A DNA stretch of 13,764 nucleotides. Origin: a virus (taxonomy: Duplodnaviria > Heunggongvirae > Uroviricota > Caudoviricetes). Each line of letters opens with the position of its first letter. The stretch's first letter is position 1. The stretch lies in the IMG/VR virus record IMGVR_UViG_2541047849_000006; one strand, written 5' to 3'. Both the position numbers and the translations under genes were made by a program. The notes below the pieces were generated by a model. That model was not told the origin of the DNA and did no database searches. It was given only the letters and a program-made list of their open reading frames with translations. Below, one piece after another: positions 1 through 13,764 of this stretch.

Positions 1-276
1 GTGGCTTCTGTTTCTATCAGCTGTCCCTCCTGTTCAGCTACTGACGGGGTGGTGCGTAACGGCAAAAGCACCGCCGGACATCAGCGCTATCTCTGCTCTC
101 ACTGCCGTAAAACATGGCAACTGCAGTTCACTTACACCGCTTCTCAACCCGGTACGCACCAGAAAATCATTGATATGGCCATGAATGGCGTTGGATGCCG
201 GGCAACTGCCCGCATTATGGGCGTTGGCCTCAACACGATTTTACGTCACTTAAAAAACTCAGGCCGCAGTCGGTAA
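1..276 (+). CDS. insA: IS1 transposase subunit InsA (91 aa)
   Basis: Protein [43 protein letters not shown]... recognised as IS1 InsA (zinc-finger/HTH protein). The first codon in the window is GTG. Confidence 0.9.
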
Positions 277-698
277 CCTCGCGCATACAGCCGGGCAGTG
301 ACGTCATCGTCTGCGCGGAAATGGACGAACAGTGGGGCTATGTCGGGGCTAAATCGCGCCAGCGCTGGCTGTTTTACGCGTATGACAGGCTCCGGAAGAC
401 GGTTGTTGCGCACGTATTCGGTGAACGCACTATGGCGACGCTGGGGCGTCTTATGAGCCTGCTGTCACCCTTTGACGTGGTGATATGGATGACGGATGGC
501 TGGCCGCTGTATGAATCCCGCCTGAAGGGAAAGCTGCACGTAATCAGCAAGCGATATACGCAGCGAATTGAGCGGCATAACCTGAATCTGAGGCAGCACC
601 TGGCACGGCTGGGACGGAAGTCGCTGTCGTTCTCAAAATCGGTGGAGCTGCATGACAAAGTCATCGGGCATTATCTGAACATAAAACACTATCAATAA
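195..698 (+). CDS. insB: IS1 InsB reading frame (167 aa), normally expressed as an InsAB' fusion by -1 frameshifting
   Basis: Protein ...[50 protein letters not shown]... recognised as IS1 InsB. It overlaps insA in the -1 frame, with the A6C slippery motif at 253-259. Confidence 0.88.
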
Positions 699-713
699 GT
701 TGGAGTCATTACC

Positions 714-946
714 GGGTTATCCAGTGCCATCGCGTAATTTAGCAGGCCTTCAATCGCAAACTGAGGGTCCTGAACACCAACTTTTGCCAGAAATAAGGCC
801 AACCCAAGTGGTGCTTTCGACTGCACCATCCCCTGCGCTGCCATTACATCCGTAATTGTTAAACAACCGGTGCCTGTCGCTGGAGCGTCATCGCTCAATT
901 TTGGAGATTTTGGGGAGTAATATTTTGGTAAGGCTTCAAGGTTCAT
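714..946 (-). pseudogene. quuQ: Lambda-Q-like late antiterminator, 5' fragment (~77 codons) truncated by the IS1 insertion
   Basis: From the ATG at 946..944 (SD 'ggagaa' 13 nt after the ydfU stop) the product MNLEALPKYYSPKSPKLSDDAPATGTGCLTITDVMAAQGMVQS... parallels the lambda Q N-terminus (..FHSPKSPMMSDSPRATASD..TDVMAAMGMAQSQ..) as recalled. The frame runs straight into IS1 and stops at 692. Confidence 0.7.
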
Positions 947-959
947 GCTCGTTCTCCAC

Positions 960-2009
960 TTACGCCAGTACGCCAATTGTCAGCGCGCGATCGATAAAAC
1001 GAAATATCAGCTCCAGTTGGGAGCCATACTTATCTTCAAATGCCACTGTATCCGTATGCAGCTCGTTGTGATGCTTTCTGCACAAAGGCAACACAAAGAG
1101 ATCATGTGCTTTTGTTCCCATTCCGCCCTGCCCGTGACCAATCAGATGATGCGGATCGTCGGCTGGCATACCGCAGCAAGCACACGGCTGTGTCTTAACC
1201 CAACGTGTGTATTTCTCCTTAACCCAGCGGCGACGTTTAGGCAGCTTCATGAAAGATTCCGGAGACTCTGGATCAACGGTGATGCTTACCACCGTCTTTT
1301 CCTGTGGTGATTTTTGTTGCTGGTGGGCGTAAGGCAACGGTGCAAGATTTTTTGTGCGTTGTTTCAATATGCTGGTGGCGGTCTGCTCTCCCGGTACGAT
1401 GTCGCTTTCGCGGTACACCGAGCAGATTTTTTCCGCTGGTAATCCCAGCGAACGACGCGATACAGCCTCAGGTAGTGCATCCACCACCTGATTGCAGACC
1501 GCCCACCAGGATAATTCAGCCAAAGATAATTCCCGCTCCTGCGTACCGCTTATTGCGTGACGGATGACGTCAATCACCCATGCTGTCAGATTTTGTTGAG
1601 CAAGCAGCTCCAGTGATTCCGATGTCTGGTCACGCAGTTGGTTGTCGCAGTGCCAGCACAACACCATTGCGCCGGTACCATAACGGTGAATGACTGTTTC
1701 AGTGTGATGGTAATCGCCATTAGGCCACTGGCAGGATGTAACATGACGTAATAGCCAGTCGGACAATGCGCCAACGCCGCCAGCAGCACGAATCACCCGT
1801 TCGTTACTAAAAAACGGCAGCAATGTTTTGTCTTCCGCCAGCGGCTGGCGAACGGCAGGAACGACTCCGGATGGCAGATTACGCATGCTTTTTGGTTCCG
1901 GTTCCACCAGCACTCGAGGATTATGAAATATCTGTATGGATTCACGGCCCGGCTTAAGGACCACCAGCCCAAGCTCAGGCACCAGAACAGGTCTAAGTAA
2001 TACCCGCAC
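960..2009 (-). CDS. ydfU: DUF968-family prophage protein with a C-terminal Cys/His (HNH-like) motif
   Basis: Long ORF; the C-terminal region carries CACCGMPADDPHHLIGHGQGGMGTKAHDLFVLPLCRKHHNELH. A GTG start at 2009 gives 349 aa, matching the length I recall for K-12 YdfU. The track ORF extends to 2048, and an ATG at 1886 is another possible start. Confidence 0.75.
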   Translation of the reverse strand: MRVLLRPVLVPELGLVVLKPGRESIQIFHNPRVLVEPEPKSMRNLPSGVVPAVRQPLAEDKTLLPFFSNERVIRAAGGVGALSDWLLRHVTSCQWPNGDYHHTETVIHRYGTGAMVLCWHCDNQLRDQTSESLELLAQQNLTAWVIDVIRHAISGTQERELSLAELSWWAVCNQVVDALPEAVSRRSLGLPAEKICSVYRESDIVPGEQTATSILKQRTKNLAPLPYAHQQQKSPQEKTVVSITVDPESPESFMKLPKRRRWVKEKYTRWVKTQPCACCGMPADDPHHLIGHGQGGMGTKAHDLFVLPLCRKHHNELHTDTVAFEDKYGSQLELIFRFIDRALTIGVLA

Positions 2010-2010
2010 G

Positions 2011-2289
2011 TTACCTCCAGATCCGTTGCTGGAAAGTGCGGGACGCACGTGGTGGGCGTTCGGAATAAGGCAGCCTGACAGAGATTATCCAGTGCCGATA
2101 GTCGAGACTGAGAGCTTTCTTAACCTCGAACCCGCGCCTGCGGTAAGAATGAATCAGCCATTCGGCCTGTTCTGCAGTGCATGGAGGGTGCTGGAACCAT
2201 TCAGACTTGAATGCGTGAGAATACCGCCCGTGCGTGCAGGCAAGAACGGGCGAATTATCAGAATTGTAATATTTTGCGTTGCGTGCCAT
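2011..2289 (-). CDS. Hypothetical prophage protein (92 aa), apparently translationally coupled to ydfU
   Basis: ATG at 2289 preceded by SD 'ggaga' at a 6-nt spacing; the TAA stop (2013..2011) is separated by 1 nt from the ydfU GTG at 2009. Product not recognised. Confidence 0.45.
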   Translation of the reverse strand: MARNAKYYNSDNSPVLACTHGRYSHAFKSEWFQHPPCTAEQAEWLIHSYRRRGFEVKKALSLDYRHWIISVRLPYSERPPRASRTFQQRIWR

Positions 2290-2355
2290 CGGTTTTCTCC
2301 GGTGGCACGGTGTTACTCAGCGGGAGTTCAGCCCCGCGCAAGATTGTAGATGAGT

Positions 2356-2607
2356 TTATTCTCCTGAAAAAGCAGAAAAGCCAGCTTTTATTCCGATCTC
2401 TTTCAATGCCTGTAATGAAGTGACAAACTCACCTTCGCGCAAGATAAATCCGTCCGTGACCCGAGCATCCACAAAATTAATTAACGCAGCCCCATTCTTT
2501 CGCAAACACATAATGCGGTAATGACTAACAAGATTTCCATTTTCAACGCACACAGCATAGAGGCCATCTTCACAAAAAATTTTACGCAGTTCTTCGATGT
2601 TCATCAT
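2356..2607 (-). CDS. rem: Small prophage protein Rem (83 aa), function unknown
   Basis: 83-aa ORF between ydfU and hokD, matching the K-12 Qin gene order (ydfU-rem-hokD-relE-relB) and Rem length as recalled. Confidence 0.65.
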   Translation of the reverse strand: MMNIEELRKIFCEDGLYAVCVENGNLVSHYRIMCLRKNGAALINFVDARVTDGFILREGEFVTSLQALKEIGIKAGFSAFSGE

Positions 2608-2719
2608 CAGAATCCTTCCGGATAATTAGCTCTCCCCTTTAAGGGACCATCCCTCTTATCCCTGCGCGCTACTTAAGTATTTTTGATTCTATTCCGGCAC
2701 CGTCCAGAACTTCAAACGC

Positions 2720-2755
2720 GTTGAAAATAAAAACAAAAACCCGCCGAAGCGGGTT
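2720..2755 (-). terminator. Rho-independent terminator of the relB-relE-hokD transcript
   Basis: On the minus strand: stem 'cccgc' / 'gcggg' (2740-2753) with a 4-nt loop, followed by a T-rich tract 'tttttgtttttatttt'. Confidence 0.7.
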
Positions 2756-2823
2756 AAGTGCGGGTGCGTTGAGGATGCCTGCCACATCAGAGGTGGCGAG
2801 GGATTTCTCCCCCGCCGGGTCTC

Positions 2824-2979
2824 TTACTCCTCAGGTTCGTAAGCTGTGAAGACAGCGACCTCCGTCTGGCCGGTTCGGATTCGTACCTCGCAGAGGTCTT
2901 TCCTCGTTACCAGTGCCGTCACTATGACGGTTAAACAGATGACGATCAGGGCGATTAACATCGCCTTTTGCTGCTTCAT
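2824..2979 (-). CDS. hokD: Hok-family type I membrane toxin (51 aa), not in the supplied ORF track
   Basis: Manual minus-strand translation gives MKQQKAMLIALIVICLTVIVTALVTRKDLCEVRIRTGQTEVAVFTAYEPEE, a Hok/Gef-family protein (single TM helix plus the conserved LCE.R..G..EVA.F motif). SD 'aggag' upstream; lies directly after relE, as hokD (relF) does. Confidence 0.85.
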   Translation of the reverse strand: MKQQKAMLIALIVICLTVIVTALVTRKDLCEVRIRTGQTEVAVFTAYEPEE

Positions 2980-3050
2980 AGCCTGCTTCTCCTGTCAACG
3001 CAAAGCAGAAGTGTCACCTTCGGTGCGAAACAGAGATGTCATGCTTTGGT

Positions 3051-3338
3051 TCAGAGAATGCGTTTGACCGCCTCGCTATATACTTCCGAGCGTTCTCTTT
3101 TCCCAACAGAAATCACGAAAACGACAACTTTCTCGTCTATAACCTGGTATACAAGGCGATAGCCTGAAGACCGGAGCTTAATCTTGTAACAATCAGGCAT
3201 ACCACGGAGCTTGTTTGCTTCAATCCGGGGTGACTCAAGTACTTCAACCAGCTTCTTTTTCAACTGTTCACGTACCGTCGAGCCCAGCTTTCGCCATTCC
3301 TTTAGTGCCCGCTCGTCAAAATCCAGAAAATACGCCAT
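3051..3338 (-). CDS. relE: RelE mRNA-interferase toxin (95 aa)
   Basis: Protein MAYFLDFDERALKEWRKLGSTVREQLKKKLVEVLESPRIEANKLRGMPDCYKIKLRSSGYRLVYQVIDEKVVVFVISVGKRERSEVYSEAVKRIL recognised as E. coli RelE. Its start overlaps the relB stop (ATGA). Confidence 0.93.
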   Translation of the reverse strand: MAYFLDFDERALKEWRKLGSTVREQLKKKLVEVLESPRIEANKLRGMPDCYKIKLRSSGYRLVYQVIDEKVVVFVISVGKRERSEVYSEAVKRIL

Positions 3339-3577
3339 CAGAGTTCATCCAGCGTCACACGTACTGGCTTAGGATTACGAAGCCGTTCTTTCACTATCTC
3401 CACAAGTTCAGCATCTTCATCACTCAGGAGTGTCTGTTTGAACGGCAAGCGTTCATTGTCAGCGATATACTCGAGCATGAGACGAAGCGCTTCAGAAGGA
3501 GTTACACCCATTTTTTCAAGCGCGGCGTAAGAACGCGCTTTAAGTTCATCGTCAATACGCAGGTTAATGCTACCCAT
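3338..3577 (-). CDS. relB: RelB antitoxin (79 aa)
   Basis: Protein MGSINLRIDDELKARSYAALEKMGVTPSEALRLMLEYIADNERLPFKQTLLSDEDAELVEIVKERLRNPKPVRVTLDEL recognised as E. coli RelB (ribbon-helix-helix antitoxin); SD 'gaggtg' upstream. Confidence 0.93.
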   Translation of the reverse strand: MGSINLRIDDELKARSYAALEKMGVTPSEALRLMLEYIADNERLPFKQTLLSDEDAELVEIVKERLRNPKPVRVTLDEL

Positions 3578-3588
3578 GTCTTACACCT

Positions 3589-3614
3589 CTTGTAATTACA
3601 AATGTCATTACAAG
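3589..3614 (-). promoter_or_regulatory. relBE operator: two adjacent 12-bp dyad-symmetric repeats just upstream of the relB SD
   Basis: Minus-strand 'ttgtaatgacat' + 'ttgtaattacaa' (the second is a perfect palindrome), 12 nt upstream of the relB ATG. Matches the relO hexad-repeat operator as recalled. Confidence 0.6.
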
Positions 3615-3907
3615 TATCGCACTACAACATGCTTAGGGCAAGTCACGAAGGAAGTCAGAAAGTAGTCGTAAGAACGGTGATCACTGTCCGCTTTGTGCCA
3701 GGAGCAGCCATTGCTAAGTCCATCCTGTATTGTGCAGGTCAGCTCGTTTTTAAAGAGTCCGGCCATCATCTTACTGGTACAGACACCATATACTTTGTGA
3801 CGGTCAGGCTACATATGCACAACTCAACTTATTCATCTATTTTTTGCTTTAGCATGTCAGTGTTGCTTTCTCGTCGGCGGGTGAGCGGTGACCTGACCTG
3901 TCGATAA
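3602..3907 (+). CDS. ydfV: ydfV-like ORF (101 aa); coding status doubtful
   Basis: ORF of the length and position I recall for K-12 ydfV, but the start sits inside the relBE operator and the product looks low-complexity. Retained only on positional grounds. Confidence 0.25.
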   Translation: MSLQVSHYNMLRASHEGSQKVVVRTVITVRFVPGAAIAKSILYCAGQLVFKESGHHLTGTDTIYFVTVRLHMHNSTYSSIFCFSMSVLLSRRRVSGDLTCR

Positions 3908-4059
3908 AGGAACGTAACACGTTTTATGCAACACCCGCATGCGGCAGAAAATTATTGCCGAACGTTTACCCCTGTCAACAAGCTTTACTTTCTGAGGCGC
4001 GCCAGCCCGCGAGGAAAACAATCTGAACATCAAACAATTAATGACACAAGAAATACGAT

Positions 4060-4086
4060 TAAAGATTTTTTTGTGCATGCCGATAG
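4060..4086 (+). promoter_or_regulatory. Sigma-28 (FliA) class promoter of flxA
   Basis: 'taaagatt' (4060-4067), an 11-nt spacer, then 'gccgatag' (4079-4086), against the consensus TAAAGTTT-N11-GCCGATAA. It is 24 nt upstream of the flxA ATG, which has SD 'aaaggag'. Confidence 0.7.
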
Positions 4087-4109
4087 TGCTTTTTTAAAAG
4101 GAGAAATCT

Positions 4110-4442
4110 ATGTCTGTCACAATTCAGGGAAATACCTCAACCGTTATTTCAAACAACTCCGCCCCGGAAGGAACATCAGAAATAGCCAAAATCACAAGAC
4201 AAATTCAGGTGCTGACTGAAAAGCTTGGGAAAATCTCATCGGAAGAGGGGATGACGACACAGCAGAAAAAAGAAATGGCTGCATTGGTACAGAAGCAAAT
4301 TGAAAGCCTCTGGGCTCAACTGGAGCAGTTGTTAAGGCAGCAGGCAGAGAAAAAGAATGAAGACGCGACAGTTCAGCCTGATAAAAAAGAAGAGAAAAAA
4401 GACGATACAAATACCGCTGGCACCATTGATATTTACGTCTAA
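4110..4442 (+). CDS. flxA: FlxA, FliA-regulated protein (110 aa)
   Basis: Protein MSVTIQGNTSTVISNNSAPEGTSEIAKITRQIQVLTEKLGKISSEEG... recognised as FlxA; strong SD; sigma-28 promoter upstream. Confidence 0.88.
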   Translation: MSVTIQGNTSTVISNNSAPEGTSEIAKITRQIQVLTEKLGKISSEEGMTTQQKKEMAALVQKQIESLWAQLEQLLRQQAEKKNEDATVQPDKKEEKKDDTNTAGTIDIYV

Positions 4443-4456
4443 GTGACAGCCGTATT

Positions 4457-4480
4457 GTGGCCCTCATCGGGCCACTTTTC
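4457..4480 (+). terminator. Rho-independent terminator downstream of flxA
   Basis: Stem 'gtggccc' (4457-4463), loop 'tcatc', 'gggccac' (4469-4475), then 'ttttc'. Confidence 0.65.
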
Positions 4481-4799
4481 GCCATCAGCCTTTTCTTTAA
4501 AGACATATTATCTTTGTATCATTTCTGATAGTTAACATTACAAGATATAAGTAATGGACGCACTCCCAATTAGTCTATTTAAATCGCCACGAGTTTAACT
4601 GACAACCCATGATCAATTATGAATTGCAACTATTTCTGTAGTCACTTTTGTGGGGACAGTCCACAAAACTGCCAACTTCCGCTTCTTGCTCTTAGCGGAC
4701 ATTAGCATAGGCTATTTACCATAACGCCTCATTACGCGCACCGCCCAGACTGACTCAGCGCGTTTCTGGCATATCCCCGGTAAAACAAGTAACAAACCA

Positions 4800-6260
4800 C
4801 CCGAAAATGAACACCAGAAACGCGACTTAAGAATCTACCCTATGAATGGATATGCACTCAACCGAATCGATCTTGGTTTCAATCTTTTTTATCGGGATCA
4901 GGCTTCTTTTTAGGTAACTTCGGGGGCTTAACTTGCTGATGACTTTGCGTTCGGCGCGTAAGCCAGGGATGGTCAGCTTTAGGTTTAACATAGTATTTTG
5001 AGCGTAAATCAATACGGGCATTATCCACTCGTTCATGGACACTCTTTTCATCATCCAGTGGTATAGGCTCCGGGCCATCAACATACTTTTCCCAGCCCAG
5101 CGCTTTCCCGTCATACAGAACGTTAATTTCACCGTCAAAGTTCTCGCATACAGTAACAACCGAATGCCTAAGTCGATATCCCCGGCCCTCACTGCGTACC
5201 TGAAACGCACTGCTTTTGTACTGGAAAGTGAGATTTTTAGACAGAACGCGCTTCGCCTGTAGGCTGAAGATATAACCCAGTTCCTCTTCAGAATGGTGCA
5301 CATCAAGATGAGCATTATCAGTAGTACGAGGCGACGTAGCGAACCGGTTGTTATAGGCTTCAATAAAGGTCGGCAACCATGCATTTGCTGTTTCAATATC
5401 ACTGATATTCTGAAGCCGCATTTCTTTGACCAGCCTGTCCTGTAGTGTCTGATTGGCGCGCTCTACCCGCCCTTTTGCCTGCGGGCTGTTGGCATGGATT
5501 GGCTCGATGCCCAGTGTCTTTATCGCACGAGTGAACTGGGTCAGCTCACCTTCCCGCTCTGGGTTATTTACCCTGAATATACTGTGTCTATCAGAGTAGA
5601 GAGCGAGCGGTACGCCATGATCATTAAGGTAACCCCGGAGGGTTTCCATGTAAGCCCGGGTTGTTTCAGCAGGCACAAAACGCAACGCCATCAACGCACT
5701 GGTGGCATCATCAATGAAAACGATCAGTGTACATCTGGGGCCTCGATTTTCAAACCAGTCATGAGGTGAGCCATCAATCTGGATCAGTTCACCGTAAGAT
5801 GGTCGTCGCATGCGGCGTTGATATATACGGGCAATTTTACGACGGCGTTCACGCCATAACCCCTCTTCTATCATCCACTTTCTGAGAGTTTCAACGGATA
5901 AAGATAAACCGTGTATCTCGCGCAATTTTTCGCACGCAAACGTAGGTCCAAAATCAGCGTAACGGCCTTTGAGGAGTGAAATTACTGTTGCTCTGAATTC
6001 AGTAGAAAAGGAATTATTAGGACGCTTTCCACGTCGGTGGGAAACCAGACCAGAAGGCCCTTCATTTCTATACCGTTGCACCAGACGTTTAACCTGCCGA
6101 ATAGAAATGCCAATGCGTGCCGCAGCTTGTTCCTGAATAATCTGAAGTCGGTGGAGTTCCTTATGACTCATCGTAACAGTCTCTTTGATCATGAAAAATC
6201 CCCCAGAGAATTGTCTGGGGACATTTTAGAATGGTTCAAAGGGGACATTACAGCTTGGTG
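4800..6260 (-). mobile_element. Insertion sequence carrying a single DDE/rve transposase gene; ends are approximate and terminal inverted repeats were not resolved
   Basis: A 437-aa transposase ORF with short flanks, sitting where K-12 Qin (as recalled) has no such gene. The boundaries are a guess from the ORF limits; I could not identify the IRs or a target-site duplication by eye. Confidence 0.35.
4879..6192 (-). CDS. DDE-type transposase with an N-terminal HTH and an rve (integrase-core) catalytic domain, IS481/ISNCY-like (437 aa)
   Basis: N-terminal HTH-like segment (..IGISIRQVKRLVQRY..); candidate catalytic residues in 'IQIDGSPHDWFE', 'LALYSDRHSIF' and 'ANSPQAKGRVERANQTLQDRL' (D, D, E with a downstream basic residue); basic C-terminal tail. 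SD 'ggggga' 8 nt upstream of the ATG at 6192. Confidence 0.85.
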   Translation of the reverse strand: MIKETVTMSHKELHRLQIIQEQAAARIGISIRQVKRLVQRYRNEGPSGLVSHRRGKRPNNSFSTEFRATVISLLKGRYADFGPTFACEKLREIHGLSLSVETLRKWMIEEGLWRERRRKIARIYQRRMRRPSYGELIQIDGSPHDWFENRGPRCTLIVFIDDATSALMALRFVPAETTRAYMETLRGYLNDHGVPLALYSDRHSIFRVNNPEREGELTQFTRAIKTLGIEPIHANSPQAKGRVERANQTLQDRLVKEMRLQNISDIETANAWLPTFIEAYNNRFATSPRTTDNAHLDVHHSEEELGYIFSLQAKRVLSKNLTFQYKSSAFQVRSEGRGYRLRHSVVTVCENFDGEINVLYDGKALGWEKYVDGPEPIPLDDEKSVHERVDNARIDLRSKYYVKPKADHPWLTRRTQSHQQVKPPKLPKKKPDPDKKD

Positions 6261-6526
6261 TTAACAATAGCCTGCTTCTCCGTGCCTTTCGGCACGTAAG
6301 AGGCTAACCTACATGTGTCTAGCATGAAATTGGCCTCAGATTAATGTTAAGCGTCTTGCAGGACGCGTAATGTTAACTGGGGCTTTTCTCTATCTGCCGT
6401 TGGTGTCCATGCCCGAGGCAGATAGCCTCAAGCACCCGCAGTCATTCTACTTAACTAAGATTTCCCCGCAAACCGTTTTTGTCCAGCACAGTAAATATCC
6501 AACTAAACCAATGGAGTTCGCTGTAT

Positions 6527-6706
6527 TTACCGCCAGTATTCAATGCACATGACCGCCATGAACACCCCTAAAAAAAGGGCATTTATATATCCAAATATTA
6601 ATATCAAAACATCAACTTTTTCCATATACCTTGCTGTGAAGATGATGGGCATACATGATGCGAACAACCAGAACGCAACAAACAAAAACTGCAATGCGTT
6701 TTTCAT
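6527..6706 (-). CDS. Small hydrophobic protein (59 aa, two predicted TM helices) with a consensus RBS; candidate moron or membrane toxin
   Basis: Minus strand 'tgtAGGAGGaataATG': an AGGAGG SD 5 nt upstream of the ATG at 6706. Product MKNALQFLFVAFWLFASCMPIIFTARYMEKVDVLILIFGYINALFLGVFMAVMCIEYWR. The track's longer 72-aa ORF uses an upstream GTG. Confidence 0.5.
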   Translation of the reverse strand: MKNALQFLFVAFWLFASCMPIIFTARYMEKVDVLILIFGYINALFLGVFMAVMCIEYWR

Positions 6707-6960
6707 TATTCCTCCTACAATCAATGTGCAATTACATTTAAACACACCTCAATTTGGCCGGACATATAAATATCTAAACCAGAAAAAATCACTTACATAG
6801 CGTTACAAACTCTTTAGTCTAAAGGTTCATCGTAAAACATTCCCCATACTTATCAGTCCGTTCCGCGCCAGGTAGCTCATTGCCTTATCTGGCAACCTGT
6901 AATCAGGTTTCCGCTTTTTCAGTTGGCTGGTCGTTTAACCGACATAGTTAATCCATTAAT

Positions 6961-7436
6961 CTAGTTGCCGGATGTTGGTGGATTTTCGCGTTTTAGTTGT
7001 TCATAAAAGTGCACAGCTTTAACCAGTTCTTCTGATGTAACTGGGACTGGTGAGGCAGTGAATAAGGCCTGAATTTGATAGTTCGGCCTGTCGTTACAAT
7101 CCTCTTTTTTCGGTACATATTTCCAGTCACCAGACCACTACTTCCCCTGAAAGTCCGTAACGCCTTTTTTCACGTAGCGATATCGCCATGCCACTGGTTT
7201 TGCTTGCCCCGCCGTTTCATGCCCTTCCTGATAATTAATCTCGCTCATTCATCGCCCCACTCATCACAATATGCTTCGACCGGAGTTTTTCCCGCTTCAT
7301 AGTCATCACGCTAGGATTCGACATCAGCAGCACTTCCACCGCGTAACTCACCATAGTCCATTAATAGTTCATCCCGCTCTTCAAAACTGATGTTATATTT
7401 AGCTGAACAAAAATCAGCCACTTTGTTCTTCCTCAT
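6961..7436 (-). pseudogene. Run of short collinear minus-strand ORFs interrupted by in-frame amber codons; probable decayed early gene(s)
   Basis: ORF A (ATG 7436) reads MRKNKVADFCSAKYNISFEERDELLMDYGELRGGSAADVES-TAG(7313..7311)-RDDYEAGKTPVEAYCDEWGDE-TGA. ORF B (ATG 7248, overlapping that TGA as ATGA) reads MSEINYQEGHETAGQAKPVAWRYRYVKKGVTDFQGK-TAG(7140..7138)-WSGDWKYVPKKEDCNDRPNYQIQALFTASPVPVTSEELVKAVHFYEQLKRENPPTSGN-TAG. Confidence 0.35.
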
Positions 7437-7858
7437 CGTCTTTTATTTCGTGGTATGAGTAATTGCAGTAGTTAAAGAAAATTTCTTATGCTCCGTCATG
7501 AATTTCCTCAGGTGTTGCGTCATCGTCCACTTCGAATACATCCTCAAAATCTCCACCAGCTATTCCCGTTTCAATAATAATTTTGAACTTTCGCATTTCA
7601 CTACCGCCCTTTCGGGCGGCCTCCTGATGTTCTGAGGGTGCAGAAATCCATCCGGTTAAGGATTAAATTTTATTTACAGAACTGAATTTAATTATTCAGA
7701 TATACGTATCTGTAGCCTTACGAATCTACTCACTGGATGCCTCTTTCATAAAAATAATCCAGTGGGTTTTATCGTTTTTTCCCTGTTCGTTGACAGATAA
7801 CAGGTTTTCTGTCTGTCAGTGCCAGAATCTGGCTTACCGGTATTTGCGTTTCATTCCA

Positions 7859-8215
7859 TTAAAAAATCAGAACGCCGTGCGGCCTCAACACCCGAAAGGC
7901 TTCTTTAAATCTCTGTCGCGAATCATCACGCCAGGCATCTTTATTCAGCCGTCCATATTTCTTTCCCATCCAGGCGTTATCACCAACACTCTCAAGATGC
8001 GGAGGGTCTAATACAACCATCGAAAAAGATGCGTCTGCAAATGATAATGCACGAAAATCTGCGATAATGTCAGGGCTGATAATCAAGCGTCTCCCATTGC
8101 GTAATGTGTATCCTTCTTTTCTGATATCGCTGAATATCGCCCGTTCGTCAGACTTATCGAACCAGAACATGCGGCTGCCACAGCACATATCAAGAATGGT
8201 TGCCGGTGCACTCAC
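7859..8215 (-). CDS. Small SAM-dependent DNA (N6-adenine/N4-cytosine-type) methyltransferase ORF (118 aa), possibly N-terminally incomplete
   Basis: Motif I-like 'LDMCCGS' (res 8-14) and motif IV 'DPPH' (res 70-73, nt 8008..7997) with RsmD/N6-MTase-like spacing. The start is a GTG at 8215 overlapping the upstream ORF's stop (GTGA); the first in-frame ATG is at residue 10. Confidence 0.6.
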   Translation of the reverse strand: MSAPATILDMCCGSRMFWFDKSDERAIFSDIRKEGYTLRNGRRLIISPDIIADFRALSFADASFSMVVLDPPHLESVGDNAWMGKKYGRLNKDAWRDDSRQRFKEAFRVLRPHGVLIF

Positions 8216-8586
8216 TGCGCCACGTCCTGAAAATTACCCTGATAGAAAGCCAGTATGCGCTGCATAACTTCGCTCTTCCGGCACTCGCGACAGATTATGT
8301 TTAGGCGACTGTCGTAGCGACGTATTTCTCCGTCAGGTGATGACCAGATAAGGTCCGGATCAACCACAGCAGGTTTCTTCACCTTTGCCCTCGAGAGTTT
8401 TTTGCGGGCGTTTTGCCAGTCCTTACGCGCCTGTTCAGAGGGGAATAACCCGTAGCCGGAGTTGTATACATCGCCACTGGCTACCAGCTCTCTGGCAAGA
8501 ACGCTCATCAGATATCTAGTCGCACCTGTTTTAGCTTCCAGTTGCCGTAACGTCTCACGGCCGCTCTGGCGCACGAGTTCCACCAC
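8212..8586 (-). CDS. Hypothetical early protein (124 aa from GTG); possibly the distal part of a ~140-codon gene interrupted by an amber codon
   Basis: The track ORF begins at a GTG immediately after an in-frame TAG (8589..8587). The same frame is open upstream to a GTG at 8634 with SD 'aaggggg' (MAKVFTQEEREKIKW-TAG-VVELVRQSGRETLRQLEAKTG...). Product not recognised. Confidence 0.4.
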   Translation of the reverse strand: MVELVRQSGRETLRQLEAKTGATRYLMSVLARELVASGDVYNSGYGLFPSEQARKDWQNARKKLSRAKVKKPAVVDPDLIWSSPDGEIRRYDSRLNIICRECRKSEVMQRILAFYQGNFQDVAQ

Positions 8587-8674
8587 CTACCATTTAATTT
8601 TTTCCCGCTCTTCTTGTGTAAAAACTTTTGCCACAAGTCCCCCTTAAAATTACCTCATGACCTGAAATCAACAC

Positions 8675-9202
8675 TTATCCTCTGAAACCAGGCGGAATTT
8701 CTGTATCCGGTTCAGAAATATGATTAACACAACGCTGTACAGGTGAACGTCCCAGGCGGATGACCAGTTCGTCCCATTTTTCGCGGAGCTTTGACGGGCT
8801 CATGATGTTTTTTACCCAGAATGGATCTCGCTGAACCCGACCAAACATTTCGCAAATTTGTCTGTGGCTTCTGCCATCCAGCATCCGCATTGTGCGCACG
8901 TCATTGGCCCAGGCAGTCCAGTTAGCCTCCATAATTGCAGGCACTAGCGCCGTGAACTTTTCACGCTTATCCCTGGTGTCGATAGCCTTCCAGCGTTCAA
9001 ATATCTTCACTCGATTAACGCCAAGCGCTCGCTGATCAATCGCGCCACCTTCATATGTGACACGCTGAACATCGATGTTCGGGCGCTCTTTCAAAGCCCA
9101 GAATGCTTCAGTGATTAATATCGTCGCCTGCTCCTGTGTCATTCCTGGTCGACATATCCAGGCATCCAGAGCCTCACGAGCCTGTTCAGGAGTGATTTTC
9201 AT
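8675..9202 (-). CDS. Hypothetical prophage early protein (175 aa), first gene downstream of dicC
   Basis: ATG start at 9202, overlapping the dicC 3' end by 17 nt. Product MKITPEQAREALDAWICRPGMTQEQATILITEAFWALKERPNIDV... not recognised. It occupies the position of the first post-Cro gene in lambdoid early-right operons. Confidence 0.6.
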   Translation of the reverse strand: MKITPEQAREALDAWICRPGMTQEQATILITEAFWALKERPNIDVQRVTYEGGAIDQRALGVNRVKIFERWKAIDTRDKREKFTALVPAIMEANWTAWANDVRTMRMLDGRSHRQICEMFGRVQRDPFWVKNIMSPSKLREKWDELVIRLGRSPVQRCVNHISEPDTEIPPGFRG

Positions 9203-9416
9203 TGTTCAACCGCCCCGCCCGCTTCGTCTTACGATATTCATCATAAACTTTGGGATCATACTGAAGCTCCCCGCCAGATGCCTCCTGTAGACGCATCGCG
9301 CGACCTTCGGGAACTAAATCCCCTTTCCAGCTATAAAGCGAAGCCAAACGAATACCTGCTGCTTGTGCAAGTTTTGTTTTTGAACCGAAATACAAAAGAG
9401 CGTCAGTTTTAAGCAT
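9186..9416 (-). CDS. dicC: DicC, Cro-like regulator of the Qin immunity region (76 aa)
   Basis: Protein MLKTDALLYFGSKTKLAQAAGIRLASLYSWKGDLVPEGRAMRLQEASGGELQYDPKVYDEYRKTKRAGRLNNENHS recognised as DicC; divergent from dicA; SD 'aaggtg' upstream. Confidence 0.85.
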   Translation of the reverse strand: MLKTDALLYFGSKTKLAQAAGIRLASLYSWKGDLVPEGRAMRLQEASGGELQYDPKVYDEYRKTKRAGRLNNENHS

Positions 9417-9430
9417 TTAAAACACCTTTA

Positions 9431-9450
9431 TTGTTAGTCATAACTAACAA
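9431..9450. promoter_or_regulatory. Operator-like 20-bp near-palindrome in the dicC/dicA intergenic region
   Basis: 'ttgttagtcataactaacaa', with half-sites TTAGT / ACTAA and one central mismatch. It overlaps the predicted dicC -10 and transcript start. Confidence 0.6.
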
Positions 9451-9477
9451 GATAGATGTTAACAAAAACATAGTCAA
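9449..9477 (-). promoter_or_regulatory. Candidate sigma-70 promoter of dicC
   Basis: Minus strand -35 'ttgact' (9477..9472), 17-nt spacer, -10 'tatctt' (9454..9449). Confidence 0.5.
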
Positions 9478-9483
9478 TACGAT

Positions 9484-9497
9484 TTAGCATTAGCTAA
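9484..9497. promoter_or_regulatory. Second operator-like site abutting the dicA start codon
   Basis: 'ttagcattagctaa': inverted half-sites TTAGC / GCTAA, ending 3 nt before the dicA ATG. dicA has no recognisable SD, so the transcript may be leaderless. Confidence 0.4.
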
Positions 9498-9499
9498 CT

Positions 9500-9907
9500 A
9501 TGGAAACAAAAAATTTAACTATCGGCGAACGCATCAGGTATCGTCGGAAAAACCTCAAACACACCCAAAGGTCTCTTGCTAAAGCCCTGAAAATCTCCCA
9601 TGTGTCTGTATCACAATGGGAACGGGGTGATAGTGAACCTACAGGGAAGAACCTTTTTGCCCTCAGCAAAGTATTGCAATGCTCACCAACATGGATTCTA
9701 TTTGGCGATGAAGACAAGCAACCAACACCACCTGTTGAGAAGCCAGTTGCCTTATCCCCCAAAGAACTAGAGCTCCTTGAGCTGTTTAATGCACTGCCAG
9801 AATCAGAACAGGATACCCAGCTCGCCGAAATGCGAGCTCGAGTAAAAAACTTCAATAAACTCTTTGAAGAATTACTAAAAGCCCGTCAGCGGACAAATAA
9901 AAGATAA
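9500..9907 (+). CDS. dicA: DicA, CI/C2-like HTH repressor (135 aa)
   Basis: Protein METKNLTIGERIRYRRKNLKHTQRSLAKALKISHVSVSQWERGDSEPTGKNLFALSKVLQCSPTWILFGDEDK... recognised as DicA (Xre-type HTH). Confidence 0.9.
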   Translation: METKNLTIGERIRYRRKNLKHTQRSLAKALKISHVSVSQWERGDSEPTGKNLFALSKVLQCSPTWILFGDEDKQPTPPVEKPVALSPKELELLELFNALPESEQDTQLAEMRARVKNFNKLFEELLKARQRTNKR

Positions 9908-9967
9908 CATCATCAATGAGTTATCTTTTACCACATCAATTATGTTAGCTATAGCATACAAAATCAC

Positions 9968-9996
9968 TTGACCGATATGTTAGTCATGACTAATCT
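9968..9996 (+). promoter_or_regulatory. Candidate promoter with an embedded perfect 14-bp palindromic operator (OL-like) upstream of the large exonuclease-domain ORF
   Basis: -35 'ttgacc' (9968-9973), 17-nt spacer, -10 'taatct' (9991-9996). The perfect palindrome 'ttagtcatgactaa' (9980-9993) has the same TTAGT/ACTAA half-sites as the dicC/dicA operator. Confidence 0.55.
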
Positions 9997-10079
9997 TGTT
10001 TGCATCAACACACCGCACGGTGTTCTCAGCAAACAGTTCCGCTATGGTTATTAGCGCACAGGAATTGTTGCAGGAAGAC

Positions 10080-12125
10080 ATGGCAACATTCGACGGACAT
10101 ATCGTTGAAGCGTTGATGAAAATGCCAGAAGTTAACGCCATGTATCCGGAGCTTAAGTTGCACGCCATTGGGTGGGTTAAGCATAAATGTATTCCTGGTG
10201 CTAAATGGCCCGAAATTCAGGCAGAGATGCGCATCTGGAAAAAACGTCGCGAAGGTGAACGCAAGGAAACCGGAAAATACACGTCTGTTGTTGATCTCGC
10301 CCGCGCCAGAGCCAATCAACAGTACACTGAAAATTCAACAGGAAAAATCAGCCCGGTCATTGCTGCCATTCATCGCGAATACAAGCAGACATGGAAAACA
10401 CTGGATGACGAACTGGCCTACGCTCTCTGGCCTAGTGATGTGGATGCCGGAAACATTGACGGCAGCATCCATCGCTGGGCAAAAAAAGAAGTTATCGACA
10501 ACGACCGCGAAGACTGGAAGCGTATCTCGGCATCAATGCGCAAACAGCCTGATGCCCTTCGCTACGACCGCCAAACTATTTTTGGCCTTGTCCGTGAGCG
10601 TCCGATCGACATTCACAAAGATCCCGTAGCACTGAACAAATATATCTGCGAATACCTGACGACAAAGGGCGTGTTTGAGAATGAAGAAACAGACCTGGGC
10701 ACTGTTGATGTTCTCCAGTCATCAGAAACACAAACTGATGCAGTGGAAACTGAGGTATCTGATATCCCAAAAAATGAAACCGCGCCGGAAGCTGAACCAT
10801 CTGTAGAGCGTGAGGGGCCGTTCTATTTCCTCTTCGCAGATAAGGACGGAGAAAAATACGGTCGCGCAAACAAACTCTCTGGTCTGGATAAGGCACTGGC
10901 TGCTGGCGCCACTGAAATCACAAAAGAAGAATATTTTGCCCGAAAAAATGGCACATACACGGGCTTACCGCAAAATGTAGATACCGCTGAAGATTCAGAA
11001 CAACCAGAGCCGATAAAAGTTACCGCTGACGAAGTAAACAAAATTATGCAGGCAGCCAATATCAGCCAGCCTGACGCCGATAAGTTGCTTGCTGCATCAC
11101 GTGGTGAATTTGTTGAAGGGATTAGTGACCCGAATGATCCGAAATGGGTTAAGGGGCTCCAGACCCGCGATTCTGTGAACCAGAACCAGCATGAATCGGA
11201 ACGGAACTACCAAAAAGCGGAACAAAACAGTCCAAATGCGTTACAAAACGAGCCAGAAACGAAACAGCCTGAACCAGTAGCGCAACAGGAAGTGGAAAAA
11301 GTCTGCACCGCCTGCGGTCAGACCGGCGGCGGCAACTGCCATGATTGTGGCGCGGTGATGGGCGACGCAACATACCAAGAAACATTCGATGAAGAGTATC
11401 AGGTTGAAGTTCAGGAAGATGATCCGGAGGAAATGGAAGGCGCTGAACATCCACACAAGGAGAACACTGGCGGCAATCAGCATCACAATAGCGATAATGA
11501 AACTGGCGAGACGGCAGATCACCCAATTAAGGTGAACGGTCATCACGAAATCACATCCACCAGCAGGACGTGTGACCATCTAATGATCGACCTTGAAACC
11601 ATGGGAAAAAATCCTGATGCCCCGATCATCTCAATAGGTGCAATATTTTTCGATCCGCAAACCGGAGATATGGGACCGGAATTTAGTAAGACTATCGATC
11701 TGGAAACTGCTGGCGGAGTCATTGATCGGGACACCATTAAATGGTGGCTTAAGCAATCACGCGAAGCGCAATCTGCCATTATGACCGATGAAATCCCGTT
11801 AGATGATGCACTGTTACAATTGCGAGAATTTATCGACGAAAACTCCGGTGAATTTTTTGTTCAGGTTTGGGGAAATGGAGCCAACTTCGACAACACGATT
11901 TTGCGCCGTTCATACGAACGGCAGGGGATCCCCTGCCCGTGGCGTTACTACAACGATCGCGATGTACGCACAATCGTTGAGCTGGGGAAAGCCATAGACT
12001 TCGATGCCAGAACGGCTATTCCATTCGAAGGTGAGCGCCATAATGCACTTGATGACGCCCGTTACCAGGCAAAATACGTTTCAGTTATCTGGCAAAAACT
12101 GATCCCGAGTCAGGCTGATTCTTAA
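10080..12125 (+). CDS. Large early-left protein: unknown N-terminal domain, acidic low-complexity linker, CxxC..CxxC zinc ribbon, and a C-terminal DnaQ-like (DEDDh) 3'-5' exonuclease domain
   Basis: The track ORF (9996..12125, 709 aa) starts at TTG; the ATG at 10080 with SD 'aggaag' gives 681 aa. Zinc ribbon 'CTACGQTGGGNCHDCG' at ~11304-11352. Exo motifs 'MIDLETMG' (D/E at 11589-11597), 'WGNGANFDNTIL' (D at 11889) and 'HNALDDARY' (H at 12039) place the exonuclease domain at ~11570-12100. Confidence 0.8.
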   Translation: MATFDGHIVEALMKMPEVNAMYPELKLHAIGWVKHKCIPGAKWPEIQAEMRIWKKRREGERKETGKYTSVVDLARARANQQYTENSTGKISPVIAAIHREYKQTWKTLDDELAYALWPSDVDAGNIDGSIHRWAKKEVIDNDREDWKRISASMRKQPDALRYDRQTIFGLVRERPIDIHKDPVALNKYICEYLTTKGVFENEETDLGTVDVLQSSETQTDAVETEVSDIPKNETAPEAEPSVEREGPFYFLFADKDGEKYGRANKLSGLDKALAAGATEITKEEYFARKNGTYTGLPQNVDTAEDSEQPEPIKVTADEVNKIMQAANISQPDADKLLAASRGEFVEGISDPNDPKWVKGLQTRDSVNQNQHESERNYQKAEQNSPNALQNEPETKQPEPVAQQEVEKVCTACGQTGGGNCHDCGAVMGDATYQETFDEEYQVEVQEDDPEEMEGAEHPHKENTGGNQHHNSDNETGETADHPIKVNGHHEITSTSRTCDHLMIDLETMGKNPDAPIISIGAIFFDPQTGDMGPEFSKTIDLETAGGVIDRDTIKWWLKQSREAQSAIMTDEIPLDDALLQLREFIDENSGEFFVQVWGNGANFDNTILRRSYERQGIPCPWRYYNDRDVRTIVELGKAIDFDARTAIPFEGERHNALDDARYQAKYVSVIWQKLIPSQADS

Positions 12126-12136
12126 TGTTCAACTGT

Positions 12137-12168
12137 CGCCGGTTGTGACTGGTATTCTGCAACCGGCG
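12137..12168 (+). other. Perfect 9-bp inverted repeat (hairpin) between the exonuclease-domain gene and xis
   Basis: 'cgccggttg' (12137-12145), 14-nt loop, 'caaccggcg' (12160-12168). No T-tract follows, so it is not a canonical intrinsic terminator. Confidence 0.4.
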
Positions 12169-12197
12169 CTCGTCTGATGTAAGAGATAAAGAAATCG

Positions 12198-12449
12198 ATG
12201 AGCGAAGTAATCATGATTGTCTCTCCCGGCAAATGGGTATCCGAAGAGCAGTTAATTGCGCTGAAAGGAATAAAAAAAGGTACGTTAAAAAAGGCCCGGG
12301 AAAAATCGTTTATGGAAGGAAGGGAATATAAGCATGTCGCTCATGACGGTATGCCATGGGATAACAGTCCATGCTTTTACAACCTGGAAGAAATTGATCG
12401 CTGGATTGAGCGCCAGGCATCAGCGAGACCAAGACGTCATCTTACTTGA
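12198..12449 (+). CDS. xis: Excisionase (lambda Xis-like, 83 aa)
   Basis: Small basic protein immediately upstream of the integrase; '..EGREYKHV..' resembles the lambda Xis '..DGREYLFHE..' motif. The start is not certain (alternative ATG at 12213). Confidence 0.65.
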   Translation: MSEVIMIVSPGKWVSEEQLIALKGIKKGTLKKAREKSFMEGREYKHVAHDGMPWDNSPCFYNLEEIDRWIERQASARPRRHLT

Positions 12450-12483
12450 CTAAAAGCCACACTAACTAATGAGAGAAGTTGAA

Positions 12484-13764
12484 ATGAAATATCCGACAGG
12501 CGTGGAAAACCATGGAGGGAAATTACGTATCTGGTTTGTTTATAAAGACGTAAGAGTCAGGGAAAATCTGGGGGTTCCTGACACAGCAAAAAACAGGCGC
12601 GTTGCAGGTGAACTACGCTCCTCTGTTTGTTACGCAATAAAAACTGGTGTTTTCGACTATGCAAAACAGTTTCCCTCCTCACGCAATCTGGAAAAATTTG
12701 GTGAGGCCCGACAAGATTTAACCATAAAAGAACTGGCTGAAAAATTTCTGGCACTGAAAGAAACTGAAGTCGCAAAAACATCACTCAACACATACCGTGC
12801 CGTCATCAAAAATATCCTGAGCATAATCGGTGAAAAAAATCTTGCCTCATCGATTAATAAAGAAAAATTACTGGAGGTTCGTAAAGAGTTACTGACTGGA
12901 TACCAGATCCCCAAAAGTAACTATATTGTTACACAACCAGGGAGATCGGCTGTAACTGTAATTAATTACATGACAAATCTTAACGCCGTGTTCCAGTTTG
13001 GTGTTGATAACGGTTACCTGGCAGATAATCCGTTTAAGGGGATCTCGCCATTAAAGGAATCAAGAACCATTCCGGATCCTCTTTCGCGGGAAGAATTTAT
13101 CCGTCTTATCGATGCGTGCAGAAATCAGCAAGCAAAAAATTTATGGTGTGTTTCTGTTTATACTGGCGTTCGCCCTGGTGAGCTGTGTGCACTTGGATGG
13201 GAGGACATAGATCTGAAAAATGGAACAATGATGATCAGGAGAAATTTAGCAAAAGACCGTTTCACGGTACCAAAAACACAGGCGGGAACCAATCGGGTCA
13301 TTCATCTTATTAAGCCAGCAATCGACGCTCTCCGGAGTCAGATGACATTAACGAGACTGAGCAAAGAGCATATCATTGATGTTCACCTCAGAGAGTATGG
13401 CAGAACAGAAAAACAAAAATGCACCTTTGTTTTTCAACCTGAAGTGTCAGCGAGAGTAAAAAATTATGGTGACCATTTTACCGTTGACTCAATAAGGCAG
13501 ATGTGGGACGCAGCGATAAAACGTGCCGGACTCCGCCATCGAAAATCATATCAGTCGAGACATACTTATGCCTGCTGGTCGCTGACAGCTGGTGCTAACC
13601 CGGCATTTATAGCAAACCAGATGGGCCATGCAGATGCGCAAATGGTATTTCAGGTATACGGAAAATGGATGTCTGAAAACAATAATGCACAGGTAGCTTT
13701 GTTAAATACACAGTTAAGCGAGTTTGCCCCAACCATGCCCCATAACGAAGCAATGAAAAATTAA
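12484..13764 (+). CDS. int: Tyrosine recombinase / phage integrase (lambda Int family)
   Basis: C-terminal catalytic signature '..RHRKSYQSRHTYACWSLTAGANPAFIANQMGHADAQMVFQVYGKW' (R, H-x-x-R-H, nucleophile Y). Probable start at MKYPTG (12484, SD 'gagaag'); the track ORF starts at 12469. The stop codon is the last triplet of the window. Confidence 0.9.
   Translation: MKYPTGVENHGGKLRIWFVYKDVRVRENLGVPDTAKNRRVAGELRSSVCYAIKTGVFDYAKQFPSSRNLEKFGEARQDLTIKELAEKFLALKETEVAKTSLNTYRAVIKNILSIIGEKNLASSINKEKLLEVRKELLTGYQIPKSNYIVTQPGRSAVTVINYMTNLNAVFQFGVDNGYLADNPFKGISPLKESRTIPDPLSREEFIRLIDACRNQQAKNLWCVSVYTGVRPGELCALGWEDIDLKNGTMMIRRNLAKDRFTVPKTQAGTNRVIHLIKPAIDALRSQMTLTRLSKEHIIDVHLREYGRTEKQKCTFVFQPEVSARVKNYGDHFTVDSIRQMWDAAIKRAGLRHRKSYQSRHTYACWSLTAGANPAFIANQMGHADAQMVFQVYGKWMSENNNAQVALLNTQLSEFAPTMPHNEAMKN

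Follow-up and report, generated by a model that had tools for sequence, protein, structure and literature searches.

IS1 at the joint of a probable deletion that truncates the Q-type antiterminator gene of prophage Qin in Escherichia coli KOEGE 7 (16a)

The antiterminator Q of phage lambda has an intrinsically disordered N-terminal segment (residues 1–60), a body with a helix-turn-helix (HTH; residues 61–113 and 153–207) and a zinc-ribbon arm (residues 114–152) (PMC9388147). Residues 1–44 form a torus in the RNA-exit channel only once NusA is bound (PMC9388147). A gene of this type, ydfT (quuQ), is part of the element annotated as 'cryptic prophage Qin' in E. coli K-12; there, ydfT is intact, intQ is disrupted, and genes for head and tail are absent. 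The Qin of strain NCTC9008 contains intact Q, int and xis genes together with a lysis cassette and has no morphogenesis genes. In the literature Qin is regarded as defective, and its genes are investigated for their effects on host phenotypes (PMC3105296, bioRxiv 10.1101/708461, PMC12529663). Of 5,426 complete genomes, 2,419 contained at least 80 % of ydfT, a count that would also include IS-interrupted copies. Insertion sequence IS1 expresses its InsAB' transposase by a –1 frameshift at an A6C motif. IS1 is classically known to form adjacent deletions, a behaviour first seen in the gal region.

The DNA analysed here, hereafter the window, is a stretch of 13,764 nucleotides. Its positions 1–10255 agreed exactly with the reverse complement of scaffold KE701198.1 from E. 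coli KOEGE 7 (16a) (GCA_000459575.1; locus L003, 692–10946). The DNA past the left edge of the window was read from KE701198.1 as well, a scaffold-level short-read assembly and the sole source for the far flank of the IS1; across the 20-kb locus L003 the number of N was 0. Reference loci were taken from MG1655 (L009) and NCTC9008 (L005). The window presented the Qin gene order ydfU-rem-hokD-relEB-ydfV-flxA...dicC-dicA...xis-int with 99.9 % identity to the Qin of both references over the common segments. In the references, int adjoins rspB and the end that is deleted in KOEGE 7 lies in ydfJ; the rspB side of KOEGE 7 is beyond the analysed DNA. We propose, with a probability of about 0.88, that the IS1 at the left edge of the window is the single copy marking the joint that an IS1-associated deletion left in the Qin of KOEGE 7 (16a).

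The IS1 copy and the truncated Q gene

The window started at the GTG of insA, which is nt 56 of IS1, and the sequence of the element, ...AAGTTGGAGTCATTACC, terminated at position 713, where the right terminal repeat finishes with ...GGAGTCATTACC (Table 1). The scaffold of KOEGE 7 contained the full element of 768 bp (L003 10234–11001) with two imperfect terminal inverted repeats of ~23 bp (GGTGATGCTGCCAACTTACTGAT / GGTAATGACTCCAACTTATTGAT), and a single nucleotide mismatch was observed to the IS1A copies in three other genomes (L001, L002, L006). The insA and insB frames were both there, the A6C –1 frameshift motif TTAAAAAAC was intact at window positions 250–258, and identical copies are labelled 'IS1A family transposase, programmed frameshift' in RefSeq. 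A 9-bp direct target-site duplication was absent around the KOEGE 7 copy: the flanks GGATAACCC on the Q side and TCGGCGGCG on the ydfI side are unrelated. On the plus strand of the window the 9-mer beside the IS1 at the Q site reads GGGTTATCC. The missing duplication is expected of a deletion derivative and is no argument against the identity as IS1.

Table 1. Features at the left end of the window, in window coordinates
Feature	Position	Strand	Remarks
IS1 (IS1A-type)	1..713	+	nt 56–768 of the 768-bp element; nt 1–55 with the left inverted repeat just outside the window
insA (91 aa, GTG start)	1..276	+	intact; Pfam Zn_ribbon_InsA / HTH_Tnp_IS1
insB reading frame	195..698	+	intact
IS1 right terminal inverted repeat	691..713	+	reverse complement GGTAATGACTCCAACTTATTGAT
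Fusion ORF, 84 aa	692..946	-	78 residues of Q followed by the IS1-encoded VMTPTY; stop at 692
IS1/ydfT joint (probable deletion joint)	713..714	.	1-nt ambiguity: base 713 fits IS1 and ydfT alike
ydfT/quuQ 5' remnant, lambda-Q-type antiterminator	714..946	-	233 nt, codons 1–77 plus 2 nt
ydfU (DUF968, 349 aa)	960..2009	-	directly upstream of Q in Qin; synteny anchor

The Q frame begins on the minus strand with the ATG at 946 (MNLEALPKYYSPKSPKLSDD..., MNLEALPKYY...), which is preceded by a GGAG Shine-Dalgarno sequence and located 14 nt downstream of the ydfU stop. Codon 78 (CCG, Pro) is completed by the terminal G of IS1 at 713. A reading made from the window alone (the sequence-only reading) had described a Q-like ORF of ~77 codons from 946 into the right end of IS1 at 713; the coordinates and the codon count were correct, and the C-terminal two-thirds of Q, given there as missing or displaced, proved to be missing at this locus, where the last 172 of the 250 codons (codons 79–250) are gone. 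Its call for a comparison with quuQ of K-12 was followed: the 78 retained residues were identical (78/78) to YdfT of K-12 and also to YdfT of NCTC9008 (250 aa each). The assignment to the lambda-Q type held up in alignments, with matches to PDB 7UBM and to the Pfam family PF03589 'Antitermination protein Q' (1.4e-12 for the 84-aa product and 2.9e-53 for the full-length NCTC9008 YdfT of 250 aa, which carries a DnaJ-type CxxCxGxG stretch). Full-length YdfT matched lambda Q (PDB 7UBM/7UBN) with E = 5.3e-36 in two alignment blocks covering both termini; judged by these alignments, YdfT is a genuine lambda-Q homologue, and a chance resemblance is excluded. The fusion ORF has been deposited as 'hypothetical protein G879_01531 [Escherichia coli KOEGE 7 (16a)]' (ERB08062.1). 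An exact-sequence look-up revealed as second source of the 84-aa protein a Logan contig that ends within IS1.

In the alignment, residue 78 of YdfT corresponded to about residue 80 of lambda Q. Besides the disordered N-terminal segment, the fragment in KOEGE 7 contains ~20 residues of the body; HTH, zinc-ribbon arm and C-terminal helix are all missing. It shares the homology to lambda Q with the members of PF03589 but not the four-helix HTH body and the zinc-ribbon arm, and by this domain content it has to be seen as a pseudogene remnant of a family member, not as a functional member. Since the elements binding the Q-binding element (QBE), sigma region 4 and the zinc-binding domain of RNA polymerase are lacking, the 84-aa product is predicted to be dead as an antiterminator and presumably cannot function in this role. 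An activity of its own, if it is expressed, as interference with related Q proteins of superinfecting lambdoid phages or as contact to RNA polymerase or NusA, is extremely unlikely. The thought derives from the complete N-terminal torus segment, the equivalent of lambda Q residues 1–44, which is kept and might act alone; torus formation by lambda Q needs the body docked on RNA polymerase along with NusA (PMC9388147). If true, a small peptide with a regulatory or anti-phage role would have arisen by the truncation.

The far side of the IS1 and the origin of the joint

On its far side the IS1 of KOEGE 7 is followed by TCGGCGGCGAACAGCAAATTGCC..., the chromosomal gene ydfI from nt 179. Nucleotides 1–178 of ydfI are lost, hence the first 59 codons including the dinucleotide-binding motif GFGAFHRAH. 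The rest of Q was not found past the IS1 in the KOEGE 7 scaffold beyond the left edge of the window. In comparison to MG1655, 12,272 bp were missing between the two flanks (1,630,736–1,643,007; break points L009 4736/17009), in comparison to NCTC9008 10,400 bp (break points L005 1600/12000). The flanks of the IS1 were collinear and had the same orientation as in MG1655 and NCTC9008, thus a deletion fits and an inversion does not. In terms of K-12, the missing edge between prophage and chromosome comprises the ydfJ' fragment and the left end of Qin with its junction, and the missing genes are ynfT, ydfK, pinQ, tfaQ, stfQ, nohA, ynfO, ydfO, gnsB, ynfN, ynfR, ynfQ, cspI, rzpQ/rzoQ, rrrQ, ydfR, essQ, ynfU, cspB, cspF and ynfS. 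These include the lysis cassette, the csp/gnsB/pinQ cargo and the tail-fibre and pinQ remnants. A putative late promoter/qut site downstream of Q would have been lost with the deletion, wherever it was located. The locus presented the features of an IS-mediated deletion: a single IS at the joint, flanks that are collinear yet non-adjacent in relatives, and no target duplication.

Several histories were weighed for this joint. In one event, a resident IS1 at one of the two sites would attack the other site on the same molecule by replicative intramolecular transposition; the intervening DNA would be removed and one IS1 would remain without a target duplication. Alternatively, two IS1 copies in direct orientation may have inserted into ydfT and ydfI, followed by a RecA-dependent homologous recombination between the copies, a history that we regard as possible but doubtful. 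Recombination between two IS1 copies yields one IS1, possibly chimeric, with half of each target duplication per side, and the end product with its non-matching flanks would be identical for both histories. Prior insertions are in line with the observation that both sites lie in stretches repeatedly hit by IS1, as is evident from three ends in ydfI within 25 bp and in one orientation and from IS1 copies inside or beside the Q gene of other genomes. However, an IS1 at either exact site was present in none of the 5,426 complete E. coli genomes and GTDB representatives, and two rare insertions plus a recombination are a high cost compared to one event. A precursor, an IS1 at one end point together with its target duplication, was likewise not detected in the 5,426 complete E. 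coli genomes or the GTDB representatives. Since no precursor state was found, the two histories could not be told apart, and the single transposition event is considered the most likely on parsimony only. The target-sequence preference of IS1 would be of no help in deciding at which end the element had first inserted.

The sequence-only reading had seen a simple insertion of IS1 that splits an otherwise complete Q gene; the remainder of Q and the 9-bp duplication would lie past the left edge, and the cryptic state of the prophage would go back to the loss of Q. This is compatible with the window alone, and the nearby ydfI of strain MB52 indeed has an IS1 with a duplication. The read past the left edge revealed neither a target-site duplication nor a remainder of Q: the flanks are unmatched, an intact Q frame resuming past the IS1 was looked for and is absent, and the 5'-truncated ydfI from nt 179 takes the place of ydfT from codon 78 onward. 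Moreover, Qin is cryptic already with an intact Q, and a simple insertion has become very improbable. Somewhat different is the concern that ydfT and ydfI each carry an IS1 copy, with 12 kb between them, and that these copies were collapsed as a repeat by the short-read assembler and their outer flanks joined. IS1 is a multi-copy repeat of 768 bp with a median of ~10–12 matching places per E. coli genome, the record is at scaffold level, and the Logan contig, an independent source, breaks off at this element. Against such an artefact, the IS1 was sequenced throughout (N = 0 in L003), the flanks are collinear across it, and similar IS1-bounded deletions occur at the Qin locus in finished long-read genomes; the truncated Q abutting the IS1 would hold regardless. 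We consider the artefact quite improbable.

This pair of break points was observed in 2 NCBI samples and 6 Logan samples and appears to be specific to the strain KOEGE 7 or its lineage. A scan of genome contigs with the exact 38-nt junction yielded 0 matches. In megablast searches of the 5,426 complete E. coli genomes, the exact junction was found in 0 genomes with a 151-nt probe for the IS1/Q joint and in 0 genomes with a 156-nt probe for the IS1/ydfI joint. Matches that covered at least 80 % of the ydfI-joint probe were rejected as two-piece matches or as gapped matches at neighbouring positions. Fifteen genomes covered at least 80 % of window positions 1–1500; in the five that were inspected, the IS1 was near ydfT or ydfU but at another site.

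The Qin remnant in KOEGE 7

The remnant of Qin in KOEGE 7 contains ydfU, rem, hokD, relBE, flxA, dicC, dicA, xis and int. The late genes which Q would activate are themselves deleted. Since Qin is cryptic in K-12 with an intact Q and ydfT is common in genomes, the loss of Q is not the cause of the defect. The opposite had been claimed in the sequence-only reading, that the loss of Q locks the prophage as cryptic; it is contradicted by K-12 and also by NCTC9008, where an intact Q coexists with the absence of morphogenesis genes. We infer that the deletion in KOEGE 7 is late-stage reductive erosion of an already defective element rather than the step that made it cryptic. The term domestication was too generous, as cargo genes for which host roles have been reported or proposed (cspB/F/I, gnsB, pinQ) have been removed and the host gene ydfI has been inactivated. 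The loss of the holin-endolysin cassette could be mildly advantageous. The toxin-antitoxin modules and early genes, thought to be intact, are so for relBE, hokD, dicA and dicC, whereas the dicB operon (ydfA–ydfD, dicF) and a gene of the replication region are deleted. Because one of the prophage-chromosome junctions is deleted, the intact xis and int cannot excise the remnant according to the standard Int/Xis model, and the remnant is presumably no longer excisable. The excisionase (83 aa) and the integrase (431-aa ORF) are located at window positions 12198–13764; the intQ of K-12, interrupted by IS2, is a pseudogene.

Further rearrangements were observed in the window. The joint at 10043–10044 represents a deletion of 1,988 bp relative to NCTC9008, is the same relative to K-12 and has ~2 nt of microhomology. 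This deletion took ydfA, ydfB, ydfC, dicF, dicB and ydfD together with 389 nt at the start of the exonuclease gene, and a 709-aa ORF with a TTG start (9996–12125) directly follows dicA at this site. Rfam detected no DicF in the window; with this result and the deletion at 10043–10044, KOEGE 7 is without the cell-division inhibitors DicB and DicF of Qin. At window positions 8917–8929, 927 bp are deleted relative to NCTC9008 (L005 20217–21143) across the short imperfect repeat TAG[G/C]CTC. The ORF at 8675–9202 on the minus strand encodes a chimera of 175 aa, in which the N-terminal part of a YdaT-family protein is fused in frame to the C-terminal part of the neighbouring hypothetical gene of 321 aa.

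The segment 5064–8916 is not part of the Qin in K-12 and is present in the NCTC9008-type Qin. It contains the full-length gene for a 437-aa ISNCY-family transposase, a 72-aa membrane ORF, a SAM-methyltransferase gene and a DUF977 gene; ydfW of K-12 appears to be the tail end of this transposase gene. Just upstream of the ISNCY-family transposase gene (4879–6192, minus strand), Rfam identified a full-length sok antitoxin RNA (RF01794, 104 bits) at 6266–6437 on the minus strand. No Hok-like ORF was present beside it in any frame of 5900–6900, and the annotated hokD (2824–2979) was without a sok match. The sok match may be an orphan or part of a hok/sok locus disrupted by the IS.

IS1 joints and Q decay in other genomes and comparison with known systems

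In finished genomes, IS1 copies were found at several other positions in and around Qin. Strain MB52 has no Qin, the empty Qin site is present, and a simple IS1 insertion in ydfI with the 9-bp duplication TACAACAGC on both sides, 21 bp from the KOEGE 7 end point, served as control. In EC291 the whole Qin is deleted, with the order rspB'-IS1-ydfI' and the ydfI end 14 bp from that of KOEGE 7. Further arrangements were rzpQ-IS1-ydfI in E41, gnsB'-IS1 at 222 bp from ydfT in LR-03, and cspI-IS1-cspF' in MB53. Altogether three independent IS1 ends lie in ydfI at nt ~179–200, within 25 bp and in the same orientation (L003 11002, L006 4078, L007 4078). The three strains are unrelated, and the events differ in kind: one end marks a deletion joint, one a simple insertion flanked by a duplication, and one the loss of the entire prophage. 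Near its 5' end, ydfI looks like a local target hot spot of IS1.

The Q gene has decayed in other ways, too. In LR-29-1 (L015 1–3402), two inverted IS1A copies split, at the equivalent position of the prophage, a gene annotated as 'antiterminator Q family protein'. The segment between the copies, with the C-terminal Q fragment, a lipocalin gene and ybgA, is inverted, and the N-terminal Q fragment stays beside ydfU. In UMEA 3240-1 (L010 8001–8752) and in L011 and L012, including metagenome contigs, a frameshift at codon 82 splits ydfT into ORFs of 82 aa and 168 aa; the frameshifted ydfT of UMEA 3240-1 has retained the late region and is without an IS. Many deposited partial proteins end at Q codons 78–82. 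An IS hot spot at these codons was considered as an explanation and rejected, since the 82-aa form of UMEA 3240-1 is due to the frameshift; the remaining partial proteins are contig-end partials. Repeated decay of Q in Qin is expected of a gene without a function to maintain.

The components of the KOEGE 7 locus, IS1A, ydfT/quuQ and Qin, as well as the type of event are already known; it is a textbook kind of event, and the loss of Q in KOEGE 7 is ordinary strain-level genome decay. Outside annotation the significance is slight. 'Hypothetical protein G879_01531' should be relabelled as a pseudogene fragment of ydfT with an IS1 end fused to it, and the neighbouring 406-aa 'mannitol dehydrogenase' as the 5'-truncated ydfI. 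Users of KOEGE 7 have to consider the absence of the Qin genes cspB, cspF, cspI, gnsB, pinQ, essQ/rrrQ/rzpQ and dicB/dicF. The locus is a clean example of IS1 eroding Qin plus an adjacent host gene, with several independent IS1 joints within a few kilobases. It also demonstrates that one IS end alone can mislead, being read as an insertion where the event is a deletion.

In comparison to ydfT (b1559) of K-12 MG1655, the KOEGE 7 locus shares the first 78 residues and the order ydfU-rem-hokD-relE-relB-ydfV-flxA at 99.95 % DNA identity over 4.35 kb. K-12 continues to the full 250 aa with the late and lysis region downstream, whereas KOEGE 7 stops at codon 78 and misses 12.3 kb. Lambda Q (7UBM/7UBN, 4MO1; PF03589) aligns end to end with full-length YdfT, and the alignment takes in the N-terminal segment as well as the CxxC zinc motifs; the fragment in the window is the equivalent of only residues ~1–80, and the antitermination role of YdfT itself is predicted by homology. 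With the adjacent deletions of IS1 the locus has in common the single IS1 at the joint, the collinear flanks and the lack of a duplication, the mechanism in KOEGE 7 being deduced from the end product only. EC291, E41, LR-03, MB53 and LR-29-1 also present IS1A-type copies at joints in or beside Qin; their break points differ, and none of them has either of the KOEGE 7 junctions. In LR-29-1, IS1 splits Q beside ydfU as in KOEGE 7, but in the form of an inversion and in a differently annotated Q gene. In UMEA 3240-1, the same Q gene has been inactivated independently at codon 82, four codons from the break in KOEGE 7.

Follow-up and report, generated by a model that had tools for sequence, protein, structure and literature searches.

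A two-group family of small, predicted membrane-hairpin proteins encoded upstream of hok/sok in lambdoid prophages of Escherichia coli and Shigella

Introduction

The closest described counterparts of the small prophage protein considered here are spread over several functional classes. The pinholin S21-68 of phage 21, a class II holin, carries a GxxxSxxxG zipper in its second transmembrane (TM) helix, and Imm of phage T4, a small membrane protein expressed early, prevents DNA injection. In Qin, dicB and ydfD are genes of the early-left operon, with demonstrated targets, and DicB blocks the phage entry that depends on ManYZ. Toxin–antitoxin systems supply further points of comparison, among them the Hok/Gef type I toxins, the type V toxin GhoT, and relBE, the classic type II pair. 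hokD (relF) of K-12, which stands behind relBE, is not known to have sok or mok.

The DNA analysed here (the window) is a stretch of 13,764 nucleotides from a Caudoviricetes record, IMGVR_UViG_2541047849_000006, in which a preliminary description, made from the sequence alone, had singled out an AT-rich, moron-like gene for a 59-aa membrane protein. This reading frame, named ORF59, was followed through protein databases, complete genomes and structure prediction. On balance it is likely that ORF59 is a genuine gene whose product forms an inner-membrane hairpin, that it belongs to a two-group family carried upstream of hok/sok by lambdoid prophages of E. coli and Shigella, and that it would be expressed as a delayed-early gene and act within the membrane.

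Genomic context of ORF59

With 99.95% identity, the window matches the Qin-type lambdoid prophage found in E. coli ATCC 8739 and in many other strains. Its early-right operon runs on the minus strand through dicC, a ydaT-family gene, an O-like gene, DUF977, a methyltransferase, two pseudogenes and ORF59, and continues with a hok/sok leader, a transposase, flxA, ydfV, relBE, hokD, rem, ydfU and the Q antiterminator. ORF59 had been placed between an insertion sequence and decayed early ORFs, and this is indeed its setting, with the transposase (4879-6192; element end at 6266) on one side and the two pseudogenes on the other:

6527-6706, minus strand: ORF59, coding sequence including the stop, for a protein of 59 aa that is predicted to lie in the inner membrane as two helices; it represents group 1 of the family
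6827-7248, minus strand: pseudogenised nin-region ORF, the upstream neighbour of ORF59, annotated by PGAP as 'frameshifted; internal stop' in the 99.95%-identical locus L001, with six stops in its translation
7414-7596, minus strand: pseudogene of the early-right operon

The preliminary description did not recognise ORF59 as any gene of the K-12 Qin prophage, and the frame is in fact absent there, MG1655 having a deletion that runs from inside the transposase gene to ydfX. As K-12 is without group 1, and no group 2 match was seen in it, it is probably a null background for tests.

Compared with L001, the window lacks two segments, at 8929/8930 and at 10044 (L001 9630-10558 and 11685-13674). 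The shorter, of ~0.9 kb, holds part of the O-like gene and the ydaT-family gene, and the longer, of ~2 kb, holds ydfA, ydfB, ydfC, dicF, dicB and ydfD, so that the window copy is without the DicB/DicF division-inhibition cassette. L001 itself (NZ_CP026085.1; 4.83 Mb) is labelled 'DH5alpha' and contains a complete ATCC 8739-type Qin region, including ORF59. Since true K-12 derivatives do not have this type of Qin region, the label is doubtful.

Reading frame and ribosome-binding site

ORF59 runs from an ATG at 6706 to a TAA at 6529-6527, and its earlier translation was reproduced exactly, the product being MKNALQFLFVAFWLFASCMPIIFTARYMEKVDVLILIFGYINALFLGVFMAVMCIEYWR. A perfect AGGAGG had been reported 5 nt upstream of the start; the motif is present, but the spacer is 4 nt, the last G standing at -5. 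In 17 of 86 related loci the motif reads AGGGGG, and RNA folding over the ribosome-binding region is the same as in shuffled sequences (z = 0.52). Two short features of the frame are as follows:

6711-6716, minus strand: Shine-Dalgarno (SD) sequence AGGAGG, followed by the spacer AATA (4 nt) and the ORF59 ATG, read directly from the sequence
6571-6577, minus strand: T7 run (A7 on the plus strand) inside ORF59 codons 44-46, a slippage site that leads to 55-aa frameshift variants

The frameshift variants arising at the T7 run (P0022, P0024 and P0025) end in ...NALFFRGVHGGHVH. A T8 version of the frameshift haplotype finds an exact match in only one complete genome, and draft assemblies contain many truncated or chimeric forms of ORF59, along with T7-run frameshifts.

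The strong hydrophobicity claimed for the product is borne out by a GRAVY value of 1.27; when the same bases are shuffled and kept free of stops, the value is 0.55 ± 0.32, and 39 of 3000 shuffles reach 1.27. The share of T is 53% at codon position 2 and only 24% at position 3, a skew from which it follows that the hydrophobicity is not a mere consequence of T-richness. The region 6540-6800 is as AT-rich as had been noted, with 34.9% GC compared with 46.8% over the whole window, which places it in the lowest 0.4% of 261-nt windows.

Evidence for a protein-coding gene family

An exhaustive phmmer search over 1.84 billion representative proteins uncovered a second group of homologues (P0037/P0042), also of 59 aa, which align with ORF59 without gaps at 41% identity and end at the same stop. 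Between the two groups the coding sequences are 59% identical in nucleotides (58, 72 and 48% at the three codon positions), with a pS of 0.72 that exceeds the pN of 0.34. The sense frame is the only one open in both groups, every other frame having stops in one or both. As a control, the alignment columns were permuted 5000 times, a procedure that keeps composition and identity and destroys codons. The observed BLOSUM62 sum of 148 compares with 39.7 ± 18.9 in the shuffles, none of which reaches 148 (z ~5.7), and only 4 of the 5000 leave both sequences free of stops. Group 2 has an in-frame stop five codons ahead of the ATG, which settles the length of the gene model at 59 aa. The existence of a 41%-identical paralogue in which frame and codon structure are preserved, and which passes the shuffle test, thus marks a real gene family, and comparison of the two groups argues that ORF59 is a genuine protein-coding gene and not a chance ORF.

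Two other gene models were rejected. An 85-aa ORF on the opposite strand (6543-6800, plus), which phage records label 'hornerin' or hypothetical, is interrupted by two stops in the paralogue, and its BLOSUM62 sum is only 62, the sense frame scoring 154. A 72-aa version starting at GTG 6745, as found in nr, has an extension that covers the SD and is not conserved, and the upstream in-frame stop of group 2 speaks against it as well.

Polymorphism within group 1, in a small sample, amounts to six nonsynonymous sites and no synonymous ones. The changes are all conservative (A16V, V31I, I37M, Y40H, L44I and M53T), and two of them, I37M and Y40H, yield the residue of group 2. A ratio of 6:0, the numbers being small, is not what strong current purifying selection would be predicted to leave. 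ORF59 has 5 variable sites in its 180 nt, compared with ~9 in the 100 nt upstream and 6 in the 85 nt downstream. One decayed copy (L088) has lost the SD and acquired frameshifts while its hok is intact, and no match to this type of allele was found in viral contigs.

Distribution and annotation

Close homologues of ORF59, with at least 93% protein identity, occur in E. coli and Shigella only, and the family is restricted to lambdoid prophages and prophage remnants of these hosts. Group 1 is present in 1568 of 5426 complete E. coli genomes, ST131 among them, always with at least 95% nucleotide identity, and group 2 in 1045 of the 5426, with at least 99% identity, the two counts being separate and possibly overlapping. 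The preliminary description had let its proposal stand or fall with conservation in related prophages; besides this wide occurrence of group 1, ORF59 is intact in 86 of 87 related loci, also in the most divergent copies from complete genomes. It stands at the same nin-region position in sequenced, active lambdoid phages and in an ST131 prophage, and was found at only two plasmid places. Profile searching returned no third group.

Annotation has passed the family by. It is uncalled in the ~150 RefSeq records sampled over both groups (60 of them for group 1), and in the three phage records that carry group 1 the antisense ORF was called instead. Neither Pfam, PHROGs, PADLOC nor NCBIfam has a family that reaches threshold with ORF59, and the Pfam search stays empty even at E <= 10; the group 2 paralogue gives a sub-threshold match to NCBIfam TIGR03647 (14.5 bits against a cut-off of 26). 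Foldseek against viral structures gave no match better than E = 0.9, as expected of a bare hairpin, and peptide strings of the family had no match among 8 million full-text papers. The family is therefore a clear case of a small membrane protein missed by standard annotation and absent from protein-family libraries.

The group 2 member P0042 lies in a prophage remnant of ~1.5 kb at the ttcA site, the Rac attachment site, in strains without Rac. It has an integrase fragment on one side and, on the other, sit-operon (ABC-3) gene fragments, uspF and ompN. The locus (L090-L097, about 4984-7170) also includes ~700 nt of very AT-rich, ORF-free DNA, and the paralogue is the sole intact ORF remaining in the remnant. 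Two haplotypes of the locus differ by ~1.6% over 1.9 kb, with zero differences in the 300-nt island that holds the ORF.

Association with hok/sok

A hok/sok locus, a neighbour that the preliminary description did not notice, lies immediately downstream of ORF59 in both groups. In ST131 and other prophages the order is ORF59, hok leader and an intact hokD coding sequence, and in group 2 a 3' fragment of hok, recognised by eye, comes directly after the ORF, Rfam detecting nothing in that locus. The window itself retains both halves of the hok locus, at a distance from each other, the leader beginning 90 nt past the ORF59 stop and being cut off from the hok coding sequence:

6267-6437, minus strand: hok/sok leader (mok/sok region), matched by Rfam sok RF01794 at 6266-6437 (104 bits, E = 3e-23)
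2824-2979, minus strand: coding sequence of hokD (relF), now displaced; it is the 3' half of a hok locus that once stood behind ORF59, and is 97.7% identical to the hokD region of L098

Over the whole window Rfam returned only sok, which is downstream of ORF59 and does not overlap the ORF. As hok stands downstream of both of the 41%-identical groups, the linkage predates the split between them. Old as it is, the link is not an obligatory one. Of the 4313 genomes matched by the hok-leader portion of the query, only 1551 have the stretch including ORF59 covered; plasmid hok loci are without ORF59; and ORF59 is intact where hok has been deleted, as in group 2, or displaced by a transposon, as in the window. 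The available part of a 2026 preprint surveying Hok mentions no small ORF upstream.

The orphaned leader (6267-6440, minus) matches the full Rfam sok model at 104 bits. By eye, a -10-like hexamer, TAGAAT, can be seen a few bases upstream of GGGTGCTTGAGGC, which resembles the 5' end of hok mRNA. Sok RNA and the mok start may still be expressed from this leader, with the hok coding sequence 3.3 kb off behind relBE.

A transposon at hok start codons

The DNA that separates the hok leader from hokD in the window is a transposon, defined relative to the uninterrupted leader-hokD arrangement of ST131 (seen in L098):

2993-6266, no strand assigned: 3,274-bp transposon carrying relE, relB, ydfV and flxA together with a transposase (4879-6192) of the IS1202-like ISEsa1 family; its insertion parts the hok leader from the start codon of hokD

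Both flanks bear the 15-bp sequence ATAGCCTGCTTCTCC as a perfect direct repeat (2978-2992 and 6267-6281). The transposase is a continuous ORF of 437 aa (4879-6192, minus), for which the PGAP name is IS1202-like ISEsa1 family. The element recurs, at 99.5% identity and with ends that are identical, on an Enterobacter IncF plasmid and a Salmonella IncI plasmid (L100 1219-4519; L101 1206-4506), where it is bordered by different 15-bp duplications, ATGGCCTTCTTCTCC and ATCATAGCCCCTCCA, each covering the SD together with the ATG of a distinct hok-family gene. The element thus measures 3.27-3.30 kb, has imperfect inverted repeats at its ends and is bordered by target duplications of 15 bp, and three independent insertions are known (Qin hokD, Enterobacter IncF hok and Salmonella IncI hok/pnd). 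All lie between a hok leader and a hok start codon, and in each the duplicated stretch takes in the SD and the beginning of the ATG.

Identical ends at three sites with different 15-bp duplications indicate an active, target-specific transposon with relBE as cargo, and its insertion at the hok start explains the 'relBEF' order of K-12, in which hokD (relF) follows relBE. A published table gives ISEsa1 a length of 1,609 bp and no detectable duplication (PMC10132070); measured against that source, with which alone it was compared, the longer unit with a 15-bp duplication appears to be undescribed. This transposon and its cargo may interest specialists more than ORF59 itself.

Annotation of the transposase varies. 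The 49-aa 'protein YdfW' of K-12 corresponds to the C-terminal end of the window transposase (4879-6192). In the 99.95%-identical copy of L001, PGAP calls an incomplete ISNCY transposase and a separate ydfW, and in some genomes a version that exceeds it by ~27 bp is annotated as an intact transposase of the ISEsa1 family.

Expression signals

The DNA upstream of ORF59 forms a unit with it:

6707-6913, minus strand: non-coding leader of ~207 nt, which travels with ORF59 as one mosaic module and has no recognisable promoter

The homology that most other prophages share with the window sets in at 6913 (reference position 188), no matter which gene comes before. Because this boundary, ~207 nt upstream of the ATG, is the same irrespective of the preceding gene, the mobile module consists of the leader, ORF59 and hok/sok. 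A consensus scan of 6100-7300 on both strands gave zero sigma-70-like promoters (shuffles give 2.4), a relaxed scan for -10 and -35 elements gave nothing convincing for group 1, and no terminator was found between the ORF59 stop and the hok leader. In group 2, a perfect extended -10, TGATATAAT, lies 80 nt ahead of the start codon. The other haplotype carries a mutation of its first T, and in about half of haplotypes the element is mutated; not being conserved between haplotypes, it was rejected as a promoter.

The designation 'moron-like' is therefore not supported. Deviant base composition is the one point that fits; an own promoter and terminator were not found, the gene is co-oriented with the early-right operon, and active lambdoid phages share its nin position. 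Location on the same strand as that operon, together with the lack of an own promoter, makes expression from the delayed-early transcript likely. ORF59 is thus most likely expressed from this transcript upon derepression of the prophage, judging from the arrangement of the locus, and would not be an autonomous moron active in the lysogen.

An antisense RNA opposite ORF59, the other regulatory element that had been envisaged, is not indicated by the searches: the scan of 6100-7300 detected nothing promoter-like on the opposite strand, and no Rfam family lies over ORF59. A terminator-like hairpin, AACCTGTAATCAGGTT, with a T-rich tail does occur at 6894-6919 on the plus strand, antisense to ORF59 and within the conserved leader. 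This site (6894-6909, plus) does not exceed what chance would give in the region, and a promoter that could feed it was not found.

Predicted structure and conserved residues

AlphaFold2 models ORF59 as two helices, spanning residues 2-26 and 28-58 (mean pLDDT 74), and the protein has two hydrophobic maxima, so the prediction agrees with the two-helix membrane protein first proposed. The topology would be N-in/C-in with an 8-residue periplasmic loop, as inferred from the positive-inside rule, K2 (R2K3 in group 2) lying at the N-terminus and the loop being neutral or acidic.

Seventeen positions are invariant between the groups (M1, L5, L8, W13, S17, C18, P20, I22, T24, L36, G39, N42, A43, L44, E56, W58 and R59), and G47, V48 and F49 are nearly so. 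The conserved residues cluster on one face of each helix, formed in TM1 by W13, S17, C18, P20 and T24, and in TM2 by G39, N42, A43 and G47. The TM2 face, G39xxN42A43xxxG47, resembles a glycine zipper (GxxxAxxxG) with a putatively buried Asn, a pattern typical of tight helix packing.

Possible functions

ORF59 would be transcribed with the delayed-early message after prophage derepression, translated from its strong SD, and act inside the membrane by helix-helix packing through the conserved faces of TM1 and TM2. The preliminary description had suggested a toxin, a superinfection-exclusion factor or a lysis modulator; these labels are unsupported, and searches matched ORF59 to no known toxin, holin, Sie or defence family. 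The reading preferred here, tentatively, is that the protein self-associates into a small oligomer that would perturb or gate the inner membrane, in the manner of a viroporin or pinholin. A reading in which it binds a partner is nearly as likely. Should ORF59 depolarise the membrane or block a host transporter, it would join the few small proteins of cryptic prophages that alter host physiology or phage sensitivity.

As a partner-binding inhibitor, the hairpin would dock on and block a host inner-membrane protein, for example ManYZ or PtsG as used by incoming phage DNA, and the resulting superinfection exclusion would shield the induced or lysogenic cell. This possibility, also a tentative one, gains from the nature of the protein, which is prophage-borne, small, predicted to be fully membrane-embedded and endowed with conserved polar residues inside its helices. 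It gains too from the persistence of intact ORF59 in cryptic prophages whose neighbouring genes have decayed, and from the precedents of DicB and T4 Imm. Protection of a lysogen, however, requires expression under repression, and group 1 has no promoter of its own; nor did PADLOC, Pfam or PHROGs assign ORF59 to any Sie or defence family.

That ORF59 has no current function, being either a once-coding frame subject to drift in cryptic prophages or an accidental ORF of an AT-rich spacer, is unlikely. The 6:0 ratio in group 1, the decayed and frameshifted copies and the silence of PGAP all point that way, but the comparison between groups excludes a chance ORF, and intact copies occur in sequenced phage genomes. 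The ORF is moreover less polymorphic than its flanks, and in group 2 the 300-nt island around it has no differences where the flanks differ by 1.6%.

A partnership with the adjacent hok/sok, in which ORF59 would be a membrane modulator of Hok, an immunity factor or the second effector of one module, is distinctly improbable. It draws on a linkage older than the split between the groups, with hok/sok after ORF59 in group 1 and a hok 3' remnant in group 2. Yet each partner occurs alone, the hok leader in far more genomes than cover ORF59 and on plasmids without it, while ORF59 is intact where hok has been deleted or displaced and, conversely, L088 keeps hok intact beside a decayed ORF59; hok is besides already under the control of its own Sok and mok. 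A more far-reaching version, to which we give very little credence, holds that ORF59 and hok are one ancestral two-effector membrane module of lambdoid nin regions, the hairpin either modulating the insertion or pore of Hok or being an independently triggered effector for phage-phage competition or abortive infection. If true, this would mean that a protein component of hok loci had been overlooked in 40 years of plasmid hok/sok work.

The type I-like membrane toxin under antisense-RNA control at which the preliminary description hinted is very unlikely, for although ORF59 is small, very hydrophobic, prophage-borne, equipped with a strong SD and located beside a real type I system, it has 59 aa and two helices where the Hok, Ldr, Ibs and TisB peptides have a single helix, the opposite strand offers no promoter-like site in 6100-7300 and no Rfam overlap, the sole terminator-like site (plus strand, 6894-6909) is at chance level, and no Pfam toxin matches.

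Comparison with known systems

Class II holins and pinholins offer one comparison. S21-68 of phage 21 is a small phage protein with two TM helices, an N-in/C-in topology and a small-residue zipper in TM2, features also predicted for ORF59. In contrast to pinholins, ORF59 is outside the lysis cassette, Qin having its essQ-ydfR-rrrQ elsewhere, and it stands between the replication and nin genes and hok, upstream of Q, rather than beside an endolysin as holins do. It also has neither a dual-start motif nor a charged C-terminal tail (only EYWR), its TM1 is strongly hydrophobic and not SAR-like, and searches of Pfam and PHROGs matched it to no holin family.

With the Hok/Gef type I toxins, small hydrophobic peptides of prophages and plasmids, ORF59 shares size and character as well as adjacency in both groups. 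It is unrelated to them in sequence, however, has two helices instead of one, and is without a mok-type leader ORF, a Sok-like antisense RNA or fold-back mRNA elements over the ORF.

DicB (62 aa) and YdfD (63 aa) come from the same type of prophage, are of similar size, are silent under repressor and are kept in cryptic prophages. ORF59 differs from both in its early-right nin-region position, its predicted membrane-integral nature, its unrelated sequence and its absence from K-12. T4 Imm and other small membrane proteins of superinfection exclusion are, like ORF59, small, and are early-expressed and membrane-embedded, as is predicted for ORF59, but have no sequence or profile match to it. GhoT, of 57 aa and with two predicted TM helices, is close in size and form, whereas ORF59 has no Pfam match, no ghoS-like neighbour and a different genomic context. 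Set beside these systems, ORF59 is an unannotated addition to the broad class of small prophage membrane proteins.

Follow-up and report, generated by a model that had tools for sequence, protein, structure and literature searches.

The Qin (Kim) prophage varies widely in size and content among strains via mutation and deletion (PMC6379469). The literature that we searched for the stop codons described here offered such general accounts of Qin variability (PMC6379469) and nothing specific to these stops. The window, i.e., the whole stretch of 13,764 nucleotides that we analysed, is near-identical in sequence to the longer form of Qin, as found in ATCC 8739, W, and C, and shares its gene order. 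Both run from dicA and dicC through a CII/YdaT-like gene, an O-like gene, a DUF977 gene, a methyltransferase gene, a DUF7167 gene, and two small genes, and continue with an ISNCY transposase remnant, ydfW, flxA, ydfV, relBE, hokD, rem, and ydfU, while the exonuclease, excisionase, and integrase genes lie on the opposite side. BLAST and a comparison of annotations gave 99.6-99.7% nucleotide identity and an equal gene order for the window and the ATCC 8739 prophage, which is of the Qin type. The annotated prophage of FORC_082 is likewise colinear with the window at 99.6-99.7% identity, and the nearest clade comprises FORC_082, B-JRPT-4119, and O15_8X. Over its entire length, the window is colinear with none of the complete E. 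coli genomes.

The Qin marker genes dicA/dicC, relBE, hokD, and flxA are all present in the window. On one side of the dicA/dicC immunity region lie relBE, hokD, flxA, ydfU, and ydfT, and on the other the exonuclease, excisionase, and integrase genes. Qin-type prophages are inserted in the chromosome beside rspB / ynfA; the end of the window falls inside the integrase gene, which adjoins rspB in the near-identical FORC_082 and NCCP12480 copies. As judged from its sequence, the window is thus a Qin-like cryptic lambdoid prophage of E. coli. The lesions found in the methyltransferase and DUF7167 genes and in the two small genes that follow, hereafter ORF1 and ORF2, are identical in the longer form of Qin and in the window. 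The window copy differs from the longer form by an amber codon in the DUF977 gene (4 genomes), a deletion of ~2 kb from ydfA to ydfD (3 genomes), and a unique deletion of 940 bp.

The related lambdoid prophages of H1827/12, WP3-W18-CRE-03, and strain 10153 exhibit DUF7167, the 58-aa gene (ORF1), and the ORF2 position in the same order as the window, with the same overlapping start/stop junctions, at 89-93% identity. Unlike in the window, the DUF7167 and 58-aa genes are undamaged in these three prophages, and among them an intact ORF2 (171 aa) is found only in H1827/12. Their methyltransferase slot holds a 118-aa gene. We considered these 118-aa genes as truncated methyltransferases and rejected the assignment, since they are unrelated (MEIKPEDELS...). 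The occupation of this slot by an unrelated gene in the relatives examined explains why only Qin copies show the methyltransferase lesions.

The initial annotation had flagged three in-frame TAG codons on the minus strand (ambers 1, 2, and 3 in Table 1), each splitting a frame open on both sides, and had read them as nonsense mutations in once-contiguous, translationally coupled genes of a cryptic Qin-like prophage. The three codons and the open frames on both sides of them are present, as are the overlaps between starts and stops, namely GTGA at 8215..8212 (DUF977 stop and methyltransferase start) and ATGA at 7248..7245 (ORF1 stop and ORF2 start). We judged whether the split frames are real genes by homology and not by ORF statistics, and the comparisons agree with contiguous, coupled genes, with full-length homologues spanning each TAG. 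Intact homologues and the match to ATCC 8739 also support pseudogenisation in a Qin-like prophage. The earlier inventory of lesions was incomplete: the same run contains a fourth amber, two ochres, a +1 frameshift, and deletions of 90 and 4 nt.

Table 1. Damaged genes of the run and their lesions (positions are those of the window).
Feature	Position	Strand	Remarks
In-frame fusion, YdaT/CII-like + replication-O-like	8675..9202	-	First ~83-92 codons + last ~83-92 codons
DUF977/Ren-like (PHROG 142) gene, 140 codons	8212..8634	-	GTG start 8634..8632, TGA stop 8214..8212
Amber 1, CAG (Gln16) to TAG, C to T transition	8587..8589	-	Codon 16 of DUF977 gene
Small phage DNA methyltransferase pseudogene, ~160 codons when repaired	7726..8215	-	Original stop TAG 7728..7726
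Ochre in methyltransferase, AAA (Lys119) to TAA	7859..7861	-	AAA in homologue
+1 frameshift in methyltransferase, one extra A	A-run 7780..7775	-	A removal restores frame
DUF7167 pseudogene, 60 codons	7414..7596	-	Pfam PF23768 residues 2-53, E = 3e-13
Ochre in DUF7167, AAA (Lys37) to TAA	7486..7488	-	AAA codon 37 in intact 60-aa homologues
ORF1, 58-codon gene, PHROG 519	7245..7421	-	Start GTG 7421 or possibly ATG 7436
Amber 2, TGG (Trp) to TAG, G to A transition	7311..7313	-	TGG in 4/4 intact homologues examined
ORF2, pseudogene of 171-aa prophage protein, PHROG 660	6827..7248	-	Original stop TGA 6829..6827
Amber 3, TAG at ORF2 codon 37	7138..7140	-	Sense codon in intact 171-aa homologues
90-nt in-frame deletion, ORF2	Junction about 6977/6976	-	At AATCCAC repeat
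Amber 4, CAG (Gln) to TAG	6961..6963	-	CAG in intact H1827/12 gene
4-nt deletion, ORF2	Junction 6930/6929	-	Alignment to intact homologue

Positions, homologues, aligned ancestral codons, and allele frequencies were all obtained directly. Intact homologues carry a sense codon at every premature stop (8589, 7313, 7140, 6963, 7861, and 7488). In the alignments to Qin-like and lambdoid relatives, the three flagged TAGs face CAG (8589), TGG (7313), and a variable residue (7140). Stops also fall inside family profiles, at codon 16 for DUF977, codon 37 for DUF7167, and codon 119 for PHROG 954 (residues 4-161). PGAP calls a 124-aa DUF977 protein after the TAG at 8589 and a 118-aa methyltransferase ending at the TAA at 7861 as ordinary genes, which is what would be expected if the stops were genuine terminators of separate short genes and the flanking frames were independent small ORFs. 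Nevertheless, full-length homologues with sense codons and profile matches cross every stop, and the sequence behind each stop keeps the frame and the residues of the homologue. These alignments refute the reading as separate genes, which is extremely improbable; none of the three flagged TAGs was found to end a genuine short gene or to lack a homologue across it. Sequencing or assembly errors in the window have a negligible probability as the source of the stops, an explanation refuted by the presence of the same alleles in 4, 496, and 880 independent complete genomes.

The DUF977 gene matches Pfam PF06163 over residues 2-136, across the TAG (E = 5.4e-28; profile positions 2-134 covered), and PHROG 142, 'Ren-like exclusion protein' (E = 4.2e-47). 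ATCC 8739 has an undamaged 140-aa protein, WP_001151262.1, annotated at the corresponding position, and a G on the plus strand where base 8589 of the window is A. The 61-mer around this allele is found exactly in only 4 of the 934 genomes bearing the locus, and 925 of them are one base off. Going by this distribution, amber 1 is a recent and rare allele. The death of the gene is not proven, as a 124-aa product could be made from the GTG right behind the TAG. A restart at GTG 8586..8584 that yields a functional protein minus 16 N-terminal residues is conceivable for this gene only, although we consider it rather unlikely. A GTG GTG pair sits directly behind the codon-16 TAG, the 124-aa restart protein (WP_000229985.1) is called by PGAP from the first GTG after amber 1 in two carrier strains, and the GTGA coupling to the methyltransferase start, downstream of the TAG, is still intact. 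In contrast, the Pfam model begins at residue 2, so the restart product misses part of the conserved domain, and the amber allele belongs to a clade that is losing neighbouring genes via deletion.

In the methyltransferase pseudogene, taking out one A restores the frame, which then ends in ...GKNDKTHWIIFMKEASSE and the stop. The repaired translation is 71% identical to the 156-aa methyltransferase of Erwinia phage vB_EhrS_49 over residues 5-156, and the phage gene exhibits AAA at the position of the ochre in the window. Its residues 4-161 match PHROG 954 (E = 6e-80).

The acidic 36-aa ORF at 7596..7486, previously listed as a further ORF, comprises the first 36 codons of the 60-codon DUF7167 pseudogene; the DUF7167 profile is matched over 1-60, across codon 37. 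In ATCC 8739 and FORC_082, this gene already bears the PGAP label 'DUF7167 family protein, internal stop', and pseudogene marks on both DUF7167 and ORF2 are present in the PGAP annotations of ATCC 8739, FORC_082, and NCCP12480.

ORF1 shares 8 nt (GTGGCTGA) with the DUF7167 stop and an ATGA with the ORF2 start. It matches PHROG 519 (E = 4.5e-23), and four other prophages have annotated 58-aa homologues that are intact (WP_000753060/64/69 and WP_187703275). The 58-aa remnant carries no annotation in ATCC 8739, FORC_082, and NCCP12480, nor in 30 of 30 Qin copies among the matches listed. The 61-mer around amber 2 is exact in 496 of the 506 genomes holding it; on these counts, the allele is nearly fixed in the Qin lineage.

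ORF2 could be aligned with its intact 171-aa counterpart in strain H1827/12 (L004), and the intact homologue matches PHROG 660 (E = 1.7e-73). The downstream frame of ORF2 could be recovered as ...KKRKPDYRLPDKAMSYLARNGLISMGNVLR followed by the stop; in ATCC 8739 the gene carries the PGAP label 'hypothetical protein; frameshifted; internal stop'. The N-terminus, MSEINYQ, resembles that of an ead/Ea22-like gene (MSEIDYQ) which occupies the corresponding position of another prophage. The TAG at 6963..6961 had been taken as the natural end of ORF2. We rejected this end, as the codon is a premature amber relative to CAG in the intact gene; a Gln occupies this site in 38 of the 38 homologues with the ...SSNQVGELTM motif.

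The ancestry of amber 3 is less readily apparent. The residues that face it in intact homologues are P, M, Q, S, L, A, R, or W, and this column has the highest entropy of the first 95 residues (2.42 bits). At least eight amino acids occur at codon 37, each of which can be encoded by an NNG codon, and the neighbouring codons 33, 35, and 39 are variable as well. The 61-mer around amber 3 is exact in 880 of 1161 genomes, including non-Qin relatives such as L002, and the TAG allele is thus widespread, in at least 880 genomes and two prophage lineages. In nucleotide alignments, every close relative compared already carries TAG. The codon of H1827/12, which is ~91% identical in this region, is CCG and would need two changes to become TAG, whereas codons for Q and W fit a single transition. 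The variability of the homologues may therefore leave several candidates for the ancestral codon. Of the transitions proposed earlier, CAG to TAG at 8589..8587 and TGG to TAG at 7313..7311 are borne out; at 7140..7138 the homologues have a sense codon whose residue is hypervariable, Q and W being compatible with one transition, with several candidate source codons.

The initial annotation had found it striking that all internal stops are amber. This pattern resulted from the incomplete inventory, which missed two ochres, one of them closing the supposed 36-aa ORF; the premature stops of the run amount to 4 TAG, 2 TAA, and 0 TGA. We enumerated all single-base routes to a stop in the five genes as a model of chance, which put the TAG share to be expected at 0.31-0.47, the value varying with the transition bias. 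The probability of 3 ambers out of 3 is then 0.03-0.10, and that of at least 4 out of 6 is 0.075-0.29. The amber skew is mild and non-significant, and the bias is a sampling effect, because a single transition turns CAG or TGG, both common codons, into TAG.

In some gut phages, crAss-like ones among them, TAG is recoded as an amino acid by phage-encoded suppressor tRNAs, and the window resembles these phages in having several in-frame TAGs inside genes with full-length homologues. In contrast to these phages, the window has no suppressor tRNA (ARAGORN found no tRNA genes in it) and exhibits in-frame TAAs and frameshifts in the same genes, its aligned positions are ordinary Gln, Trp, or Lys codons in near-identical relatives, and TAG still acts as a terminator, being the natural end of the methyltransferase frame. 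The likeness to TAG recoding is superficial only.

Suppression by a host tRNA or leaky termination, with the genes remaining functional and the amber bias reflecting tolerance, would fit the four ambers among six premature stops and the persistence of the ORF1 amber (496 of 506 Qin copies) and of the ORF2 amber (at least 880 genomes). Nevertheless, the skew is not significant, and neutral lesions in a vertically inherited prophage are expected to persist anyway. The stops are not confined to ambers in otherwise intact genes: the 4-nt frameshift and the 90-nt deletion of ORF2, together with the ochres and the +1 frameshift of its neighbours, are beyond repair by an amber suppressor, whose action could restore no more than two of the five damaged genes. 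Of 5424 E. coli genomes, just 155 have the supE-type glnV allele, and all 60 of 60 among the matches listed are K-12 laboratory derivatives. The only RNA element found by an Rfam scan for elements that might explain the stops was the sok antitoxin RNA, which lies outside the run (6266..6437). We therefore regard readthrough as very improbable. It is just as doubtful that the ORF2 gene takes part in host or phage interaction and has in the amber a reversible 'off' allele, with codon 37 encoding a fast-turnover, possibly diversifying surface residue. If this were so, the excess of ambers (4 of 6) could stem from leaky termination that is tolerated or from earlier hosts carrying a suppressor.

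A 13-nt imperfect repeat (8917..8929) was the site of the 940-bp deletion that made the fusion upstream of the DUF977 gene, as revealed by BLAST to ATCC 8739. The fused frame matches PHROG 163 (CII-like) weakly over 1-153 and PHROG 391 (O-like) over residues 84-175. The deletion junction was found in 0 of 5426 genomes, and the CII-like/O-like fusion belongs to the same decay. The ~2-kb deletion takes out ydfA to ydfD, including dicF/dicB, and its junction is common to exactly 3 of the 4 strains with the DUF977 amber.

Based on these observations, the locus very probably reflects the ordinary stepwise decay of a Qin-type prophage that is no longer under selection; both the lack of selection and the succession of events are inferred. 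The operon concerned, the early-right one that lies downstream of the cro-like dicC, would have been destroyed stepwise by ordinary mutations, each flagged TAG representing one nonsense mutation in a gene of which related prophages have intact versions. We derived the order of events from the breadth of sharing of each lesion. The ORF2 lesions probably came first, because they are common to a prophage lineage that is only about 93% identical. The ORF1 amber and the DUF7167 ochre, each present in the Qin copies examined, would have followed. The DUF977 amber and the deletion from ydfA through dicB/ydfD probably arose later, in a small clade comprising 3-4 of the strains sequenced, and the 940-bp deletion, seen only in the window, would be the last event. 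As Qin copies are >99% identical, they offer too few substitutions for dN/dS; the additional frameshift and deletions in the same genes point in the same direction as a loss of purifying selection.

Apart from annotation hygiene, the present case is of little consequence. Two proteins called by PGAP, the 124-aa DUF977 protein and the 118-aa "class I SAM-dependent methyltransferase", are truncated remnants according to the alignments. The nested lesions, which run from those shared across prophage lineages to those of the Qin copies examined, of a clade of 3-4 strains, and of the window alone, illustrate clearly how a prophage decays step by step within one species, and they could act as lineage markers.

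The sequence of the 13.8-kb window identifies it as a cryptic lambdoid prophage of the Qin type from Escherichia coli, and it aligns with the annotated prophage of strain ATCC 8739 (NC_010468) in three colinear blocks at 99.6-99.7% identity. The flagged stretch lies on the minus strand, downstream of dicC. The three in-frame TAGs reported in the initial annotation (ambers 1, 2 and 3) occupy exactly the claimed positions, each in a frame open on both sides, and the overlapping start/stop junctions described there are real. Alignment with related prophages, the check then proposed, places sense codons at all three stops, which supports the reading that once-coupled genes of a cryptic Qin-like prophage were turned into pseudogenes by nonsense mutations. 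The inventory of stops was nevertheless incomplete, as a fourth amber, two ochres, a frameshift and deletions had been missed. Compared with ATCC 8739, the window also lacks 25 bp at 4521, near ydfW/flxA, and 6 bp at 10305, inside the exonuclease gene. The dicA gene is intact in the window and annotated as frameshifted in strain FORC_082.

Features and lesions of the flagged region and its surroundings, in minus-strand order
Feature	Coordinates	Strand	Description
~2-kb deletion junction	~10043/10044	+	
dicA	9500..9907		
dicC	9416..9186	-	cro-like; upstream neighbour of flagged stretch
YdaT/CII-like gene		-	gene 1 after dicC
Replication-O-like gene		-	gene 2
Chimera	8675..9202	-	YdaT/CII-like N-terminus, replication-O-like C-terminus; in frame, 175 aa; 940-bp deletion
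Imperfect repeat	8917..8929		13 nt; site of 940-bp deletion
DUF977 gene		-	gene 3; "Ren-like", PHROG 142
Amber 1	8589..8587	-	CAG (Gln16) to TAG, C-to-T transition
DUF977 fragment	8212..8586	-	124 aa, WP_000229985.1
GTGA	8215..8212	-	DUF977/methyltransferase junction
Small DNA methyltransferase gene		-	gene 4
Methyltransferase fragment	7859..8215	-	118 aa, WP_001310834.1
Methyltransferase ochre	7861..7859	-	AAA to TAA
A run	7780..7775		one surplus A in methyltransferase
AGGAGG motif	7625..7620	-	
Hairpin	7619..7604	-	CCGCCC-GAAA-GGGCGG; region 7626..7594
DUF7167 gene		-	gene 5; 60 codons, start codon 7596
DUF7167 remnant	7596..7486	-	first 36 codons
DUF7167 ochre	7488..7486	-	AAA to TAA
GTGGCTGA	7421..7414	-	8-nt DUF7167/ORF1 overlap
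ORF1		-	gene 6; 58 codons, PHROG 519, function not assigned
Amber 2	7313..7311	-	TGG (Trp) to TAG, G-to-A transition
ATGA	7248..7245	-	ORF1/ORF2 junction
ORF2		-	gene 7; PHROG 660, 171 aa when intact
Amber 3	7140..7138	-	
ORF2 90-nt deletion	about 6977/6976		in frame, between AATCCAC repeats
Amber 4	6963..6961	-	apparent ORF2 end
ORF2 4-nt deletion	6930/6929		true C-terminus then in another frame
TGA	6829..6827		end of true ORF2 C-terminus
Beyond ORF2			ISNCY transposase remnant, then ydfW, flxA, ydfV, relBE, hokD
sok antitoxin RNA	6266..6437	-	complete; Rfam, 104 bits
ISNCY transposase ORF	4879..6192	-	in place of hok after sok
hokD	2824..2979		intact; separate from orphan sok

Within the DUF977 gene, base 8589 is the sole difference from ATCC 8739, in which an intact 140-aa protein is annotated, and amber 1 falls within the match to the Pfam DUF977 model, which extends over residues 2-136. 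A 61-base probe with the codon at its centre matched exactly in only 4 of the 934 genomes holding the locus (FORC_082, NCCP12480, B-JRPT-4119 and O15_8X), while 925 differed by one base. In the carriers, PGAP annotates a protein starting at the GTG directly after the TAG, entered as an ordinary protein and not as a pseudogene. At the ORF1 position, related prophages of about 89-93% identity exhibit an intact 58-aa gene, with TGG at amber 2 in all four intact homologues examined. Amber 2 is nearly fixed in the Qin lineage (exact 61-mer in 496 of 506 genomes), where the ORF1 remnant carries no annotation.

When both the ochre and the surplus A of the methyltransferase are repaired, residues 5-156 align at 71% identity with a methyltransferase of 156 aa from Erwinia phage vB_EhrS_49, and PHROG 954 matches over residues 4-161. 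PGAP enters the fragment as an ordinary protein, not a pseudogene. The 36-aa acidic ORF previously listed is the DUF7167 remnant left by the second ochre. Between the AGGAGG motif and the DUF7167 start codon lies a tight hairpin with a GC stem and a GAAA loop, whose local fold z-score is just -1.9. In the relatives examined, translations of the upstream flank finish in similar residues (ARKGG/PERAVV), which suggests that the element is conserved. The hairpin may draw a distant Shine-Dalgarno near the start, or serve as a processing or stability element.

PGAP labels ORF2 as "frameshifted; internal stop". Amber 3 aligns with CCG (Pro) in the intact 171-aa homologue of strain H1827/12, and the 64 of 120 database homologues (P0001-P0120) that have the surrounding motif exhibit P (29), M (12), Q (11), S (5), L (3), A (2), R (1) and W (1). 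As homologues sharing its local context have W (…FQGKWWSGDW) or Q, the CAG/TGG-to-TAG transitions proposed earlier, which hold for ambers 1 and 2, are plausible but not proven for amber 3. This is the most widespread TAG allele, with an exact 61-mer in 880 genomes; it was also present in all three genomes fetched from 279 with one mismatch, and some of its carriers belong to prophage lineages that retain intact ORF1 and DUF7167. The TAG at the apparent end of ORF2 corresponds to CAG (Gln), a residue kept in 38 of 38 motif-bearing homologues, which by alignment makes it a fourth premature amber.

The hypervariability of ORF2 codon 37 is the one residual curiosity of the region: it is the most variable column in the first 95 residues (2.42 bits versus 1.74 for the runner-up). 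In intact homologues positions 33, 35 and 39 vary too, and this alternation could reflect an exposed strand under diversifying selection. The DUF7167 ochre, amber 2 and amber 3 each fall on codon 37 of consecutive genes, at spacings of 175 and 173 nt, with ORF1 counted from GTG 7421. This is probably a coincidence; it varies with where ORF1 is taken to start, and no mechanism is apparent.

Further downstream, homology with hok/sok-bearing relatives stops at 6267, the expected site of the hok start codon. The sok/mok leader thus looks orphaned, with the hok toxin displaced.

The exclusive use of amber had been considered striking, but the full tally of premature stops is four TAG, two TAA and no TGA. 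We enumerated all single-base routes to a stop in the five genes with premature stops, under mutation models of our own assumption from uniform through transitions-only. The expected TAG share was 0.31-0.47, and the chance probability was 0.03-0.10 for three of three ambers and 0.075-0.29 for at least four of six. Both CAG and TGG are in common use as codons, and a single transition turns either into TAG. The amber excess is within chance, and the pattern was spotted after the fact. If the TAGs were instead suppressed or recoded, an amber suppressor could not mend the ochres, frameshift and deletions, so that at most DUF977 and ORF1 would be rescuable; moreover, the window holds no tRNA gene, and the methyltransferase frame itself naturally ends in TAG. 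A supE-type glnV allele was found in 155 of 5424 E. coli genomes; the 60 among these matches that were listed are without exception K-12 laboratory derivatives.

The order of the pseudogenisation was inferred from nested sharing of lesions. Those of ORF2 would be the oldest, since the same TAGs and deletions occur in a lineage whose identity is only about 93.6%. The ORF1 amber and DUF7167 ochre, both found in the directly compared Qin copies, would follow. The methyltransferase lesions occur in Qin copies only, and their timing is less clear because the relatives examined hold an unrelated gene there. The DUF977 amber would come third, in a small clade also sharing a ~2-kb deletion which, relative to ATCC 8739, removes ydfA, ydfB, ydfC, the dicF region, dicB, ydfD and the exonuclease 5' end. 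Exactly three genomes (FORC_082, B-JRPT-4119 and O15_8X) carry its junction, and all three carry the DUF977 amber. The 940-bp deletion, particular to the window, would be the last step; its junction was found in none of the 5426 complete E. coli genomes searched. Qin has been described as highly variable by mutation and deletion (PMC6379469), with which the decay pattern in the window agrees. The decay in this region is ordinary, largely annotated already, and of low interest.

Follow-up and report, generated by a model that had tools for sequence, protein, structure and literature searches.

Three related palindromes around a dicA-type repressor gene raise the question of whether this prophage carries the OR/OL arrangement of a CI/Cro-type switch, and whether DicA represses through it a large exonuclease-domain gene together with xis and int. 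An earlier note, made from the sequence by itself, had proposed both. We analyzed the whole stretch of DNA in which the palindromes lie (hereafter the window), 13,764 nucleotides of the Caudoviricetes record IMGVR_UViG_2541047849_000006. All three strings are where the note had placed them: ttgttagtcataactaacaa at 9431–9450 (site 1), ttagcattagctaa at 9484–9497 (site 2) and ttagtcatgactaa at 9980–9993 (site 3).

On DNA identity, which is 99.7–100% between window 9150–10044 and Qin of K-12-type strains, the immunity region in the window is that of the Escherichia coli Qin lambdoid prophage. It is a deletion derivative of that locus and not a different system. The dicA-dicC-dicBp immunity locus of K-12 Qin reportedly goes back to Bejar et al. 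1986/1988. Later work on it in K-12 is that of Yun et al. 2012 (PMC3441716) and Ragunathan et al. 2023 (PMC10448788). For K-12 Qin, publications already cover the operator Oc, repression of the PL-like promoter dicBp by DicA, a bistable logic like that of CI/Cro and the leaderless transcript of dicA, so that a CI/Cro-type switch with OR-like and OL-like control regions had been correctly recognized in the window but was not new. Taken as a whole, we are confident in reading the locus as the Qin DicA/DicC switch, with Oc on one side of dicA, OL1 and OL2 at dicBp on the other, and a deletion beyond.

The operator motif and the region between dicC and dicA

The note had described a recurring half-site, TTAGT/ACTAA. 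A TTAG...CTAA core is indeed shared, but the conserved half-site is TGTTAG and not TTAGT, and at sequence level we define the operator as the 18-bp form TGTTAG-yyATrr-CTAACA. With at most one mismatch, TTAGTN4ACTAA occurs in the window at 9434 and 9980 only (0.30 expected; two matches reached in 6 of 200 shuffles). With at most two mismatches, TGTTAGN6CTAACA occurs at 9432 (none), 9943 (two) and 9978 (two) and nowhere else in the 13.8 kb, against an expectation of 0.44 and with three matches reached in 2 of 200 shuffles. Because these counts exceed those of the shuffles, sites 1 and 3 are non-random; the proposal of three related operators holds for these two and is weaker for site 2, a chance-level match.

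For footprinting we used 80 IMG/VR loci found with DicA, which are 93–100% identical. Across 50 distinct sequence variants there is no change in TGTTAG, in the AT at the center or in CTAA; variation is confined to the flanks and four central positions. The four central positions are hypervariable, by transitions only, with 9–14 forms among near-identical loci; by analogy with phage 434, this could reflect selection tuning repressor affinity through non-contacted bases. The sample is informative for Oc, OL1 and OL2 and of no use for site 2, where conservation tells little because the whole block 9455–9499 is almost invariant. In five other lineages the half-site at OL follows the one at OR: PPompW (CCTTAG), mEp460 (ATTGAG), Klebsiella phi1.2 (CCTTAG), BUCT708 (TGTTAG) and P22. 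Recognition-helix residues set against half-sites yielded no simple code. We did not count phiES15 towards the co-variation, as its automated palindrome pick is an AT-rich false palindrome. Read by eye, the phiES15 OL is CTAAC-TTTT-GTTAG.

Site 1 had been taken for an operator over the dicC promoter, and it is one: the 9431–9450 string TTGTTAGTCATAACTAACAA is the published DicA operator Oc, the OR1 analogue, letter for letter over its 20 bp (PMC3441716), with the core 18-mer TGTTAGTCATAACTAACA at 9432–9449. Its TGTTAG, AT and CTAACA are unchanged in all 50 variants. DicA binds Oc in vivo and in crude-extract EMSA, and a single A-to-C change abolishes binding (PMC3441716); the toxicity caused by Oc titration has been independently reproduced. 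The gene that Oc controls, dicC (9186–9416, minus strand), is the Cro analogue (Pfam P22_Cro, E = 1.7e-11; annotated as dicC in H1 and H13). Its promoter, the PR analogue, lies on the minus strand at 9449–9477, with a −35 TTGACT (9477–9472), a 17-nt spacer and a −10 TATCTT (9454–9449); it was found by promoter scan and is collinear with P22 PR. Transcription of dicC probably starts at about 9442 on the minus strand, judging from the position annotated for the DicA site, −8 to +12 of dicCp, and from a 5'RACE statement (PMC3441716). A DicA dimer at 9432–9449 covers −8 to +12 of this promoter, shuts off DicC and stimulates DicA's own leaderless transcript.

The other two OR positions are weaker. 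The OR sites begin at 9432, 9457 and 9482, a P22-like spacing, but Oc is the only strong match. Om, the site at the OR2 position (9457–9474, TGTTAACAAAAACATAGT), matches well in its left half only, and is 25 bp away from both Oc and Oa, compared with 23 and 25 bp for OR1-OR2-OR3 of P22. This half-degenerate site had been overlooked in the earlier note. Oa, the OR3 analogue (9482–9499, ATTTAGCATTAGCTAACT), includes site 2, runs across the dicA −10 and start site and abuts the dicA ATG; by position it is homologous to P22 OR3, ATTTAAGATGACTTAACT, which likewise abuts the c2 ATG. We assigned the names Om and Oa by position and P22 homology and not from the original figure. Oa has three mismatches to the 18-mer consensus, a level equalled at five unrelated places in the window (9 matches compared with 5.1 expected). 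[quoted passage not shown] The tripartite OR model is only partly realized because of this lack of binding, and on both counts we do not uphold site 2, equated with Oa by position, as a DicA operator. Oa does retain TTAG...CTAA, a core in agreement with the motif from DicC ChIP-seq. Most likely DicC, or DicA in excess, switches dicA off at this site, and of the two it more likely serves DicC.

DicA itself (9500–9907, plus strand) is a 135-aa HTH repressor, an analogue of CI and C2 without the peptidase domain. It scores 234.3 bits with NCBIfam NF007257, 'transcriptional repressor DicA' (cut-off 101), HTH_3 is its only Pfam domain, and its RefSeq accession WP_000448564.1 is common to the matching strain and a K-12 derivative. 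The dicA core promoter, the PRM analogue (9485–9497, plus strand), has the −10 TAGCAT at 9485–9490, unchanged in 50 of 50 variants, and a start that would fall at A9496 or A9497. There is no Shine-Dalgarno sequence upstream of the ATG at 9500 and the leader would be 3–4 nt long, in line with the note's suggestion of a leaderless mRNA. In K-12, dicA is one of five leaderless mRNAs mapped, with a start 3 nt before the ATG by dRNA-seq (Table S3) and confirmation by RLM-RT-PCR (PMC4681348). In the P22 annotation the RM transcript has its 5' nucleotide 4 nt before the c2 ATG, inside the shared TAACTATG. An A-tract/U-tract hairpin (9898–9930, plus strand) spans the dicA stop and is terminator-like, standing between dicA and dicBp; its predicted RNA fold has −11.4 kcal/mol (z = −6.9), none of 200 shuffles was as stable, and relatives have hairpins at the same place. 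According to the literature, dicA is essential in K-12.

The dicBp promoter and the genes beyond the deletion

A promoter-like element had been noticed around site 3. It is real, and it is dicBp, the published PL-like promoter repressed by DicA (9968–9996, plus strand), with a −35 TTGACC (9968–9973), a 17-nt spacer and a −10 TAATCT (9991–9996). We placed it by alignment to the annotated P22 PL instead of by generic scan; the scan missed it because the −10 matches at only 3 of 6 positions. It is collinear with P22 PL (TTGACC-17-TAAATT, start 35 nt from the beginning of the −35) and with six other relatives. The −35 is unchanged in 50 of 50 variants and the −10 takes the forms TAATCT and TAATAT. 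Homology to P22 and lambda would put the start at about 10003–10004. Between 9908 and 10044 the window differs from K-12-type Qin by one substitution. In K-12, dicBp is derepressed 22-fold in a dicA deletion, drives a polycistronic operon transcript and is RecA-independent, with no induction by mitomycin C (PMC10448788). Repression of dicBp is relieved there by the antirepressor Rem (PMC10448788), whose gene is present in the window as an 83-aa ORF (2356–2607, minus strand) annotated 'rem: protein Rem' in a 100%-identical locus (L090).

The OL1-type operator (9978–9995, TGTTAGTCATGACTAATC) includes site 3 and occupies the dicBp spacer and −10. It has two mismatches to the consensus; TGTTAG, AT and CTAA are unchanged in 50 of 50 variants, and its center takes 14 forms. 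The equivalent site in relatives has that phage's own OR half-site. The perfect 14-bp palindrome described at site 3 is exact, but the perfection is incidental: the window has A9989 where K-12 has G, at a non-conserved position of the OL1 center, and this strain-specific center, present in 3 of the 50 variants, is what makes the palindrome perfect. The OL2-type operator (9943–9960, TGTTAGCTATAGCATACA) stands just upstream of the dicBp −35, has two mismatches and is one of only three such matches in the window, with TGTTA, AT and CA.ACA conserved; it is 35 bp from OL1, the OL2-OL1 distance of P22. OL2, a stronger site than site 2, had gone unnoticed in the earlier note. DicA at OL1 would sit in the dicBp spacer and −10, probably aided by OL2, and would exclude RNA polymerase from the promoter. 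DicC ChIP-seq has peaks on both sides of dicA, one of them on the OL1 side, with the motif TT(A/C/T)G...C(G/A/T)AA. As to a footprint or ChIP peak of DicA at dicBp (OL1, OL2), the searchable literature has only this DicC ChIP-seq and mention of an unpublished DicA data set, and one paper lists the DicA binding location at dicB as 'unknown / low-evidence' in the database of the time. We searched the conserved dicBp leader for an RNA element and found no Rfam family at the gathering threshold and 0 compensatory pairs among six sequences.

Downstream of the leader the window departs from K-12. BLAST against K-12-type Qin (L002) aligns window 8917–10044 with L002 4768–5895 and window 10043–13048 with L002 7884–10895, so that L002 5896–7883 is gone, and with it the dicBF operon (ydfABC-dicF-dicB-ydfD), its toxic cell-division and lysis genes included; by Rfam, DicF is found in L002 and not in the window. 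This 1,988-bp deletion, with its junction at 10043–10044 in a 2-bp microhomology (TA), removed ydfA, ydfB, ydfC, dicF, dicB, ydfD and exonuclease codons 1–130, cut the dicBp leader at +40 and joined dicBp to codon 131. Of 5,426 complete E. coli genomes, 3 have the junction and 5,423 lack it; FORC_082, B-JRPT-4119 and O15_8X are strains that bear it.

The large exonuclease ORF, which the note had placed under the operator as a native gene, is in fact a truncated pseudogene fused to the dicBp leader by the deletion. The remnant (10044–12125, plus strand) has 693 codons, the 3' 84% of an 825-aa exonuclease gene, and starts at Met131, an internal codon of the native gene. It retains the whole C-terminal 3'-5' exonuclease domain (Pfam Rv2179c-like, residues 512–683, E = 1.8e-67; residues 644–815 of the intact protein), and RefSeq annotates the remnant as a pseudogene, 'incomplete; missing N-terminus'. 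The first 16 codons of the large ORF, from TTG 9996 to 10043, are promoter and leader sequence. We considered whether the deletion had created the ATG at 10044 and rejected this, as the intact gene already has that ATG as its Met131 codon. A further in-frame ATG stands at 10080, after AGGAAG.

Two intact genes follow: xis (12198–12449, plus strand), annotated as excisionase (Pfam DUF1233, putative excisionase, E = 1.6e-31), and int (12469–13764, plus strand), a site-specific integrase whose complete ORF runs to the window end (annotated at L001 13335–14615). RefSeq puts the int start at window 12484. It is plausible from the sequence that DicA also controls xis and int, since we found no convincing terminator in between. 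In the intact locus dicBp drives ydfABC-dicF-dicB-ydfD-exonuclease-xis-int, and derepression in the present locus (by Rem, heat, urea or spontaneous switching) would transcribe the truncated leader, the exonuclease remnant, xis and int only.

Competing explanations and what the locus adds

Three other explanations were weighed against the Qin reading. We give practically no credence to the palindromes being chance features of AT-rich intergenic DNA with no common binding protein. Site 2 alone would fit, being indistinguishable from five random three-mismatch matches, but site 1, OL1 and OL2 exceed the shuffles and are footprinted across the 50 variants, OR and OL co-vary in five other lineages and site 1 is experimentally validated (PMC3441716), so that chance is already refuted for sites 1 and 3. 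Very unlikely, too, is the model taken literally, with three equivalent DicA operators of which the third natively controls an intact exonuclease-xis-int operon. The core common to all three sites, the position of site 3 in a genuine promoter immediately before the ORF and the exonuclease domain retained in that ORF speak for it. Yet the ORF is the distal 84% of the 825-aa gene with leader sequence for its 5' end, the junction is missing from 5,423 of the 5,426 genomes, site 2 is at chance level with Oa, its positional equivalent, reported unbound by DicA in vivo, and the stronger fourth site at 9943–9960 is left out.

The remaining explanation is that the remnant, xis and int are expressed only by read-through of dicA transcription, the 9980–9993 palindrome not acting as a promoter in this strain. 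The downstream genes do lie on the strand of dicA, only 136 nt from it, the dicBp −10 is weak, and the hairpin behind dicA is rich in A and U and may be leaky. If xis and int were read through from a gene expressed in the repressed state, they would, however, be constitutive, which to our knowledge no lambdoid prophage shows. The −35 TTGACC does not vary, the layout is that of P22 PL, and between dicA and dicBp stands a significant hairpin with a U tract. The otherwise identical promoter fragment of K-12, with a single base changed in the operator center, drives lacZ, with derepression of 22- to 165-fold (PMC10448788). We consider exclusive read-through highly improbable, and retain the Qin switch with dicBp as its probable downstream promoter.

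As a discovery the locus carries little weight, given that the parts of the switch are published for E. coli K-12 Qin. What is added is the operator at sequence level, TGTTAG-yyATrr-CTAACA, together with explicit coordinates for OL1 and OL2; a comparison showing that the specificity of OR and that of OL change together across DicA-type phages; and a natural deletion in which the toxic dicBF genes are gone and the switch, xis and int are kept. The deletion strain could serve as a natural control for why dicA is essential. A more speculative reading, which we consider rather unlikely, is that this rare deletion lineage runs a DicA/DicC/Rem switch without the toxic cargo (DicB, DicF, YdfD), gating only the exonuclease remnant and the intact xis-int, or that the central operator positions tune affinity. 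If the switch is cargo-free in this way, dicA would be dispensable here and the switch would purely control prophage excision.

Comparison with Qin of K-12, P22 and lambda

The cryptic prophage Qin (Kim) of K-12 has the same dicC, dicA, Oc, Om, Oa and dicBp promoter-operator, 99.7–100% identical up to window 10044. In the MG1655 literature ydfE, insD7 and intQ are pseudogenes, whereas xis and int are intact in the window; a second, private deletion in the window fuses YdaT-like and O-like genes.

With P22 immC the locus shares the divergent repressor and cro genes, and the N-terminal 63 residues of DicA are approximately 59% identical to P22 C2 (also PMC3441716). In both, a TTGACC-17-TAAnnT promoter has OL1 in its spacer and −10, OL2 stands 35 bp upstream of OL1, and the repressor transcript starts 3–4 nt before the ATG within TAACTATG; the OR sites are spaced 25/25 bp in Qin and 23/25 bp in P22. 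The half-site is TGTTAG in Qin compared with (A)TTAAG in P22, and only Oc is strong among the Qin OR sites, unlike in P22. P22 has OL1–3, whereas no third OL site is recognizable in Qin, where 9930–9942 is hypervariable, and in contrast to P22 no N-type antiterminator gene follows the PL analogue in the window. DicA also lacks the C-terminal LexA/S24-type cleavage domain (135 aa compared with 216 aa for P22 C2), and its inactivation comes about through heat, urea or the antirepressor Rem and not, as in P22-type repressors, through RecA (PMC10448788).

The operators of lambda have no detectable sequence relationship to those of Qin, and DicA, which is not known to bind cooperatively or to loop OL to OR, is short and without autocleavage. 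The logic is nevertheless that of lambda, with a bistable repressor/anti-repressor pair in which the repressor activates its own leaderless mRNA and represses the PR and PL analogues, as DicA does. The switch works like CI/Cro, but its repressor is of the short, antirepressor-controlled class.

The Qin immunity region and its published switch

Positions 9150-10150 are 99.7-100% identical to the Qin prophage in thousands of E. coli genomes. RefSeq annotation gives a YdaT-family gene, dicC (9186-9416, minus strand; product in Pfam P22_Cro), dicA (9500-9907), a [quoted passage not shown] downstream of dicA, xis (excisionase, 12198-12449) and int (integrase, 12469-13764). DicA scores 234 bits against the NCBIfam model 'transcriptional repressor DicA' (cut-off 101). 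The earlier note proposed an OR/OL arrangement and a leaderless dicA mRNA; both readings are correct, but they are already established for Qin (PMC3441716 and PMC10448788 for the former, PMC4681348 for the latter).

Window 9431-9450 is, letter for letter, the 5'-TTGTTAGTCATAACTAACAA cloned as operator Oc by Yun et al. 2012 (PMC3441716). With this operator, both the repression in vivo and the band shift obtained with crude extract depended on DicA, and binding was lost upon a single A-to-C change. At Oc, DicA acts as a repressor of dicC and an activator of dicA; Om and Oa, sequence-predicted operators of the same region, showed no DicA binding in vivo (data not shown), and no dicA promoter consensus was visible (PMC3441716). 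In a Reg-Seq follow-up, which reproduced the titration toxicity of this site, the annotated DicA site spans -8 to +12 of dicCp, which puts the start of dicC transcription at minus-strand position 9442. Deleting dicA derepresses the PL analogue dicBp, upstream of ydfA, 22-fold, and the antirepressor Rem does so 165-fold; the promoter is not induced by SOS and yields a polycistronic transcript spanning ydfABC-dicF-dicB-ydfDE; operator-like sequences were remarked on in both intergenic regions (Ragunathan et al. 2023, PMC10448788). Romero et al. 2014 (PMC4681348) count dicA among just five mRNAs of E. coli K-12 whose leader is <10 nt; its start, checked by RLM-RT-PCR, is 3 nt upstream of the ATG. 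The sole literature gap met is in an earlier Reg-Seq paper, for which the place of DicA binding at dicB was unknown or low-evidence.

The rem gene (2356-2607, minus strand) is intact, so the known induction route is available. Elsewhere, an IS1 transposase fragment (195-698, plus strand; NCBIfam transpos_IS1, E 1.8e-42) breaks up ydfT, the Q-like antiterminator gene of Qin, and homology to intact ydfT-ydfU-rem loci starts at about 713. A full-length match to the sok antitoxin RNA (6266-6437, minus strand; Rfam RF01794, 104 bits against a gathering score of 59) lies 3.3 kb away from the annotated hokD (2824-2979, minus strand) and adjoins an ISNCY-family transposase gene (4879-6192, minus strand).

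Operator sites and the DicA motif

The three palindromes that the earlier note took for related operators (9431-9450, 9484-9497 and 9980-9993) occur exactly as quoted; the outer two are real, but the middle one is weak. Across the 13.8-kb window, TTAGT-N4-ACTAA with at most one mismatch has just two matches, at 9434 and 9980 (0.30 expected; two matches reached in 6 of 200 shuffles), and misses 9484-9497, whose inner sequence differs.

To define the footprint, 80 DicA loci from IMG/VR and annotated loci were reduced to 50 distinct sequences spanning 9380-10044. In Oc, TGTTAG, the central AT and CTAACA are unchanged in all 50, and the four positions in between show nine forms, transitions only. 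The third site, extended to 9978-9995 (OL1), keeps TGTTAG, AT and CTAA invariant around a centre with 14 forms; its 'perfect' 14-bp palindrome is due to a TCATGA centre present in 3 of the 50 sequences, the K-12 centre being TCATGG. Variability is much higher in the flanks (9417-9431, 9908-9942 and 9961-9977). The invariant arms and AT with variable centres thus define the operator as TGTTAG-yyATrr-CTAACA, which at two mismatches or fewer has exactly three matches in the window, at 9432 (0 mismatches), 9943 (2) and 9978 (2), compared with 0.44 expected and 2 of 200 shuffles reaching three. The operator at 9943-9960 (OL2) was absent from the earlier list. The middle site, as the 18-mer 9482-9499 (ATTTAGCATTAGCTAACT), has three mismatches, as do five unrelated places, a level at which the window holds 9 matches vs 5.1 expected.

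The operator centres (9438-9439, 9442-9443, 9984-9985 and 9988-9989; transitions only) are far more variable than the surrounding arms although DicA is at least 93% identical across the 50 sequences. Affinity tuning via bases that are not contacted may account for this, as may frequent recombination between Qin-like prophages.

In the repressed state, DicA on Oc blocks dicCp and stimulates leaderless dicA, as the cited work shows; DicA on OL1, possibly together with OL2, would occlude dicBp. Motif, footprint and covariation suggest that the repression shown for dicBp involves DicA contact with its operators. Oa, equated by position and P22 homology with 9482-9499, would be mainly a DicC (Cro-like) shut-off site for dicA, since it overlaps the dicA core promoter and retains only the TTAG...CTAA core, which matches the DicC motif.

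A rare deletion in front of the large ORF

The earlier note also placed the large exonuclease-domain ORF, with xis and int, under DicA control. An operator does lie directly in front of this ORF, but as the by-product of a rare deletion that truncates the gene. Alignment to the K-12-type Qin locus of strain DH5alpha (L002) and to phage PhiR42_1 equates window 8917-10044 with L002 4768-5895 and window 10043-13048 with L002 7884-10895. The 1,988 bp absent from the window comprise ydfA, ydfB, ydfC, dicF, dicB, ydfD and nt 1-390 of the 825-aa exonuclease gene; DicF has an Rfam match in L002 and none in the window. The junction, CAGTTCCGCTA|TGGTTATT, has 2-bp microhomology, and the ATG at 10044 is native, being codon Met131 in the intact gene, so the 709-aa ORF called mechanically from TTG 9996 opens with 16 codons of promoter/leader sequence. 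The C-terminal Rv2179c-like exonuclease domain is kept. Among 5,426 complete E. coli genomes, this junction occurs in only 3, and hence the operator fronts the large ORF only in a rare deletion derivative, in which derepression would yield no DicB, DicF or YdfD.

Read-through from dicA would be an alternative, though unlikely, source of the downstream transcript. A significant hairpin with an A-tract/U-tract at 9898-9930 (-11.4 kcal/mol, z -6.9) spans the dicA stop codon and could be a bidirectional terminator between dicA and dicBp, which argues against simple read-through. In mEp460, Klebsiella phi1.2, phiES15 and P22, too, a hairpin of this kind comes after the repressor gene. From 9990 to the end of int we found no convincing plus-strand terminator, so transcription from dicBp plausibly runs into xis and int.

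Compared with K-12-type Qin, a second deletion, at 8917-8929, removes about 927 bp (L002 3841-4767) and fuses codons 1-93 of the YdaT-family gene with the C-terminal portion of the O-like replication gene into a chimeric ORF of 175 aa (8675-9202, minus strand). Its junction was found in 0 of 5,426 complete E. coli genomes, including the three sharing the dicBp deletion.

Relatives and phage P22

Full-length DicA-type repressors with 52-63% identity occur in PPompW, mEp460, Klebsiella phage ST405-OXA48phi1.2, Cronobacter phiES15 and Stenotrophomonas phage BUCT708. Over the cro-side promoter, each phage has its own perfect palindrome (CCTTAG-N6-CTAAGG, ATTGAG-N4-CTCAAT, CCTTAG-N6-CTAAGG, TGTTAG-N6-CTAACA), whose next-best matches within the respective 5.4-kb locus map to the OR region and to a place 36-110 bp downstream of the repressor gene. 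When the eight loci are aligned by their -35, all have one operator just upstream of a TTGAC-type -35, then a 17-nt spacer with a second operator, whose right arm is overlapped by a TAAnnT -10. By this homology, dicBp has its -35 at 9968-9973 (TTGACC), its -10 at 9991-9996 (TAATCT) and a predicted start near 10003-10004.

The BUCT708 repressor is 60-62% identical to E. coli DicA, and its locus has TGTTAG-N6-CTAACA at both OR and OL (2421-2438, 2917-2934 and 2951-2968). For such an enterobacterial-type immunity module the host record is unexpected, the phage being reported from Stenotrophomonas. The transcribed leader after dicBp (10004-10044, L002 5855-5925; ACACCGCACGGTGTTCTCAGCAAACAGTTCCGCTACCCCAGCGTTAAGGGG) is near-identical across the differing immunity specificities of Qin, PPompW and mEp460 and recognisable in the Klebsiella, Cronobacter and Stenotrophomonas relatives. 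Two small hairpins lie within this leader, which has no Rfam family and no compensatory changes among six sequences and is possibly a nut- or put-like element. It is severed after GCTA by the deletion.

P22 C2 has only its N-terminal domain in common with DicA, and the curated P22 annotation names the elements of the shared layout OL2, OL1 and PL. OL2 and OL1 lie 35 bp apart in P22 as in Qin, and the OR spacings are 23/25 bp in P22 vs 25/25 bp in Qin. In P22, the position annotated as 'RM transcript 5' nt' precedes the c2 ATG by 4 nt and falls within TAACTATG, an octamer also found in Qin, in agreement with the published dicA start. By analogy, the dicA -10 would then be TAGCAT (9485-9490). 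Both this -10 and the start lie within 9484-9497, which makes this site the positional equivalent of P22 OR3, ATTTAAGATGACTTAACT.

Follow-up and report, generated by a model that had tools for sequence, protein, structure and literature searches.

An exonuclease reading frame beside dicA in a Qin-type prophage is very probably the deletion remnant of a ydfE-family gene

The window analyzed in this work, a stretch of 13,764 nucleotides, contains a single open reading frame (ORF) between dicA and the xis-int genes (positions 9996 to 12125, + strand), as a sequence-only reading of this DNA had reported. Depending on the start codon, the ORF encodes 709 amino acids (TTG at 9996), 693 amino acids (ATG at 10044), or 681 amino acids (ATG at 10080). 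Upstream lie dicC (9186 to 9416, − strand), which encodes a Cro-like regulator matching the Pfam model P22_Cro and is colinear with the annotated dicC of two comparison sequences (L001 and L003), and dicA (9500 to 9907, + strand), which encodes the CI-like repressor of dicBp and is identical to the dicA annotated in L001. Downstream are the excisionase gene xis (12198 to 12449, + strand), annotated in both L001 and L003, and the integrase gene int (12469 to 13764, + strand), for which the PGAP start corresponds to position 12484. In the source genome, rspB and rspA follow int, as they do in the Qin prophage of K-12. The reported absence of dicB and dicF was borne out over the whole window, where dicF was not detected with Rfam and dicB was not detected by tblastn or blastn; searches of the window by tblastn and blastn likewise returned no ydfA, ydfB, ydfC, or ydfD.

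Base-by-base comparison and alignment with L001 placed a deletion junction at positions 10043 to 10044, where L001 position 3645 is joined to L001 position 5634 at a 2-bp microhomology (TA). The 1,990 bp lost comprise ydfA through ydfD as well as codons 1 to 130 of the exonuclease gene, which encode its YdfE_N domain, and the junction fuses the ydfA leader, 30 bp before the ydfA ATG, to exonuclease codon 131. What remains (10044 to 12125, + strand) is a 5′-truncated ydfE-family exonuclease gene that retains codons 131 to 823 and the stop codon of the intact gene (693 amino acids). The flanks are colinear with those of genomes that have the exonuclease gene along with the dicB operon, with zero and two mismatches, respectively. 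Relative to the intact allele, only two differences were found, A300D (position 10552) and P563H (position 11341), one of which falls within the zinc ribbon described below; both are nonsynonymous, which fits relaxed constraint, two sites being too few for a conclusion. The identical junction is rare, occurring in 3 of 5,426 complete Escherichia coli genomes, and the same allele is labeled elsewhere by PGAP as a pseudogene (“incomplete; missing N-terminus”). No mobile-element ends bounding the 1,990 bp were seen in other genomes, nor was the junction seen as a common state in functional Qin-like phages. Further decay is present in the prophage, in the form of IS1, an ISNCY transposase, and another deletion of 940 bp.

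These comparisons bear directly on the earlier proposal that the exonuclease is a distinct cassette in place of the dicB/dicF operon, i.e., an alternative early left module with a new solo function. The ORF does follow dicA directly, and dicB and dicF are indeed missing. However, both flanks are nearly identical to genomes in which the dicB operon and the exonuclease occur together, the junction lies inside the gene and is confined to the three genomes noted above, and the ORF is missing the first 130 codons that a cluster of 23,183 sequences possesses. Colinearity and the exact junction already refute the proposal, and we assign it a negligible probability. The gene is instead the normal downstream neighbor of the dicB operon, and the ORF adjoins dicA because the deletion took out ydfA through ydfD along with the first 130 codons of the exonuclease gene itself. 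The ORF is very probably the deletion remnant of the native exonuclease gene of Qin-type lambdoid prophages, which corresponds to K-12 ydfE in full-length form, and its anomalous position is a matter of prophage decay.

In intact Qin-like prophages and phages (Tritos, mEp460, and PhiR42_1), the gene order is dicA-ydfABC-dicF-dicB-ydfD-exonuclease (823 amino acids)-xis-int. The window keeps xis-int downstream of the gene, while dicB through ydfD, present upstream in colinear genomes, are deleted. Residues 1 to 256 of the intact 823-residue protein are matched at 100% identity by the K-12 ydfE remnant; this makes the ORF the counterpart, from the full-length gene, of ydfE; the stretch from residue 131 to residue 256 is common to the window ORF and K-12 ydfE. 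In the slot as given by the sequence-only reading (ydfABC-dicF-dicB-ydfDE), the ORF corresponds to ydfE. Compared with intact alleles (TRITO_27 of Tritos and those of mEp460 and PhiR42_1), the 2.08 kb retained show 99.9% DNA identity, with the YdfE_C and Rv2179c-like domains and the downstream xis-int-rspB order in common; the window allele differs in having lost codons 1 to 130 and the native start, in its fusion to the ydfA leader, and in its two substitutions.

Family membership is further documented by a precomputed Pfam match of YdfE_C (PF27432) on the exact 693-residue product. YdfE_N (PF27430) is found on 823-residue members and is absent from the window product, which reflects truncation of a family member rather than nonmembership, and the “exonuclease” profile phrog_2082 matches only from position 130. 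The YdfE-family exonuclease is a known, annotated gene family of predicted function: one 90%-identity cluster contains the 23,183 sequences mentioned above, Pfam defines YdfE_N and YdfE_C, and PGAP applies the name “exonuclease.” The suggestion that the ORF has an undescribed function holds only in a weaker sense: the literature searched yielded no functional study of any YdfE-family exonuclease, whereas the family itself has many members and established names.

The region of approximately 500 amino acids upstream of the nuclease, the N-terminal ~230 of which had matched nothing recognized in the sequence-only reading, matches YdfE_C, phrog_2082, and RecE residues 278 to 592. Within the YdfE region, two confidently predicted helical domains (10074 to 10673, + strand; ORF residues 11 to 80 and 111 to 210) gave no meaningful match among solved structures. 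These are followed by a small beta-hairpin/helix domain (10806 to 10958, + strand; residues 255 to 305; GPFYFLF...RANK...EEY) with AF2 pLDDT values of 89 to 97, a motif that recurs in relatives with different C-terminal heads (P0129, P0137, P0141, P0151, and P0156). A zinc ribbon, CTAC-x7-CHDC (11304 to 11348, + strand; residues 421 to 435; AF2 pLDDT of about 75 to 80), does precede the nuclease as described from the sequence, although its spacing is CxxC-x7-CxxC rather than x8; it is common to RecE and missing in most distant relatives. The long acidic linker was also correctly recognized and is predicted to be disordered (11367 to 11558, + strand; residues 442 to 505; pLDDT below 50), with 14 acidic residues in one 40-residue block and about 80% identity to RecE residues 540 to 590.

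The domain in the C-terminal 180 amino acids (11577 to 12092, + strand) was assigned as a DEDDh 3′-5′ exonuclease of the Rv2179c-like/DexA-like type using Pfam, alignment to DexA, AF2, and Foldseek. The Rv2179c-like model PF16473 matches residues 528 to 699 of the 709-residue reading (E value of 1.9e-67; 226.9 bits against a cutoff of 27). The catalytic residues are D516, E518, D616, H666, and D671 in the 693-residue numbering, and the D504 and E506 previously numbered from the ATG at 10080 are correct. In the profile and sequence comparisons, the IDLET, FDNTIL, and HNALDD motifs do align, corresponding to D7/E9, D119, and H186/D191 of T4 DexA, for which residue roles have been described (PMC12153337). 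AF2 predicts an RNase H-like alpha/beta DEDDh fold with pLDDT above 95, for which the best Foldseek match is DexA (8kel; E value of 7e-10); matches to DexA, RNase T, REXO2, and Orn span E values of 7e-10 to 1e-4. Pfam, the DexA alignment, and Foldseek thus agree with the earlier assignment to a DnaQ-like DEDDh nuclease rather than to PD-(D/E)XK enzymes. The nuclease domain is complete in the remnant and is a predicted 3′-5′ exonuclease. Stand-alone Rv2179c-like exonucleases of phages and bacteria, of about 180 to 195 amino acids, which form hundreds of 50%-identity clusters and have homologs in 1,614 phage records, are 41 to 53% identical to this domain; unlike the window protein, they have no scaffold, zinc ribbon, or linker.

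Given the fold, one reading is that the protein is a DexA/EcD-like “HREX” nuclease acting against the 5hmC DNA of T-even phages, in prophage defense or superinfection exclusion. T4 DexA (PDB entry 8KEL), phage encoded like the window protein, is the closest solved structure and, together with its E. coli homolog EcD, has the same DEDDh/Rv2179c-like fold and all five catalytic residues. In addition, EcD protects against T4, and the YdfE-type exonuclease of phage Evi (VUF53858.1) appears among the DexA homologs in Table S3 of the same study (PMC12153337); DicB, from the same operon, is reported to give phage exclusion (PMC6832061). However, identity to DexA is 32% in the alignment and about 28% to other T-even dexA genes by tblastn, and a Tyr (RYYNDRD) stands where DexA has W152, one of two proposed 5hmC-recognition residues. 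The other, D169, lies in a 14-residue DexA insertion that has no counterpart here, a placement only moderately reliable at 32% identity. The equivalent of D90, a tetramerization residue lost in EcD, is kept as Asp, while Pro occupies the position of S87. In contrast to DexA and EcD, which are small and stand alone, the window protein carries the domain as the head of a chain with several domains. EcD, as judged from its primers, also has different termini. None of the retrieved proteins begin with MIDTET or end with TIPETYD, and a 21-mer of the EcD (HAK9828821.1) reverse primer had no match in viral contigs. Finally, PADLOC matched no defense system, and repression of the gene in the lysogen favors a function in the lytic cycle over standing immunity. 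On balance, we consider a role of this kind improbable.

An exoribonuclease comparable to Mycobacterium tuberculosis Rv2179c or to RNase T, acting on the 3′ ends of RNAs such as host or phage transcripts or small RNAs rather than on DNA, appears similarly doubtful. DEDDh enzymes often act on both DNA and RNA, the Pfam family takes its name from an exoribonuclease, and RNase T, REXO2, and oligoribonuclease are all strong structural matches. Nevertheless, the best match in both structure and sequence is a DNA exonuclease, DexA; moreover, the scaffold is common to the DNA exonuclease RecE, and relatives swap in PD-(D/E)XK DNA nuclease heads.

The comparison with RecE (exodeoxyribonuclease VIII of the Rac prophage) extends beyond the scaffold. 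Like intact YdfE, RecE is encoded by a late gene of a repressor-controlled early left operon, before xis-int. Residues 262 to 627 of the intact YdfE-family protein are homologous to RecE residues 278 to 592 (E value of 1e-61), the zinc ribbon and acidic linker together are about 80% identical between the two, and in both the nuclease lies C-terminal to a long stretch with no known function, which in RecE includes the N-terminal region (PMC11611040). The nucleases themselves differ, being DEDDh (3′-5′) in the YdfE family and PD-(D/E)XK (5′-3′; PF12684) in RecE, and the latter domain is absent from the window protein. The N termini differ as well, with YdfE_N in the YdfE family and Exonuc_VIII (PF06630) in RecE; Exonuc_VIII was found in neither the window ORF nor the intact 823-residue protein. 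The NCBIfam RecE model NF007259 scores 280 bits against a cutoff of 1269 and is matched over model positions 271 to 600 only. No full-length homology to a characterized exonuclease with a partner was found, the likeness to RecE being confined to its uncharacterized middle. The earlier statement that the gene has no partner also holds: no RecT or other annealase gene adjoins the ORF, which is directly followed by xis, and the annotation of phage Tritos, a complete Qin-like genome, includes no annealase at all.

Relatives shuffle these modules, with an Exonuc_VIII N terminus joined to an Rv2179c-like domain in some and a YdfE-type N terminus joined to PDDEXK in others. This swapping of nuclease heads points to a role in DNA end processing, and since the same scaffolds bear PD-(D/E)XK or other heads, the scaffold probably serves to deliver DNA-end-processing modules that can be exchanged. 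Three relatives (P0137, P0151, and P0156) possibly carry a Rad52-like annealase head, a lead rather than a finding, for which Pfam gave subthreshold matches only (E values of 0.004 to 0.03) and a PDB profile search returned nothing.

The first 137 of the 166 bp between dicA and ydfA are kept (9908 to 10044, + strand), with no mismatch to L001 positions 3509 to 3645; the last 29 bp are lost, and with them a GAGG motif just before the ydfA ATG, the probable ydfA Shine-Dalgarno sequence. The promoter dicBp, which DicA represses, and its operators are located in this intergenic region, upstream of ydfA (PMC10448788). The ORF therefore does lie downstream of a repressor-controlled region, as had been supposed, and with 137 of 166 bp surviving, dicBp probably survives. 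Candidate dicBp hexamers (9968 to 9996, + strand) were read from the sequence as TTGACC and TAATCT separated by 17 nucleotides, with the −10-like hexamer at 9991 to 9996 matching the consensus at three of six bases. A sigma-70 promoter scan did not report this candidate, so that promoter retention rests on the 137 bp kept and on the literature. The TTG at 9996 was rejected as a start codon, as it sits in ydfA-leader DNA and overlaps the −10-like hexamer; for the same reason, positions 9996 to 10043 are not native coding sequence of the exonuclease gene. Under an HREX-type function, the deletion might even have put the nuclease directly behind dicBp.

Once DicA repression is lifted (by Rem, urea, heat, or spontaneous switching), the remnant would be transcribed, and translation might begin at Met131, with no Shine-Dalgarno sequence in front of it, or at Met143, which has AGGAAG upstream. 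Alternatively, the ORF may be an inert pseudogene that is untranslated or yields an unstable or mistargeted fragment, its frame being open only because the deletion is recent. The PGAP call, the loss of YdfE_N and of the native start and ribosome-binding site, the nonsynonymous nature of both substitutions, and the decay elsewhere in the prophage argue for inertness, whereas the intact 693-codon frame, the complete catalytic domain, and the retention of most of the dicBp-bearing region together with the in-frame ATG at 10080 and its AGGAAG motif argue against it. We lean slightly toward an inert pseudogene.

For the intact protein, we tentatively propose, at somewhat less than even confidence, a metal-dependent 3′-5′ exonuclease that acts on DNA 3′ ends during early lytic growth. 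The flexible linker would tether the nuclease to a targeting scaffold. The protein has the operon position of RecE and shares its function-unknown central region. Counting against the proposal, digestion with 3′-5′ polarity does not make the 3′ tails that annealase-type recombination uses, and Tritos has no annotated annealase.

A broader and rather unlikely conjecture is that early left proteins of the YdfE/RecE type in lambdoid prophages constitute one modular system, in which a conserved scaffold brings exchangeable heads to one shared target. The scaffold may comprise the structurally unmatched YdfE_N/YdfE_C or Exonuc_VIII regions, with or without the zinc ribbon and acidic linker; the heads seen are DEDDh (3′-5′) and PD-(D/E)XK (5′-3′) nucleases and possibly a Rad52-like annealase; and candidate targets are DNA ends at the replication fork and defense or repair complexes of the host. 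The DEDDh version may act without an annealase in a new role, e.g., in counterdefense or 3′-end trimming. If this were true, the deletion would leave a nuclease switched by Rem/DicA without the toxic dicB and dicF, open to co-option by the host.

The Qin early left region thus contains no new cassette at this locus but rather a natural dicBF-deleted, ydfE-truncated Qin prophage. The deletion took away toxic division-inhibitor and lysis genes along with YdfE_N, and the loss of toxic kil-type genes is a typical step in prophage decay. In its intact form, this abundant E. coli prophage gene joins the central region of RecE to a DexA-like nuclease of opposite polarity, with no annealase. The function of the YdfE family could explain the two-thirds of RecE that have no known function beyond boosting linear-linear recombination, and it could clarify the swapping of nuclease heads on a common scaffold in lambdoid phages.

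The window carries a single plus-strand ORF at 9996-12125, which can be read as 709 aa (TTG 9996), 693 aa (ATG 10044), or 681 aa (ATG 10080), with dicA (9500-9907) on one side and xis/int on the other. In the 709-aa reading, residues 528-699 match the Pfam Rv2179c-like 3'-5' exonuclease domain (E 1.9e-67), and T4 DexA (8KEL/8KEN) is the sole PDB sequence match. When aligned to a T-even DexA, the three C-terminal motifs that a sequence-only reading had called DnaQ-like and DEDDh coincide with D7/E9, D119, and H186/D191, whose catalytic roles in DexA were described in PMC12153337. In an AlphaFold2 model, the domain has a pLDDT of >95, and the top Foldseek match is DexA (E 7e-10), with RNase T, REXO2, 3'hExo, Cap18, and oligoribonuclease next in rank. 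The DEDDh assignment proposed in that reading is therefore solid.

The position of the gene next to dicA proved to result from a deletion. The PHROG profile phrog_2082 ("exonuclease," 823 positions) matches the ORF only from profile position 130, suggesting an N-terminal truncation. When 9400-12500 was compared by megablast with 5,426 complete E. coli genomes, there were hundreds of matches at 99.9%, always as two pieces that together span 5,091 bp, versus 3,101 bp in the window. In the genomes so matched, such as the one with the intact Qin-like reference locus (NZ_CP116046.1), the order is dicC, dicA, and then ydfA-ydfB-ydfC-(dicF)-dicB-ydfD-exonuclease (823 aa)-xis-int-rspB; the same order occurs in phages PhiR42_1, Tritos (where dicF is annotated), mEp460, and vB_EcoS-640R1 and in ompW-integrated prophages. 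Base-by-base comparison with this locus gave 0 mismatches in the left arm (window 9500-10044) and 2 in the right arm (10043-12125), with the dinucleotide TA as their overlap. This comparison shows that a 1,990-bp segment (reference positions 3646-5635) is absent from the window, deleted from 30 bp 5' of the ydfA ATG to exonuclease codon 130; ATG 10044 corresponds to Met131 in the full-length 823-aa product.

Rfam detected no DicF in the window, and tblastn/blastn searches across it gave no match to YdfA, YdfB, YdfC, DicB, YdfD, dicF, or the whole deleted segment, so the reported absence of dicB and dicF stands. The idea that the exonuclease gene occupies the place of that operon does not: in Qin-like prophages, the slot holds the dicB operon and then the 823-aa exonuclease before xis-int, and the 1,990-bp deletion brought the gene next to dicA. 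The large ORF between dicA and xis-int is thus real, but its anomalous position is a deletion artefact. The junction is present in only 3 of the 5,426 genomes, in one of which PGAP labels the gene [quoted passage not shown] From 7044 to its end, the window matches NCBI assembly GCA_000459575.1 at 100% identity; in that assembly, rspB/rspA follow int, as in K-12 Qin.

In K-12 MG1655, the gene 3' of ydfD, interrupted by an IS2 remnant, has the annotation "exonuclease, missing C-terminus"; this ydfE remnant has 256 codons, which match residues 1-256 of the intact protein at 100% identity. The window ORF is ydfE with its C-terminal form undamaged. K-12 retains the head of ydfE, and the window retains the body and tail. 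The sequence-only reading had listed ydfE in the expected operon but did not recognize the large exonuclease gene as ydfE. The family to which the gene belongs is large and already has a name and annotation; elsewhere, the same allele is called a pseudogene.

Of the 166-bp dicA-ydfA intergenic region, 137 bp were kept after the deletion. According to the literature, dicBp, a lambda-PL-like promoter repressed by DicA, lies in this region together with its operators (PMC10448788). TTGACC-17-TAATCT (9968-9996), which the promoter scan tool left unflagged, is the likely candidate for the dicBp hexamers, with a weak -10. Possible DicA operators are two ATGTTAG-containing repeats (9942-9948 and 9977-9983) that lie on either side of the candidate -35 (9968-9973). 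At 9901-9928, a perfect 10-bp inverted repeat (AAAAGATAAC...GTTATCTTTT) overlaps the dicA stop codon and may be the dicA terminator. The GAGG motif just 5' of the ydfA ATG, a probable Shine-Dalgarno sequence, is gone; Met131 (ATG 10044) has no ribosome-binding site, and AGGAAG precedes Met143 (ATG 10080). The remnant is thus a natural dicBF deletion, which leaves a truncated putative nuclease as the first gene after dicBp. The window also retains the antirepressor gene rem (2356-2607). Laboratory cells deleted for dicBF tolerate spontaneous switching of dicBp, which occurs in about 1% of them (PMC10448788).

Only two nucleotides in 2.08 kb differ from the intact allele, both nonsynonymous: A300D (10552) and P563H (11341), the latter changing the second CxxC of the Zn ribbon from CPDC to CHDC. 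These may reflect relaxed constraint after truncation, two sites being too few to test. Together with the IS1 and ISNCY transposase in the prophage and a further 940-bp deletion, they point to decay. The latter deletion, at window 8923-8925, was recognized relative to strain B-JRPT-4119 (L003, 9047-9983), which has the dicB-operon deletion too, and is another mark of stepwise prophage decay; it left a 175-aa YdaT_toxin-family ORF (8675-9202, minus strand), presumably a fusion with an adjacent gene remnant. The IS1 copy (insA/insB; 1-770) extends beyond the left end and abuts ydfU (DUF968; 960-2048), 3' of which the K-12 Qin order of rem, hokD, relBE, ydfV, and flxA is found. A sok antitoxin RNA (full-length Rfam match, 104 bits; 6266-6437, minus strand) lies 74 bp from the intact 437-aa ISNCY-family transposase gene (4879-6192), with no intact Hok-like ORF nearby; hokD is separate and intact (2824-2979). 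Across the collection, no complete E. coli genome matches the whole window colinearly; the best ones do so in 4 to 6 pieces.

Intact proteins contain YdfE_N, YdfE_C, and Rv2179c-like Pfam domains, and the window product contains only the last two. AlphaFold2 models (693-aa numbering) delineate helical domains at aa 11-80 and 111-210 (pLDDT 79-98), a small beta-hairpin/helix domain at 255-305 (89-97), a CxxC-x7-CxxC Zn ribbon at 421-435 (about 75-80), a disordered acidic linker at 442-505 (<50), and the DEDDh domain at 506-690 (>95). By BLASTP, aa 262-627 of the intact protein align with K-12 RecE 278-592 (39% identity, E 1e-61), and the ribbon and linker are about 80% identical to those of RecE; only the E. 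coli YdfE/RecE subset has this ribbon. With the NCBIfam RecE model, the match is confined to positions 271-600 and scores far under the cutoff, and both RecE termini (N-terminal Exonuc_VIII and C-terminal PDDEXK) are missing from the YdfE-type exonuclease. The RecE N-terminal region is not needed for basic recombination yet boosts linear-linear recombination (PMC11611040). The operon position of the exonuclease gene is equivalent to that of recE in Rac. Its description as a solo gene was upheld: xis lies directly 3', and no annealase or Gam is annotated in the complete Tritos genome.

A full HMMER scan with an intact member as the query, covering 1.84 billion cluster representatives, gave 11,778 matches, from which selected large proteins were compared by Pfam. 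A RecE-type Exonuc_VIII N terminus is joined to an Rv2179c-like (DEDDh) head in five relatives (P0133, P0136, P0145, P0161, and P0122), and a YdfE-type N terminus to a RecE-type PDDEXK head in P0141; the two nuclease folds are interchangeable on these scaffolds. Four further proteins (P0129, P0137, P0151, and P0156) combine a YdfE-type N terminus with a head lacking a Pfam match. The C-terminal ∼280 aa of P0137, P0151, and P0156 show consistent subthreshold Rad52_Rad22 matches (E 0.004-0.03) and may be annealase heads on the same scaffold; a PDB profile search gave no confirmation of a Rad52 relation. These domains carry a KKSLTDAxKKALSxLGF motif, and PHROGs labels the proteins "exonuclease." Very many phages and bacteria also encode the DEDDh domain by itself, as a protein of about 180-195 aa.

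We found no study in the literature testing any YdfE-family protein; among characterized proteins, the nearest are T4 DexA and EcD, an E. coli homologue of DexA. DexA is a scavenger of host DNA with a role in intron homing, whereas 5hmC DNA is degraded by EcD, which gives protection against T4 (PMC12153337). A YdfE-type exonuclease may serve in defense or exclusion. PADLOC gave no match for it, and in our alignment neither residue proposed for 5hmC recognition is conserved (DexA W152 is Tyr, and D169 falls inside a DexA-only insertion); the equivalent of D90, whose loss marks EcD, is present in the window protein. The "DexA homologues" in Table S3 of PMC12153337 include VUF53858.1, an 826-aa exonuclease of YdfE type from the temperate phage Evi (L013, 1112-3592), so the YdfE-DexA relationship is already on record. 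As VUF53858.1 is multidomain rather than small and DexA-like, the conservation counts of that paper combine true DexA orthologues with multidomain exonucleases of prophages. The enzyme may alternatively act on RNA. From the recE-equivalent operon position, the shared scaffold, and the interchangeable nuclease heads, we tentatively favor, at somewhat less than even confidence, a lytic-cycle DNA 3'-end exonuclease that would be brought to its target by the RecE-like scaffold. The remaining interest lies in the family rather than the window locus, namely, in its function, its RecE-like scaffold, and the head swapping among its relatives.
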